DNA of 64,000 nt from Alphaproteobacteria bacterium (GTDB taxonomy: Bacteria > Pseudomonadota > Alphaproteobacteria > UBA828). This document shows, piece by piece, positions 1-64,000 of this stretch (position 1 is the first letter of the stretch; every line of letters starts with the position of its first letter). The translations under genes and the position numbers were made by a program. The notes under the pieces are model-generated. The model did not search any database. It was not told the origin of the DNA and worked only from the letters and a program-made list of their open reading frames with translations. Where the stretch lies: contig CBDCQT010000010.1 of the NCBI GenBank assembly GCA_965220745.1, positions 640,001-704,000 of the forward strand, written 5' to 3'.

Positions 1-987
1 ACCCGACGTCAGTCCTTGCGGGCGAAACAGCAGAATCATGAGCATCAAGAATGATAGCCCGACCTCACGCAAGCCGCGCGGCGCCGCCAGGTGCACGGTA
101 CCGATGTCGAAACCGGCCTCGATCAGGCGCAGAAGCTCGCCGAGCACGCTCACCACGATGGTTCCCGTCACCGCGCCCGCCAGGCTGTTCATGCCGCCGA
201 TCACCAGCATGGCCAAGGTGATGAACGTGACGTCCAGATAGAACGAGCTCGACGACAGAACACCGATGAAATGCGCGTGCAGCACGCCGCCGAAACCCAC
301 GATAAAGGCGCTGAAGACGAACGCGATCAGTCGCTCCCGCCGCACATTGATACCGGTCGCCAGCGCTGCGACCTCGTTCTCGCGCGAAGCGCGCAGGCGC
401 CTCCCGTAGCGGGACTCCTGGTAGGCGTAGGCCAGCCCAAGCGCGAGCAGCGCATAGATCAGGGCGACCCAGATGTCCGTGTAGACCGGCAACCCGATCA
501 GTGCGCTCGCTCCTCCGGTCACCTCTTTCCAGTTGGAGATCACCACGTAGACGATGGCGAGCGAGGCGAAGGTGCCCATCGCGGCCGAGATGCCCGAGAG
601 ACGCATCAGCGGCACGCCGATGACGAAGGCGAAGACGGTCGAGAGCGTTCCCGCGATCAAAGCCGCGGGGATCGTCGGCAACTGCAGGGCCGTCAGGAAA
701 GGAGGCAGATCGAGAACGATCTTCTTCATGTTGGGCGGGATGGTCAGCAAAGCGGACCCGTAGGCGCCGATGGCCATGAAGCTCACGTGCCCAAAGGAGA
801 GGATCCCGGAGTTCCCGATGAAGATGTAGAGCCCGATGACAACGATCAGCCGGATGAACGCCTCGGTCGCCGTGCGTTGCAGGGGCATCGGTCCGAGCGA
901 AAGGAGAGCGGCCAAGACGACCAAAATGAGCGCGAGGGAGAGCACCGGCCAGATCAGCCTCGCGGTCTTTTCCACCTGGCCGATCAT
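1..987 (-). CDS. livM: Branched-chain amino acid ABC transporter permease (LivM family), runs off the window start
   Basis: Own translation from ATG at 987: MIGQVEKTARLIWPVLSLALILVVL...GLYIFIGNSGILSFGHVSFMAIGAYGSALL; hydrophobic, with the LivM 'G.LSFGH..F..IGAY' motif; directly follows livH. Confidence 0.85.
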   Translation of the reverse strand, partial: MIGQVEKTARLIWPVLSLALILVVLAALLSLGPMPLQRTATEAFIRLIVVIGLYIFIGNSGILSFGHVSFMAIGAYGSALLTIPPNMKKIVLDLPPFLTALQLPTIPAALIAGTLSTVFAFVIGVPLMRLSGISAAMGTFASLAIVYVVISNWKEVTGGASALIGLPVYTDIWVALIYALLALGLAYAYQESRYGRRLRASRENEVAALATGINVRRERLIAFVFSAFIVGFGGVLHAHFIGVLSSSSFYLDVTFITLAMLVIGGMNSLAGAVTGTIVVSVLGELLRLIEAGFDIGTVHLAAPRGLREVGLSFLMLMILLFRPQGLTSG

Positions 988-990
988 CGG

Positions 991-1875
991 CTAGATGCGC
1001 TCCCGCGCGCTGCGGCCGCGCAGCAGGCCCTGCGGACGAACCAAGAGGAAGCCGATCAGAACCGCGAACACGAAGGCATCGCGATAGGGCCTGAGCTCGA
1101 CCGTAAGGACCGCCTGCAACGCCACCGTCAGAACGCCGACCACAAGACCGCCGACGGCCGCACCGACCAGGCTGCCCATGCCGCCGATCACGGTGGCGAC
1201 AAAGGCGACGAGCACGAGGCTCACGCCCATTCTTGGTGTGAGCGTGCCCGTCTGCACCACGTAGAGCAACGAGATGATCCCGGCGAGCACGCCGCTGAGG
1301 AGGAAGGCGATCGCGATGACGGAATTGGCACGCACGCCCACGAGTCGCGCCATGCCGAAGTCCTCGGCGGCGGCGCGCATCTGCGTGCCGATGCTGCTGC
1401 GGCGGAAGAAGACGACCAGTCCGACCAGCAGCACGATGGTAATCGCTATAGTCACCACCTGGAGCTTCGGAATGCGCAAGCCCTCGACGACGAAATACTC
1501 GCTCAGCTCGTAGAGGAAGGTGACGCTCTTGGGGCGCGCACCGAAAATCAGGAGAACGAGGTGCTGGAGGAAATAAGCGAGCGCGAATGACGCGATCAGG
1601 AGCGTTGCCGGGTTGGCGCGCCGCAACGGCCGGAATGCGACCCGTTCCATCACGATCGCCGCCACGATCACGAGAGCCATGGCAACGAGCCCCATGATGG
1701 CCTCGTGCATGCCGAAGGTGAAAAACAGCGCGTAGGCGCCCAGCATGATCAACTCGCCATGGGCAAAGTTGATCAGGCGCATGATGCCGAAGATCAGCCC
1801 GATACCGAGCGCGGTCAGCGCATAGAGCGCACCCAGACTGATCGCATCCACGATGTTCTGCAGGACGAACGTCAT
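991..1875 (-). CDS. livH: Branched-chain amino acid ABC transporter permease (LivH family)
   Basis: GALYALTALGIGLIFGIMRLINFAHGE and GGMGSLVGAAVGG motifs. Confidence 0.9.
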   Translation of the reverse strand: MTFVLQNIVDAISLGALYALTALGIGLIFGIMRLINFAHGELIMLGAYALFFTFGMHEAIMGLVAMALVIVAAIVMERVAFRPLRRANPATLLIASFALAYFLQHLVLLIFGARPKSVTFLYELSEYFVVEGLRIPKLQVVTIAITIVLLVGLVVFFRRSSIGTQMRAAAEDFGMARLVGVRANSVIAIAFLLSGVLAGIISLLYVVQTGTLTPRMGVSLVLVAFVATVIGGMGSLVGAAVGGLVVGVLTVALQAVLTVELRPYRDAFVFAVLIGFLLVRPQGLLRGRSARERI

Positions 1876-2591
1876 GGATCGCGCGCCTTGTAGCCGAAAT
1901 AGGCGTCCTCAAAGCCCTCTTCCGCACGCAACTCCGCCGCGTCACCGGCCATCACGATGCTGCCGGAGGCCAGCACGTAGGTGCGGTCCGCGGCTTCAAG
2001 CGCTCGTGTCGCGCTCTGCTCCACGATGAGAATGGTGACGCCTTCCGCACGAAGATCGGCGATCGCGCGGTAGACCTCGCCGACGACGAGGGGCGCCAGG
2101 CCGAGCGAGGGTTCGTCGATCAAAAGCAGGCGAGGCCGTGCCAGCAGAGCGCGCCCGATCGCGAGCATCTGCTGCTCACCGCCGGAGAGCTTGCCCGCCG
2201 GCTGACGCAGGCGCTCGCGAAGCACGGGAAACATGGCGAGCACGCGGTCCACGTCGCCGTCGATCGCGTTGCGGTCGCGGCGGGCGACGGCGCCGATGCG
2301 TATGTTCTCGGCAACCGTGAGACCCCCAAAGATGTGCCGCCCTTCCGGGACCAGAGAAATGCCCAGACGCACGAGCTCTTCAGGCGCGGTCCCCGCGATC
2401 GTCTGGCCCTCGAACTCGATGCTGCCCGAAGCGACCGGCACGACGCCGGCAATCGCATTGAGCAGCGACGACTTGCCGGCGCCGTTCGGTCCGATGACGG
2501 ACACGATCTCGCGCTCTTCGATACGAAGGGAGACGCCACCCAACGCCAGGATGTTGCCGTAGGTGACGTTCAGTTCCTCGGTTGCCAGCAC
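1872..2591 (-). CDS. livF: ABC transporter ATP-binding protein (LivF family)
   Basis: Walker A GPNGAGKS, VPEGRHIF, LSGGEQQMLAIGRAL, DEPSLGLAP. Confidence 0.9.
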   Translation of the reverse strand: MLATEELNVTYGNILALGGVSLRIEEREIVSVIGPNGAGKSSLLNAIAGVVPVASGSIEFEGQTIAGTAPEELVRLGISLVPEGRHIFGGLTVAENIRIGAVARRDRNAIDGDVDRVLAMFPVLRERLRQPAGKLSGGEQQMLAIGRALLARPRLLLIDEPSLGLAPLVVGEVYRAIADLRAEGVTILIVEQSATRALEAADRTYVLASGSIVMAGDAAELRAEEGFEDAYFGYKARDP

Positions 2592-2594
2592 GGG

Positions 2595-3341
2595 CTACAC
2601 GAAGTCCTCGCCGAGATAGGCCCTCTTGACATCGGAGTTCGCGCGAATGTCTGAGGGCGCCCCCTCGGCAATGGAGCGACCCTGATCGAGCACGTGGATG
2701 CGGTCGCAGAGGCCCATGATGACGGCCATGTTGTGTTCGATCAGCAGCACGCCGCAGTCCAGGCGGCGGCGGATATCGCGGATAACCTCCCGCAACTCGT
2801 CGCACTCGCGCTCGTTGAGTCCGGCGGCCGGCTCATCAAGCAGAAGGAAGCGCGGGCGCATGGCGAGAGCGCGGGCGATGCCGACACGCCGCTCTTCCCC
2901 GAAGGGCAGGGCATCGGCTCGCGCCATAGCCTGGGAAGCCAGATTGAGCCATTGCAACACTTCGTCCGCGCGTTCGCGCGCCCGGTGGCCGCCGAGGCCG
3001 ACGCCAAGCGCGCCCGCTTCCACGTTCTGAAATACGCTGAGACCGCCGAAGAGACGGACTCCCTGAAAGGTCCGCGCCACCCCGTCCCGCGCCAACTGAA
3101 ACGGCGTCCGTCCGGTTACGTTCCGGCCGGAGAGCCACACGCTGCCCTTGTCCGGTCTTTGAAACCCGGTCAGGACGTTGACGAGAGTGGTCTTGCCCGC
3201 GCCGTTCGGCCCGATGAGGCCGAGAATTTCGTTCTGACCCAAATGCAGGCTCGCGCCGCTGATCGCACGAACGCCTTCGAACCGCACATGAACGTCTCGC
3301 GCTTCCAGCGTCCCGCTATCAGCGGCACGCACGCTCTGCAT
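2595..3341 (-). CDS. livG: ABC transporter ATP-binding protein (LivG family)
   Basis: GPNGAGKTT, ARTFQ, LLLDEPAAGLN, IEHNM, C-terminal VKRAYLG. Confidence 0.9.
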   Translation of the reverse strand: MQSVRAADSGTLEARDVHVRFEGVRAISGASLHLGQNEILGLIGPNGAGKTTLVNVLTGFQRPDKGSVWLSGRNVTGRTPFQLARDGVARTFQGVRLFGGLSVFQNVEAGALGVGLGGHRARERADEVLQWLNLASQAMARADALPFGEERRVGIARALAMRPRFLLLDEPAAGLNERECDELREVIRDIRRRLDCGVLLIEHNMAVIMGLCDRIHVLDQGRSIAEGAPSDIRANSDVKRAYLGEDFV

Positions 3342-3373
3342 GTCCTCCTGCCGACGATCTCCTTCGTGGCGGA

Positions 3374-4567
3374 TCAGAAGACGATCGAGGCGGCCTTGGT
3401 CGGACGGAACACACCGATGGCGCTGTGCTTGCCGTCTTGCACCTGCATGATCGTCATCGGCCGGGTCACGCTCATGTGAAGCTCCGGCGTATAGGTCGTC
3501 GCCCCGACCAGGGAGGGCTCGTCGGTATAGCTCTCCAGCACCTCGCGCACCGCATCACCGTCCAGCGACCCGGCCTTCTCGACGGCCTGAGCCCAAGTCT
3601 CGATGGCGGCGTAGCCGGTGTACATCTGGCCGGTGGCGGGCGGGCCGCCATGCATCTCGATGAACTTATCGAGCACCTCGTTGATTTCCGGGCGCGGGTC
3701 GTCGCCGAAGATCGAGCCGTAGATCGCGTAGTAGAGGCCGCTCAAGTTCGGCACCGCGTCGAGCCAGTAATTGCCGCCCATCCCCTCGCCGCTGAGCATC
3801 GGGATGTTCACACCGGCGGCACGCAGCTGCTTGAGGGCAGCCGCGCCACCAGGGGGATAGGAGCAGTACATGATCGCATCAGGCTGCGGATCGAGCGCCT
3901 TCAGCCGCGTGATCTGGGAGGCGATGGACGGATCGTTGTTCTGGAACGTGTCCTCGCCGAGGAATGAGTCCTCGCCCGCGATCTCGATCCATCGCTCCTT
4001 GAACGAGCGGCACAGGGACACGTCGAATTCCACGGTCGGGTCGACCAGCATGTAGGCGGTGCGATAGCCTTGGTTGTTGTATCCCCACTCCGCCATGAGG
4101 GCGCCCTGGCCGGGTGTGCCGATCGACATGGTGAAGGCGTATGGCCCAATGCCCTGCACGCCGAACTTGGGATCGGCGGCACAGCTCGAGAACGCGATGA
4201 TGCCGCGCGCATTGGCGACCGACGCGGCACCGCCGCCGAAGTCGTAGTCGCAGGTCACCAGCACCATCTGCGCGCCCTGGTCGAGCACCTCGAGGCCGGC
4301 GTTGGCGCCGTGGGCGATGTCCGACTTCGTATCGGCGAAGACCATCTCGATCTGACGGCCAAGCACGCCGCCCCGCTCGTTGATGACCTTGACGGCAAGC
4401 TGGGCCGCCTTCTGCGGGCCGTCATCGTAGGGTGCGACGAATCCGCTCAACGCAACGGCGGCGCCGATGACGATCGGATCTTCGTCTGCGGTGGCCTGGT
4501 GGCTGAAGCCCAATGATGCCGCCGCGACCAATCCGAGTGCGACGCAAGGCACTCTCATCATTTTCAT
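3374..4567 (-). CDS. ABC transporter substrate-binding protein (LivK/LivJ-like periplasmic binding protein)
   Basis: Signal peptide MKMMRVPCVALGLVAAASLGFSHQATA, IN..GGVLGRQIE motif, GGAGG RBS upstream, first gene of the liv-type operon. Confidence 0.85.
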   Translation of the reverse strand: MKMMRVPCVALGLVAAASLGFSHQATADEDPIVIGAAVALSGFVAPYDDGPQKAAQLAVKVINERGGVLGRQIEMVFADTKSDIAHGANAGLEVLDQGAQMVLVTCDYDFGGGAASVANARGIIAFSSCAADPKFGVQGIGPYAFTMSIGTPGQGALMAEWGYNNQGYRTAYMLVDPTVEFDVSLCRSFKERWIEIAGEDSFLGEDTFQNNDPSIASQITRLKALDPQPDAIMYCSYPPGGAAALKQLRAAGVNIPMLSGEGMGGNYWLDAVPNLSGLYYAIYGSIFGDDPRPEINEVLDKFIEMHGGPPATGQMYTGYAAIETWAQAVEKAGSLDGDAVREVLESYTDEPSLVGATTYTPELHMSVTRPMTIMQVQDGKHSAIGVFRPTKAASIVF

Positions 4568-4732
4568 GTGAATGACCTCCCCGTTCTTCATTGTTGCAGC
4601 GACGCATCGAGAATCCGCTGCTCTCCCGTGAGGCAACCATGCATATCAAGCGAGGACCGTGTCAACGCCGCCCCTGCCCAGGCGGGCTCCGCGCCGAGCC
4701 CGGTGGCACGCGCCGCCTGCCAAGCCCAAACC

Positions 4733-4768
4733 TTCACCTTTTGGACGCGATGTGCTATAAAAGGTGAA
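4733..4768. promoter_or_regulatory. Inverted repeat TTCACCTTTT-N16-AAAAGGTGAA overlapping an extended -10 (TGcTATAAA); putative operator/promoter of the radical SAM gene
   Basis: Perfect 10-bp arms at 4733-4742 and 4759-4768 in an AT-rich patch between divergent genes. Confidence 0.45.
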
Positions 4769-4806
4769 AGAGTAATAAAACCTAATGACCCTAAGGAGAC
4801 GCAACA

Positions 4807-6204
4807 GTGAATATTGATACGATCCCGGGGTCGGCGGCTCTTCGAGAAGGGCCGGGCGCGAACCGTCTTCGTGATCTGAAAGTCGTCGCGCCACCGGACG
4901 GCAAATTCAAGGCGCTGACCCGGAGAAATCTCGATTCGATTTCTCAGTACGGTAACGTGACCGATGACGACTTGTTCGACATGAAAGTCGTCAGCGCCGT
5001 GCTGCCGTTCCGCACCAACCGCTATGTGATCGAGCACCTGATCGATTGGGACCGGATCCCGGACGATCCGGTCTACCGGCTGGTGTTCCCGCAGCGGGGA
5101 ATGCTGGAAGGCGGCGACTTTAGCCGGATCGCCGATCTCATGACCCGCGACGCCACGCCGCAGGAAGTCGAGGGGGCGGCCGCCGACATTCGCGCGCGCC
5201 TCAATCCACATCCGGCCGGGCAACGCGAGCTCAACATTCCGCAGGAAGAAGGCGAGACTCTGGAAGGACTCCAGCACAAGTATCGCGAGACAATGCTGTT
5301 CTTCCCGAGCCAGGGTCAGACCTGTCACGCCTACTGCACCTTCTGCTTCCGCTGGGCGCAATTCGTGGGCGATAAGGAGCTGAAGATCGCGTCAAAGGAT
5401 GCGGTCAACATGCACCGTTATCTCGCCGACCATCCCAACATCTCGGACGTACTGTTCACCGGCGGCGACCCGATGATCATGAAGACCCGGGTGATGGAGG
5501 GCTATCTCCGGGCCTTCATCGACGATCCGGCGCTGGCCCACGTGCAGAACATCCGGATCGGCACCAAGGCGCTCACCTTCTGGCCGCATCGCTTCGTCCA
5601 CGACGAGGATGCGGACGATCTGCTGCGCCTGTTCGAGGATCTCGTCGTTGCGGGCCGTCACATCGCGATCATGGCCCACTTCAATCACTGGCAGGAGCTC
5701 AGGACCGACGTGGTGCAGGACGCGATCCGCCGCATCCGCGATACCGGCGCGGTGATCCGCGCCCAGGCGCCGCTGCTCGCCAACATCAACAACGACTCCG
5801 ACATCTGGGCCCAGATGTGGCGCGAGCAGGTGCGCCTCGGCGTCATCCCCTACTACATGTTCGTAGAGCGCGACACCGGCCCGCGGCACTACTTCGAAGT
5901 GCCGCTGGAGCGCTGCTGGGAAGTCTTCCGGGGCGCGATCGAGCAGGTCTCGGGGCTGGCGCGGACGGTCCGGGGCCCGAGCATGAGCGCGACGCCAGGC
6001 AAGGTCGAAGTTCTGGGCGTGCAGGAGGTCGCGGGCGAGAAGGTCTTCGTGCTGCGCTTCCTGCAAGGGCGCGATCCCGACTGGGTCGGGCGGCCGTTCT
6101 TCGCGCGCTACGATCCCAAGGCGACCTGGCTCGACCAGCTCGAACCCGCCTTCGGCGAAGAGGCCTTCTTCTTCGAGGACGGCTTGAAGGCACTGACCGC
6201 ATAA
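4807..6204 (+). CDS. KamA-family radical SAM aminomutase (lysine 2,3-aminomutase-like)
   Basis: CxxxCxxC (CHAYCTFCFRW), GLQHKYRET, DVLFTGGDP, IRIGTK, PYYMF, PSMSATPGK (putative PLP lysine); AAGGAG RBS before GTG. Confidence 0.85.
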   Translation: MNIDTIPGSAALREGPGANRLRDLKVVAPPDGKFKALTRRNLDSISQYGNVTDDDLFDMKVVSAVLPFRTNRYVIEHLIDWDRIPDDPVYRLVFPQRGMLEGGDFSRIADLMTRDATPQEVEGAAADIRARLNPHPAGQRELNIPQEEGETLEGLQHKYRETMLFFPSQGQTCHAYCTFCFRWAQFVGDKELKIASKDAVNMHRYLADHPNISDVLFTGGDPMIMKTRVMEGYLRAFIDDPALAHVQNIRIGTKALTFWPHRFVHDEDADDLLRLFEDLVVAGRHIAIMAHFNHWQELRTDVVQDAIRRIRDTGAVIRAQAPLLANINNDSDIWAQMWREQVRLGVIPYYMFVERDTGPRHYFEVPLERCWEVFRGAIEQVSGLARTVRGPSMSATPGKVEVLGVQEVAGEKVFVLRFLQGRDPDWVGRPFFARYDPKATWLDQLEPAFGEEAFFFEDGLKALTA

Positions 6205-6330
6205 GCCGGGCGCCGGCAGCGGTACGCCGGCGCACCCGATTACGCCGACCTCCAACGCTGCAGCGTTGCGCGGCAGGCGGCCCTGCGCCACCTTGGGTCT
6301 GCCCCGAATCGTGCGGGAGTCGGCCGCGCC

Positions 6331-7209
6331 ATGCTGCGTATCGTCCTCGCGGACAATCTGGAGGTCCTGCGCACGCTCGAAGCAGCCAGCTTCGACCTGA
6401 TCTATATCGACCCGCCCTTCAATACCGGCCGCACCCAGACGCGGGTCGCGCTCAGGACCGAGCGTGACGAGGCCGGCGACAGGACCGGCTTTCAAGGTCA
6501 GCGCTATCGGACCACGACGCTCGGTGCCACCGGCTATGCGGACAGCTTCGACGACTACCTGGCCTTCCTCGAGCCTCGCTTGATCGAGGCCCACCGGGTG
6601 CTGGCCGCGAGCGGCTCGCTTTTCTTTCACAGTGATTGCCGCGAGGTGCACTACTGCAAAGTGCTGCTCGACGGCATCTTCGGGCGCGAGAGCTTCATCA
6701 ACGAGATTATCTGGGCCTACGATTACGGCGGACGGCCCAAGAATCGCTGGCCGGCCAAGCACGACACCATCCTCTGGTACGCAAAGGACCCGGCGCACTA
6801 CACCTTCAACTTCGACGAGATTGACCGCATCCCCTACATGGCGCCGGCGCTGGTGGGGGCCGAGAAAGCCGCGCGCGGAAAGACGCCGACGGATGTCTGG
6901 TGGCACACCATCGTGCCCACCACGGGCAAGGAGAAGACCGGTTACGCCACCCAGAAGCCGCTCGGGCTGCTGGAGCGCATCGTCAAGGTGCACTCATCGC
7001 CGGGCGACAGGTTGCTGGATTTCTTCGCAGGCTCCGGCACCTTCGGCGAAGCCGCCGCCCTCCACGGCCGCTCGTGCCTCCTCGTCGACAACAACCCCGA
7101 GGCGGTGCGGATTATGAGCCGGCGATTGGTGCGTTTTGGCCCGAAAGTAGAGGGGGTGGAGGCAGATTACGACGCGTCTGCCATGCTCCGGCGCGACCTG
7201 CCGTTTTGA
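6331..7209 (+). CDS. Site-specific DNA methyltransferase, beta class (N6-adenine/N4-cytosine)
   Basis: Catalytic motif IV DPPF near the N-terminus, YATQKP, SAM-binding motif I DFFAGSGT near the C-terminus. Confidence 0.88.
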   Translation: MLRIVLADNLEVLRTLEAASFDLIYIDPPFNTGRTQTRVALRTERDEAGDRTGFQGQRYRTTTLGATGYADSFDDYLAFLEPRLIEAHRVLAASGSLFFHSDCREVHYCKVLLDGIFGRESFINEIIWAYDYGGRPKNRWPAKHDTILWYAKDPAHYTFNFDEIDRIPYMAPALVGAEKAARGKTPTDVWWHTIVPTTGKEKTGYATQKPLGLLERIVKVHSSPGDRLLDFFAGSGTFGEAAALHGRSCLLVDNNPEAVRIMSRRLVRFGPKVEGVEADYDASAMLRRDLPF

Positions 7210-7275
7210 AGGACAATGGTTAGGCTGCTACAGTTCGTCGCTCCAGCCCAATCGAGCTTGACCACCTGAGGCAAC

Positions 7276-7304
7276 TAGACCATCACTCCTACATATAGTA
7301 GAAT
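7276..7304 (+). promoter_or_regulatory. Putative sigma70 promoter of the RM operon with an internal palindrome
   Basis: TAGACC-N17-TAGAAT; palindrome CTAC-ATATA-GTAG (7289-7301) overlaps the -10. Confidence 0.45.
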
Positions 7305-7330
7305 TACGAAATTTATGTACAAGGTGTAGC

Positions 7331-8830
7331 GTGACCAACGCACATTCCGATAGCGGGCAACCCCCTCAAGCCCTCGAAAGTGCCAAGGAGAGGGGCGCGT
7401 ATTACACACCCGAGCAAGTTGTGCGCAGCCTTCTCAGCTGGGCCGTCCACAATACCGAAGACCGCCTTCTCGATCCCTCATGTGGAGACGGGCGCTTCAT
7501 CGCCGGTCACCTCAAAAGCGTCGGGATTGAGCAGGATCCAAATGCCAGTGCGACCGCGATGGAGCGTGCACCGGGCGCTCTCATCCATGAAGGCGACTTC
7601 TTCGCCTGGGCGAGCAGCACCGAAGAGCGCTTTGAGTGTGCTGCTGGCAACCCACCCTTTATTCGTTATCAGCGCTTCAAGGGCGCCACACGCACGCGCG
7701 CGATCGACCTTTGCGACACGCTCGGCGCCCGCTTTTCCGGCTTGTCGTCATCCTGGCCGTTGTTCCTGGTTGCGACTGCCCATCTTCTTAACCGAGGCGG
7801 GCGCATGGCCTTTGTCGTACCAGCTGAAGTGGGCCATGCACCATATAGTGCGCCTCTAATTGAGTATCTAGCGCAAAACTTTTCTTTCCTTCAGATCGTT
7901 GCAGTAAGAAGTAAAATCTTCCCACATTTGTCGGAAGATTGTTGGCTGCTTTATGCGGGCGAGAAGGGCGGATCGACCAAGGAGATATGCTTCAGCATCT
8001 TGGATGGATTCTATTTCTGCGACAAACCGCCCCCGGTAAATGTGCGTGTTGCGTTGAGCGCTTGGCGCTCCATCTGGAATTCGCGGTTGCGCCCATTCCT
8101 TATGCCGAAGTCAGCTCGTGACCTTTACGAACGCGTGGCGCATGAACATGACTGCTTGCGACTAGGCGCAATCGCGCAAATCAATATTGGGTACATCTCA
8201 GGAGCCAACGACTTTTTCCATCTGCGCCTTTCTGAGGCGCAAGACTTGGGGATTCCAAGCACCTGTTTGCAAACGACAGTTCGCAACGGCCGCGCTCTTC
8301 CGTCGAATCGGCTCGACGAAACGACAGTGGAGAGGTGGTTACGCGAGGATCGTCAGACCCTGTTACTCCGGCTACGAAAAAATCAAGAGCTTCCCGATCC
8401 AGTCCGTGCTTACTTACAAACTACGCGGGCAAAGGAGGTATCGAGTGGATATAAGTGCCGAACGCGCAATCCCTGGTATGTTGTACCGGACGTTAAGATT
8501 CCAGATTATTTTTTAAGTTACATGTCGGGACGGGAAGTTTTGCTCGTTCAGAACGCAGCAGGCTGTGCCTGCACGAACTCGCTGCATACAGTTCGACTCA
8601 GGAATAAAGCGGCACAGACCCATATTCGAGTGGCTCAAAAGTCGCCATTATTCCAGCTGAGCTGTGAAATCGAGGGACATCCCTTGGGTGGTGGAATGCT
8701 GAAATTAGAGCCGCGAGAGGCATGTAATGTCCTAGTACCAGATTTTGCCGCACTTTCCAGAGGAGATACGAGCATCGTAGAGGACGGGATCACCGCCCTC
8801 CAGGCATGGAGACACTATGCCCCAGCTTGA
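7331..8830 (+). CDS. Type II N6-adenine DNA methyltransferase, gamma class
   Basis: GAYYTP, motif I LDPSCGDG, motif IV GNPPF, C-terminal GGGMLKLEP; lower GC than the flanks; overlaps the downstream nuclease ORF. Confidence 0.88.
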   Translation: MTNAHSDSGQPPQALESAKERGAYYTPEQVVRSLLSWAVHNTEDRLLDPSCGDGRFIAGHLKSVGIEQDPNASATAMERAPGALIHEGDFFAWASSTEERFECAAGNPPFIRYQRFKGATRTRAIDLCDTLGARFSGLSSSWPLFLVATAHLLNRGGRMAFVVPAEVGHAPYSAPLIEYLAQNFSFLQIVAVRSKIFPHLSEDCWLLYAGEKGGSTKEICFSILDGFYFCDKPPPVNVRVALSAWRSIWNSRLRPFLMPKSARDLYERVAHEHDCLRLGAIAQINIGYISGANDFFHLRLSEAQDLGIPSTCLQTTVRNGRALPSNRLDETTVERWLREDRQTLLLRLRKNQELPDPVRAYLQTTRAKEVSSGYKCRTRNPWYVVPDVKIPDYFLSYMSGREVLLVQNAAGCACTNSLHTVRLRNKAAQTHIRVAQKSPLFQLSCEIEGHPLGGGMLKLEPREACNVLVPDFAALSRGDTSIVEDGITALQAWRHYAPA

Positions 8831-9731
8831 AGGTTTCACCGCAGACGATTGGAAGTCTTGTCATTGGCTTGGTACGGAAGAAACTTTCCGTCATCTTGCT
8901 ACATCGAGAGAGCGAACACAAAGTCAGAAGATCGTCAAGCCTCTGCATTGGTACATCGCGTGCCGACTGGTTCTAGAAGGCGGCTTTCTTCCCGATGACA
9001 TCAAGCCTCGTCCTCCCTTCAAAGCGGTTAAGAAGGGCAACCGGTGGTCGCTGAGTTTCGATCAAACAGAAGCTGGCGGCGGCGAAGCTACTGTCCTCGG
9101 TGGCCTCAAGACGAAGGACGTAGATATCGTTGTGGACAAGCCAGGGATTGGCCCGGTCATCGCGATCTCTTGCAAGAGTACTGGTAACGCATTCCGCAAT
9201 CTTACTAACCGAATGGAAGAAGCGGTCGGCGAATGCACGAATTTGCACATGACTTATTCGGCGCTTGTGATTGGATACTATTCAGTGTTTAGAGCGCATC
9301 GCGCGGGTAGCGACCCAGAGTTAGAGGATAACGATGTAGCTCTTCAGGCAGATGGCAATCCTGTTGACGGGATCATCCGATACCACGAGGCGTTTCGCCA
9401 ACTCGAGGGGCGCACGGACCTCAGAGATACTATCAGCAAATACGAAGCTGTGAGCCTCTCTTTGCTCGAGACCAAAGGTCCTAATGTTGGTGAGCTCTTC
9501 GATTCCTTCCCTCCGAAGGGCAGCCCGTTGCGTTCGGAGAATTTTTTCAACAAGATTTACCGTCGCTACGACGAGCGGTTTGTGTTCGCAGCTCCAATCT
9601 TTGCCACACGCAAAATTACACCCAGAATTGAATGGGATGCAGACTCACCGCTCTTCACCGCGAATTTGGGATTGATAATCGGCGAAGCGCCCGAACTCGA
9701 CTATGAACCGCGCAAATCCTTGCAAGCGTAG
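8817..9731 (+). CDS. Putative type II restriction endonuclease (PD-(D/E)xK; XhoI/PaeR7I-like motifs)
   Basis: TKDVDIVV...AISCKS...RNLTNRMEEAVG resembles the 'K..D....FKS...N..NR.EEA.G' core of the XhoI family; 14-bp overlap with the MTase; low GC. Confidence 0.7.
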   Translation: MPQLEGFTADDWKSCHWLGTEETFRHLATSRERTQSQKIVKPLHWYIACRLVLEGGFLPDDIKPRPPFKAVKKGNRWSLSFDQTEAGGGEATVLGGLKTKDVDIVVDKPGIGPVIAISCKSTGNAFRNLTNRMEEAVGECTNLHMTYSALVIGYYSVFRAHRAGSDPELEDNDVALQADGNPVDGIIRYHEAFRQLEGRTDLRDTISKYEAVSLSLLETKGPNVGELFDSFPPKGSPLRSENFFNKIYRRYDERFVFAAPIFATRKITPRIEWDADSPLFTANLGLIIGEAPELDYEPRKSLQA

Positions 9732-9782
9732 AGAGGCCTGAGGAGCCCAACAGACTGGCGAGCAAGCCCTATCTTGCCGACT

Positions 9783-10040
9783 CCCCGGACGATGGTGCGG
9801 TGCAGGGGGTGAGGCGCTTGGGTCAGGATCGCCGCATGGACTGAGGGAGCGAACAGGTTGGCGCAGGCCGAGGACGGCTGAGCGCGCGGTCGTCGCTTGT
9901 GCGTTCAGGGTCACTTATCAGGGCCCGCGACCCATGCCCTCTACGCCCGCGACCTTCCCAGGCTCGGGCGACTCAGGCGTGCGCGACTCAGGCGCGGGCG
10001 ACATCCCGCCTAATCCCGGCTTGTCCCGCCTCAATAATTT
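9783..10040 (+). repeat. Dispersed element, copy A (decayed): conserved 5' motif, 15-bp tandem repeat and 10-bp repeats
   Basis: CCCCGGACGATGGTGCGGTGCA-N31-ATG; GCGACTCAGGCG twice (9968-9994); ACATCCCGCC/TAATCCCGGC/TTGTCCCGCC/TCAATAA (10001-10037). Confidence 0.6.
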
Positions 10041-10166
10041 GATGTGCGTCCCACGGGCCAGGCCGAGGCGCCGCCCCCGCCCGCTCCCCACCGCCGCGCG
10101 CCCTTCCGCCGGCGCGGCATCTGCGCCATGATCCCGCGCACACACGCCACGGATGGGGAGAGGGTC

Positions 10167-10931
10167 ATGGCCAAGATACTCGTAATCGTTCCCTTCGCCT
10201 TCGACGAGAAGGGGCTCGCGAACCGGCGCTCGCAGCTGGATTCGGTCTCGTTCGGCCCGGACATCGAGTTCGACTTCCGGGGCGTCAAGGCGGGGCCGGC
10301 GCTGCTCGACTGCTACCACGACTACAGCATGGCCGACATCTCGCTGTTCGAAGCGGGCCTCACGGCCCAGGAGGACGGCTACGACGCCGTCTGCATCGAC
10401 ACCATGAGCGATTCCGGCATGAACGCCATGCGCTCGGTGCTCGACATCCCGGTGATCGGGCCGGGGCGGGCCTCCTACATGATGGCGCTCATGCTCTGCA
10501 ACCGCTTCTCGGTGGTGACCCAGTGGGACGGCTGGATCCCCCTCTACAAGAAGAGCAGCGTGGAATACGGCGTCGCCGACCGCTTGGCCTCCGTCCGCTC
10601 CATCAACGTGATGCCGGATGTCGAGAACCTGCTGGGCGGCAAGGAGGAGGTGGTCTTCCCCAAGCTGGTGGAGTGCTCCACGCGCTGCATCGAGGACGAC
10701 GGCGCCGAGGCGATTCTGCTCGGCTCCACCACCATGCACCAGGCGCACGGCCACATGGCCGAGAACCTGCCGGTGCCGGTCATCAACCCCGGCCCGCTCA
10801 CATACAAGCTCGCCGAATGCGTGCTGGGCCTGGGGCTGAGCCACAGCCGCAAGGCCTATCCCAGCCCGACCGTGCCGAAGCCCGCCATGGTCCACGCCAT
10901 GATGGACGGTGCTGCGACCGTCGCCGACTGA
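10167..10931 (+). CDS. Asp/Glu/hydantoin racemase family protein (allantoin racemase-like)
   Basis: EDGYDAVCIDTMSDSG...LDIPVIGPG, GAEAILLGSTTM, PVPVINPG. Confidence 0.8.
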   Translation: MAKILVIVPFAFDEKGLANRRSQLDSVSFGPDIEFDFRGVKAGPALLDCYHDYSMADISLFEAGLTAQEDGYDAVCIDTMSDSGMNAMRSVLDIPVIGPGRASYMMALMLCNRFSVVTQWDGWIPLYKKSSVEYGVADRLASVRSINVMPDVENLLGGKEEVVFPKLVECSTRCIEDDGAEAILLGSTTMHQAHGHMAENLPVPVINPGPLTYKLAECVLGLGLSHSRKAYPSPTVPKPAMVHAMMDGAATVAD

Positions 10932-10946
10932 CGAGGGGAGAACACC

Positions 10947-11738
10947 ATGGCCGGACGGCTGGCAGGCCGCGTCGCGCTCATCACCGGCGCCGCGAGGGGC
11001 CTCGGCGCTGCAATGGCGCGCGGGATGGCGGCGGAGGGCGCGCCGGTCGCGCTTAGCGACATCGACAAGGAGGGGGGCGAGGCGCTCGCGGCAGAGCTCG
11101 AGGCCGGCGGCGCCGAGACCATGTTCATCACCCTCGACACGACCAGGGAGGCCGATTGGGAGGCCGCGATCCCAGCGGTGATCGATCGCTTCGGCGGCCT
11201 CGACATTCTCGTCAACAACGCGGGCGTCGTCGTCGTCGAGCCGGTCGACGCGATTACGGTGGAAAGCTGGCAGAAGACCATGTCGGTCAACCTCGACGGC
11301 GTCTTCCTCGGCACCAAGCACGGCATGGCCGCGATGCGCGCGGGCGGCTCGATCATCAACATCTCCTCGATCATGGGCTTTACGGCCACGCCAGAGCTCA
11401 CCGCCTATTGCGCGAGCAAGGGGGCGGTCAGGCTCTTCACCAAAGGGGCGGCGCTGGACGGCGCCAAGGACGAACGCCGCATCCGGGTGAATTCGATTCA
11501 TCCCGGCTACATCCATACCGAAATGATGGAGGCCACCTGCTACAGCGAGTACGGCAGCCTCGAAGCGGGCATCGAGGCACTCGCCAAGCGCCACCCCATC
11601 GGGCGCGTGGGCAAGCCGGAGGACATCGCCAACGGCGCGATCTTCCTCGCGTCCGAGGAATCGAGCTTCATCACCGGCACTGAGCTGGTGATCGACGGCG
11701 GCTTCCTGGCGGTGGGCGGCTACGGCGTCCATCCGTAG
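10947..11738 (+). CDS. Classical SDR oxidoreductase (hydroxysteroid/cyclic alcohol dehydrogenase-like), paralog 1
   Basis: TGAARGLG, NNAG, YCASK, RVNSIHPG, DGG. Confidence 0.88.
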   Translation: MAGRLAGRVALITGAARGLGAAMARGMAAEGAPVALSDIDKEGGEALAAELEAGGAETMFITLDTTREADWEAAIPAVIDRFGGLDILVNNAGVVVVEPVDAITVESWQKTMSVNLDGVFLGTKHGMAAMRAGGSIINISSIMGFTATPELTAYCASKGAVRLFTKGAALDGAKDERRIRVNSIHPGYIHTEMMEATCYSEYGSLEAGIEALAKRHPIGRVGKPEDIANGAIFLASEESSFITGTELVIDGGFLAVGGYGVHP

Positions 11739-11792
11739 GCGGAGCAGCGCATAGCCCCTGTCATCATTCTTCAGGGAGATCGAAAAGGAACA

Positions 11793-11906
11793 CCCCCTCC
11801 TCATCTCGGCCTCTCCTCCCCCGCCGGGAGGAGAGGGAGAGAAATCCGGCGCTACCTACGTCCCCCCTCCGCCCTTCCGGGGGGAGGGGGACAGGGGGAG
11901 GTGGGG
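11793..11906. repeat. Inverted pair of alphaproteobacterial REP-like palindromic units between the duplicated SDRs
   Basis: CCTCTCCTCCC-ccgcc-GGGAGGAGAGG hairpin, followed by an oppositely oriented CCCCCTCCgCCC-ttcc-GGGGGGAGGGGG...GGGGAGG unit. Confidence 0.55.
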
Positions 11907-11941
11907 CGACCGTCGACAATTGACGAGAGGAGAAGCAGAGA

Positions 11942-12733
11942 ATGGCAGGACGACTGGAAGGCCGCGTCGCGCTCATCACCGGTGCCGGGAGGGGCCTCGG
12001 CGCAGCAATGGCGCGCGGGATGGCGGCGGAGGGCGCGCCGGTCGCGCTCAGCGATATCGATGAGGAAGGCGGCAAGGCGCTCGCAACGGAGCTTGGGGCC
12101 GGCGGCGCCGAGGCCATGTTCATCACCCTGGACACGACCAAGGAGGCCGATTGGGAAGCCGCGATCCCGGCCGTGATCGATCGCTTCGGCGGGCTCGACA
12201 TTCTCGTCAACAACGCGGGCGTCGGCATCGTCGAGCCGCTCGACGTGGTCACGCTGGAAAGCTGGCACAAGACCATGTCGGTCAACGTCGACGGCGTATT
12301 CCTCGGCACTAAGCACGGCATGGCCGCGATGCGCGCGGGCGGTTCGATCATCAACCTTTCCTCGATCCTGGGCTTTACGAGCATTCCGGCTCTCTCGGCC
12401 TACAGCGCGAGCAAGGGGGCAGTCAGACTCTTCACCAAGGCTGCGGCGCTGGACGGCGCCAAGGACGAACGCCGCATCCGGGTGAACTCGATTCACCCCG
12501 GCTACATCCATACCGAGATGATGGAAGCCACCTGCTACCGCGACTACGGCAGCCTGGAAGCGGGGATCGAGGCGCTCGCCAAGCAGCACCCCATCGGGCG
12601 CGTGGGCAAGCCGGAGGACATCGCCAACGGCGCGATCTTCCTCGCCTCGGAAGAGTCGAGCTTCATCACCGGCACGGAGCTTGTGATCGACGGCGGCTAC
12701 CTGGCGGTAGGCGGATACGACGTCCATCCGTAG
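11942..12733 (+). CDS. Classical SDR oxidoreductase, paralog 2 (tandem duplicate)
   Basis: TGAGRGLG, NNAG, YSASK; same length (263 aa) as paralog 1 with about 29 substitutions by manual count. Confidence 0.88.
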   Translation: MAGRLEGRVALITGAGRGLGAAMARGMAAEGAPVALSDIDEEGGKALATELGAGGAEAMFITLDTTKEADWEAAIPAVIDRFGGLDILVNNAGVGIVEPLDVVTLESWHKTMSVNVDGVFLGTKHGMAAMRAGGSIINLSSILGFTSIPALSAYSASKGAVRLFTKAAALDGAKDERRIRVNSIHPGYIHTEMMEATCYRDYGSLEAGIEALAKQHPIGRVGKPEDIANGAIFLASEESSFITGTELVIDGGYLAVGGYDVHP

Positions 12734-12820
12734 GAATACCTGCATTGGTCCGGCTTTGTCTGGGTTGTTCCGGACCGATCCGGCGCGCGACAACATCCTG
12801 AGACAAATGGAGAGACTGCG

Positions 12821-13837
12821 ATGAACGCGACCATCAATCGGCAGGTCAGGCTCGCGGCGCGGCCGGTGGGCATGCCGAAGGCAAGTGACTTCTCGCTGGC
12901 CGAGGAGCCGGCGCCCGAGCCCCGCCAGGGCCAAGCACTAGTGCGCGTGCTCTCGCTCTCGCTCGATCCCTACATGCGCGGGCGGATGAGCGACGCGAAA
13001 TCCTACGCAGCGCCGGTCGGCATCGGCGACGTGATGACCGGCGGCGCCGTGGGCGAGGTCGTGCGCTCGGAGACCGGGGGCCTCAAGGAAGGCGACCTGG
13101 TCGAGGGCATGTTCGGCTGGCAGGAATACGCGCTCTGCACGCGCGGCACCGCGCGGGTGCTGCCGGAGTCCGGCCATCCGCCCTCCTACGCCCTCGGCAT
13201 CCTCGGCATGCCGGGCGCCACCGCGTACTTTGGCCTGTTGGAGGTGGGACAGCCGCACCCCGGCGACACGGTGGTGGTCTCGGCGGCCTCGGGCGCGGTG
13301 GGCGCCGCGGTGGGGCAGATCGCCAAGATCGGCGGCTGCCGGGTGGTCGGCACGGTGGGCAGCGACGAGAAGGCGGCCTACATCACGGACGGGCTGGGCT
13401 TCGACGCCGCGATCAACTACCGCACGGCGAACGACATCGGCGCGGCGCTGGACGAAGCCTGCCCCGGCGGCATCGATGTCTACTTCGACAACGTGGGCGG
13501 CCCGATGACCGACGCGGTGATGCAACGCCTCGCCTTCAAGGCGCGCGTCGTGGTCTGCGGCTGCATCCACCACTACAACCTGACCGAGCCCTACCTCGGG
13601 CCGAGCCATCTGCGCCACATCCTCGTCAACCGGGCGCGGGTCGAGGGTTTCCTGGTGTTCGACTGGCTGGCCCGCTACCCGGAGGCGTTCGCGCGGCTCA
13701 CGGCGTGGCTCGACGACGGCTCCATGACCTACAGGGAGCACGTGATCGAGGGGCTGGAGAACGCGCCCGAAGGGCTCGGGATGCTGTTCGAGGGGCGCAA
13801 CTTCGGCAAGCTCGTGGTCAAGGTGGCGGAGCGCTGA
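12821..13837 (+). CDS. NADP-dependent oxidoreductase (CurA/PTGR-like, MDR family)
   Basis: SLDPYMRGRM, LGMPGATAYFGL, SAASGAVG, YFDNVGG, GRNFGKLVV. Confidence 0.88.
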   Translation: MNATINRQVRLAARPVGMPKASDFSLAEEPAPEPRQGQALVRVLSLSLDPYMRGRMSDAKSYAAPVGIGDVMTGGAVGEVVRSETGGLKEGDLVEGMFGWQEYALCTRGTARVLPESGHPPSYALGILGMPGATAYFGLLEVGQPHPGDTVVVSAASGAVGAAVGQIAKIGGCRVVGTVGSDEKAAYITDGLGFDAAINYRTANDIGAALDEACPGGIDVYFDNVGGPMTDAVMQRLAFKARVVVCGCIHHYNLTEPYLGPSHLRHILVNRARVEGFLVFDWLARYPEAFARLTAWLDDGSMTYREHVIEGLENAPEGLGMLFEGRNFGKLVVKVAER

Positions 13838-13841
13838 CGCC

Positions 13842-14933
13842 ATGGCCCAAGCGGGGGTCAGCGCGCCGGAAGCGACCGTCTGCGTCCTGATCGAGGACAT
13901 CTTCGGAGCGTTGGGCTTCGCCGCGGACGAGCGCGCGATTCTGACCGAGACCCTGCTGGAGGCGAGCCGCGAGGGCTATCACTCCCACGGGGTGATGCGC
14001 ATTCCCACCTTCGCCGAGGACACCAGGGCAGGGATGATCGCGCCGGCGGTGGCGCCGGTCGTGGTGCACGAGACGGCGGCGGCGGCGATGATCAATGCGC
14101 GGCGCTGTCTCGGTCCCGCCTCCTGTGTTTTCGCGGTGGAGCAAGCTGTGGCCAAGGCGCGGGCTCAAGGCATCGGCTGCGCGGCGGTGCGCAACGGCAA
14201 CGACGTGGCCCGCCTCGGCGCCTACGTCGGCGGGCCGGCACGCGCGGGGCTGATGACCCTGCTGCTGGTGAACGATGCTGGCGGCGGCGCCTGCGTCGCG
14301 CCCTTCGGCAGCGCGGCGCCCTTCCTCAGCACCAACCCGCTCGCCTGCGGCATCCCGCGCGCGGCGGGCGAGCCGCCGCTGGTGATCGACCTCTCCACCT
14401 CGATCACGGCGCTCGGCAAGATCCGGATGGCTGCGAACCAGGGCGAGGCCGTGCCGGAAGGCTGGCTGATCGACCGCGAGGGCCGTCCGACCACGGAGCC
14501 TGCCGGCTTCTTCGAGTCGCCGCGCAGCGCCTCTTTGCTGCCGCTGGGCGGCTTGGCCGACGGCCACAAGGGCTTCCTGCTCAGCCTGATCGTCGAGGCC
14601 TTTGCGGGTGCGCTCGCTGGCGCCGGCATGAGCCGGGGCAACGAGAACGAGGACCAGGGCAACGGCCTCTTCGTGCTCGCCGCCGACCCGCAGGCGCTCG
14701 GCAGGGGCGCGGAGTTCGTGCGCATGATGGAGGCGTTCGTCGCCGGGCTGGAGGCGCTGCCGCCGGCCGAGGGCGGCGCGGGCGTGCGCCTCCCCGGCGC
14801 GCGGGCGGGTGGCGGGCCCGGCGGCCCCTACCCCATCGATGGCCCGACATGGGCGCGGATCGTGGCGATCCTGGACGCGCTCTCGCTCGGCGACGACTAC
14901 GACGTGACGCCGGCGGCAGGTGGGGAGCAATAA
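13842..14933 (+). CDS. Ldh_2 family (malate/L-lactate/ureidoglycolate) dehydrogenase
   Basis: [30 protein letters not shown]...HKGF. Confidence 0.82.
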
Positions 14934-14938
14934 CCCCC

Positions 14939-15790
14939 GTGGTCGATCCGGGCGACGAAGCGGCGCGGCAAGAGCGGGCGCGGGTCTGGTTTGAGGCGCT
15001 GCGGGACGAGATCTGCGCCGCCTTCGAGGCGATCGAGGATGAAGCCGAGACCGCGGGCGCCCGCCCCGGCCGCTTCGAGCGCAAGCCTTGGGAGCGGCCC
15101 GGCGGTGGCGGCGGCGTGATGTCGCTCATGCGGGGCCGGGTGTTCGAGAAGGTGGGCGTCAACGTCTCCACCGTCCACGGCACGTTCTCCGAAAGCTTTC
15201 GCCAGAAGATCGCCGGCGCTGCGGACGACGGCCGCTTCTGGGCGAGCGGCATCTCCGTCGTGGCCCACATGCGCTCGCCGCTGGTGCCGGCGGTCCACAT
15301 GAACACGCGATATATCGTCACCAGCACATGGTGGTTCGGCGGCGGCAGCGATCTCACGCCCACCTACCCGGACGAGCGCGACACGGCTGACTTCCACGGG
15401 GCGCTGGAACAAGCCTGCGCGCGCCACGACGCCGACTACTATCCGCGCTTCAAGGCCTGGTGCGATCGCTATTTCTACTTGCCTCACCGGGAGGAGGCGC
15501 GCGGCATCGGCGGCATCTTCTACGACGATCTCAATACCGGCGATTGGGCGGCGGATTTCGCCTTCACCCAGGATGTCGGCCGCGCCTTCCTCGACATCTA
15601 TCCGAAGCTCGTGCGCCGCCGCATGGACGAACCCTGGACCGAGGACCAGCGCGCACACCAGCTCGCGCGCCGCGGCCGCTACGTCGAGTTCAACCTGCTC
15701 TACGATCGCGGCACGCGCTTCGGGCTGGAGACCGGCGGCAACACCGAGGCGATCCTGATGTCGCTGCCGCCCGAGGTGCTCTGGCCCTGA
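14939..15790 (+). CDS. hemF: Oxygen-dependent coproporphyrinogen III oxidase
   Basis: [60 protein letters not shown]. Confidence 0.95.
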
Positions 15791-15844
15791 GCGGCGGCCG
15801 GCGCGGCTCTTGCCGGTTTCGCCCCGCCCTCGTAGCGTAATCGC

Positions 15845-17134
15845 ATGCAGGAAGCGGAAAACGGGGGCGGAGCGGACGCCGCAGCGCTGCGCGGCAGGCG
15901 CATCCTGCTCGTGATCGCGGGCGGCATCGCTGCCTACAAGTGCCTCGACCTGATCCGGCGGCTCCGGGAGAACGGGGCGCACGTGCGCTGTATCCTGACG
16001 CGCGCCGGGGCCGAGTTCGTCACGCCGCTCTCGGTCGAGACCCTGGCTGGGCAAGCGGTCTACACCGACACGCTCGCGCTCACCGCCGAAAGCGAGATCG
16101 CCCACATCGGGCTGGGGCAGGAGGCCGACATCGTGGTGGTGGCGCCCGCGACCGCCGCCATCATGGCCAAGATGGCCCACGGCATCGCCGACGACCTCGC
16201 GACCTCGACCCTGATCGCGGCGGACAAGCCGGTGCTCGTCGCGCCCGCCATGAACACGCGCATGTGGCAGCACCCCGCAACCGAACGCAACCGCGCGCGG
16301 CTGGAGGCCGACGGCGTCGCCTTCGTCGGCCCCAACGACGGCCCGCTGGCGGAGGGCGAGAGCGGCCCCGGCCGCATGGCCGAGGTGCCGGAGATCGTGG
16401 CCGCCATCGCCGACGTTCTGGCCGCCCGCTCCGGCTCCCTCGCCGGCCTGCGGGTCTTGGTCACCAGCGGCCCGACCTACGAGCCCATCGACCCGGTGCG
16501 CTTCCTCGGCAACCGCTCGTCGGGCAAGCAGGGCCACGCCATCGCCGCCGCTTGCGCCGAGGCGGGCGCCGACGTGCTGCTCGTCTCGGGCCCGACCGCC
16601 GAGGCAGCGCCAGAAGGGGTCGAGACGGTGCGCATCGGGACGGCCAAGGAGATGTTGGCCGCCTGCGAACAGGGACTCCCTGCCGACATCGCCATTTGTG
16701 CGGCGGCGGTTTCGGACTGGCGCGCGGCGGCGCCCCAAGACCAGAAGATCAAGAAGCCCCGAAGGGGCGAGGGACAGGGCGACGGCGCTCCTACGCTGGA
16801 GCTCACGGAGAACCCGGACATTCTGGCCACGCTCAGTGCCGCCGGCCCAAAGCGTCCTCGCCTGGTGATCGGCTTCGCCGCCGAGACCGAGGACGTCGAA
16901 GCCAACGCCGCCGCCAAGCTCACGGCCAAGGGCTGCGACTGGATCCTCGCCAATCAGGTGGCGGAGGGCGCGGTCTTCGGCGACGACGAGAATGTCATCC
17001 ACCTGCTCACGCACGCCGAGGAAAGCGGGGCGCCTGCGGTGGAGCGGTGGCCGCGCATGAGCAAGGCCAAGGTCGCCGCGCGGCTGGTCCAGCGCATCGC
17101 CGAAGCGCTCTCCTCGGACGCTGAGACGGCATGA
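15845..17134 (+). CDS. coaBC: Phosphopantothenoylcysteine decarboxylase/ligase
   Basis: [46 protein letters not shown]. Confidence 0.95.
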
Positions 17135-17619
17135 GCGCGCCGGTGGAGACACCGGTCGAGATCACGGTCCAGCGCCTCGCCCACGCACAGGACTTGCCGC
17201 TGCCGAGCTACGCAAGCGCGGGCAGCGCCGGCCTCGATCTTTACGCCGCCGTAGGCCCGCTCACGCTTGCGCCAGGCGCCCGCGCCCTGGTCGGGACCGG
17301 GCTGGCGCTGGCGCTTCCGGAGGGCTTCGAGGGCCAGATCAGACCGCGCTCCGGCCTCGCGCTCAAGCACGGCGTGACCGTGCTCAACGCCCCCGGCACC
17401 ATCGATTCCGACTATCGCGGCGAAATCGGCGTGCTGCTGGTCAATTGGGGCGGTGCCCCGTTCGTCGTCGAGCGCGGCATGCGCATCGCCCAGCTCGTGA
17501 TCTCGTCGGTCTGCCGCGCGCGTCTGGTGGAGGACGAGGTGCCGCCCAGCGGCAGGGGCGCCGGCGGCTTCGGCTCGACCGGGCTGGGCCTGGAGAGCGA
17601 AGACGGCTCACGGGAATGA
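17131..17619 (+). CDS. dut: dUTP diphosphatase
   Basis: [35 protein letters not shown]. Confidence 0.96.
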
Positions 17620-17707
17620 GCGAACGCCGTTGATCGCGTTCGTCCCGCATTGCACAATGGCTTGCCGGTACCGGAGAGCGCCGGGCCGGCCATGAAGGGG
17701 GACAAGC

Positions 17708-17980
17708 ATGACGATGAGGCGCAGAGGTCGGTTTGGTGTCGGTGCCGTGCTGTCCATGGCGTTTGTCGCAGGCTTGGCGGTGGCGGCGTTCACGAGCCAT
17801 CCCGGCGGCGAGGCGCTCGCGGACGACGCGCAACTCGAGTTGGTCTCGATCGAGGCGGAGGGCGGCAAGACTCAGTCGAGCGTCGACCAGTCCGACGCCA
17901 CACACGTTGCGTCTACGGTCCTCGACGAGGACGCAACCCCGAAGGTCAAGAAGAGAGGCTGCTCTATAGCCGCCAAGTGA
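17708..17980 (+). CDS. Small secreted or membrane-anchored hypothetical protein (90 aa)
   Basis: GAAGGGG RBS; basic N-terminus, hydrophobic helix and A-L-A cleavage-like site; acidic middle, basic C-terminus with a single Cys. Confidence 0.5.
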   Translation: MTMRRRGRFGVGAVLSMAFVAGLAVAAFTSHPGGEALADDAQLELVSIEAEGGKTQSSVDQSDATHVASTVLDEDATPKVKKRGCSIAAK

Positions 17981-18097
17981 TACGCCGGGCGGTGAGTTAC
18001 CGCCGGCCGCACTAGCGCGTCTGCTCGGCTCCCCTCGCTGGCCGGTTGGACGGCGAGGCGACCGCAAGGCTGCATGAGCGAGCGATCCGAGCGGACC

Positions 18098-19099
18098 ATG
18101 GCACGAGACCACCCGGACGAGGCTGCAGCCCCCGCCGTCACGGCGCCGCCGCCAGCGGTGCGCGGGCGCATCTACGACAGCATCGCGGAGACCATCGGCT
18201 CGACACCGCTGGTGCGCTTCAACCGCTTGCCCGCCGAGGTCGGCTGCGGCGCCGAGATCGTCGGCAAGCTGGAATTCTTCAACCCCCTCGCCTCGGTCAA
18301 GGACCGCATCGGCGTCTCCATGATCGAGGCGGCGGAGGCGGAGGGCAGGATCGAGCCCGGCCGCTCGGTGCTGGTCGAACCCACCTCGGGCAACACCGGA
18401 ATCGCTCTGGCCTTCGTGGCGGCGGCCAAGGGCTACCGGCTGATCCTCACCATGCCGGAGAGCATGTCCATTGAGCGCCGCCGTATCCTCCTGTTTATGG
18501 GCGCTGAGCTGGAGCTGACCCCGGCGGCCAAGGGCATCCCCGGCGCGCTGGCGCGCGCCGAAGAGCTGGTCGACGAAATCGACGGCGCCGTGATGCTCCA
18601 GCAGTTCGAGAACCCCGCGAACCCGGCGATCCACCGCGTCACCACGGCCGAGGAGATCTGGCGCGATACCGGTGGTGTTCTGGACGCCATCGTCTGCGGC
18701 GTCGGCACCGGCGGCACGGTGACCGGCATCGGCCAGGTGCTGAAGCCGCGCCTGCCGGCGCTCAAGCTGATCGGGGTCGAGCCCGCGGCGAGCGCCGTGC
18801 TTTCCGGCGCACCGGCGGGCCCGCACAAGATTCAGGGCATCGGCGCGGGTTTCGTGCCGGGCGTGCTTGACCGCTCGGTGATCGACGAGTTGTTGCAGAT
18901 CAGCGACGAGACCGCCATGGAGACCGCCCGGCGGGTAGCGCGGCTGGAAGGCATCCCGGTGGGCATCTCGTCGGGCGCCGCCATCGCGGCTGCGCTCCAG
19001 GTCGGCGCGCGCGCGGAGATGGCGGGCAAGCGCATTCTCGTCATCGTGCCTTCCTTCGCCGAGCGCTACCTCTCCACCGACCTCTTCGCCGGGCTGTAA
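18098..19099 (+). CDS. cysK: Cysteine synthase A
   Basis: [55 protein letters not shown]. Confidence 0.95.
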
Positions 19100-19105
19100 G
19101 GCGCC

Positions 19106-19921
19106 ATGTTCAACGAACGTCAGCTGGAGCGTTATGCCCGCCACATCCTGCTGCAGGAGGTCGGCGGGCCGGGCCAGCAGAAGCTACTGGACTCCAAGGT
19201 GCTGGTAGTGGGCGCCGGCGGGCTCGGCTCCCCGCTCATGCTCTATCTCGCGGCGGCGGGCGTCGGCACTATCGGCGTGGTCGACGACGATGCGGTGGCG
19301 CTCTCCAACCTGCAGCGGCAGATCGCCCACACCGAGGCGCGTATCGGCCATCCCAAGACCGAGAGCGCGGCCGAGACCGTGGCGCGGATCAACCCGGACG
19401 TGACGGTCGAGTGCCATCCGGTGCGCCTCGCCACGGACAACGCCATGGACTTGATCGGGCGCTACGACCTGGTCGCCGACGGCAGCGACAACTTCGCGAC
19501 GCGCTTCCTTATCAACGATGCCTGCTACCTGTCGCAGACCACCCTGGTCTCGGCCTCGATCCTGCGCTTCGACGGCCAGCTTGCGACCTTCAAGGCCCAT
19601 CTCGCGGGCGACAATCCCTGCTACCGCTGCATCTTTCCCGAGGCGCCGCCGCCGGGGCTGATCCCCTCGTGCGCGGAGGGCGGCATCCTGGGCGCCGTCG
19701 CGGGCTCCATGGGCTCGCTACAGGCGACCGAGGTGCTGAAGGAACTGCTCGGGATCGGCGAGAGCCTCTCCGGCAGCCTGATCGTCTACGACGGGCTCGC
19801 CGCAATCTTCCGCAAGATCAAGGTGAAGCCGGACCCGGCGTGCGCGCTCTGCGGCGAGCGGCCCAGCATCGTCGACCTTTCCGGCGCCGACAGCACGGAC
19901 GCGGACTACTGCGCGGCCTGA
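19106..19921 (+). CDS. moeB: MoeB/ThiF family adenylyltransferase
   Basis: RYARHILL, GAGGLG, SNLQRQ, DGSDNF, CYRC, SCAEGG, CALC. Confidence 0.88.
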   Translation: MFNERQLERYARHILLQEVGGPGQQKLLDSKVLVVGAGGLGSPLMLYLAAAGVGTIGVVDDDAVALSNLQRQIAHTEARIGHPKTESAAETVARINPDVTVECHPVRLATDNAMDLIGRYDLVADGSDNFATRFLINDACYLSQTTLVSASILRFDGQLATFKAHLAGDNPCYRCIFPEAPPPGLIPSCAEGGILGAVAGSMGSLQATEVLKELLGIGESLSGSLIVYDGLAAIFRKIKVKPDPACALCGERPSIVDLSGADSTDADYCAA

Positions 19922-19933
19922 ACGCCGCCTCGC

Positions 19934-20941
19934 TTACTCTCCGGCGCTGAACGCGCGGATTACCTCATCGCGGGCGAAGCGCGGCACCGCACCGCCTGAC
20001 TCGAATCTAACGCCACTTCCCGTTTGGACGCGGGCGATAGGTGCGCAGGCGAAACCCTCGGCGGTGAGCGTTGCCAGCGCTTCCTCGGCGCTGTCGGCGG
20101 GGAAGGCCGCAAGCAGGGCGCCGGAGGCGAGCAGCCCCCAGGGGTCAATGCCGAGCGCCTCCGACAGGATGCGGCCCGGCTCGTACCAGAGCACGGCGTC
20201 GGACGAGACCACGAGCTCGACGCCCGCCGTCTCCGCCATCTCATAGAGCCCGGCGGAGAGCCCGCCCTCGGTGGGGTCGTGCATGGCGGAGGCCCCAAGC
20301 GTCGTGGCACCGAGCGCGGCATCCACCACCGAGATGCCGGGGTCGCTCAGCGCGTCCTCGGCCTCCGCCAGAGTCGCGGCGGCAACCTTGCCCTCCAGTT
20401 GTGCGCGCGCCTCGGCTGCGAGCACGGCGGCGCCCTCCACCGGCGCAGGGCCGATCTGCACCACCACATGCCCCGGCTCCAGCGCGGCGGTGCGGGCGAA
20501 GTTGCCGTCCTGCCGGAGCCCCAACATGTGGCCCACGACCACGGTGCGTCGGACTGCGTCGGTAACCTCGACATGTCCGCCCACCAGCACGGCGTCGATA
20601 TCCGCCAGCGCCTCGTGCATGCGCCGATAGAGCGCGCGCACCGCGTCCTCCGTGATCCCCGGCGGCAGCAGGACCGTCGCCAAGAACCAACGGGGCCTGG
20701 CGCCCATGACCGCGATGTCGTTCGCGTTCACCAGCACCGCGTGGGCGCCGACATCCTGTCCGGTCAGCGTCACCGGGTCGCTGGCGGCGATCAAGGCGCC
20801 CCGCTGCACGGCGACGACGCCCGCGTCCTCGCCCACCGTCGGCGGCAGCAGCAGCTCGGGCGGCACGGGTCGCCCTGTCACCAGCACCTCGGCCAGCAAT
20901 TCCGGCGGCAACTTGCCGACTTCGAGAACTTCGTCGCTCAT
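19934..20941 (-). CDS. AIR synthase-related (PurM-like/HypE-like) protein
   Basis: GKLP, GEDAG, SDP, NANDIAVMGARP, GGH.EVT, MHDPTEGG. Confidence 0.8.
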   Translation of the reverse strand: MSDEVLEVGKLPPELLAEVLVTGRPVPPELLLPPTVGEDAGVVAVQRGALIAASDPVTLTGQDVGAHAVLVNANDIAVMGARPRWFLATVLLPPGITEDAVRALYRRMHEALADIDAVLVGGHVEVTDAVRRTVVVGHMLGLRQDGNFARTAALEPGHVVVQIGPAPVEGAAVLAAEARAQLEGKVAAATLAEAEDALSDPGISVVDAALGATTLGASAMHDPTEGGLSAGLYEMAETAGVELVVSSDAVLWYEPGRILSEALGIDPWGLLASGALLAAFPADSAEEALATLTAEGFACAPIARVQTGSGVRFESGGAVPRFARDEVIRAFSAGE

Positions 20942-21122
20942 TCCGCAGGGCTCACACGCTTAGCCGCTACCGGCGGCCACGGCAGCGGCATGTAACAGAC
21001 GCGCGCAGAATGCGCCACCGCACACCGCTTGCGCTGGCTTGTCGTGCAGGAAGCACCTCCTCTTGGCCGACTGGAGAAAGGGGACATGAAAGCGGTCTAA
21101 TACGAGGTCATATCGGAGCTTG

Positions 21123-21152
21123 AATATCGTCTAATATACTCTAATATAGTCT
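21123..21152 (+). repeat. Three 10-bp AT-rich tandem repeats immediately upstream of fic
   Basis: AATATCGTCT/AATATACTCT/AATATAGTCT. Confidence 0.6.
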
Positions 21153-21155
21153 CTT

Positions 21156-22388
21156 ATGGTCAACTCTCCAGCAGACATGAAACCGGACATGCGAGTATCA
21201 GACCGCGGCGAATCGGTGGCGTTGATGGAGCCGTTGGTCGTGGCCGAAGGCTCGCCGCACCGCACCGGATTGACCGACCTCGCGGTGGAGCTGGCCGGCA
21301 AGGCGGCGGGATTTCGTCGTAGCCTGCCCGAGGGCGTGCTCGCCGCGCTGGCCGATCTCGTGCGGGCCATGAACTGCTACTACAGCAACCTGATCGAGGG
21401 CCACGACACGCACCCGGTCGATATCGAGCGCGCGCTGCGGGACGATTACAGCGCCGATGCCGGCAAGCGCAATCTTCAGCTCGAAGCCAGGGCCCACATC
21501 GCCGTCCAGGCGTGGATCGACCGAGGCGGGTTGGCGGATCGCGCCGCGACCCGCGACGGCCTGGTCGACATCCATCGGCGCTTCTGCGAGGCGGTCCCCG
21601 ACGACCTGCTCCGGGCAGAAGACCCGGCAACCGGCGAGAGCGTCGCCGTGGTCCCCGGCGCGCTCCGCGAGCACGACGTCAAGGTGGGCCACCATGTGCC
21701 GGTCAGTCCGGGCGCGCTGCCGCGCTTCCTGGAACGCTTCGAGATGGCCTACACCGGGCTGGGCAGGACGGACAGCATTCTGGCCGCCGCCGCCGCCCAC
21801 CATCGCCTTCTCTGGCTTCACCCGTTCCTGGACGGCAACGGCCGCGTTGCGCGACTGATGTCCCACGCGATGCTGCTGGAGAGCCTGGATACCGGCGGCG
21901 TCTGGTCCATCGCCCGCGGTTTCGCCCGCAGCGAAGACACCTACAAGGGCCAGCTCATGGCCTGCGACGCGACGCGGCGCAACGACCTCGACGGACGAGG
22001 TCACCTGAGCGAAGAGGCGCTGGCCGGGTTCACGCGCTTCTTCCTGAGCACGTGCATCGATCAGGTCGACTTCATGGAAGGCCTCGTGCAGCCGGACCGT
22101 CTGCGTCATCGCATCCTGATCTGGGCCGAGGAGGAGATCAGGGCCGGCGCCCTGCCGCCCAAGTCCGGCGCCGTTCTCCAGGCCATCCTTTATCGGGGCG
22201 ACCTTCCCCGAGGCGAGGTCTCTCAGCTATTGGGTACAGGCGAGCGTCAGGCACGGCGCGTCACCGCGGCGCTCGTCGGGCAAGACGTTCTGGCCTCCGA
22301 CAGCTCGCGCGCACCGCTCCGCCTTGCCTTCCCCGCCAGGCTCGCCTCGCGCTGGCTGCCGGGGCTGTTCCCCGACAAGGAGCCGTAG
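21156..22388 (+). CDS. Fic family protein with N-terminal inhibitory motif and C-terminal HTH (start may be 21177 or 21189)
   Basis: HPFLDGNGRVAR catalytic motif; SNLIEG inhibitory helix motif; C-terminal wHTH-like RGEVSQLLGTGERQARR. Confidence 0.9.
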   Translation: MVNSPADMKPDMRVSDRGESVALMEPLVVAEGSPHRTGLTDLAVELAGKAAGFRRSLPEGVLAALADLVRAMNCYYSNLIEGHDTHPVDIERALRDDYSADAGKRNLQLEARAHIAVQAWIDRGGLADRAATRDGLVDIHRRFCEAVPDDLLRAEDPATGESVAVVPGALREHDVKVGHHVPVSPGALPRFLERFEMAYTGLGRTDSILAAAAAHHRLLWLHPFLDGNGRVARLMSHAMLLESLDTGGVWSIARGFARSEDTYKGQLMACDATRRNDLDGRGHLSEEALAGFTRFFLSTCIDQVDFMEGLVQPDRLRHRILIWAEEEIRAGALPPKSGAVLQAILYRGDLPRGEVSQLLGTGERQARRVTAALVGQDVLASDSSRAPLRLAFPARLASRWLPGLFPDKEP

Positions 22389-22537
22389 GACCCCCGCGCG
22401 AACTCGTTTGGCACCGCCCGCCGGTGCTTGCCTGCGGCACGGGATGGGCGCATTGTGGCGCCGGCTCGCGGAGGGCGTGCGCGGCGACGGCGCGGAAGGC
22501 TCTCGTGCGGGCACATCCCCCGGCAGGAGTCTCGACC

Positions 22538-23866
22538 ATGGCGTATCCCGATCCGCACTCGCGTTCAGCCGTGCTCGGCGCGCGGGCGCGCGCGGTGTTC
22601 CCCGGCGGCGGCACGCGCGGCCTCACGCAGCTCTCGCCCTATCCCATCTACGCGCGCGAGGCCCAGGGCTGCCGCGTTACCGACGTGGACGGGGTGGAGC
22701 GGATCGACTTCATCAACAACTACACGGTCCAGCTCTTCGGCCACTCGCACCCGGCCATCGTCGAGGCGGTGGTGACGCAGGCCGAGCGCTTCATGTCGCT
22801 CACGCTCGCGACCGAGAGCGAGATCGAGCTGGGCGAGGCGATCTGCGGCCTGGCGCCGTCGCTCCAGCACATCCGCTTCACCAATACTGGCACCGAGGCG
22901 GTGATGCACGCCATCAAGGGTGCGCGGGCCTTAACCGGGCGGCCGAAGATCGCCAAGTGCGAGGGCGTCTACCACGGCGCTTACGACTACGCCGAGGCGA
23001 GCCTGGACCCGGACCCGCAGAACTGGGGCACCGACCGGCCGCGCCCGGTGGGCTACGCCAAGGCCACGCCCGCCGGGTTGCTGCAGGATGCTGTGATCAT
23101 TCCCTTCAACGACGTGGCGGGGACTCGCGCGATCCTGGAGCGCCATGCCGACGAGCTCGCGGCCGTGCTGATCGACCTGGTGCCGGCCCGCTGCGGCGGC
23201 GCACCGATGAGCCCTGCCTATATCGAGATGCTGCACGAGTTCCGCCGCTCGTCCGGTGCGCTCATCATCGACGACGAGGTAATCACCTTCCGCCTGCACG
23301 AGCGTGGCGCCCAGACCCTCTACGGGCTCGAGCCGGACCTCACCACCCTCGGCAAGGTGATCGGCGGCGGGCTCCCCATCGGCGCGGTGGCGGGCACCGA
23401 GGAGGCGATGGCGGTCTACGACAGCAGCGCGGGCAAGGCCGCCTGCCCGCAGTCCGGCACCTTCACGGCCAATCCGCTCTCCATGGCCGCAGGCGTTGCG
23501 GCGATGCGCATGTTCACGGCCGAGAACGTCGAGCGGTTGAATGCGCTCGGCGAGAGCGCCCGCGCCAAGTTGCGCGAGGCCTTCCGCATCGCCGGCTGCG
23601 AGGGGCAGATCACCGGCGAGGGCTCGCTCATTCTCTTCCACATGAGCGACGAGCCGCTCACCGATTACCGCGCGGTCTATCGCGCAGGCACCGACGGGCG
23701 GGCGCGGAGGCTCGATGCGCTCTTCCGCGCGCTGCTCAACCACGGCGTCGTGACCTCGGTCTCCGGCATGGCGTGCCTCTCCACCCCGATGGAGGAGGCG
23801 GAGATCGACCACTTTGCCGACGCCGTACTGGCGAGCCTGCGCACGGTCGAGCGCGAGGCCGCCTGA
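22538..23866 (+). CDS. Class III aminotransferase (glutamate-1-semialdehyde aminomutase-like)
   Basis: FTNTGTEA, EGVYHG, DEVITFR, TTLGKVIGGGLPIGA, SGTFTANP; AGGAG RBS. Confidence 0.85.
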   Translation: MAYPDPHSRSAVLGARARAVFPGGGTRGLTQLSPYPIYAREAQGCRVTDVDGVERIDFINNYTVQLFGHSHPAIVEAVVTQAERFMSLTLATESEIELGEAICGLAPSLQHIRFTNTGTEAVMHAIKGARALTGRPKIAKCEGVYHGAYDYAEASLDPDPQNWGTDRPRPVGYAKATPAGLLQDAVIIPFNDVAGTRAILERHADELAAVLIDLVPARCGGAPMSPAYIEMLHEFRRSSGALIIDDEVITFRLHERGAQTLYGLEPDLTTLGKVIGGGLPIGAVAGTEEAMAVYDSSAGKAACPQSGTFTANPLSMAAGVAAMRMFTAENVERLNALGESARAKLREAFRIAGCEGQITGEGSLILFHMSDEPLTDYRAVYRAGTDGRARRLDALFRALLNHGVVTSVSGMACLSTPMEEAEIDHFADAVLASLRTVEREAA

Positions 23867-23895
23867 AGGTCACGCGGCCCGAGCCGCCCCGCGCC

Positions 23896-24231
23896 ATGAC
23901 CCGCCGCGTGCTCTGCCAGCTCGACGAGATTCCCGATCCCGGCTCCAGGGGCTTCGACTTTCGCGAGGGCGATGATCTGCGCTCGGTCTTCGTCGTGCGT
24001 GCCGGCGACACGGTGCGGGCCTACGAAAATTCGTGCCCACACACCGCTGGTCCGCTCGACTGGGTGCCGGACCAGTTCCTCACCCGCGAGAAGGACATGA
24101 TCCTCTGCGCCACCCACGGCGCGCTCTTCCGCATCGAGGACGGGCACTGCCTCTCCGGCCCCTGCATCGGCGAGGATCTCAAGGCGCTCCCGGTCTTCAT
24201 CGAGCGCGGCGCAGTCGCGGTGGAGTTCTAA
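23896..24231 (+). CDS. Rieske [2Fe-2S] ferredoxin
   Basis: NSCPH...CATHGALF...GPC. Confidence 0.85.
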   Translation: MTRRVLCQLDEIPDPGSRGFDFREGDDLRSVFVVRAGDTVRAYENSCPHTAGPLDWVPDQFLTREKDMILCATHGALFRIEDGHCLSGPCIGEDLKALPVFIERGAVAVEF

Positions 24232-24293
24232 CCGTATATAATCCGGCCGCGCCGAGACGGTCGGCCAATCCTTGAGGGAGGCGTTGCGCCACG

Positions 24294-26237
<1,944 letters not shown>

Positions 26238-26273
26238 AGCTATCGCATCGCGCGCCGCCGGCGGCCCGGACTC

Positions 26274-27794
26274 ATGCCTGACCCCACCGACATCCACGCG
26301 CTTCTGGAGCGCGGCGGGCGCGAGGACATCGCCATCGCGGCGCCGGAGCAGGAGCCGCTGACGTATAGCGGCTTGCGCGAGCAGGTCGGCCGAACGGGCG
26401 ATGCGCTCGGCCAAGCCGGGATCGGGCCGGGCGATCGGGTGGCCATCGTGCTCCCCAACGGGCCGGAGATGGCGGCGGCCTTCCTCGCAACCGCCGCGCA
26501 CGCCACGGCGGCGCCGCTCAACCCCGCCTACCGGGTGGACGAGTTCGCCTTCTACCTCGAAGACCTGCGGGCCAAGGCGCTGATCCTGGAGACGGGCGCG
26601 GAGAGCCCGGCCATCGAGGCGGCGGAGCGCGTGGGCGTGCCGATCATCGGGCTGACGCCGGACAGCGGTGCGGGTGCCGGCACTTTCACCCTCGATGCAT
26701 CGTCGGGCGCAGCGACGGAGGGTGACGGGAGCGGCAGGGACGATGCCGCATTAGTGCTCCACACCTCGGGCACCACTTCGCGGCCCAAGATCGTGCCGCT
26801 CACCGGCGCGAACCTCTGCGCCTCGGCACGCAACATCGCGAACTGGATCTCGCTGGAGCCGGGCGACCGCTGCCTCAACATCATGCCGCTCTTCCACATC
26901 CACGGGCTGATGGCGGGCGTGATGGCCTCGCTGTACGCGGGCGCCTGCGTGATCTGCACGCCGGGCTTTAACGCGCTCCGCGTCTTCGCCTGGCTCGACG
27001 AGACGGTGCCCACCTGGCTCACAGCCGTGCCCACCATGCACCAGGCGATCCTCGCGCGGGCTGCGCGCAACAAGGAGATCGTGGCGCGCCGCAGGCTCCG
27101 ACTGCTGCGCTCCTCCTCCTCCTCGCTGCCGGCGCCGGTGATGGAGGAGCTTGAGGCGACCTTCGATGCGCCGGTGATCGAGTCCTACGGCATGACCGAG
27201 GCCTCCCACCAGATGACCAGCAACCCGATGCCGCCGGCCGAGCGCAGGCCGGGCGGGGTGGGGATCGCCGCCGGGCCGGAGGTCGCGATCATGGACGAGG
27301 CCGGCGCGCTGCAGGCGCCGGACAGCGTGGGCGAGGTGGTGATCCGCGGCCCCAACGTCACCCACGGCTACGAAAACAACTTGGAGGCCAACGCGGCGGC
27401 GTTCTCGAACGGCTGGTTCCGCACCGGCGACCAGGGCGTGATCGACGGGGCCGGCTATCTCACGCTCACCGGCCGGCTCAAGGAGATCATCAACCGGGGC
27501 GGCGAGAAGATCGCGCCGCGAGAGGTGGACGATGTGCTGATGGGCCACCCGGCGGTAGCGCAGGCGGTGGCCTTCGCCGTGCCGCACCAAAAACTCGGCG
27601 AGGACGTGGCGGCGGTGATCGTGCTGCGCGAGGGCGCCAAGGCGGGCGAGCGGGAGCTCCGCGCCTTCGCCAGCGAGTCGCTCGCGGACTTCAAGGTGCC
27701 GCGCACGATCCTCTTCCGCGACGAGATTCCCAAGGGCGCGACCGGCAAGCTGCAGCGCATCGGCCTCGCCGAGAAGCTGGGCATCACGTCGTGA
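26274..27794 (+). CDS. Acyl-CoA synthetase, oxalate--CoA ligase-like
   Basis: LHTSGTTSRPK, PLFHIHGL, AVPTMHQ, YGMTEASHQMTSNP, INRGGEKI, PKGATGKLQR; translationally coupled to a PanE-like gene. Confidence 0.8.
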   Translation: MPDPTDIHALLERGGREDIAIAAPEQEPLTYSGLREQVGRTGDALGQAGIGPGDRVAIVLPNGPEMAAAFLATAAHATAAPLNPAYRVDEFAFYLEDLRAKALILETGAESPAIEAAERVGVPIIGLTPDSGAGAGTFTLDASSGAATEGDGSGRDDAALVLHTSGTTSRPKIVPLTGANLCASARNIANWISLEPGDRCLNIMPLFHIHGLMAGVMASLYAGACVICTPGFNALRVFAWLDETVPTWLTAVPTMHQAILARAARNKEIVARRRLRLLRSSSSSLPAPVMEELEATFDAPVIESYGMTEASHQMTSNPMPPAERRPGGVGIAAGPEVAIMDEAGALQAPDSVGEVVIRGPNVTHGYENNLEANAAAFSNGWFRTGDQGVIDGAGYLTLTGRLKEIINRGGEKIAPREVDDVLMGHPAVAQAVAFAVPHQKLGEDVAAVIVLREGAKAGERELRAFASESLADFKVPRTILFRDEIPKGATGKLQRIGLAEKLGITS

Positions 27795-28780
27795 AGATCT
27801 GCATTGTCGGTGCCGGGGCCATCGGCGCCTATTTCGGCCTGGAGCTTGCGGAAGGCGGCGCGGAGGTCTCGCTGATCGCGCGCGGGCCCCATCTCGCGGC
27901 CATGCAGGCGGGCGGCGTGCGCGTGCGCGCCGGCGGCAAGGAGCGCAGGGCCGAGATTCGCGCGACCGACGACCCGGCGGAGCTCGGCCCGCAGGACGCC
28001 GTCATCATCACCCTGAAGGCGCACTCGGTGTCGGGCATCTGCGAACGTTTGCTGCCGCTGCTCGGGCCGGAGACCGCGGTGGTCACGGCGTCCAACGGCA
28101 TCCCCTGGTGGTACTTTCACAAGCTGGAGGGGCCCTACGAGGGCCGGCGTATCGCCGCCGTGGACCCCGACGGCACCCAGTGGGAGCTGATCGGGCCGGA
28201 GCGCGCCATCGGCTGCGTCATCTTCGCGGCGGGCGAGATCGTCGAGCCCGGCGTGATCGAGATATCCGGCCATCTCAGCCAGAAGCGCCTGCCCTTCGGC
28301 GAGCCGGACGGGTCGCGCAGCGAGCGGGTGCAGGCGCTGAGCCGGGCCTTCATCGCCGCCGGCTTCAAGTCGCCGGTGCGGCCCGACATCCGCTCGGATA
28401 TCTGGGTCAAGCTCTGGGGCAACCTCGCCTTCAACCCGGTGAGCGCGCTCACGGGCGCCACGCTGGAGGACATCGCGCGCGACGCCGGCACCCGCGCCGT
28501 GGTCCGCGCCATGATGGCGGAGGGGCAAGCGGTGGGCGAGGCGCTGGGCGCGCGCTTCGCCATCGACGTGGACAAGCGCATCGAAGGCGCCGAGCAGGTG
28601 GGCGCGCACCGCACCTCGATGCTTCAGGACCTCAACCTGGGCCGGCCAATGGAGACCGAGGCGCTGGTCGGCGTGATCGCCGAGCTCGGCCGCCTGGTGG
28701 GCGTGCCGACGCCTGCCATCGACATGGTCTACGCGCTGGTAAAGCAGCGCGCGGTGGAAGCGGGGTGCCTGCCGGCGTGA
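27791..28780 (+). CDS. 2-dehydropantoate 2-reductase family protein (PanE2/oxalyl-CoA reductase-like)
   Basis: GAGAIG, NGIPWWYF, IWVKLWGNLAFNPVSALT, HRTSMLQD. Confidence 0.82.
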   Translation: MKICIVGAGAIGAYFGLELAEGGAEVSLIARGPHLAAMQAGGVRVRAGGKERRAEIRATDDPAELGPQDAVIITLKAHSVSGICERLLPLLGPETAVVTASNGIPWWYFHKLEGPYEGRRIAAVDPDGTQWELIGPERAIGCVIFAAGEIVEPGVIEISGHLSQKRLPFGEPDGSRSERVQALSRAFIAAGFKSPVRPDIRSDIWVKLWGNLAFNPVSALTGATLEDIARDAGTRAVVRAMMAEGQAVGEALGARFAIDVDKRIEGAEQVGAHRTSMLQDLNLGRPMETEALVGVIAELGRLVGVPTPAIDMVYALVKQRAVEAGCLPA

Positions 28781-28876
28781 GCCTCTATCAATTGCTCGAC
28801 CTTTGGCAATATTATCAGACATGGAATTCCAAGATGGTCACACCAAGATAATGTAAACTCAACTTTGATGCGTTGT

Positions 28877-29095
28877 TTATTTATCGTGACCTAGTTTCTT
28901 TATTTCGTCTTCAATAGCGTTCAAGGTAAATTCATCGCAACGTCTGTCAGGCCCCTCGGATGGAACGAAAAAATAGTGACCCTTTCGGGTCACCCATAGT
29001 TCCGCTGTCTTCAGTACAGTGCCTGTTGGCTTGCATCCCAGTTGGCCGAGTCTTGTTTCAACTTCCTCGCGCGCGCACAACCGGACCGAGATCAT
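28877..29095 (-). CDS. Small hypothetical protein, HicA-like alpha-beta-beta-beta-alpha pattern (72 aa)
   Basis: REEVETRLGQLG-C...LWVT...YFFVP...TLNAIEDEIKKL; starts 4 nt after the stop of the HicB-like ORF; low GC. Confidence 0.5.
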   Translation of the reverse strand: MISVRLCAREEVETRLGQLGCKPTGTVLKTAELWVTRKGHYFFVPSEGPDRRCDEFTLNAIEDEIKKLGHDK

Positions 29096-29099
29096 GCCG

Positions 29100-29399
29100 T
29101 TAGCCGGCCGCGCGCGTAATGGCGAATTGGCCAGTCTGCATCGCCGCAACGACTGGCGTGGGGTCTGGAGAGGGAGCGAGCAGCGCTTCCACCGACGCCA
29201 CCACCGGATGCCACTCGATATCGATGTCGTGGTTCGCCTTGAACAGCATCTGGATCGCTGGCCCTACATCGGCGAACACGGCGTCCCTGTCGGCACCGGA
29301 TAGATGAAGGCCAGGAACGTCGGGGCTTGAAACACGCACGCCACCGTCGCCGCGCTCTTCGCAGACAACGCGGATGATGGCGGTTTCATTGTGATACAT
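29100..29399 (-). CDS. HicB-like/DUF1902-like antitoxin domain protein (99 aa)
   Basis: EERGDGGVRVSSPDVPGLHLSGADRDAVFADV matches the HicB 'G...v..PD.PG....G.t.eea' motif; GGGGAG RBS. Confidence 0.6.
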   Translation of the reverse strand: MYHNETAIIRVVCEERGDGGVRVSSPDVPGLHLSGADRDAVFADVGPAIQMLFKANHDIDIEWHPVVASVEALLAPSPDPTPVVAAMQTGQFAITRAAG

Positions 29400-29549
29400 G
29401 GCGGTCTCCCCTTGCGAGTAGTTTTGACTTTCGCACGTTTAGAACAAAATGCAATACAGAATTCGAACTTCATAAAATATCAATATATATCAATACACTG
29501 GAAACAGTCATAGCGACTCATGAAACGTCACAACAGACAGTATCGGACA

Positions 29550-29598
29550 AAACACGGAAATTGAGATCAATTGAACCAGGAAACTAAATTCCGTGTTT
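29550..29598. repeat. Inverted repeat at the edge of the low-GC island
   Basis: AAACACGGAA (29550-29559) ... TTCCGTGTTT (29589-29598). Confidence 0.5.
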
Positions 29599-29627
29599 CA
29601 GGCCGCATACAAGTGCGCCTTCTAGCC

Positions 29628-31217
29628 TCAAATCCCCAGCGCGCAGCCGTCCTTGCGGGGGTCGGAGCCGCCGGTGAGCACGCCCGAGGCGCGGTCGATC
29701 GCGATGGCCTGACCGCCGCCGTGGGGCATCGCCGCCCACGCGACGTCGTGGCCGAGGGCCGCGAGGCGCCGGGCGGTCGTCTCGGCGATGGTGGTCTCCA
29801 GCGCCATGACGCCGCCGAAGTGGAAAGCGCGGGGGCAGTCTAGCGCCGCCTGCGGATCCATGTCGTAGTCGATCACGTTGGTGAGGAAGTGGGCGTGGCC
29901 GCAGGCCTGGAAGTGTCCGCCCATGACGCCGAAGGGCATCACGGCGTGCTCGCCCTGCCCCACCATGCCGGGAATGATCGTGTGCATGGGCCGCTTGCCG
30001 CCGGCGATGCGGTTGGGGTGGTCCGGGTCGATGACGAAGCTCGCGCCCCGGTTCTGCAGCAGCACGCCCGAGCGCGTGCAGAGGCCGGTGCCGAATGAGG
30101 CGAACAGCGAGTTGATGAAGGAGATCGCGTTGCCCTCGCCATCCACCACGGTGAGGTAGACGGTATCGCCGTGGGCCGGGTAGCCCGGCGGCAGCTCTGG
30201 CGGCATAGCGCGCGCCGGGTCGATGTGGCGGCGCATGGCGTCGGCGTACTGGGTGGAGAGCAGCGCGTCCACCGGCACGCCCACCGCATCGGGGTCGGCG
30301 ATCAGCGCCGCGCGGTCGCGGTAGCCGAGGCGGCTCGCCTCGGCCTCCAGGTGCAGGCGCTCGGCCCCCACCGGGTCGAGCCCAGCAAGCTCGAAGCCTT
30401 CCAGCATGTTGACGATGAGCAGCGCGATGATGCCCTGGCCGTTGGGCGGGCACTCGTAGATGTCGTAGCCCCGGTAGTTGGCGCTGATGGGCTCCACCGC
30501 TTGTGGCTGGAAGGCGGCGAGGTCGTCCGCCGTCATCAGGCTGCCGTGGGCGCCAAGGTGGGTCACGATGTCGTCGGCGATGGCGCCCTTGTAGAACGCG
30601 GCTGCACCCTCCCTCGCGATCAGTCGCAGCGTTTCCGCCAGTTCCGGCAGGCGGTGAAGGTCGCCGGCGGCAGGCGCGCGGCCTGCGGGCAGGTAGATCG
30701 CGCGGGCGTTCTCGCAAGCGTGGAGCTTGTCATCGGCCGCATTCGCCCAGTCGTGGGCGACGCGGCTGTGGACCACGAAGCCCTCCTCGGCGTAGCGGAT
30801 GGCGGGCTGCAGCACCTCGTCGAGACCCTTGGTGCCGTGGTCCGCGAGCAGCCGCTCCCAGGTGCCGACCGCGCCCGGCACGGTGACGGCGTGCGCGCTT
30901 TCGAAGCAGATGGCGTCGATGCCCCGCTCTCTGAACCAGTCCACGCTCGCCGCAGCCGGCGCAGGACCTGAGCCGTTGATGGCATAGGGCGGCACCCGGC
31001 CGCCTGGGGCGTAGAGCGCGAAGCAGTCGCCGCCGATGCCGGTGGACTGCGGCTCGACCACGCCTTGCACGGCGCAGGCCGCGATCGCGGCATCCACGGC
31101 GTTGCCGCCCGCGCGCAGAATCTCGATGGCGGTAGCGGTGGCGAGTGGATGCGAGGTCGCCGCCATGCCGCGCGTGCCGTGGACCATGGACCGCCCCGGA
31201 TGCTGAAAATCCCTCAT
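29628..31217 (-). CDS. ggt: Gamma-glutamyltransferase
   Basis: GGNAVDAAIA, TGIGGD, PPNGQG, autocleavage site HGD-TVYLTVVD, QNRG, KRPMHTIIP, GVMGG, DPRKDG. Confidence 0.92.
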   Translation of the reverse strand: MRDFQHPGRSMVHGTRGMAATSHPLATATAIEILRAGGNAVDAAIAACAVQGVVEPQSTGIGGDCFALYAPGGRVPPYAINGSGPAPAAASVDWFRERGIDAICFESAHAVTVPGAVGTWERLLADHGTKGLDEVLQPAIRYAEEGFVVHSRVAHDWANAADDKLHACENARAIYLPAGRAPAAGDLHRLPELAETLRLIAREGAAAFYKGAIADDIVTHLGAHGSLMTADDLAAFQPQAVEPISANYRGYDIYECPPNGQGIIALLIVNMLEGFELAGLDPVGAERLHLEAEASRLGYRDRAALIADPDAVGVPVDALLSTQYADAMRRHIDPARAMPPELPPGYPAHGDTVYLTVVDGEGNAISFINSLFASFGTGLCTRSGVLLQNRGASFVIDPDHPNRIAGGKRPMHTIIPGMVGQGEHAVMPFGVMGGHFQACGHAHFLTNVIDYDMDPQAALDCPRAFHFGGVMALETTIAETTARRLAALGHDVAWAAMPHGGGQAIAIDRASGVLTGGSDPRKDGCALGI

Positions 31218-31508
31218 CGGCCGAACCCTCTCGCCTGTGCGCCGCCGCGATCGCCGCGCTGCCGAGTTTGTAGACCCTTTGGCGCGCTCGCGAAACGCCC
31301 GCGGCCCTTCACGAACTGTTGCACGGTCGAAGCCGGCGCTCGCATGGCGAGTGCGGGCGAAGCTTGTTAGTGTCGCTCGCGCGTGCTGGGCCCGATCGGC
31401 ATTCTTGCGAAGAGCGCCGCCCGGGCCAATATCAATGGCAACAAGGCGCGCGACGCCATCGCGCGCGGAACGTTACGCGACAAGAACCGCAACGCGGGGG
31501 TGAAGATT

Positions 31509-31958
31509 ATGCGCTTGATACGGTTGGCGGCCGCAGGCTTGGTCGCCGGAGGCATGGGGTTCGCGGCCGTTGCCGCAGCACCGGCCTCGGCAGCGGAGCC
31601 ACAGCGGATCACGGTGACCGGCGAGGTCATCGATTCCTGGTGTTACCTGAGCGAGATCATGTGGGCGACGGGCTCGGCCCATCACCGCTGCGCGGTCTGG
31701 TGCGCGCGGGGCGGGGTGCCGGTGGGGATCCTGAGCGAGGACGACGAGGAGGTCTACGTCGTGCTCATGATGGAGAACAATCCCGACGTGATCGGTAACA
31801 AGGCGATCTTCCGCATGCAGACCAACGAGGTCGTCGTCACGGGCGACCTCTACGAGCGTGACAGTGTCAAGTATCTCGCCGTCAACGAGATCGTCGAGGA
31901 CCATGGGATCGTGAACTACTCCCACGAGGACTTCGACATCCAGCCGGGAGGGCTCTAG
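31509..31958 (+). CDS. Secreted hypothetical protein with Cys/His motif
   Basis: Signal peptide ending ASA; VTGEVIDSWCY...HHRCAVWCARGGVPVG. Confidence 0.7.
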   Translation: MRLIRLAAAGLVAGGMGFAAVAAAPASAAEPQRITVTGEVIDSWCYLSEIMWATGSAHHRCAVWCARGGVPVGILSEDDEEVYVVLMMENNPDVIGNKAIFRMQTNEVVVTGDLYERDSVKYLAVNEIVEDHGIVNYSHEDFDIQPGGL

Positions 31959-31960
31959 TC

Positions 31961-32506
31961 ATGCAGGCCCATCGCACGATAACCCGCTTCGCCGCGGCCC
32001 TTCTGTTCGCGGGCTCCATGGCGGTCGCCGGCGTCTCCTCCGCGGCTAACAGCTGGGGGTTGCCCGACGAGGTCGAGGCACGCTTCGACGCCAAGGTCAC
32101 TGACGTGCTCTGCGTCCTCAGCGGCGACTGCCCCGAGGACTGCGGCGCCGGCAATCGGCTGCTCGGCTTGCTGCAGGACGACGGCACCCTGGTGCTGCCG
32201 CTCAAGAACGCCGGTCCATTCACCGGGCCGACCGTCGATCTCATCCCCTTCTGCAACCAGCGGGTGACGGTGGACGGCCTGTTCACGACCAACTACGGCA
32301 TTACCACCTTCGCAGTGCAGTTCGTGCGGCCCGAGGGCGGCAAGTGGCGGGGCGCCAACGGCTTCGTCCGCCAGTGGGCCAAGGAGCGCGGCCTGGAGGC
32401 GAAGGACAAGAAGGTGCGGCGCTGGATGCGCAACGACGAGGCGATCCTGGAGCTGATTGAGGAACAGGGCGTACTCGGCCTCAAGGACAAGGGCATCACC
32501 CCTTAG
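31961..32506 (+). CDS. Secreted hypothetical protein with Cys motif, probably distantly related to the upstream ORF
   Basis: Signal peptide; AKVTDVLC...DCPEDCGAG..LLGLL; 2-nt gap to the upstream gene. Confidence 0.7.
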   Translation: MQAHRTITRFAAALLFAGSMAVAGVSSAANSWGLPDEVEARFDAKVTDVLCVLSGDCPEDCGAGNRLLGLLQDDGTLVLPLKNAGPFTGPTVDLIPFCNQRVTVDGLFTTNYGITTFAVQFVRPEGGKWRGANGFVRQWAKERGLEAKDKKVRRWMRNDEAILELIEEQGVLGLKDKGITP

Positions 32507-32515
32507 CCTGACCCA

Positions 32516-32548
32516 AGCGGCGGCGCGTAGGCCCTGCGCGCCGCCGCT
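32516..32548 (+). terminator. GC-rich stem-loop after the secreted-protein pair
   Basis: AGCGGCGGCGCGTAGG/CCCTGCGCGCCGCCGCT; the T-rich tract is not immediately adjacent. Confidence 0.35.
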
Positions 32549-32579
32549 GCACATCGGTTTCGTTTTTTGCAGGGGACCC

Positions 32580-33200
32580 ATGACCTTCCCCGACAAGGGC
32601 TACCCCTCGATCGCGGACTACTGCGACGATTACCTGACCCGGCTGGCGCAGGCCGGTGCCTCCATCGACCGCGCCGCGCTCGCCCGTGCTGCGGACATGC
32701 TCGATGCCGCGTTCGACCGCAGCGCATGGCTCTTCGTCTGCGGCAACGGCGGCTCAGCGGCGATCGCCAACCACCTGCTCTGCGACGTCGCCAAGGGCGT
32801 GCAGACCGACACCGGCGTGCAACCGCGGGTGATGAGCCTGAGTTCGAACCTGGAGATGGTGACCGCGATCGCCAACGACATCGCCTTCGAGGACTGCTTC
32901 CTCTACCAGCTCGGGACCGCAGCGCGCGCCGGCGACCTGCTGATGACCATCTCGTCCTCCGGCGATTCGGAGAACATCGTCCGTGCGCTTGATTGGGCCG
33001 CGGCGAACGGGCTGGAGAGCATCGCGCTCACCGGTTTCGACGGCGGGCGTTCGGCGCCGCTCGCCACGGTCAACCTTCACGTGGACGGCGACAACTACGG
33101 CGTGATCGAGGACATCCACCAGTCGATCATGCACATGCTGGCGCAATACCTGCGCCAGGCGAAAATGCCCGACGCGCTCATCGCTGAGCGGAGGTTCTAG
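32580..33200 (+). CDS. SIS domain protein, phosphoheptose isomerase (GmhA-like)
   Basis: CGNGGSAA, TAIAND, ISSSGDSENI, LTGFDGG, EDIH. Confidence 0.85.
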   Translation: MTFPDKGYPSIADYCDDYLTRLAQAGASIDRAALARAADMLDAAFDRSAWLFVCGNGGSAAIANHLLCDVAKGVQTDTGVQPRVMSLSSNLEMVTAIANDIAFEDCFLYQLGTAARAGDLLMTISSSGDSENIVRALDWAAANGLESIALTGFDGGRSAPLATVNLHVDGDNYGVIEDIHQSIMHMLAQYLRQAKMPDALIAERRF

Positions 33201-33814
33201 CCGGCGAAGCGGATCGCCAGCACGACAGCGATCAGAATGGCGACGGCGGCCAACGCCACCCAGCCCAGGTGTCGCTCGATGAAGGCGCGGGCCGGCGGGC
33301 CGAACTGCCAGAGAATCGCCGCGACGATATAGAAGCGTAGCCCCCGCGCGAGCAGCGAGGCGATGATAAACACGCCGATGTCGAGCTGGCCTGCGCCGCT
33401 CGCGATGGTGATCAGCTTGTAGGGGAGCGGGGTGAAGCCACCGGCGACGACGATCCAGGCGCCCCACTCGTCGCGGTAGCGTTCGAAGGTGGCGAGCTTG
33501 TCCTCGTGGCCCCAGAGCTCGAGCAGCGGGCCGCCGAAGGCATCGAAGAGGAAGTAGCCGATGGCGTAGCCGAAGAGGCCGCCCGCGACCGAGAAGAGCG
33601 TGCAGACGCCCGCCAGCAGCCACGCCCTGGCGCGTTGCGCAAGCACCATGGGGATCAGCAGCAGGTCCGGCGGGATCGGGAAGAACGAGCTTTCCGCAAA
33701 GGCCACGGCGGCGAGCGCCCAGACGGCGTGGCGCTTGCCGGCGAGCGCCAGCGTCCAGTCGTAGAGCCTGCTGAGCGGCCCCGGCCTCCGCCCCGCCGCC
33801 GGCCCCTCGGTCAT
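33197..33814 (-). CDS. DedA/YqaA family membrane protein
   Basis: AFAESSFFPIPPD, GFTPLPYK, RGLRF. Confidence 0.88.
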   Translation of the reverse strand: MTEGPAAGRRPGPLSRLYDWTLALAGKRHAVWALAAVAFAESSFFPIPPDLLLIPMVLAQRARAWLLAGVCTLFSVAGGLFGYAIGYFLFDAFGGPLLELWGHEDKLATFERYRDEWGAWIVVAGGFTPLPYKLITIASGAGQLDIGVFIIASLLARGLRFYIVAAILWQFGPPARAFIERHLGWVALAAVAILIAVVLAIRFAG

Positions 33815-33904
33815 GCGTCTGCCTCGGCGGCCCCGGCCCCGGCCGGTTGACCGTTGCCCGGCCCGGCCCAACAATGCCGCGAGCGCTCCGCACGGGCACC
33901 CCTC

Positions 33905-34996
33905 ATGCAGTCACGCCTCATCCTCTTCGCCGCCTCGGCCGGCATCGCCGCCCTCACCATTTACCTTCTCATCTCCGGGCGGAACATCCTGATCCCGATC
34001 GCCATCGCGGTCATGGCCTGGTACCTGATCAACGCCATCGCGCGCGGGATCATGAAGCTCAGCATACGCGGCGTGCGCCCGCCGCGCTGGGCCGCGCTCG
34101 CGCTCACGGCGCTCGCCGTCGTCGCCGCGGTCATGTCGCTGGCCGAGATGGTGAGCGGCAACTTCAGCGCCGTGGTCGATGCCATCCCCACCTATCAGGC
34201 CAATCTGCAGCGGCTGATCGGCGAGGTGGCGGCGCTGTTCGGGATGCAGGAAACGCCGAATGTCGCCGACATTGTCGATCGCATCGACTTCAGTGCGGTG
34301 GTCGGCCGCCTTGCCACAACGCTGACCGGAATCGCGGGCGAAGCCGGACTCATCCTGGTCTACATGCTCTTCCTCTTCGTCGAGCAGGGCAGCTTCGACC
34401 GCAAGATGAAGGCGCTCTTCCCCGACCCGGAGCGGGAGGAGCGGGTCCACAAGATCCTCAGCCACATGACCCAGGAGATTCAGAACTATCTCTGGATCAA
34501 GACCTTCACCAGCGCGCTGACGGCGGGGCTCAGCTATGCCGTGCTGGCGGCGGTCGGCCTCGATTTCGCCGGGTTCTGGGTGGTCATCATCTTCCTGCTG
34601 AACTACATCCCGACCATCGGCTCGCTGCTCGGCATCCTCTTCCCGGCCCTGCTGGCGCTGGTCCAGTTCGACACCTTCGTGCCCTTCCTCATCGTCACGC
34701 CGAGCCTCGCGGTGATCCAGGTCTTCGTCGGCAACTTCCTGGAGCCGATGCTGATGGGCTCGTCCCTCAACATCAGCCCCTTCGCGACCCTGATCTCGCT
34801 TGCTGTGTGGGGTACGATCTGGGGCGTGCCGGGGATGTTCCTCTGCGTGCCCATCACCGTGATCGCGATGATCATCTTCGCCCACTTCCCGCGCACGCGG
34901 CCCATCGCGGTGATGCTGTCCACCGACGGCCGCGTCGCCTGGGGCGAGACCGAGCCGCGCCCGCCGCCCGACCCACGCCCGCCGTCCGGAGCCTGA
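33905..34996 (+). CDS. AI-2E family transporter
   Basis: Multiple TM segments; LNYIPTIGS, GNFLEPMLMG, WGVPGMFLCVP. Confidence 0.88.
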   Translation: MQSRLILFAASAGIAALTIYLLISGRNILIPIAIAVMAWYLINAIARGIMKLSIRGVRPPRWAALALTALAVVAAVMSLAEMVSGNFSAVVDAIPTYQANLQRLIGEVAALFGMQETPNVADIVDRIDFSAVVGRLATTLTGIAGEAGLILVYMLFLFVEQGSFDRKMKALFPDPEREERVHKILSHMTQEIQNYLWIKTFTSALTAGLSYAVLAAVGLDFAGFWVVIIFLLNYIPTIGSLLGILFPALLALVQFDTFVPFLIVTPSLAVIQVFVGNFLEPMLMGSSLNISPFATLISLAVWGTIWGVPGMFLCVPITVIAMIIFAHFPRTRPIAVMLSTDGRVAWGETEPRPPPDPRPPSGA

Positions 34997-34998
34997 CA

Positions 34999-36132
34999 AT
35001 GAACGTTGCCGAACAAGACGCCCTCGCGATCGATGCCGGGCGGCTGAGGGAGGCCGTGGCCGCGATCTTCGTCGGTGCCGGCTGCGACGAGACCGAGGGT
35101 GCGCGCATCGCCCGCTATCTGGTCGAATCCAACCTCACCGGGCACGACAGCCACGGCGTCATTCGGGTGCCGCGCTATGTCCACTGGCTCGACACCGGCA
35201 CCGTGCACGCCGGCCGGCGCATCAAGACGGTGATGGACGCGGGCGCCGTCGCAGTGCTGGACGGCGATCACGGCTTCGGCCAGACCATCGGCGAAGAGGC
35301 GATCACGCTGGGGGTCGAGAAGGCGCGCGAATTCGGCGTTGCCGTGGTGGGCCTGCGCAACTCGGGCCACCTGGGGCGGGTCGGTGACTGGGCCGAGCTT
35401 GCGGCCGCCCACGGGCTGCTCTCGATCCACTTCGTCAACACCAGCGGGCTCGGCATGTTGGTGGCGCCGTTCGGCGGCACCGAGCGACGCATGTCCACAA
35501 ATCCGGTCTGCTTCGGTGTGCCGATGCCGGAGGGGCCGCCGCTGGTGCTCGACTGCGCGACGTCCGTCGTGGCCGAGGGCAAGGTGCTGGTCGCGCTCAA
35601 CGGCGGCAAGCCGCTGCCGGAGGGCGCTCTGATCGATCGGGACGGCACGCTCACCACCGATCCCAACGCCATCTACGGCTCCCTGGACGGCACCCAGCCC
35701 CACGACCAGCGCACGGGCTCTGCCGCCGTGCGCGCCATGGGCGAGCACAAGGGCTCCGGCATCAGCATCATGTGCGAGCTGCTCGCCGGTGCGCTCACCG
35801 GCGGCGGCTGCGGCCGGGCGGGCCACAAGACGCTGGAGAACAACATGCTTTCCATCCTGCTGGACCCTGCGCGCTTCGGCACCGAGGAGCTGATGTGGCC
35901 GGAGCTCGACCGCTACGTCGCCTTCGTGCGCAGCGCTCGCGCCGCGCCGGGGCACGAGCGGGTGCGCCTCCCCGGCGAGCCCGAGGAGGAGATGCGCGCC
36001 CGGCGGCGCGCGGAGGGCATCCCGCTGCCCCGCAGGGTGCGGTCGAGCCTGGCGCTCACAGCAAACTCCCTCGGCCTCAAAGACGTGGCGGGGGTGTTCA
36101 AGCCGCAGAACCGCGGGGGCGTCTCCTCATGA
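34999..36132 (+). CDS. Ldh_2 family malate/lactate/ureidoglycolate dehydrogenase
   Basis: GHDSHGVIR, HLGRVG, APFGG, STNP, AEGK, GEHKGSG, PGEPE. Confidence 0.85.
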   Translation: MNVAEQDALAIDAGRLREAVAAIFVGAGCDETEGARIARYLVESNLTGHDSHGVIRVPRYVHWLDTGTVHAGRRIKTVMDAGAVAVLDGDHGFGQTIGEEAITLGVEKAREFGVAVVGLRNSGHLGRVGDWAELAAAHGLLSIHFVNTSGLGMLVAPFGGTERRMSTNPVCFGVPMPEGPPLVLDCATSVVAEGKVLVALNGGKPLPEGALIDRDGTLTTDPNAIYGSLDGTQPHDQRTGSAAVRAMGEHKGSGISIMCELLAGALTGGGCGRAGHKTLENNMLSILLDPARFGTEELMWPELDRYVAFVRSARAAPGHERVRLPGEPEEEMRARRRAEGIPLPRRVRSSLALTANSLGLKDVAGVFKPQNRGGVSS

Positions 36133-36965
36133 TCGGGACCTCCGATATCGCCGCCCATTACACGAGCGGCGACCTGCTCGCGCGGCTGGAGGCACGGCTG
36201 CGGGAGGACGGAGCCGATCCGGCGCGCCCGACCGCTGAGGCTTTGGCTCCCTACGACCATTTCCACGGCCGCGGCCTGGAGGCGACCGAGGACATGGCGA
36301 ACCTGCTCCAGGTCGCCGAGACGGACCGTATTCTCGATGTCGGCAGCGGCCTCGGCGGGCCGGCGCGCTACATGGCGGAACGCTTCGGCTGCAGGGTGGA
36401 CGGCATCGATCTGACCGCCGAATTCTGCGACATCGCGCGGCATCTGACCGCATTGCTTGGGCTCACGGACCGTGTCTCCTTCGAGCAGGGCGACGCACTG
36501 GCGATGCCGTTCGGTGACGCCGTGTTCGACGGCGCCTACTCGATGAACGTCTCCATGAACATCGCCGACAAGCGCGCGCTCTATCGCGAGATCCACCGCG
36601 TGCTCAAGCCCGGCGGCTGGCTGAGTCTGTCGGAGGCGGTGCAGGGACCGGGCGGCGCACCTGACTACCCGACGCCGTGGGCGCGGACCGCCGCGACGAG
36701 CTTTCTCGCGACCTCGGCGGAGACCCGCGCGAACCTCGAGGCCTCGGGGTTCGCCATCGAGACTCTGCGGGAGACGACGGAGACGGCGCTCGCCTACGCC
36801 GCCCGCTCGCGCGCAACGGTCGAAGCCGGCGGACAACCGCTGCACCGCGCCGTCTCGTTGATCCACGGCGCGCTTGCCGAAGAGGCGATGGCGAACTCGG
36901 CGCGGGCGCTGAGGGAGCATCGCGCCGTGCCCATCGAGATCGTCTGCCGCAAGGCGCGGCAATAG
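36129..36965 (+). CDS. Class I SAM-dependent methyltransferase
   Basis: ILDVGSGLGGPAR, GIDLT, GDALAMPF, RVLKPGG. Confidence 0.85.
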   Translation: MIGTSDIAAHYTSGDLLARLEARLREDGADPARPTAEALAPYDHFHGRGLEATEDMANLLQVAETDRILDVGSGLGGPARYMAERFGCRVDGIDLTAEFCDIARHLTALLGLTDRVSFEQGDALAMPFGDAVFDGAYSMNVSMNIADKRALYREIHRVLKPGGWLSLSEAVQGPGGAPDYPTPWARTAATSFLATSAETRANLEASGFAIETLRETTETALAYAARSRATVEAGGQPLHRAVSLIHGALAEEAMANSARALREHRAVPIEIVCRKARQ

Positions 36966-37040
36966 CGATTTCCGACGCCGGACGCTCGTCGCCGGTCAGC
37001 TCATCACGGGCGCCCTGTATGGACCCCGTAGGAAGCCCTC

Positions 37041-38180
37041 TCACCAGATGCCGGGAAAGATCCGGTACTTCACGCGCGCCCGATACTCCGCCCACTTCTC
37101 GGGACCGTACTTCTCGGCACAATACTCCTCGTCCTCAATCTGGCGAATGGTGAACAGCGAGACGATGAAGACGAAGTAGGTCCAGGCCCAGGGATTGTCG
37201 AAATGGCCAAATACCAAGCCGATCGACACGCAAATGAACCCCTCGCCCAGGTAGTTGAAGTGACGTGCAGCGCCCCAGAAGCCGCTGCACAGGATTTTGC
37301 GATCGCCGGCCTGGATGTATTCGGGCGCAATGAACCCTAGAAACTTGCGGTCGGGCCATCGTTTGAACGCGTACTTCTGCATGGCGGCGCCACGCGAAAT
37401 GCCCCATCCGACGAGGAACAGCGCACCTGTTCCGATCAGCCAGACATACGTCCATGCCGGCGAGAATCCGGGGTCGGGATAGGCGGCCAATCCCCACAAC
37501 GGCATGATGTACAGCCATCCGTAGACGATAAGGCCGCCCCAGAACAACTTGAAGCCGAGCTTCTCGTGGATCAGATCGTAGGTGTAGAGCTGGACGCGCT
37601 CGAAGATAAAGTAGTCGAACACGTAGAACGTGAAGAACGCCGCATACAGGAAGACGCCAGGGTTGGCGTCCTCGCCGAAGCGGTCGTAGTGGTACGCGGC
37701 TCCGGACATGGCGTTGAGAACCAGCATGGTTCCGCCGACGACATAGAGATACATCTTGACGTCGAAGCGGTACTTGAAGAACGCCAGCTCCTGAGCTCGC
37801 CCGACCCACAAATCCGCGATGGGATTTCGTTTCTCCTTTCGCGGCTGGCTGTAGACCGCGATCAAGGTGAAGATCAGGGAGAACAGCGTTCCCCCGGCCA
37901 GTGCATACAACGTGGTCCGGTAGAACCAGTCGCGCGGCATCCCGGTGGCCTCGAAGGCCCACACGATCACCGCAATGACGAACACCAGGATACCGTTCAG
38001 CCGGTACTTGCGGGGCTCGCCGGTTTCCTGATCCCTGACGTAGCCGGGAACCCACTTTCCCGGAAGAATGACCTGCAGCAAGAAAAAGACGATGAAGATC
38101 GCCAGCGGTGTGAAAAATCCCGCTAGCTTCTCTGTCCCGGTAAGCTCGAAAAAGTGCTCAATACCGAGCCACTCGATCAT
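37041..38180 (-). CDS. ERG4/ERG24 family sterol reductase-like integral membrane protein
   Basis: YRLNG, D..HEKLGFKL.WG, SGFWGAARHFNYLGE, C-terminal EEYCAEKYG..WAEYRARVKYRIFPGIW typical of LBR/DHCR7/ERG24. Confidence 0.85.
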   Translation of the reverse strand: MIEWLGIEHFFELTGTEKLAGFFTPLAIFIVFFLLQVILPGKWVPGYVRDQETGEPRKYRLNGILVFVIAVIVWAFEATGMPRDWFYRTTLYALAGGTLFSLIFTLIAVYSQPRKEKRNPIADLWVGRAQELAFFKYRFDVKMYLYVVGGTMLVLNAMSGAAYHYDRFGEDANPGVFLYAAFFTFYVFDYFIFERVQLYTYDLIHEKLGFKLFWGGLIVYGWLYIMPLWGLAAYPDPGFSPAWTYVWLIGTGALFLVGWGISRGAAMQKYAFKRWPDRKFLGFIAPEYIQAGDRKILCSGFWGAARHFNYLGEGFICVSIGLVFGHFDNPWAWTYFVFIVSLFTIRQIEDEEYCAEKYGPEKWAEYRARVKYRIFPGIW

Positions 38181-38293
38181 GACCAAGTATCCCTTTCCCT
38201 CGTAACATTGCCATTATGGATTTGGCCATAAAGAAGATCAATAAGGTCCAACGCACCGAAAGCGCGTTTCGGCATCGGTGTTTGCCGGTGCCT

Positions 38294-38469
38294 TAGAGCG
38301 TTTCCGTTACACGAAAACGCTCTGGCTTCTTTGTCGCTCGCGGCAGCCTGCCGACGGCCGGCGCCTCCGCGTCGCGCGTCCACGCGCGCGGGCGCGCGAC
38401 GCGGAGGCGCTGAAGCGGCGGACCGCAGTCGCGGCCTGTCGCGTGTCCGTCAAAGTCGGACACGCTCTA
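38294..38469. mobile_element. MITE-like palindromic element (TAGAGCG...CGCTCTA ends) with three hairpins
   Basis: Terminal IR TAGAGCGT/ACGCTCTA; hairpins AGAGCGTTT...AAACGCTCT, GCGCCTCCGCGTCGCGCG...CGCGCGACGCGGAGGCGC (18-bp perfect stem, 38361-38410) and GCGTGTCCG...CGGACACGC. Confidence 0.65.
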
Positions 38470-38554
38470 GCTGACGCCGGGGCCCAATCGCAGAAGCTAG
38501 AAAATTGCGCGCGAACTGTGCGGCGTCTGCTCCTCGGGATCGGGGAGAGAGGGT

Positions 38555-39334
38555 CTACCAGACGCTGCCGCAGCGGCCGCCGTCGATCACGAGGTTCTGG
38601 CCAGTGATGTAGCCCGCCTGAGCGCTGCAGAGGAAGGCGCATGCCTCGCCGAACTCGGCGGGGTCGCCGAAGCGTTTGGCCGGAACCGACGCCATGTGCT
38701 GCTCGGTGAACGCGGTGAGCTCGGTACCCGTCGCCTCGGCTCCGGATGCGATGTTGCTGCGCAGACGCTCGGTGTCGAAATAGCCGGGCAGGACGTTGTT
38801 GATCGTGACGTTCTGGGCGGCGACGCCGGACGCGATGCCGGCGACGAAGGCGGTGAGGCCTGCGCGGGCGCCGCTGGAGAGGTCGAGGCCGGGGACCGGC
38901 ATCTTCACCGAGATCGAAGTGATGTTGACGATGCGCCCGAAGCCGCGTGCGGCCATGCCGTCCAACACACGCTGGATCATCTCCACGGGCGTCGCCATGT
39001 TCATCACCACGCCTTGGACGAACGCGTCGCGGTCGATCTCGCGGAAATCCCGGCGGGGCGGGCCGCCGTTGTTGTTCACCAGAATGTCGGGCTCGGGGCA
39101 GGCCTCGATCAGCGCAGCCTGAACCGCCGGATCGCTGATATCGCCGGCCACGGTCTCCACGGCGACGCCCGTTTCCTCGCGAATATCGCGTGCCGTGCCT
39201 TCGAGCGCCGTCCTGTCGCGTCCGTTGATGACGAGATCGACGCGGTTTCGTGCGAGCGATTGCGCACAGGCACGGCCGAGCCCGCGGCTCGCGGCGCAGA
39301 CGATCGCCTGACGTCCTTCTATTCCAAGATCCAT
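38555..39334 (-). CDS. SDR family oxidoreductase (atypical catalytic motif)
   Basis: MDLGIEGRQAIVCAASRGLG, VNNNGGPP, LSSGARAGL, NNVLPG, ITGQNLVIDGG. Confidence 0.88.
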   Translation of the reverse strand: MDLGIEGRQAIVCAASRGLGRACAQSLARNRVDLVINGRDRTALEGTARDIREETGVAVETVAGDISDPAVQAALIEACPEPDILVNNNGGPPRRDFREIDRDAFVQGVVMNMATPVEMIQRVLDGMAARGFGRIVNITSISVKMPVPGLDLSSGARAGLTAFVAGIASGVAAQNVTINNVLPGYFDTERLRSNIASGAEATGTELTAFTEQHMASVPAKRFGDPAEFGEACAFLCSAQAGYITGQNLVIDGGRCGSVW

Positions 39335-39400
39335 GGCTCCCTCACCCCCTTGTGGCGGCCGCATCGTGACGCCGGCCGGCCCGCCGGCGCAAGCCCGGGA

Positions 39401-39640
39401 CGCCGGACCATAGTGCGGTGCACGCAGCGGGCGGGGGAAGGCAGACTCGGCGGATGCGTCGCCCCGTCCATGACCCTGTCGAGAAATGCGGGCTGGGATG
39501 CGCCGCTCCGGTCCGCAGTGGGCCACCTTGGGCCGCTCGCCCCGGACCATCTTGGGCCACCTTGGGCCGCTTTGGGCCGGAATAGGCCGCCTTAAAACCT
39601 TCTTTCGGAACTTTCCGGGATTCTTCACCTGTCTCGGGCA
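39401..39640 (+). repeat. Dispersed element, copy B (internally deleted) with a 10-bp repeat array
   Basis: CCGGACCATAGTGCGGTGCA-N31-ATG (39454); array of CTTGGGCCAC-like units at 39517-39597; aligns to the reverse complement of 55039-55196 and 55429-55513. Confidence 0.75.
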
Positions 39641-39708
39641 GGCGGCGCAGCGCGACATGCGGGCGAACCCGATTGCAAACAGGCGCTTGATTCGCCGCGC
39701 GAGAGATG

Positions 39709-39735
39709 TTAGCACTCACTACTAGCGAGTGCTAA
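39709..39735. promoter_or_regulatory. CIRCE element (HrcA operator)
   Basis: Exact TTAGCACTC-N9-GAGTGCTAA upstream of groES. Confidence 0.95.
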
Positions 39736-39777
39736 CATCTCTATCAGACGATCTTACAGACGAACGTGGAGGAACCA

Positions 39778-40092
39778 ATGAAGTTTCGACCGCTGCACGA
39801 CAGGGTCGTGGTTCGCCGGATCGGCGAGGACACCAAGACCGCCGGCGGCATCATCATCCCCGACACGGCCCAGGAGAAGCCGCAGGAAGGCGAGATCGTG
39901 GCCGTGGGCCCCGGCACCCGGGGCGATGACGGGACGCTGCATCCGCTGGACGTGAAGCCGGGCGACCGCGTGCTGTTCGGCAAGTGGTCCGGCAACGAAG
40001 TGACCCTCGACGGTGACGAGCTCCTGTTCATGAAGGAGTCCGACATCATGGCCATCGTCGAGTCCGGCAAGAAGTCGAAGAAGGCCGCGTAG
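39778..40092 (+). CDS. groES: Co-chaperonin GroES
   Basis: [12 protein letters not shown]...[18 protein letters not shown]; GGAGG RBS. Confidence 0.97.
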
Positions 40093-41766
<1,674 letters not shown>

Positions 41767-41789
41767 CCCAACCTTTCAGGCTTACGATC

Positions 41790-41822
41790 GGGGCGGGCCT
41801 CACGGTCCGCCCCTTTTCGTTT
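41790..41822 (+). terminator. Rho-independent terminator of groESL
   Basis: GGGGCGGGCC-tcac-GGTCCGCCCC-TTTTCGTTT. Confidence 0.8.
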
Positions 41823-41906
41823 GCAGCAGCCGAGAGCACGGGATATGTGCAACGCGCCGGTGCGTGCGGATGCGCGGCGGGGAGCACGGACGGTCGGGGA
41901 GGCCCC

Positions 41907-43352
41907 ATGAGCGCGGATATCGGAGCCTTGTTCGACGAGCGGGATTCGCTCGAAATCGCCCAGCTGGTGAAGGCGGGCGAAGTGACGCCGGGCGAGCTCG
42001 CCGAGGCGGCGATCCGCCGGATCGAGGCGCTGAACCCTGTGCTGAACGCGGTCTCCATCCCGCTCTTCGACTATGGCCGCAAGGCAGCCGCCGACCCGGC
42101 GCTGCCCGATGGTCCGTTCAAGGGCGTGCCCTTTCTGCTCAAGGACCTCGGCACGCTCTGGGAGGGCATCCCGCTGGTCAACAGCTGCCCCTACTTCAAG
42201 GATTTCGTCTGCCCTGCCGACATGACCTACACGCGGCGGATCAAGCAGGCGGGGTTCGTGCTGCTCGGCCGCAGCAATGCGCCCGAGTTCGGCTGGTGCC
42301 TCGCGACCGAGCCCGCGCTCTTTGGCCGCACCAACAATCCCTGGAACCTGGAACGGACGCCGGGGGGCTCCAGCGGCGGCGCGGCAGCGGCAGCGGCCTC
42401 GCGCATGGTGCCCTTCGTCGATGCGAGCGACGGCGCGGGGTCCACGCGCGTGCCGGCCTCCCACTGCGGGCTGGTGGGGCTCAAGCCCTCGCGCGGCCGG
42501 ATCACGCTGGAGCCCTATCCCGACTACTGGTACGGCGGTGCCACCTTCCTCACCGTGACCCACACGGTGCGCGAGAGCGCCGCCTATCTGGATGCCGTCG
42601 GCGGGCGGGTGACGGGCGACGTCTACTACACGGAGATGCCGGAGACCCCATACCTGGACGAGGTGGGGCGCGACCCCGGCACACTCCGCATCGGGGTCAC
42701 CATGACCGCGCCAGCCGGGCTCCCCATCCACGATGAGGTGGTGCAGGCAGTGCACGATGCCGCGGCGCTCTGCGAGAGCCTCGGCCATCGGGTGGAGGAG
42801 CGGGAACTCGCCATCGACTGGGATCGCTTCTGGTCCGCGTACACGCGGATGACCGCCGCCCAGACGGCATCTGGATTCGAGGATTCCGAGGCGCTCATCG
42901 GCCGGCCAGTGACCGAAGACGATGTCGCGCCGCTGATCTGGGGCATCATCCAGAAGGGCAAGGCCATCGACGGCCCCCAGCACTACCGCGACGTGGACGC
43001 GCTGCGCCAGATCAGCCGCGATTTGATCGTGAGCCTCGCGGACTGCGACGTTCACCTCATGCCGGTGATCGGCCATCCTGCCCGCCCTCACGGCCACTAC
43101 CCGATGACCATGAGCGACATCGACCGCTACAACGCCGAGCTGATGGGGCCGGATGCCGTGTTCACGGCGCCCTTTAATGCCTCGGGCCTGCCCGGCATGT
43201 CGCTGCCGCTGCACATGACGGCGGACGGTCTGCCGGTCGGCGTGCAGCTCGTGGGCCGCGAATGCGACGAGAGCACGCTCTTCCGTCTCGCCGGCCAGCT
43301 GGAGACGGCGAAGTCCTGGAAGGACCGCCGGCCGCCGGTCCTCGCCAGTTGA
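41907..43352 (+). CDS. Amidase (amidase signature family)
   Basis: GVPFLLKDL, GGSSGGAAA, SDGAGSTRVPAS.CG. Confidence 0.9.
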   Translation: MSADIGALFDERDSLEIAQLVKAGEVTPGELAEAAIRRIEALNPVLNAVSIPLFDYGRKAAADPALPDGPFKGVPFLLKDLGTLWEGIPLVNSCPYFKDFVCPADMTYTRRIKQAGFVLLGRSNAPEFGWCLATEPALFGRTNNPWNLERTPGGSSGGAAAAAASRMVPFVDASDGAGSTRVPASHCGLVGLKPSRGRITLEPYPDYWYGGATFLTVTHTVRESAAYLDAVGGRVTGDVYYTEMPETPYLDEVGRDPGTLRIGVTMTAPAGLPIHDEVVQAVHDAAALCESLGHRVEERELAIDWDRFWSAYTRMTAAQTASGFEDSEALIGRPVTEDDVAPLIWGIIQKGKAIDGPQHYRDVDALRQISRDLIVSLADCDVHLMPVIGHPARPHGHYPMTMSDIDRYNAELMGPDAVFTAPFNASGLPGMSLPLHMTADGLPVGVQLVGRECDESTLFRLAGQLETAKSWKDRRPPVLAS

Positions 43353-43394
43353 CGCTCGGTCGAGCCACGCGGCGCAAATATTAGGGAGGTTCCC

Positions 43395-44183
43395 ATGAGC
43401 TCAGTCTTCGCCAACGACGCGTTCGCCGGGAAGACGGTCCTGGTCACCGGCGCCAGCTCCGGCATCGGCGAAGGCACCGCCAAGGCCTTCGCCGCCCACG
43501 GCGCCAACGTCATGATCAACGGGCGCGATGCGGCGCGTGGCGGCGCGGTGCGCGATGCCATCGCGAACGACGGTGGCAGCGTCTCGCTGAGCCTCGGCGA
43601 CGTGGCGGACTCCGCCTACTGCAACCGGCTGGTGGCCGAGACGGTGGACCGCTTCGGCCGGCTTGACGTGCTCTTCAACAATGCCGGTATCTGTTTGCAC
43701 GGGCCGGTGGACGAGACCTCCGACGACGACTGGGACCACCTGATCGGCATCAACATCAGCGGCAGCTTCTACATGGCGCGGGCCGCCGTGCGCCAGATGA
43801 AGGCGCAGGGCGATGGCGGCGCCATCATCAACATGTCGTCGGAATGCGGGCTGATCGCCTATGAGCGACTGCCTGCCTACAGCGCGACCAAGGGCGCCAT
43901 CGTCATGCTGACCAAGTGCATGGCCATGGATCACGCCAGGGACGGCATCCGCGTCAACGCGGTCTGCCCCGGCGATATCGACACGCCCATGACCGACCTG
44001 GGCTGGGCGCATCTCGACGTCACCTCCGAAGAGATCCGCGAGAAGCTCAAGGAGCATATCCCTCTCGGCAAGGTGGGGCAGCCAGTCGATATCGCCCATG
44101 CGGTGATGTATCTCGCCTCCGACGCCGCAGGCTTCGTCACCGGCACCCTGCTCCCCATCGACGGCGGCACGACTGCTCGATAA
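43395..44183 (+). CDS. Classical SDR oxidoreductase
   Basis: TGASSGIG, NNAG, YSATK, VNAVCPG. Confidence 0.9.
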   Translation: MSSVFANDAFAGKTVLVTGASSGIGEGTAKAFAAHGANVMINGRDAARGGAVRDAIANDGGSVSLSLGDVADSAYCNRLVAETVDRFGRLDVLFNNAGICLHGPVDETSDDDWDHLIGINISGSFYMARAAVRQMKAQGDGGAIINMSSECGLIAYERLPAYSATKGAIVMLTKCMAMDHARDGIRVNAVCPGDIDTPMTDLGWAHLDVTSEEIREKLKEHIPLGKVGQPVDIAHAVMYLASDAAGFVTGTLLPIDGGTTAR

Positions 44184-44217
44184 GCGCGCCTCCGGCACGA
44201 CCGCGCGATAGGAGCCC

Positions 44218-44982
44218 TTAGGGCGAGACGAGGAGGTAGATACCGGCGGCGACCATCGCGACGCCGCCCGCGCGCGCCACCCATTCGCCCTTGGGCATGA
44301 GCTTCTCGGCGACGACGAAGACGGTGATCGCCGCCACCCAGGCAAGGTTCATCACGCCACCGACGAAGAGCAACCCCATGACGAAGCCGCAGCAGCCGAG
44401 GCAGAAGGCGCCGTGGCCGAGCCCCATACGGAAGGCGCCCGACCGGCCCGGCCGCCAGTGCCCCATGATGAAAGCCATGGGCGAGCGGCAATGCTTAAGG
44501 CAGGCATACTTGAGCGGCGTCCACTGATAGACGCCGGCGGCGATGAACAGCACGCCGCCGAGGATCGTGCTGGTGGCGACCATCATCGGCGAAAGCAGCG
44601 CCGCATTCTGCAGCCCCCACTGCATCGCCGTCGCGGCAACACTGAACGCCGCCCAGACCAGCACGTAGCCGAGCGCGAAGAGCGTTGTCGAGGTGAAGGG
44701 GCGGCCACCGCTCTGCGAACGATCCACGCGAGCGAAGATCAGGATCATCGGTGCCGCGCTCGGCACCATCATGGCCACCATCATCACCGCCCACATGGCC
44801 CACATCAGCAGGCCATCGGTCACGCTCCAGGCCTGCATCTGCATCATGGCGCCGTCCGCGTGCGCCATGTCGCCGCCCATGTCGAGGGCCATGTCGATGA
44901 GGTAGAGCCAAGCGAGCGCGGCGGCGACCGCGAGGCCGGCCAGGACCACCAGCCGGTCGCGTCGTGCGATCCCCTCGATCAC
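44218..44982 (-). CDS. DUF2182 family predicted metal-binding integral membrane protein
   Basis: MWAVMMVAMMVPS, YQWTPLK.ACL.HCRSP, G.FCLGCC...M..LFVGGVMN. Confidence 0.85.
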   Translation of the reverse strand: MIEGIARRDRLVVLAGLAVAAALAWLYLIDMALDMGGDMAHADGAMMQMQAWSVTDGLLMWAMWAVMMVAMMVPSAAPMILIFARVDRSQSGGRPFTSTTLFALGYVLVWAAFSVAATAMQWGLQNAALLSPMMVATSTILGGVLFIAAGVYQWTPLKYACLKHCRSPMAFIMGHWRPGRSGAFRMGLGHGAFCLGCCGFVMGLLFVGGVMNLAWVAAITVFVVAEKLMPKGEWVARAGGVAMVAAGIYLLVSP

Positions 44983-45001
44983 GGGCGTTACGGCCGTGCC
45001 G

Positions 45002-45802
45002 TCAGTCGCATTTCGCGGTGAGGCCGCCGTCCACGACCAGGTCGGCCGCCGTCACGTACGCCGCCTCGTCGGAGGCCAGGAAGAGCGCCGCGTGGGCCAC
45101 GTCCCAGCCGGAGCCCATGCGCCCCATGGGCACCTGGGCGTGGCGCTTCTCGACCAGGGCTTCGAGGTCGCCGCCGCCGTACTGCGCGGCAAGGCGCGCC
45201 TCCACCAGCGGGGTGTGCATCAGCCCGACCGAAATCGAGTTGCAGCGCACGCCCCGCGCCGCATACTGCACGGCCACCGCCTTGGTGAACTGCACCAGCC
45301 CCGCCTTCGCCGCCGCATAGGCCGCGTGGTGGTTGCCGACGAAGCGGAGCCCGGCCACCGAGGAGATATTGACGATGGCGCCCGTGCCCTGCGCCTCCAT
45401 GATCGGGAGCGCGCAGCGGGTGGTGAGGAAGGCGCTGGTGAGGTTGAACTCCAGCTGCCCGGCCCAGTCCTCTTCGCTGAGCTCGACCGGCCCGCCGGGC
45501 ACCGAGCCGCCCACATTGTTGACGAGCACGTGCAATCCGCCCCAATGCTCGCAGACCGTGGACATTACCCGCTCGATCTGAGCGCTGTCGGTCACGTCGG
45601 CGGTCTCCACGGCGCAGGCGTTGCCCTCGCTCTCGATCATCTGCCGCGTTGCCTCGGCAGCGGCCGTGTTGCGGTCGACCGCGACGACGCGCGCGCCTTC
45701 GCGGGCGAACAGCACGGCGGTGGCGCGGCCGTTGCCCCAGCCGGGGCCGACCGAGCCTGCGCCCGTGATCAGCGCGACCTTGCCGTCGAGACGCCCTGTC
45801 AT
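45002..45802 (-). CDS. SDR oxidoreductase
   Basis: TGAGSVGPGWGNGRA, VNNVG, YAAAK, VDGG. Confidence 0.88.
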   Translation of the reverse strand: MTGRLDGKVALITGAGSVGPGWGNGRATAVLFAREGARVVAVDRNTAAAEATRQMIESEGNACAVETADVTDSAQIERVMSTVCEHWGGLHVLVNNVGGSVPGGPVELSEEDWAGQLEFNLTSAFLTTRCALPIMEAQGTGAIVNISSVAGLRFVGNHHAAYAAAKAGLVQFTKAVAVQYAARGVRCNSISVGLMHTPLVEARLAAQYGGGDLEALVEKRHAQVPMGRMGSGWDVAHAALFLASDEAAYVTAADLVVDGGLTAKCD

Positions 45803-45811
45803 GCCGCCACC

Positions 45812-46720
45812 CTACCCTTCGATGCCGTGATATGCGCGCGCGATATCCGCTCGACGGCAGATCCACACGGCGTCGTGACTCAGCACGTGCTCCAGGAAGC
45901 GCCGGAGCGCCGCGAGGCGTGCGGGCCTCCCGATCACGCGGCAATGCAGGCCCACGGAAAGCATCGCGGGCTGCCCGTTGACTCCCTCCCGGTAAAGCTC
46001 GTCGAAGGCGCCGCAGAGATACTCGGCGAACGCGACCGGCGAGGCGAAGCCGTTCGGCGTGCTGAACTTCATGTCGTTGCTGTCGAGCGCGTAGGGAATG
46101 ACGAGGTGGCGCTCTCGCCCCTCAAGCTCCAGCCAGTAGGGGATGTCGTCGTCGTAGGCGTCCGAATCGTAGAGCAGGCCGCCGCACTCGATCGCGAGCC
46201 GCCGCGAGTTCGCGCTCACCCGGCCGCAGTAGAAGCCGACCGGCGCCTCGCCCGTCTGCTCGCGGATCGTCTCCTTCGACTTCAGGATGTGCTCGCGCTC
46301 CACCTCCTCGGGGACGTTGGCATAGTCGAACCAGCGCCAGTTGTGGCTCGCGACCTCGAAACCCTGCCCGGCGCAATAGCGACCAACAGCCGGGTTCAGC
46401 GCGAGCGCCTGGCCGACGCCGAAAATGGTCGCAGTCACGCCCAGCTCCTCGAACAGCCGCAGGATGCGCCAGACGCCGGCGCGCGCGCCATAGTCATAAA
46501 GGCTTTCGGTATTGTGATCCCGCTGGCCCTCGCGCGCCTCGATGCCGCAAATCTCGTGAATGTAGCTCTCGGAGGTGGCATCGCCGTTCTGGATCGACCG
46601 TTCCGCGCCCTCCTCGTAGTTGAGGACGAGGCTCAGCGCGAGCGGGCTCCGGTCCCGCCAGGGCGGGCGCGGGCGCTCGCGACCGTAGCCGACGAAGTCG
46701 CGATCGTTCATGCCGGTCAT
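45812..46720 (-). CDS. Polysaccharide deacetylase family protein, allantoinase PuuE-like
   Basis: RDFVGYG, LNYEEGAE, ESLYDYGARAG.WR, SHNWRW, YDSDAYDDD.PYW, NDMKF, GLHCRVIGRP. Confidence 0.85.
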   Translation of the reverse strand: MTGMNDRDFVGYGRERPRPPWRDRSPLALSLVLNYEEGAERSIQNGDATSESYIHEICGIEAREGQRDHNTESLYDYGARAGVWRILRLFEELGVTATIFGVGQALALNPAVGRYCAGQGFEVASHNWRWFDYANVPEEVEREHILKSKETIREQTGEAPVGFYCGRVSANSRRLAIECGGLLYDSDAYDDDIPYWLELEGRERHLVIPYALDSNDMKFSTPNGFASPVAFAEYLCGAFDELYREGVNGQPAMLSVGLHCRVIGRPARLAALRRFLEHVLSHDAVWICRRADIARAYHGIEG

Positions 46721-47238
46721 GTCTGAGAACTCCTTGGCGAACCCGGTTCGGACACGTCATGCCAGGTGGTGGGCCTGAAGAAGGTGCGGTCGAAGCCGCC
46801 GCCGTTCCAGGTGGTCATTTTGCGCACGTGGACGAGAAAGGGCTCCCTGGGGAATCCGAACGTCGTTTCGGCGTAGGCGACGCCCGGTGCCCCCAGGTAC
46901 CGCTCCGCCATCTTGCGGGCCGGCGTGATCCAGTCGAAGTCCTCCGGCAGGAACTCCGCCTCGCCGAGCACGCTTACGCGCATGTAGGGCAGGCCGGGGT
47001 TATCGACCAGAACACCGCAGCGCGGGTCGCGGTGCAGGTTCTGCACCATGCTGGTGCGCGCCTTGCTGATCACCAGGAACACGCGGTCCTGCGCCAGCCA
47101 GTCGAACCAGACCGGGCTTACCACGGGCCAGCCGTCGGCCATCGTGGTGGCGATCTTCGCGAACATCGTGCCTGAGGTCAGGAACGCATCGCGCTCCTCG
47201 ACGGTCATCCCCCGCCCGCTGTCCGACGTCATCGCCAT
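46717..47238 (-). CDS. Pyridoxamine 5'-phosphate oxidase-like (PPOX/FDOR-B, possibly F420-dependent) protein
   Basis: IATTMADGWPVVSPVWF...NLHRDPR split beta-barrel motif. Confidence 0.75.
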   Translation of the reverse strand: MAMTSDSGRGMTVEERDAFLTSGTMFAKIATTMADGWPVVSPVWFDWLAQDRVFLVISKARTSMVQNLHRDPRCGVLVDNPGLPYMRVSVLGEAEFLPEDFDWITPARKMAERYLGAPGVAYAETTFGFPREPFLVHVRKMTTWNGGGFDRTFFRPTTWHDVSEPGSPRSSQT

Positions 47239-47412
47239 GGCGCATCTCTCCGTTCCGGTCGCGGGCACGGGCGCCGCAACACCCGGCCATCACTCGGGAC
47301 CGAAGGATAGGCGCGGCGAGTTGCCTTTGCACGCCGCCCTGCCGAAGGCCGCGTCTGCATGATAGGGTTCGCGCGCCCCAACGGGGGCGTAGAGCGAGGG
47401 GAAGGCCGGACC

Positions 47413-49842
47413 ATGAGGGATCAGGCGCGGGTGGTGGTGATCGGCGGCGGCATCGTCGGCTGCAGCGTGCTCTACCATCTGGCGAAGCTCGGCTGGTCCG
47501 ACGTGGTGCTAGTCGAGAAGACCGAGCTCACCGCAGGCTCCACCTGGCACGCAGCCGGCCTGCTGCCGCTCTTCAACATGAGCTACAGCGTCGGCCAGCT
47601 CCACAAGTACTCGATCGACCTCTACCAGAAGCTTGAGGAGGAGACCGGCCAGGCGGTGAGTTTTCATCGCACCGGCAACTTGCGCCTCGCCACCAACCAG
47701 GAGCGGATGGACGAGTACCGCAACTACTGCGGCACCGCGAACACCATCGGCGTCCCCTTCGAGCTGATCGGCCCGAACGAGATCGGCGACCTCTGGCCGC
47801 TCTGCAACCTGGAAGGCCTGGTGGGCGCGCTCTTCCACCCCCACGACGGCCACGTCGCGCCGGTCGACGTGACCCAGGCGCTGGCCAAGGGGGCGCGCGA
47901 CTGGGGCGCGGAGATCAACCGCAATACCGAGGTGACGGGCATCGAGCGCACCCCCGCCGGCGAGTGGCTGGTGAAAACCACGCGCGGCGACATCACCTGC
48001 GAGACCGTAGTGACCGCCACCGGCTCCTGGGCCCGGCAAGTGGGCGCCATGGTGGGCTTGGACCTGCCGACGATTCCGGTCGAGCACCAGTACATCGTGA
48101 CCGACACCATCCCCGAGCTGGAAGAGCGCAGGGAACAGGGCCTCCCCGAGATGCCCGTGCTGCGGGAGAGCGATGCCTCCTACTACATGCGGGAGGAGCG
48201 CCAGGGCCTCATCCTCGGGCCTTACGAGAAGGACGCGCCGGCCTGGGCGGTGGACGGCGTGCCGGAGGGCTTCGGGCAGGAGCTGCTGCCGCCTGACGTG
48301 GACCGCCTGGAGCCCCACATCGAGGCCGCCATCAACCGCGTGCCGATGTTCGGCCGCGCCGGCATCAAGGATTGCGTCAACGGCCCGATCCCCTACACGC
48401 CGGACGGCAACCCTCTCATCGGCCCGGCCCATGGCCTGCCGAACTTCTGGCTGGCCGAGGGCTTCAGCTTCGGCATCACGGCTGCGGGCGGCGCCGGCTG
48501 GCAGCTCGCGGGCTGGATCGCGGACGGCGAGCCTTCCATCGACATGCTGGCGGTCGACCCCCGCCGCTTCGGCGCCTACGCCAACAAGCACTACACCAGG
48601 GCCAAGAACGAGGAGGCCTACGCCCACGTCTTCATCATCCACTACCCGGACGAGGAGCGGCCTGCGGCGCGCCCCGCCAAGACCAGCCCGTGTCACGAGC
48701 GGCTCGCGGCGCACGGCGCCGTCTGGGGCCAGCGCTATGGCTGGGAGCGGCCCAACTGGTTCGCGCCTGAGGGCGTCGAGCCCGAAGACGACTGGAGCTT
48801 CCGCCGCACCAACTATTTCGGGCCCGTGGGCGACGAATGCCGCGCGGTGCGCGAGCGCGCGGGCCTGATCGACATCACCAGCTTCTCCAAGTTCAGGGTG
48901 TCGGGGCCGGGGGCGGAAGCCGCGCTCGACCGCGTGCTCGCCAACCGGCTGCCCAAGGCGAAGGGCCGCCTCAAGCTCGCCCATGCGCTCACCGTGACCG
49001 GCGGCGTGCGCTCCGAGTTCACAGTGATGCGCGAGGGGCCCGAGTCCTTCTATCTGGTCAGCTCCGGCGCGGCCGAGCGCTACGACCACGATTTCCTGCT
49101 GCGCCACGTGGCGGGCGAGGGCGTGAGCATCGAGAACATCACCACCGCCCACGGCGTGCTGGTGCTGGCGGGGCCGCGCTCGCGCGATATCCTGCAAGCC
49201 GTGACAGACGCCGACCTCTCCAACGCGGCCTTCCCCTGGCTCACGGCGCAGCCCATCTCCATCGGCGTGGCCCCCACCGTTGCGATGCGGGTCAACTTCG
49301 TGGGCGAGCTCGGCTGGGAGCTGCACCACCCCATCGAGTATCAGAACCGCATCTTCGACACCCTCGTGGACGCCGGCACCGACCACGGCCTCGGCATGTG
49401 CGGGATGCGGGCGATGGATTCGCTCAGGATCGAAAAATCCTACCGCATGTGGGGGCAGGACCTGACCATCGAGTATTCCGCCTTCGAGGCCGGTCTGGAC
49501 CGCTTCGTGGCGTTGGACAAGGGCGACTTCGTCGGCCGTGACGCGCTGGTGGCCCAGCGCGAGGCGGGAGTGCCGCAGGACTTCGTGACGCTTGAGATCG
49601 AGGCCGACGACGCCGACTCCTGGGGCAACGAGCCGATCTACGACGGCGAGGCCATGGTCGGCCGCGCCACCTCCGGCGCCTTCGGCCACACCGTGGGCAA
49701 GAGCCTGGCGCTCGGCTACGTCGCCCGCAACCACGCGGTGCGCGGCCGCCGGCTCGCCGTCGAAATCCTGGGGGAACGGCGCCCGGCGCGGATCGTCCCC
49801 AACTCGCCGGTGGACCCCTCCAACGAGCGGCTGCGCGCCTAG
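47413..49842 (+). CDS. GcvT-family FAD-dependent oxidoreductase (dimethylglycine/sarcosine dehydrogenase-like)
   Basis: IGGGIVG, LTAGSTWHAAG (covalent FAD His), EHQY, YTPDG, GWERP, GELGWELH, LRIEK. Confidence 0.9.
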   Translation: MRDQARVVVIGGGIVGCSVLYHLAKLGWSDVVLVEKTELTAGSTWHAAGLLPLFNMSYSVGQLHKYSIDLYQKLEEETGQAVSFHRTGNLRLATNQERMDEYRNYCGTANTIGVPFELIGPNEIGDLWPLCNLEGLVGALFHPHDGHVAPVDVTQALAKGARDWGAEINRNTEVTGIERTPAGEWLVKTTRGDITCETVVTATGSWARQVGAMVGLDLPTIPVEHQYIVTDTIPELEERREQGLPEMPVLRESDASYYMREERQGLILGPYEKDAPAWAVDGVPEGFGQELLPPDVDRLEPHIEAAINRVPMFGRAGIKDCVNGPIPYTPDGNPLIGPAHGLPNFWLAEGFSFGITAAGGAGWQLAGWIADGEPSIDMLAVDPRRFGAYANKHYTRAKNEEAYAHVFIIHYPDEERPAARPAKTSPCHERLAAHGAVWGQRYGWERPNWFAPEGVEPEDDWSFRRTNYFGPVGDECRAVRERAGLIDITSFSKFRVSGPGAEAALDRVLANRLPKAKGRLKLAHALTVTGGVRSEFTVMREGPESFYLVSSGAAERYDHDFLLRHVAGEGVSIENITTAHGVLVLAGPRSRDILQAVTDADLSNAAFPWLTAQPISIGVAPTVAMRVNFVGELGWELHHPIEYQNRIFDTLVDAGTDHGLGMCGMRAMDSLRIEKSYRMWGQDLTIEYSAFEAGLDRFVALDKGDFVGRDALVAQREAGVPQDFVTLEIEADDADSWGNEPIYDGEAMVGRATSGAFGHTVGKSLALGYVARNHAVRGRRLAVEILGERRPARIVPNSPVDPSNERLRA

Positions 49843-49884
49843 CCTGCGCGCGGCGAGCCCCACACTCAGCATCGAGGAGACGAC

Positions 49885-50697
49885 ATGGCACTGGCCGAGC
49901 GCGACATCACCGTCGAAGGGCACCGGGTCCACCTCTGGGAGGGAGGCGAGGGCTTCCCCATCCTGATGCTTCACGGCTCTGGCCCCGGCGCGGGCACCGT
50001 CGGCAACTGGCGCCTGGTGCTGGAGCCGCTGGCGGCGCGCTACCGCATCGTCGCCACCGACCTGATCGGCTTCGGCGCCTCCGGCCGCAAGGCAGAGGAG
50101 CCCTATTTCGATCTGCCGCTCTGGCGGCGCCAGGCCCAGGCGGTGCTCGACCTGCTGCCCGCAGGCGATGCCGGCGTGATCGGCCATTCGCTCTCCGGCA
50201 GCCTCGCGCTCGGGCTCGCCATGGACAATCCGCGCATCACCAGGGTGATGACCACCGGCGCCATGGGCGCGCCCGCACGCGCCAACCGCGAGACCGAGAT
50301 CTGCTGGCGCTTCCCCGAGACCCGCGAGGAGCTGCGCCAGGCGGCGGAAATCCTGGTCCACGACCCCTCGGTGATCACCGACGCGTTCCTCGATGCCCGC
50401 ATGGCGATCCTCCACGACGGCGAATACGGCCCCTACTTCCGCAGCATGTTTGCGGGCGACAAGCAGCGCTACATCGACGAGGCGGTGCTGCCGCCCGATC
50501 GGCTCTCGGCGCTCGCCTGCCGGGTGATGATGCTCCACGGTCGCGACGACCGGCCCTTCCCCTGCGAGGAGAACACGCGGGTGCTCGCCCGCCACATCCA
50601 CAGTGCCGACACCTTCGTGATCGCGGAGTGCGGCCATTCGCCGGCCCTGGAGCATCCTGATAAACTGCTGGCTGCGGCGCAGATGCTGTTCGGCTGA
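49885..50697 (+). CDS. Alpha/beta hydrolase (meta-cleavage product hydrolase-like)
   Basis: HGSGPG, GHSLSG nucleophile, HGRDD, CGH. Confidence 0.85.
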   Translation: MALAERDITVEGHRVHLWEGGEGFPILMLHGSGPGAGTVGNWRLVLEPLAARYRIVATDLIGFGASGRKAEEPYFDLPLWRRQAQAVLDLLPAGDAGVIGHSLSGSLALGLAMDNPRITRVMTTGAMGAPARANRETEICWRFPETREELRQAAEILVHDPSVITDAFLDARMAILHDGEYGPYFRSMFAGDKQRYIDEAVLPPDRLSALACRVMMLHGRDDRPFPCEENTRVLARHIHSADTFVIAECGHSPALEHPDKLLAAAQMLFG

Positions 50698-50736
50698 CGC
50701 TGAGCGACACGCACAGGCAAGACGATGGAGCGGGCG

Positions 50737-52104
50737 ATGCGTAAACACATTCGATGCGGACAGCTGTTCACCGGCCTCGGCGACGGCGCTGAGCGCGGCC
50801 AGACGGTAGTGACCGAAGGCGAGCGCATCGCCTATGTCGGGCCGAGCGCAGGCGCGCCCGTGGTGGCGCCCGAAGACGAGGTGGTGGACCACTCCGGCCA
50901 CTTCGTGCTGCCCGGCCTGATCGACGTCCACGTCCACCTCTCCTACGGCAATGCCAAGACCGAGGAGGACATCGACCTCTACGCGCCGGTCGAGTTCCGC
51001 GCGCTGCGCGGGCTGGAGGCGGCCCAGCGGGTGCTCGCCGCCGGCTTCACCTCGATGGCCGACCCCACCACCAGCGGCCGGGTGACCCCCTCCATTCGCG
51101 ACGCCATCGACGCGGGGCTCTTCGTCGGCCCCCGCATCACCTGCTCCGGGCGCCAGATCACCAACCGCCAGGGGCTCTCCGACTGGTACCCGACCTGGAT
51201 CGGCGTTCCCGAGACCTCCATCGGCGTGCTCGCCCGTGATGCCAACGAAGGGATCGCGGAAATCCGCACCATGGCCAAGGACGGCGTGGACTTCATCAAG
51301 ATCGCCATGGACGGCGATTCGATGAACCCCATGACCAGCGTGCTCGTCGCCGGCTACAACCAGGAAGAGACCACGGCGATGGTCGCGGAGGCCCACCGGC
51401 TCGGCAAGAAGGTGGTGGTGCACGCGCGCGGCGCCGAGGCCGTGCTCTACTCCGCCCGCGCCGGCGTCGACGTGATCCTGCATGCCGCCTGGATGGACGA
51501 CGAGGGCCTGGAGGCTGTGGTGGAGAACGGCTGCATGATCTGCCCGACCTTTAGCCTCGTGGTGAACGACATCGACTTCACCCGGCCGGGGGACGGCTGC
51601 TATCCGGGCTTCCCGGACGCGCACAAGCGCGAGATCGAGGCCGCCCAGCGCTCGCTGGTCAAGGCGCGCGATGCGGGCGTCACCTTCCTCTCCGGCACCG
51701 ATTCCGGCTTCGCGGTGACGCCCTACGGCGAATGGCACGCCCGCGAGCTGGAGCACATGGTGACCTACCTCGGCATCTCGCCGGCAGACGCGCTGCGCTG
51801 CGCCACGGTCAACAACGGCACCTTCGTGCGGGAGGAGGGCCAGGTAGGCGCGCTGGAGCAGGGCCGGCTCGCCGACATCCTGGTCTTCGACGGCGACCCG
51901 CTGGCCGACATCACCCATCTGCAGGACCGCAGCCGCATCCGCGAGATCGTCCTCGGCGGCGAGACCGTGAACCTCGCCATCAACCCGCAGGCCACACGCC
52001 TCCGCTCCGAGTTCTCCTACGAGATGTGGCACCAGGTCTACACGCAGGAGCGGATCGCCGAGATCGGCATGAACCGCCCGGTCCCGGCCGAGGCCGCCGA
52101 GTAG
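50737..52104 (+). CDS. Metal-dependent amidohydrolase (prolidase-like subgroup)
   Basis: PGLIDVHVH, VDFIK, HARG, GTDSG, G.LADILV. Confidence 0.88.
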   Translation: MRKHIRCGQLFTGLGDGAERGQTVVTEGERIAYVGPSAGAPVVAPEDEVVDHSGHFVLPGLIDVHVHLSYGNAKTEEDIDLYAPVEFRALRGLEAAQRVLAAGFTSMADPTTSGRVTPSIRDAIDAGLFVGPRITCSGRQITNRQGLSDWYPTWIGVPETSIGVLARDANEGIAEIRTMAKDGVDFIKIAMDGDSMNPMTSVLVAGYNQEETTAMVAEAHRLGKKVVVHARGAEAVLYSARAGVDVILHAAWMDDEGLEAVVENGCMICPTFSLVVNDIDFTRPGDGCYPGFPDAHKREIEAAQRSLVKARDAGVTFLSGTDSGFAVTPYGEWHARELEHMVTYLGISPADALRCATVNNGTFVREEGQVGALEQGRLADILVFDGDPLADITHLQDRSRIREIVLGGETVNLAINPQATRLRSEFSYEMWHQVYTQERIAEIGMNRPVPAEAAE

Positions 52105-52209
52105 CGACCGCAGACTGCTGCCGGAGCACGGTCGGGCGGCTCGTCGGCGCGCGCCGGCGGGCCGCCTTCCGTTCCGAGCCTGACGATCCGAAACGGGGAG
52201 CGAGACGCC

Positions 52210-53382
52210 ATGCCCGTCATCAACCGCATCGCCGCGATCCACGACGACATGACCGCGTGGCGGCGCGACATCCACGCCCACCCCGAACTGGGTTTCCAGG
52301 AGGAGCGCACTGCCGCCGTCGTGGCCGAGAAGCTCGAATCCTTCGGCATCCAGGTGCATCGCGGGCTCGCGAAGACCGGCGTGGTCGGCATCCTCGAAGG
52401 CGCGCCGGGGGCCGGCGCCATCGCGCTCCGCGCGGACATGGACGCGCTGCCGATCCTGGAGGGCAACGACGTCGCCCATCGGTCGGTCAACGACGGCGCC
52501 ATGCACGCCTGCGGCCATGACGGCCACACGACCATGCTGCTGGGCGCGGCCCAGTACCTGGCCGAGACCCGCAACTTCGCCGGCACGGTCTACTTCGTGT
52601 TCCAGCCTGCCGAGGAAGGGCTCGGCGGCGGCGAGGCCATGGTGAAGGAGGGGCTGTTCGAGCGCTTCCCCGCCACGGCGGTCTACGGCATGCACAACTG
52701 GCCGGGCCTGCCGCCGGGCGAGATCGCCGTCCGCACCGGGCCGATGATGGCGGCCTGCGACGAGTTCACCATCACGGTCGAGGGCACCGGCGCCCACGGC
52801 GCCATGCCCCACCTCGGCCACGATGCCGTGGTGGCGGCGGCGCAGATCGTCACCGGCCTGCAGTCCATCGTGGCCCGCAACGTGGACCCGCTGGAGGCCG
52901 GCGTCGTCAGCGTGACCATGATCCACGGCGGCGACGCCTTCAACGTCATCCCGCAGGCGGTCGAGCTCGCCGGCACCGTCCGCACCTTCAAGCCCGAGGT
53001 GCGGGACCTGATCGCCGCCAACATCGAGCGCATAGCGGAGAGCACGGCGGTGGCGCTGGGTGCCAAGGCCACGGTAAACGTGGAGGGGCGCTTCCCGGCC
53101 ACGGTCAACACGGCGGACGAGACCGCGCGGGCCGAAGCGGCGGCCCAGGCCGTGGTGGGGCAGGAGCGCGTGCACCGCGACCTCGCCCCCTGCATGGGCT
53201 CCGAGGACTTCGCCTACATGCTCCATGCCCGGCCCGGCAGCTATATCTGGATCGGCAACGGCCTCGGCCCCGGCGGCTGCTTCCTCCACAACCCCGGCTA
53301 CGACTTCAACGACGAGATCCTCCCCATCGGCGCGAGCTACTGGGCGACTCTGGTCGAGCGCGAGCTTGCGGCGGGTCCCTGA
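52210..53382 (+). CDS. M20 aminoacylase/hippurate hydrolase family peptidase
   Basis: HPELGFQE, RADMDALP, MHACGHDGH, FQPAEE, MHNWP, SEDF, LHNP.YDFND. Confidence 0.9.
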   Translation: MPVINRIAAIHDDMTAWRRDIHAHPELGFQEERTAAVVAEKLESFGIQVHRGLAKTGVVGILEGAPGAGAIALRADMDALPILEGNDVAHRSVNDGAMHACGHDGHTTMLLGAAQYLAETRNFAGTVYFVFQPAEEGLGGGEAMVKEGLFERFPATAVYGMHNWPGLPPGEIAVRTGPMMAACDEFTITVEGTGAHGAMPHLGHDAVVAAAQIVTGLQSIVARNVDPLEAGVVSVTMIHGGDAFNVIPQAVELAGTVRTFKPEVRDLIAANIERIAESTAVALGAKATVNVEGRFPATVNTADETARAEAAAQAVVGQERVHRDLAPCMGSEDFAYMLHARPGSYIWIGNGLGPGGCFLHNPGYDFNDEILPIGASYWATLVERELAAGP

Positions 53383-53402
53383 ACCGGCGGCGGGCCTCCA
53401 CC

Positions 53403-54299
53403 GTGAACGACACCGCCCAGCCGCGTCTTGCGGCTTGGGACGCTGAAGCGGCACGTCGTCAACTCGAAGCCGACGGCTTCTGTCACGTGCCGGGCGTACT
53501 GGACCCCGCCGCGTTGCGCGCGACCAAGGCGGCGGCGGAGACCGCGCTCGGCACCATCGACGCGGACCACCGCGCACAGTGGCGCTCACAGGGGAGCCTC
53601 GTCCCGGTCGCGGACCACCCCGCCTTCGCATCGCTCATCGCGCACCCCGGCTTTCAGGAGATGTTCGAACGCCTCGGCTTGCCTGGCACGCGCTTCTCCT
53701 CGGGCTACGTCATCAGCAAGCCGCCGGGCGGGCCCGCGCTCTTCTGGCATCAGGACTGGTGGGGCTGGCAGCATCCGATCTCGCGGGAGGAGCGCATCGC
53801 CCAGTTGGCACTCTTCCTCTACATGACCGACACGACGCGTCGGAACGGCTGCCTGCGTCTGATCCCCGGCTCGCACCGCAGGCCGCATCCGCTGCACGAG
53901 CTGGTTGACGCCCACGACCCGACGCTCGCCGAGGTGCGCAACCCGGACGATGCCGCCTTCGCCTCGCACCCGGACGAGGTCGACGTGCCGGTCGCGGCGG
54001 GCGATGTCGTCGTGGTCGATGCGCGGCTGATCCACGGCGCCCACCCCAACCGCTCGGACCTCGAGCGCACCAACATCACGCTCTGGTGGCACCCGGATTA
54101 CGACGGCCTGCCGGCCCCGCTGCGGGCCCGCATCTGGCAGATCTACCGGCGCGAGGAGATCGACACGGACGCAGCCCCCGGTCGCACCCTGCGCCCCGAC
54201 ATCTGGCCCGAGCCCGAGCGCAGCCAGGCGCTCCCCTTCCTCGTCACCGACCCCGGCCCCTTCGCGCCCGAGCCCTGGAACCGCACACCGCAGTACTAA
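53403..54299 (+). CDS. Phytanoyl-CoA dioxygenase family Fe(II)/2OG oxygenase
   Basis: WHQD, NGCLRLIPGSH, AGDVVV.D.RLIHGAHPN.S..ER. Confidence 0.85.
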   Translation: MNDTAQPRLAAWDAEAARRQLEADGFCHVPGVLDPAALRATKAAAETALGTIDADHRAQWRSQGSLVPVADHPAFASLIAHPGFQEMFERLGLPGTRFSSGYVISKPPGGPALFWHQDWWGWQHPISREERIAQLALFLYMTDTTRRNGCLRLIPGSHRRPHPLHELVDAHDPTLAEVRNPDDAAFASHPDEVDVPVAAGDVVVVDARLIHGAHPNRSDLERTNITLWWHPDYDGLPAPLRARIWQIYRREEIDTDAAPGRTLRPDIWPEPERSQALPFLVTDPGPFAPEPWNRTPQY

Positions 54300-54348
54300 G
54301 GCGCGCCTCAGACTGCGGCTCGCATGACCCAGCTCGAAGGAGCCGGCA

Positions 54349-54786
54349 ATGCCCACATGGAAACGCCTCCTCATCGCGTGGCTCTTCGTCCCGGTGCACC
54401 GGTTCCTGTTCCGCCTCTCGGGCGGCCGCGTCCTGGGCCGTCTGGAAGGCACGGGAGTCCTCATACTCGTCACCAAGGGACGCAAGAGCGGCGAGCCACG
54501 CTCGTCGCCATTGCTGTACTTCCAATTCGAAGAGTCCGACGACCTCATCGTCGTCGCTTCGAACTACGGCCGGGACCGCCACCCGGCGTGGTACTTGAAC
54601 ATCGCCGCCGACCCCAACATTTCCGTCGAGACCAGTGGCGAACGCTTCGCCGCCGGGGCGCACATTGTCCAGGGACAGGAGCGCGCCGCGCTGTACGACA
54701 AGGTGGTTGCGGCCAATCCACGCTTCGCCACTTACCGCGCCAGCACCCACCGCCAGATTCCCGTCGTCGCGCTCCGCCGCGCCTGA
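54349..54786 (+). CDS. Deazaflavin (F420)-dependent nitroreductase family protein (Ddn/FDOR-A)
   Basis: LVTKGRKSGEPRSSPL, VASNYG...PAWYLNI.A.P, Y...T.RQIPVV. Confidence 0.85.
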   Translation: MPTWKRLLIAWLFVPVHRFLFRLSGGRVLGRLEGTGVLILVTKGRKSGEPRSSPLLYFQFEESDDLIVVASNYGRDRHPAWYLNIAADPNISVETSGERFAAGAHIVQGQERAALYDKVVAANPRFATYRASTHRQIPVVALRRA

Positions 54787-54789
54787 TCG

Positions 54790-55029
54790 ATGAGGGCTCT
54801 GGTGACGGGTGCGACGGGTTTCGTGGGCGGCAACCTCGTCCGAGCGCTGCTGGAGGGCGTGATCTTGCGCCGGCAGCCGTACTTGCCACTGGAGGGTGCG
54901 CGGCTCGCACGGCGCAGGATGGCGGTTGACTGCACGAAGGCGATCTCGGAGCTGGGACTCCCCCAGAGTTCCGCCGCCGGAGCGCTGGAACGGTCCGTGC
55001 GATGGTTCACGGACCACGGATACGTGTGA
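54790..55029 (+). pseudogene. Internally deleted NAD-dependent epimerase/dehydratase (HpnA-like)
   Basis: N-terminal MRALVTGATGFVGGNLVRALLE fused directly to the C-terminal ...MAVDCTKAISELG...ALERSVRWFTDHGYV; catalytic core missing. Confidence 0.75.
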
Positions 55030-55038
55030 GCCGGAGCG

Positions 55039-55515
55039 TGCCCGAACGCCTGGGCGGGAGGAATCCCGGTAAATTTCGAAAGAGTATTTTAAGGTGGCCT
55101 ATTCCGGCCCACTCCGGCCCAAAGCGGCCCAAGGTGGCCCAAGGTGGTCCAGGCAAGCGGCCCAAGGTGGCTCATGACGGACCGGAGCGGCGCATCGGAT
55201 GGGAGTGGATATCGAGCCGGTACGCGCCTTCGTCGTGTGTCTCCGGGGTCCATCCATACCAGTCGCCCTCGACCTCGGCGCGGATGATGGCAACGGCCTC
55301 GGGCGACAGCCCGCCGCCGCCCTTCGGCGTCTTGTTTCGCCCGGCGTCCATGCGGGCGACGGCGCTCTCGCGCTCCGCATCGCTCTTGCCGGCGCCTTCG
55401 ATGCGGTGCATGGCGAGCGCGAGCGGGGATTTGTCGACCGGGTGATGGTCTGCGCGATGCATCCGCGCAGCCTGCCCCGACCCGCCCGCCCCGTGCACCG
55501 CACCATGGTCCGGGG
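55039..55515 (-). repeat. Dispersed element, copy C (longest) with a 10-bp repeat array
   Basis: Reverse complement reads CCCCGGACCATGGTGCGGTGCA-N31-ATG (55462), ORF, then CTTGGGCCAC/CTTGGGCCGC/TTTGGGCCGG/AGTGGGCCGG/AATAGGCCAC/CTTAAAA. Confidence 0.75.
55172..55462 (-). CDS. Element-encoded small hypothetical protein (96 aa)
   Basis: MHRADHHPVDKSPLALAMHRIEG...GDWYGWTPETHDEGAYRLD; N-terminus similar to the copy B ORF MRRPVHDPVEKCGL. Confidence 0.4.
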   Translation of the reverse strand: MHRADHHPVDKSPLALAMHRIEGAGKSDAERESAVARMDAGRNKTPKGGGGLSPEAVAIIRAEVEGDWYGWTPETHDEGAYRLDIHSHPMRRSGPS

Positions 55516-55755
55516 CCTCTTGTCGCCGGCAACCGGCGCGGTTGAGCCGAGATCGTGCGCCGTGTCCTCGACCAGGGGCAGACCCCGAAAGGCATGGCCG
55601 GGCGTTGCGCTGTCGGGCGAAGCACCCGCCCCTGGCGTGTGAACGCCGGAGAAACGTAGTCTGGCGTCGACAGGCGGCAAGAAGACGGCCCAGCCTGAGC
55701 AAGAATATTATGAGCACGCCGCCGATCATGGACCGGTAGAAAACCGGGGAGGTGA

Positions 55756-56370
55756 ATGATGGCCGTTCGTCAGATCGCAAAGATGGGGCATCCCGTTCTG
55801 CGCAAGAAAGCCGCCCCGGTCGACGACCCGACGGATCCTGACATTGCCCGTCTCGCGGCAGACATGCGCGACACGCTGGAATGGATCGGCGGCGCCGGAA
55901 TTGCGGCGCCCCAGGTCTACGATAGCCGGCGTGTCGTGGTGTACCGCATCCTGGCCGAGCGCATCCCGCCGGGTGTCGCGCTCGAGCCGCTGCCGTGGAC
56001 GGCGATGGTCAACCCGGTCGTCACGCCGCTCGGCGACGAGGTGGGCCTGATCTGGGAGCGCTGCCTCTCGCTGCCGGGCCTCCACGGCAAGGTGCCGCGC
56101 TACAAGCGGGTCGAGATCGTCTACCAGACGCTGGAGGATGAGAGCCAACGGCGGATCGTCGAGGACTGGCACGCGATGATCCTCCAGCACGAGTGCGATC
56201 ACCTGGACGGCATCCTCTACCCCATGCGGATGACCGATCTCTCGTACCTGGCGTTCAATGCCGAGCCGGGCGAGCTCGCGAGGGAAGCCGAGACCAAGCC
56301 CGACCTGGACCCGGCCCTCCGCGCCATGGTGGACGCATGGCCCGCGCGGGAGAAGTGGCTCGCCTTGTGA
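55756..56370 (+). CDS. def: Peptide deformylase (variant motif 2)
   Basis: GHPVLR, motif 1 GAGIAAPQ, motif 2 ERCLS, motif 3 QHECDHLDG; GGAGG RBS. Confidence 0.88.
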   Translation: MMAVRQIAKMGHPVLRKKAAPVDDPTDPDIARLAADMRDTLEWIGGAGIAAPQVYDSRRVVVYRILAERIPPGVALEPLPWTAMVNPVVTPLGDEVGLIWERCLSLPGLHGKVPRYKRVEIVYQTLEDESQRRIVEDWHAMILQHECDHLDGILYPMRMTDLSYLAFNAEPGELAREAETKPDLDPALRAMVDAWPAREKWLAL

Positions 56371-56453
56371 CGAGACGGCCGCCGGCACCGTAGACAACCC
56401 GGTCCGCGCAGGGCGAAGCTCCGCCGGACCGCACCTCAGCAGAGGCTTCCCAC

Positions 56454-57314
56454 ATGTCCGGACCGCGCATTCGCCCCCGCCGCTCGTTCATCTTCGTGCC
56501 GGGCCTGCGCCCAGAAATGTTTCCGAAGGCGCTCGCGAGCGGCGCGGACATGGTCTGCGTCGAGCTTGAGGACGGGATCGCGCCCAAGGACAAGCCGGCC
56601 GCGCGTGCCAACGCGATCAGGCTCTTCGAGCGCGCGCAGGCCGACGACGGGGTCGAGCGGATCGTCCGCATCAACTCGCTGCGCGAGGGCTTTGGCATTG
56701 CCGACGTGCAGGCGGTGCTGGCCAGCGACACGCCGCCGCCCGCGCTGATGATGCCCAAGGTGCGGACGCCGGACGAAGTGGTGTTGCTCGACGACCTGCT
56801 GACCGAGCGCGGCCACGACACCCGCCTGCACGTGATCGTCGAGACCAATGCCGGGCTCAAGGCCGCCTACGACATCGCTCACTGCAGCCAGCGCATCGAC
56901 GCGATGTTCTTCGGCGGCGTCGACATGGCCGCCGAGCTGCGCTGCCAGAACGCGTGGGAGCCGCTGCTCTACGCCCGCTCGCGCGTGGTCCATGCCGCCG
57001 CCGGCGCGGGGCTCGACGTGATCGACGTGCCCTATCTCGATCTTGAGGATCCGGACGGCATGAAGCGCGCCGCGATTCAGGCGCGAGACCTGGGCTTCTG
57101 CGGCAAGGGCGCGGTGCACCCCAAGCAGATCGCGGCGCTCAACGAGGTGTTCACGCCCGCGCCGGAGCGGATTGCCCGCGCCCGGCGCATCATCGCCGAG
57201 TTCGAGGCGGCCGATACAGGACTGGTGGTGATCGACGGCAAGCTGATCGAGAAGCCGGTGCTGCGCGAGATGCACCGGATCGTCGCCATTGCCGAGCGAA
57301 TCGGTGCCGGTTAG
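56454..57314 (+). CDS. CitE-like CoA ester lyase (HpcH/HpaI aldolase/citrate lyase family)
   Basis: RRSFIFVPG, LEDGIAP, VRIN, PKV, VET, GKGAVHPKQI, DGKLIEKP. Confidence 0.88.
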   Translation: MSGPRIRPRRSFIFVPGLRPEMFPKALASGADMVCVELEDGIAPKDKPAARANAIRLFERAQADDGVERIVRINSLREGFGIADVQAVLASDTPPPALMMPKVRTPDEVVLLDDLLTERGHDTRLHVIVETNAGLKAAYDIAHCSQRIDAMFFGGVDMAAELRCQNAWEPLLYARSRVVHAAAGAGLDVIDVPYLDLEDPDGMKRAAIQARDLGFCGKGAVHPKQIAALNEVFTPAPERIARARRIIAEFEAADTGLVVIDGKLIEKPVLREMHRIVAIAERIGAG

Positions 57315-57339
57315 GAGCGGCTGCGGACGGGGGCATGGG

Positions 57340-59364
57340 TTGAGCAACAGGATCGCCATCGACATCCACGAACGCCGGGCCTTTGCCGGCGGTCACGAAT
57401 TCGGCGACGCCGGCGCCTACGAGCGGCTGACCGGGCGGGCGCGGTTCGCCGTCGATCCCGACGCGCCGGCGCAGGCGGGGATCGTCGACCTGGACAAAGC
57501 CCCCCGTAATCGCGATGGCCTGGTCGAGTTCGTGGCCGATCTGTGCATTCTGAAACCGGCCGATCCGGCCCGCGGCAACAGGCGTCTCTTCTTCGATTAC
57601 GGCAACCGCGGCAACAAGCGGGCCGTGCAGTATTTTTGCGACGCGCCGGCCTGCAACGATCCGCTGACGCTGGAGCACGCCGGCAACGGCTATCTGTTCC
57701 GCCGCGGCTACACGGTGGTCTGGGGTGCCTGGCAGGGGGACCTGCTGCCGGGCGACGGCCGCATGATCCTGACCCTGCCCGTCGCGACCGACGACGGCGC
57801 ACCGCTCACCGGCCCGGTGCGGACCGAGTTCATCGTCGCGCAGGAAGGCCAGACCACGCTGCCGCTGAGCGGCTGGGTTTCCACCCGCAGCCACCCGACG
57901 GTCTCGCGCGATCCAGCCAAGGCGCGGCTGACTCGGCGCCGTTACCCTGATAGCGAGCGCGTCGAGATCGCGCCGGAGGCCTGGCAGTTCGCGCGCATCG
58001 AAACCGGCGTGGGCCTCGACTTCCAGGGTGCCGAGCACGCCATCGTCGAGTCCGACACGTACATCTACCTGCCGGGCGGGTTCGAGCCCGGCTGGATCTA
58101 CGAGCTGGTTTACGAGGGCCGCGATCCGCTAGTGCTGGGCCTCGGCCACGTGGCGGTGCGCGATCTCGTCAGCTTCCTGAAGTACGAGGAACGCGACAGC
58201 GAAGGGCGCGTCAACCCGGTGGCAGGCGCCGGGCCAATGGAAAAGGCCTACGCCTTCGGCCGCTCGCAGACGGGGCGCTGCATCCGCGACGCGATCTGGC
58301 GCGGCTTCAACGCCGATGCGGCAGGGCGCAAGGTGTTCGACGGCGTGCTGGCGCACGTCGCCGGCTGCGGGCGCATGTGGATGAACCACCGCTTCGCCAA
58401 CGTCGTCGTGCCGGCGGGGCAACAGTACGAGGACCACGACAACGCCGCCGACTCCTTCCCCTTCTCTTATGCTGAGTGCAGGGATCACCTGACCGGCAGG
58501 TCGGACGCGATCTGCAAGCGGCCCGAGACCGACCCGCTGATCTTTCACACCCAGACCGCCACGGAATACTGGCAGCGGCGCGGCTCGCTCGTGCATACCG
58601 ACACCGAGGGCAACGATCTGGCGCAGCCCGACAACGTGCGGGTCTACTTCTGGTCGAGTGCGCCGCACGTGGCCGATCCCAACCAGGGTGCGCCGGTGCG
58701 CGGCGTGTGCCAGAACCTGGGCAACGTGGTCCAGACCTCGATGCTGTTCCGTGCGCTACTGGACGCGATGGACCGATGGGCGAGCGAGGGCACGGCGCCG
58801 CCGGCAAGCCGCATCCCCCGGCGCGACGACGGCAGCCTCGTCGAGATGGACGAATGGTGCGCGCAGTTCCCCGCCATCCCCGGAGTCGCCACACCGAGTG
58901 GGCCCAGCGCGCTGCCGCTCCTCGACTTCGGGCCGGAGGCGGGCGACGGCATTCAGGACACGCTGCCGCCCGACGTCGTCAATCCCGACGGCTACGCCGT
59001 GCTGGTGCCGGCGGTCGACGCCGACGGCAACGACGCTGCCGGGGTGCGGGTGCCGATGGTCGCCGCACCCCTCGCCACCTACACCGGCTGGAACCTGCGG
59101 GACAGGGGTCAGGGCGAGGGTGCCATGCACGAGTTCACTGGCAGCACGATTCCGCTTCCTGAAACGGACTCGATACAGGCGGCCACCGGCGACCCGCGGC
59201 CCTCACTCGAGCAACGCTATGGCGATGCGGATGGCTACGTCGCCGCGATCGTCGAGGCGGCGGAACGCCTGGTCGCCGACGGTCTTATGGTGGAGGAGGA
59301 CATTGCTCGCGTCCGGCAGCGCGCCCGAAACTGGAGCCGGCCGCTGCACGACGTGCGTCTTTAG
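57340..59364 (+). CDS. Alpha/beta hydrolase domain-containing protein (large uncharacterised family; start uncertain)
   Basis: FG.AGAYERL.G, NRGNK, GRSQTGR nucleophile-like motif, FDG, EYWQRRGSL, VPAVDADGN, TYTGWN, DPRPSLEQRY. Confidence 0.8.
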   Translation: MSNRIAIDIHERRAFAGGHEFGDAGAYERLTGRARFAVDPDAPAQAGIVDLDKAPRNRDGLVEFVADLCILKPADPARGNRRLFFDYGNRGNKRAVQYFCDAPACNDPLTLEHAGNGYLFRRGYTVVWGAWQGDLLPGDGRMILTLPVATDDGAPLTGPVRTEFIVAQEGQTTLPLSGWVSTRSHPTVSRDPAKARLTRRRYPDSERVEIAPEAWQFARIETGVGLDFQGAEHAIVESDTYIYLPGGFEPGWIYELVYEGRDPLVLGLGHVAVRDLVSFLKYEERDSEGRVNPVAGAGPMEKAYAFGRSQTGRCIRDAIWRGFNADAAGRKVFDGVLAHVAGCGRMWMNHRFANVVVPAGQQYEDHDNAADSFPFSYAECRDHLTGRSDAICKRPETDPLIFHTQTATEYWQRRGSLVHTDTEGNDLAQPDNVRVYFWSSAPHVADPNQGAPVRGVCQNLGNVVQTSMLFRALLDAMDRWASEGTAPPASRIPRRDDGSLVEMDEWCAQFPAIPGVATPSGPSALPLLDFGPEAGDGIQDTLPPDVVNPDGYAVLVPAVDADGNDAAGVRVPMVAAPLATYTGWNLRDRGQGEGAMHEFTGSTIPLPETDSIQAATGDPRPSLEQRYGDADGYVAAIVEAAERLVADGLMVEEDIARVRQRARNWSRPLHDVRL

Positions 59365-59470
59365 ACCGCATTTCTCAGCAGCCGGTGCGGTCGGCGAGTG
59401 CGAGCGCGTTGTTTACGGGCCCGAGGTCCGTGCCCTCTTTGATCCGGAGACAGGCGCGCTCTACCTGGCC

Positions 59471-60649
59471 TTAGTGGCCAAGGCGGTTGCCGTTCGCAAG
59501 GTCGAACAGGCGGATGCGATCGCCGTCCATGATCAAGTCGATGACCTCGCCGCGTTCCGGCACCTCGTCCGCAGACACCCGCAGCGTGAGGAAACGGGTA
59601 TCCTCGTGCGCCAGTTCAGTCGTGTCCTCGTGGCTATCACCGACGAATTCGTCGGCGGTACGGACGACGACGGCCGGGTCCACCAGGGATGCGGAAACGT
59701 GGGCCTCGGGCTCGATGTGCTCGACCAGTTCCACGCGGGCTTGCAGGACACCCGACGCGCCATTCTCGCTACGCCGCCATCCCAGGTGCTCGGGCCGAAC
59801 GCCTAAGAGCACGCGATCGCCGGGCCCGGCTCCGTCGCTGAGCGACAGGGGTCCGAGCGTGATTTCGGTGCTGCCTATCGACGCCGCAACCTCCGCACCG
59901 CTTCCGGTGAGCACGGCTTCGATGAAGTTCATCGCCGGGCTGCCGATGAAGCCGGCCACGAAAATGTTGGCCGGTTGGCGATAGAGCGCTTGCGGGGTGT
60001 CGTACTGCTGGAGCGAGCCTTCCGAGAATATGGCGACGCGGTCGCCGAGGGTCATCGCCTCCACCTGATCGTGGGTGACATGGATCGTGGTCACGCCGAG
60101 GCGTTCGTGGAGGCGCCGCAGCTCGGTGCGCAATTGCACTCTGAGCTTGGCGTCCAGGTTGGAGAGCGGCTCGTCCAGCAGGAACGCACCCGGATGGCGC
60201 ACGATCGCCCGCCCCATGGCCACCCTCTGCCGCTGGCCGCCGGAGAGCTGCTTCGGCTTGCGGTCGAGTAGCTGGTCGAGATCGAGAATCCGCGCCGCCT
60301 CGTTCACCCGTTCGGCGATCTCGGCTTGGCGGAACTTCCGCACGCGGAGCGCAAAGGCGATGTTCTGGCGCACGGTCATGTGCGGGTAGAGGGCGTAGTT
60401 CTGAAAGACCATGGCCATGTTGCGCTCGCGCGGCGAAACGTCGTTGATGACCTGGCCGTCGAAGCGAATCTCGCCGGCGGTCATGGTCTCGAGCCCGGAG
60501 ATCAGCCGCAGCAGAGTGGTCTTGCCGCAGCCCGAAGGACCGACGAACACGACGAACTCGCCGTCGTCGATTTCGAGGTCCACGTCGTTGACGGCCACCG
60601 TGCCGTCCGGAAAGACCTTTCTGATCCCGCTCAGCCCGATCGCGCCCAT
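59471..60649 (-). CDS. Sugar ABC transporter ATP-binding protein (MalK/UgpC family)
   Basis: GPSGCGKTT, VFQNYALYPHMTV, LSGGQRQRVAMGRA, DEPLSNLD, VTHDQ, FIGSPAMN. Confidence 0.92.
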   Translation of the reverse strand: MGAIGLSGIRKVFPDGTVAVNDVDLEIDDGEFVVFVGPSGCGKTTLLRLISGLETMTAGEIRFDGQVINDVSPRERNMAMVFQNYALYPHMTVRQNIAFALRVRKFRQAEIAERVNEAARILDLDQLLDRKPKQLSGGQRQRVAMGRAIVRHPGAFLLDEPLSNLDAKLRVQLRTELRRLHERLGVTTIHVTHDQVEAMTLGDRVAIFSEGSLQQYDTPQALYRQPANIFVAGFIGSPAMNFIEAVLTGSGAEVAASIGSTEITLGPLSLSDGAGPGDRVLLGVRPEHLGWRRSENGASGVLQARVELVEHIEPEAHVSASLVDPAVVVRTADEFVGDSHEDTTELAHEDTRFLTLRVSADEVPERGEVIDLIMDGDRIRLFDLANGNRLGH

Positions 60650-60830
60650 CGGGACTCCCCGCCCAGCGTCGACACGCCCCGGCGCATTGACCGCATCAGT
60701 GCGCCCCACTACCGTCGCCAATCCACAGTTTGATACAGGCTTTCGGGCGCGATGGGTACCGTCCGGCGACGGAGATTCCCGGCGGGACGCGACTTGATTG
60801 CCCTGCCCTTCACGCACTCCGGAGGTACCG

Positions 60831-61631
60831 ATGTCCTCGGATGACACCAGTGTGCCCATTGGCTACGCACGCGACATCTTCGAACTGTCCGGCCGGGTGG
60901 CCGTGATCACCGGCGGCGGTAGCGGGCTCGGTCGGGCCATCGCCATCGGCTACGCGCAATGCGGCGTCACGGTCGTCGTCGCCGACATCAACGAAGACGG
61001 TGCGGCCGAGACCAAGGCGACCATCGACGAGCAGGGTGGGACCGCCGTGACGGTCCCCCTCGATGTCACCAAGCGCAGCCAGTGCATCGAAGTCGCGAAC
61101 GCGGTGCGGCGCGAGCACGGTCGCGTCGACATCCTCGTCAACAGCGCGGGCGGCGCCCACCGCAGCCCGGCCGAGGAGTTTCCGGAGGAGCGCTTCGACT
61201 ACATCATCGAGCTGAACCTGAAGGGCACGTACCTCTGCTGTCAGGCGTTCGGCAACGTCATGCTCGATCAGGGGAAGGGCAGCATCATCAACATGGCGTC
61301 GATCGGCTCCTTCATCGCCTATCCGTTGTCGAGCGCCTATCTCGCGTCGAAGGGCGGGGTCGCCCAGGTGACCAAGGTGATGGCGCTGGAGTGGCGCGAG
61401 CGCGGCGTGCGGGTCAACGGGATCGGCCCGACGCTGATGGAATCCCCGATGACCCGCAAGGCCGCCCAGACGACCTCGTTCACCGCCGACTTCATCAAGG
61501 CCCGCATGATCCGGCCGCGGGTCGGCCTGCCGCGCGAGTTGATCGGGGCGGCGATCTTCCTCGCGAGCGATGCGTCGGAGCTGGTGACCGGCCACACCAT
61601 CATGTGCGACGACGGCTACATGACCGCGTAA
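60831..61631 (+). CDS. SDR oxidoreductase (gluconate 5-dehydrogenase/KduD-like)
   Basis: TGGGSGLG, VNSAG, YLASK, ALEW...GVRVN; GGAGG RBS. Confidence 0.88.
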   Translation: MSSDDTSVPIGYARDIFELSGRVAVITGGGSGLGRAIAIGYAQCGVTVVVADINEDGAAETKATIDEQGGTAVTVPLDVTKRSQCIEVANAVRREHGRVDILVNSAGGAHRSPAEEFPEERFDYIIELNLKGTYLCCQAFGNVMLDQGKGSIINMASIGSFIAYPLSSAYLASKGGVAQVTKVMALEWRERGVRVNGIGPTLMESPMTRKAAQTTSFTADFIKARMIRPRVGLPRELIGAAIFLASDASELVTGHTIMCDDGYMTA

Positions 61632-61749
61632 TCCGCCCCATCGCCGGGCCTCGTGCCCGGCAGGCTGCTGGCCCCCCCTATGACTTCAGTGATAGTTTTG
61701 CCCGCGACCGGCGCATAAGCGCCGGCAGTCAGAATGGGGAGGAGACACA

Positions 61750-63189
61750 ATGGGCCGTAAGAACGAGTCTGGTCGCGAGGGCGAGCCGGGCAAGGGCACC
61801 CCCGGCGGGGTGAATCGCCGTCAAGTCATCAAGGGCGCAGGTGCCGCCGGCGTCACTGCCGCAGCGCTTCCCGGCCTGGTGGGCGCTCGGCAAGCGTTCG
61901 CCGCCGACTACGACCCGATGAAATACGCCGGGACCGAGATCAACATCCTCATGACCGGCGACGAGAACGATCACCGGGCGCTCGACGATCTGCTGCCCGA
62001 GATGAAGGCGGAAACCGGAATAGACCTGGTGGTCTCGGCACCGGCCCTCGGCCCGTTGATCGAGAAGACGCTGCAGAACCTCAAGGCCGAGCAGTCGTCG
62101 TTCGAGCTGATCGAGTATCTGGGCTTCCTGACCACACAACAGGTCGGCGGCGGCTACTTCATGCAGCTCAACGAGTTCATCGACGACCCAGCCGAGACGC
62201 CGCCCGATTGGGACTTCGACGACTTCATTCCGGCTGCCATGAGAAATGTCGGCTACTACGACATGGCGACGGGGACGGTCGGCAAGGGCACGGACGTTTA
62301 CGGCGTTCCGGGCCTCCATTCCGGCTCGGTCATCTACTTCTACCGCAAGGACCTGTTCGAGGAGGCCGGACTCCAGCCGGCGAGCACCTGGGACGAGTTC
62401 ATGGCGGCCGCCCAGGCATTGCACAGCGATGACGTGGCCGGATGCAGCTTCATCGGCGCGAACGATTTCTCGCTGGCCACGGTGGACTGGTACACGCGCT
62501 TCATCACCACCGGGGGCAGCCTGATGAGCGGCGACCCCAACGAGAAGAACTTCACGCCGCAGATCAACTCGGCCGAGGGCATCAACGCGCTGCAGATGCT
62601 TATCGACTACCTGCCCTACGCGCCGAAGAACGTCACGCAATACGGCTTCGCCGAGAACGTGGACGGATTCTCCACCGGCAGGATCGCGCAGATGATCTTC
62701 TGGTCGACCATTGCCGGGCCGGTGCTCAACGAGGAGAACTCGCTGGTCGCTGACGTGACGGGGACCGCGCCCGTGCCGGCGGGGCCGGGGCGTATGCCGA
62801 GTGCAATCCAGGGCGGATGGGGAGTTGGCATTCCTGCGAATATCGATCCCGCCAAGAGGGGCGCCGCCTGGCGGGCCCTGACTTGGGTCACCAACAAGCG
62901 GATCAACCGCTACTCGATCGAGGCCTACAACATCGACGCCAACCGGACCTCGGCTTTCAAGGATCCGGAGCTGCTCGAGAGGTTCCCCTATCTGGAGCAC
63001 GCGCTGTCCGCCATCGAGAACGCGGTGACCATCCCGACCTCGCGCATTCCGGAATTCTTCCAGATGAACGCCATGATGAACGTCGAGTTCAACGCGGCGC
63101 TCATCGGCGCGCAGGACGCGAAGACCGCGTGCGACAACGTGCAGGCCCAGTGGGAGGATGTTCTGCGCAAGGCGGGTCACCTCGCGTAG
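61750..63189 (+). CDS. Carbohydrate ABC transporter substrate-binding protein with Tat signal
   Basis: NRRQVIKG twin-arginine motif, YRKDLFEEAGL..P..TWDE, GGWGVGI. Confidence 0.88.
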   Translation: MGRKNESGREGEPGKGTPGGVNRRQVIKGAGAAGVTAAALPGLVGARQAFAADYDPMKYAGTEINILMTGDENDHRALDDLLPEMKAETGIDLVVSAPALGPLIEKTLQNLKAEQSSFELIEYLGFLTTQQVGGGYFMQLNEFIDDPAETPPDWDFDDFIPAAMRNVGYYDMATGTVGKGTDVYGVPGLHSGSVIYFYRKDLFEEAGLQPASTWDEFMAAAQALHSDDVAGCSFIGANDFSLATVDWYTRFITTGGSLMSGDPNEKNFTPQINSAEGINALQMLIDYLPYAPKNVTQYGFAENVDGFSTGRIAQMIFWSTIAGPVLNEENSLVADVTGTAPVPAGPGRMPSAIQGGWGVGIPANIDPAKRGAAWRALTWVTNKRINRYSIEAYNIDANRTSAFKDPELLERFPYLEHALSAIENAVTIPTSRIPEFFQMNAMMNVEFNAALIGAQDAKTACDNVQAQWEDVLRKAGHLA

Positions 63190-63229
63190 GCACAAGAGGG
63201 CCCGACAAGACGAGTAACCCGATCGCGGG

Positions 63230-64000
63230 ATGACCCCCGCCAGTCGCGAACGGCTCGGCACCAAGCTGGGGAAGCTGGATCGGCCGGGGACAGTCGTATG
63301 GCTGCTCCTCGCGCCGACCCTGCTCTATCTCGCGGCGTTCGCGATCTTTCCACTCTTCTACAGCCTTCGGCTCTCGTTCACGGACCTGACCGCGGCAGCG
63401 GGCACCGGAGACTGGGTCGGTCTCAGGAATTACGGCGACCTGCTGCGCGACCCGCACTTCTGGAACGCGACCAAGAACAGCGCGGTCATGGTGAGCGCCT
63501 CGCTGGCAATTCAGGTGGTCCTCGGGGTCGCGCTCGCGATGTTCTTCAATCTGCAGCTCAGGGGCGCGTGGCTCGTCCGTGGCATCCTGGTGCTGCCCAT
63601 GCTGATCACGCCCATCGTCGTTGGCGTGATGTGGCGGGCCCTGCTGAATCCGGATTGGGGGCTCGTCAACTGGTGCATCGAGGCGGTCGGCCTGGAGCCG
63701 CCGAACTGGTTCGGCTCGATCGAGATGGCGATGCCAACGCTCATCCTTGTCGAATCGTGGCAGTGGACGCCGTTTGTCTTCATCATCGTCTATGCCCGTC
63801 TGCAGGCGCTGCCGCAGGAGGTGTTCGAGGCCGCCATCGTCGACGGCGCGAAGCCGCTCGCCACGTTCCGCTTCGTCACCTTGCCGCTCCTGATGCCGGC
63901 GATCATCTTCGCCGCGGTCTTCCGTGCGGTCGATTCGTTCCGCTCCTTCGACCTCATCTTCGGGTTGAGCTACGGCGGGCCGGCACGGAGCACGACGACG
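63230..64000 (+). CDS. Carbohydrate ABC transporter permease, runs off the window end
   Basis: Own translation: MTPASRE...LLLAPTLLYLAAFAIFPLFYS...WVGLRNY...WQWTPFVF...LQALPQEVFEAAIVDGA (EAA motif). Confidence 0.88.
   Translation, partial: MTPASRERLGTKLGKLDRPGTVVWLLLAPTLLYLAAFAIFPLFYSLRLSFTDLTAAAGTGDWVGLRNYGDLLRDPHFWNATKNSAVMVSASLAIQVVLGVALAMFFNLQLRGAWLVRGILVLPMLITPIVVGVMWRALLNPDWGLVNWCIEAVGLEPPNWFGSIEMAMPTLILVESWQWTPFVFIIVYARLQALPQEVFEAAIVDGAKPLATFRFVTLPLLMPAIIFAAVFRAVDSFRSFDLIFGLSYGGPARSTTT

Follow-up and report, generated by a model that had tools for sequence, protein, structure and literature searches.

The 64,000-nt stretch of alphaproteobacterial DNA analyzed here (the window) carries three dispersed loci, designated copies A, B, and C, at which a conserved box, an ATG, and an array of 10-bp repeats succeed one another at fixed spacing. 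The question raised by these loci is what kind of element they represent; the first-pass annotation had described them as a three-copy element, perhaps a non-autonomous or decaying member of an uncharacterized mobile family. From comparison within this genome and with related species, the three loci are assigned as degraded copies of a small cassette for phage packaging that is scattered in dozens of copies through the genus, beside a conserved, fragmented Mu-like set of phage particle genes.

Architecture of the Three Loci

Every feature of the shared layout described in the first-pass annotation was recovered at its position. The box is located at 9785–9804 (+) in copy A, where it consists of a 16-bp palindrome (9785–9800) plus 4 nt, at 39403–39422 (+) in copy B, and at 55513–55494 (−) in copy C. 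A gap of exactly 31 nt separates the box from the ATG at 9836, 39454, and 55462, respectively, and the hexamers CAGGAT (9824–9829, +), CAGACT (39442–39447, +), and CAGGCT (55469–55474, −) lie 6 nt ahead of the ATG. The pattern of box, 31 nt, and ATG, with no more than one mismatch, is matched three times in the window against 0.00 expected from 100 shuffles. Period-10 arrays were located with Tandem Repeats Finder at 10003–10031, 39547–39579, and 55103–55151, and a period-15 array at 9959–10002.

Copy A reads ATG GAC TGA at 9836–9844 (+), which confirms the reported stop at codon 3; this ATG is the presumed start of transcription and of leaderless translation, and no Gp27 coding sequence is left behind it. 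The 15-bp tandem repeat (2.9 copies, 9959–10002, +) stands ahead of a TCCC-type array with the three 10-bp units ATCCCGC, ATCCCGG, and GTCCCGC (10003–10029, +). An A+T-rich box and a last heptamer, GTCCCAC, which lies 25 nt past the previous heptamer, occupy 10030–10054 (+), and the homology to other copies stops here. Copy A is classified as an ORF-less cassette of a type (TCCC) other than that of copies B and C.

In copy B, the region from the conserved ATG to position 39519 (39454–39519, +) contains the leader of a type-2 Gp27 cassette, which a deletion joins to the final codons of the gene at the junction CTGGGATGC. A GGGCC-type 10-bp array (39520–39591, +) and an A+T-rich box (39592–39610, +) follow on its 3′ side. 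Copy C contains the 96-aa ORF at 55462–55175 (55172–55462 with its stop codon, −), a GGGCC-type array of eight 10-bp units that begins at the stop codon (55093–55171, −), and a 3′ A+T-rich box (55071–55092, −). The ORF consists of a type-2 uORF start fused in frame, via a 372-bp internal deletion, to Gp27 residues 115–198, with 90% identity over this segment to the intact type-2 copy at G000:C10:709858 (G000 being this genome). The PF11985 score of the copy C ORF alone is 13.5 bits, below the cutoff of 28. Copy C is classed among the cassettes as an internally deleted type-2 relic whose 96-aa ORF is an accidental fusion, and the small ORF that had been taken for a gene of its own is a truncated Phage_Mu_Gp27 gene instead. 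Copy B, a shorter derivative, is assigned as a larger deletion of the same cassette type with nearly the whole gene gone.

The promoter and array are intact in all three loci, so that these copies could be bound in trans by an intact Gp27 of the same class. One intact gene of the GGGCC class is found 5.8 kb beyond the window, and six intact genes of the TCCC class are found elsewhere.

Mor/C-Type Activator Box and Probable Leaderless Start

The palindrome, CCGnACCATGGTnCGG, is 16 bp long and spans −51 to −36 relative to the A of the ATG, which is taken as +1 from the position of the −10 element; the dyad center is at −43.5. In a position table of 40 copies, the conserved block extends from −53 to −32, and A−11 and T−7 are present in 40/40 and 38/40 copies, respectively. 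The −10 element is CAnnAT at −12 to −7, and there is no −35 element; a search of copy C for a sigma-70 consensus promoter was negative. The leader next to the box (+4 to +24) holds only 0.03–0.8 bit per position. Two published accounts (PMC4390567; PMC2582627) describe Mor and C of phage Mu as binding a 16-bp dyad centered at −43.5, in promoters with a −10 but without a −35 element. By these features the box is identified as a Mor/C-type activator site in a probably activator-dependent promoter, and the GTGCAC formerly read as a sigma70 −35 hexamer becomes part of this site in a promoter that lacks a −35. A sigma-54 reading of the box was ruled out by inspection of the three window loci, where the spacing of GG and GC does not fit. 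The palindrome was also rejected as a recombinase core site because only a single copy flanks each cassette.

A candidate activator gene is present at G000:C10:100895–101242. Its product matches PF08765 with 27.7 bits (cutoff 24.9) and phrog_836, “late transcriptional activator”, at 8e-14, and the gene adjoins those for GemA, Mu Gam, and an S24 (CI-like) repressor. It is the only Mor/C homologue found in this genome; it was detected by direct ORF scans, having been missed by the whole-genome search with the Mor family model at the threshold used. The box stands upstream of the genome's only Mu-type head-tail operon, of a DUF5675/holin-like lysis cassette, and of a Mu portal gene, and terL is preceded by a degenerate box. 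In the contiguous Mu-like prophage of the sister species G002, the perfect palindrome CGGGACCATGGTCCCG lies 13 nt past mor, with TACCAT at the same offset, and stands ahead of the genes for lysis, gp27, terL, and portal. The distribution of the box among 20 species of the genus follows that of the phage genes: the 17 species that bear it have a Mor-like gene in 15 cases, a capsid gene in 16, and PF11985 in 17, and the three without it (G012, G016, and G017) gave no match for any of these.

The conserved ATG is the start codon of the DUF5675 lysis protein (domain from residue 5), of terL (MVGPASSESLHLSLLPYQ), and of several Gp27 genes (MQNE... in diverged copies). Where this ATG is out of frame with the main gene, the resulting uORF ends in a stop codon that overlaps the main start codon (ATGA or TGATG) in 3/3 units. 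Both arrangements support leaderless mRNAs, and transcripts most likely begin at the A of the conserved ATG, as the first-pass annotation had suggested. A literature search returned no paper that combines leaderless, late promoter, prophage, and Mor. Six RNA sequencing runs contained 0.06–0.12 of the sampled words; the four that were aligned yielded mostly groESL of relatives, and their data are contigs and thus carry no starts, strand, or level.

Gp27 Gene of the Cassette

The full-length copy of the cassette ORF matches PF11985 at 3.7e-27 (96 bits, cutoff 28) and phrog_426, “terminase small subunit”, at 4e-33, and is assigned as a Phage_Mu_Gp27 (DUF3486, small-terminase-like) gene. There are nine PF11985 matches in the genome, all downstream of a box, and none of the nine adjoins terL. 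A Gp27 homologue is located directly upstream of terL, and overlaps it, in both phage YPCBV-1 and the G002 prophage. The cassette genes are thus classed as homologues outside the canonical context; they carry both an array and a C-terminal tail, whereas canonical phage-borne Gp27 has neither. Between 1 and 15 PF11985 matches are found per genome, and dN/dS values for the six type-1 paralogues range from 0.17 to 0.49.

An AF2 model of Gp27 (mean pLDDT 64.7) contains a confident HTH and long helices. Foldseek against the PDB gave no significant match to this model (best E of 0.16; the P74-26 and G20C TerS proteins appear only at E of about 1.4–1.5), and VIA-align over PDB representatives gave generic helical hairpins only, with Z up to 8.3. 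Among INPHARED phages the relatives are distant (33–39% identity), viral contigs queried with the Gp27 protein yielded no relative, and no paper on DUF3486 expansions was found in the literature.

Heptamer Arrays and Helix Covariation

Heptamers phased at 10 bp end every cassette, followed by the A+T-rich box. The autocorrelation over all arrays in the genome peaks at lags of 10, 20, and 30, with values of 0.61, 0.48, and 0.38 for the GGGCC type and 0.42, 0.38, and 0.36 for the TCCC type (shuffle maximum, 0.32). Heptamer sequence and the predicted recognition helix of the Gp27 encoded in the same cassette vary together. The helix CSRSAVGRY is paired with TCCC without exception in 42 evaluable cassettes, V or C at helix position 7 with GGGCCAC or GAGCCAC in 4/4, A or N at position 7 with GTGCC in 4/4 (one mixed), and A at position 4 with TCTC in 2/2; these counts represent few independent switches (four classes), many of the cassettes being paralogues or orthologues. 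The variable residues fall where the second helix of the predicted HTH begins. Because of this covariation, the arrays are most likely the binding sites of their cassette's Gp27, and the earlier proposal that the 10-bp repeats are same-face protein-binding sites is very probably correct. The cassettes would thereby constitute a natural specificity series that is testable in vitro, in which G, V/C, or A/N in the predicted helix tracks TCCC, GGCC, or GTGCC heptamers.

A pac-like role is inferred for the arrays. The pac site of Mu is at the genome end, and phage-borne Gp27 lacks the array and the tail; the arrays are therefore not an inherited known pac site. Their interpretation as transposon-end binding sites was rejected, there being no inverted counterpart at the 5′ end and no conservation of the GCGGGAT that occurs near some of the start codons.

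Copy Number and Distribution in the Genus

The genome-wide search that the first-pass annotation had proposed extended the three copies of the window to about 46. The whole genome contains 47 box matches with an ATG at +50 to +52, one of which is the reverse reading of the palindrome. At no more than one mismatch, the 20-mer has 40 occurrences in this genome and 7–54 in 17/20 species of the same genus; it is not found in 20 genomes of other genera, and a reversed control pattern gave no occurrences. The 20-mer is identical across species whose flanking DNA is 83–94% identical. Among the 46 promoters, 28 belong to short promoter-plus-array units, 8 more are associated with Gp27 plus an array, and 6 have no array. 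Counted from the array side, 31 of the 36 genuine arrays have an upstream box with no more than three mismatches (14 with none and 12 with one), and the ATG is kept in 30 of these 31. Of the solo arrays, two have no box at all and two have a box with four mismatches. Many short copies share a leader that is absent from every full-length gene of this genome, and other small repeats are abundant in the genome.

The cassettes measure only 0.25–1 kb, occupy fixed orthologous positions among related species, and contain no genes for integrase, replication, or capsid remodeling. The short ORFs opened by the conserved ATG are not conserved between copies. A comparison of filled and empty sites, also suggested earlier, showed that five species have copy B and at least 11 lack it at the corresponding intergenic site. 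Orthologues of copy B are decaying: G000 and G011 have an extra deletion, the number of array units varies, and G011 and G006 have a C-to-T substitution at −33. The deletions among these orthologues are between short direct repeats. The earlier description of the three loci as decaying, non-autonomous derivatives is thus borne out, with copy B an insertion polymorphism. The 3′ end of copy B resembles the empty site, which may be due to chance.

Phage-Derived Particle Genes

The capsid gene is single-copy in most species, with 92–100% amino acid identity, and dN/dS is 0.12 at a dS of 0.42 between G000 and G003. Housekeeping genes border the head-tail, portal, terL, and lysis loci, which are distributed over separate sites or replicons. 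The structural genes are therefore kept across the clade under purifying selection, unlinked to a complete prophage, which is the pattern by which a GTA is recognized. No paper on a Mu-type GTA was found in the literature.

Proposed Function and Alternative Explanations

The three window loci are probably degraded members of a cassette family with a common plan, a shared regulon, and a pac-type role for the array. The plan would begin with a Mor/C-type activator-dependent promoter (palindrome CCGnACCATGGTnCGG at −43.5, −10 CAnnAT, no −35), from which a leaderless transcript would start at the A of the ATG; a stand-alone Phage_Mu_Gp27 gene and a 3′ heptamer array at 10-bp phase with an A+T-rich box would complete it. 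The same type of promoter would drive the single Mu-type head-tail operon, portal, terL, and the lysis cassette, near the CI-like repressor/Gam/GemA/Mor module. When the Mor-like activator is made, presumably after inactivation of the S24 repressor, all of the approximately 46 promoters would fire together. The Gp27 proteins would bind their own cognate heptamer arrays, as the helix-heptamer covariation suggests, and the Gp27-array complex would most likely serve as a pac-type site for recruitment of the single TerL, such that packaging may start at many chromosomal places.

A more far-reaching version is put forward tentatively, as possible though not likely: a domesticated, Mor-switched Mu-type particle system that uses tens of TerS-plus-site cassettes, with at least four co-evolving protein/heptamer specificities, as programmed packaging starts, the ORF-less copies being trans-recognized sites. 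If so, induction would amount to built-in lateral transduction, with the whole genome transduced directionally from multiple origins. Cassettes working as proposed would allow a cell or a domesticated phage to set its packaging starts by multiplying small-terminase genes with matching sites, whereas RcGTA instead relaxes terminase specificity. They would also offer a comparative case for activator-dependent promoters that give leaderless mRNAs with stop-start-coupled uORFs.

It is rather unlikely that the short copies (A, B, and C among them) represent pure relics, that is, functionless debris from the duplication and decay of a terS cassette in which promoter and array persist only through small size. 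The direct-repeat deletions, varying unit numbers, and box substitution in two species among the copy B orthologues can be cited for such an origin, as can the solo arrays, the six array-less promoters, and the lack of conservation of the short ORFs; the decay of copy B fits relics and working sites equally well. However, the box is kept with 31 of 36 arrays (26 with no more than one mismatch in 20 nt) and the ATG with 30 of 31, but the adjacent leader is not kept, and random decay should strike both equally often. The identity of the 20-mer within more diverged flanking DNA also argues against relics. Even as relics, the cassettes would account for some 46 conserved 20-mers per genome in uncultured Alphaproteobacteria and would mark these intergenic repeats as belonging to a phage-derived regulon.

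Mobilization of a non-autonomous, MITE-like element by a transposase, which was the first-pass interpretation, is improbable. The dozens of dispersed copies, the presence and absence of copy B at one intergenic site, the leader shared by many short copies with no full-length gene, and the abundance of other small repeats would all suit such an element. Nevertheless, copies A and B have no terminal inverted repeats, copy C has nothing beyond the box palindrome and chance pairs rich in G+C, and no copy contains a transposase. In the one filled/empty pair (copy B), the left junction is no more than 4 nt from the box and the right one is blurred by divergence; no duplication is seen. Re-examination of the three loci likewise yielded no transposase, integrase, inverted ends, or clear target duplication, for which reason the mobile-family status is unproven and the loci are better described as small-terminase cassettes within a phage-derived regulon. 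Their ends are a promoter and an array that tracks the encoded protein, the pattern of a functional gene cassette and not of transposon ends.

Two further proposals concern the array and the transcript. Iteron replicons share the plan of a gene for a DNA-binding protein followed by direct repeats and an A+T-rich box, and with the protein-repeat covariation the cassettes might be amplification modules in which Gp27-like initiators act on phased repeats beside an unwinding box and induced run-off replication feeds the particles. This is very improbable: the Gp27 family matches PF11985 and phrog_426 and occupies the small-terminase position in actual phages, neither a helicase-loader nor a Rep domain is seen, and the 10-bp heptamer spacing is unlike that of usual iterons (17–22 bp). 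The chance that a small RNA or peptide is the product that matters, made from a short leaderless transcript with repeated CCC/GGCC motifs, is slight in the extreme. Retention of the promoter and ATG in ORF-less copies would be explained, but the window has no Rfam match at gathering thresholds, and the copy C transcript is not predicted to fold better than shuffled sequences (z = −0.18); the short ORFs also lack conservation, and the array covaries with a DNA-binding helix.

Comparison with Known Systems

The cassette family is built from known parts. The middle and late promoters of Mu activated by Mor or C (Pm, Plys, PI, PP, and Pmom) likewise have a 16-bp imperfect dyad at −43.5 and a −10 but no −35, and Mu also encodes its Mor/C-family activator beside GemA and Gam and uses these promoters for lysis, packaging, and head genes. 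Mu has five such promoters, whereas about 46 copies per genome are found here; the dyad sequence (CCGnACCATGGTnCGG) differs from that of Mu, and transcription apparently begins with the A of the start codon, sometimes via a stop-start-coupled uORF, which also differs from the Mu promoters. The cassette protein resembles the Mu gp27/DUF3486 small terminase in its PF11985 and phrog_426 matches and in its predicted N-terminal HTH and long helices. The pac sites of P1, P22, and SPP1 lie in or beside the terS genes, and the cassettes are similar in having repeated short sites that adjoin the gene. Phages have a single terS gene, which overlaps terL, whereas the gene here is separated from terL and multiplied, and most copies have no ORF.

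MITEs and REP-like repeats are also short, non-coding, dispersed in many copies, and present or absent between species, but the cassettes have a promoter and a protein-specific array as their ends in place of inverted ends or a visible target duplication. The small terminases of SaPI/PICI elements and lateral transduction would be similar if the cassettes pair a TerS with its own site, are switched by a helper late activator, and redirect a shared TerL to move neighboring chromosome. At 0.25–1 kb, the cassettes differ from SaPI/PICI in lacking integrase, replication, and capsid-remodeling genes and in being fixed at orthologous sites. The loci of RcGTA are scattered, its TerS packages without a specific site, and the BaGTA of Bartonella has a run-off replication origin. 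The present putative particle system is like these GTAs in its phage-derived head, tail, lysis, and packaging genes scattered among housekeeping genes, and differs from them in a gene set that is Mu-type, with its own repressor/Mor switch and many TerS-plus-site cassettes.

Copies of the Cassette in the Window and in the Genus

Three look-alike loci of the window, copies A (about 9785-10054, + strand), B (about 39403-39610, +) and C (about 55071-55513, -), share the architecture reported in the first-pass annotation. The box CCGGAC[C/G]AT[G/A]GTGCGGTGCA lies at 9785-9804 (+), 39403-39422 (+), and 55513-55494 (-), respectively, and is separated by exactly 31 nt from the ATG at 9836, 39454, and 55462. 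A hexamer (CAGGAT in A, CAGACT in B, and CAGGCT in C) is located 6 nt 5' of the ATG, and period-10 arrays are present downstream in all three copies. For the composite box pattern, the window gives three matches where 0 are expected.

The count of three copies does not hold for the whole genome. With at most one mismatch the 20-mer occurs 40 times in the genome under study (G000), and the proposed search of relatives found it in 17 of the 20 same-genus species (G001-G020), at 7-54 per genome. It was absent from 20 genomes of other genera (family, order, and class), and a reversed control pattern gave no occurrences. When up to three mismatches were allowed, 63 box matches were obtained in the 4.8 Mb of G000 (13 contigs), 47 of them with an ATG at +50 to +52 (40 at +51, 6 at +52, and 1 at +50). 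A palindromic copy read in reverse accounts for one of these 47, leaving 46 promoters. The 46 comprise three phage units, eight full Gp27 genes, copy C, short units ending in a TCCC (19) or a GGGCC (nine) array, and six units in which the array was not found by pattern (one split by insertion).

The Gp27 Gene and Its Remnants

The cassette gene encodes Gp27. A 257-271-aa ORF in six copies matches Phage_Mu_Gp27 (PF11985, 3.7e-27) and PHROG 426 "terminase small subunit" (4e-33). The box is upstream of 9/9 PF11985 matches in G000, and dN/dS for the six type-1 paralogues is 0.17-0.49. The 17 box-bearing sister species have 1-15 PF11985 matches per genome, and the capsid gene is single-copy in most.

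An intact type-2 Gp27 gene at C10:709858, 5.8 kb outside the window, has its start codon 66 nt 3' of the conserved ATG. Copy C is a type-2 cassette minus 372 bp internally, and this deletion joins the upstream ATG in frame with Gp27 residues 115-198 (90% identity). The 96-aa ORF noted earlier for copy C is present but is therefore accidental, a fusion from a truncated Gp27 gene. Copy B is a type-2 cassette with the gene almost entirely deleted; its orthologues in G006, G015, and G001 retain about 100 bp more, including the first Gp27 codons, and the stretch that G000 and G011 have lost in addition sits between two CTGGGATGC repeats. Copy A has the other array type (TCCC) and no coding remnant, and its early stop (ATG GAC TGA) was confirmed.

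Transposase-like ORFs, named by eye, were observed at two cassettes. The Gp27 gene at C12:719052 lacks an ATG at +51 and has one of 446 aa downstream of it (C12:720557-721897), and a cassette at C12:494986-498394 is split by about 3.2 kb bearing one of 339 aa. PF09299 (Mu-transpos_C) was found in two identical 584-aa frames (C10:141492 and C10:185380), probably a transposon present twice, and in a related third (C1:1320); these frames are unlinked to cassettes.

Insertion History

Copy B is polymorphic for insertion. It is carried by G000, G011, G006, G015, and G001, and is replaced by a 32-54-bp spacer in 11 species (G008, G005, G009, G013, G014, G004, G018, G002, G007, G020, and G019). The suggested comparison with empty sites, made for copy B, showed no clear target duplication. 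The left junction of copy B is at most 4 nt from the box, and no inverted ends were seen. Copy A recurs in G011, G006, G015, and G001, and copy C occupies the same site in G006, G011, and G008.

Copy B is inserted just 5' of the groES/groEL heat-shock control region. The inverted repeat TTAGCACTC-N9-GAGTGCTAA at window 39711-39737, directly 5' of groES/groEL, is of the CIRCE type. A roughly 170-bp repeat at window 38300-38470, whose ends (AGAGCGTTTCCG... / ...CGGACAYGCTCT) are hairpin-like, shares 80-92% identity with many sites in G000 and in most sister species. One cassette has a copy of this repeat (G000:C5:321045-321214) 22 nt 5' of its box. The repeat seems to be a MITE family of its own. 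Several type-1 cassettes have mosaic REP-like repeats (…TCATTTCCCTCA…GCGCCGTCCGGGC-loop-GCCCGG…GGCAAAC…GTTGCCGG) on either side, at G000:C3:15960-16160, C7:308380-308580, and C12:350085-350285 and 3' of the same cassettes; the repeats share one orientation and, in 8-9 copies, keep a constant distance from the box. Window 10947-12950, 3' of copy A, contains two short-chain dehydrogenase paralogues in tandem, their N-termini nearly identical.

Heptamer Arrays and the Predicted Recognition Helix

Every cassette ends 3' in heptamers at 10-bp phasing followed by an A+T-rich box, and TCCC-type arrays have a further heptamer exactly 25 nt on. A count starting from the arrays, in which the box is not selected on, gave 36 genuine arrays. 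A box with at most three mismatches accompanies 31 of them (14 with 0, 12 with 1, 3 with 2, and 2 with 3 mismatches), and the ATG is kept in 30 of these 31. The other five comprise two with a 4-mismatch box, two without a box, and one split. The phage-borne Gp27 of G002 stops just past the ...VEG motif, and both the tail and the array are absent. At G000:C10:102060-102200, immediately past the Mor and Dps-like genes, a solo array of mixed TCTC/TCCC type has no box; it is probably what remains of the 3' end of a cassette once present next to the regulatory module.

From 74 sources, 70 Gp27 segments were obtained and the predicted recognition helix (type-1 residues 66-76; the AF2 helix begins at residue 68) was extracted from 60; the 10 segments without it (truncated or canonical) were left unscored. 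The helix tracks the heptamer class. CSRSAVGRY.. accompanies (A/G)TCCC in 42 evaluable cassettes with 0 exceptions, four having been read by eye because the automatic window chose another repeat, and three more dropped because the locus stops short of the 3' region. With V or C at helix position 7 the heptamer is GGGCCAC/GAGCCAC (4/4), with A or N there it is GTGCC (4/4, one mixed), and with A at position 4 it is (G/A)TCTC (2/2). The array is absent from five segments with unrelated helices, and the related type-2 proteins of G019 and G020 differ in helix and heptamer alike. This covariation is suggestive rather than statistical proof, since the classes are few and their members related. Gp27 probably binds the arrays, and with them may play a pac-like role with a GTA-like or lateral-transduction-like outcome.

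Phage-Derived Units and the Mor-like Gene

The box is common to all phage-derived units in G000. It lies upstream of the lysis cassette (DUF5675, a holin-like gene, and a DUF2730-like gene), the head-tail operon from the protease through the tail genes, and the sole Mu portal gene; terL has a degenerate box. These units sit among housekeeping genes, 17-107 kb from one another. G000 also has a gene for a Mor-family protein, adjoining GemA, Mu Gam, and an S24 CI-like repressor, and the box promoters probably depend on Mor.

Across the same-genus species the box goes together with the Mor-like gene, the capsid, and Gp27, and none of these three was matched in the three species that lack the box. 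Among box-bearing species, a Mor match is missing from G001 (92% complete) and G007 (67% complete), and a capsid match from G018. Capsid dN/dS is 0.12 (G000 vs G003). In the G018 genome, 21 boxes and a Mu portal are accompanied by one partial PF11985 match only; its head module may have been lost or replaced, with the boxes persisting.

The same design occurs once in a contiguous Mu-like prophage of G002, where a perfect palindrome sits 13 nt 3' of mor with TACCAT at the same offset, and lysis, gp27, terL, and portal come next. Contiguous Mu-like prophages occur in G002 (C1:203000-213000) besides the dispersed set, with four portal and four capsid matches; the late operon palindrome, CGGGACCATGGTCCCG, is related yet distinct.

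Proposed Transcription Start and Comparison with Known Systems

The conserved ATG is the start codon of DUF5675 (Pfam domain from residue 5), of terL, and of Gp27 in several lineages, with MQNE at exactly +51 in diverged copies. It is out of frame in the head-tail operon, portal, and type-2 Gp27 units, and in 3/3 of these the uORF stop overlaps the main start codon as ATGA or TGATG. Transcription would start at this ATG, giving a leaderless mRNA, since the -10 ends 6 nt 5' of it and leaves no room for a leader.

Such cassettes are undescribed in the literature covered on DUF3486, Mu-like GTAs, gp27/pac sites, and leaderless Mor late promoters (subscription journals outside the scope); there DUF3486 appears in work on a halovirus. 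In the position table of 40 G000 copies, a block from -53 to -32 is conserved and contains a 16-bp palindrome centered at -43.5. A-11 is kept in 40/40 and T-7 in 38/40. Conservation is low upstream of -54 and downstream of +4, and the leader beside the ATG is much less conserved than the box. Mor- and C-dependent promoters of phage Mu are described as having a 16-bp dyad centered at -43.5 and a -10 without a -35 (PMC4390567; PMC2582627). The geometry of the 40 copies is alike in all these respects, and the 5' motif has this Mor/C-type layout rather than that of the sigma70 promoter originally proposed.
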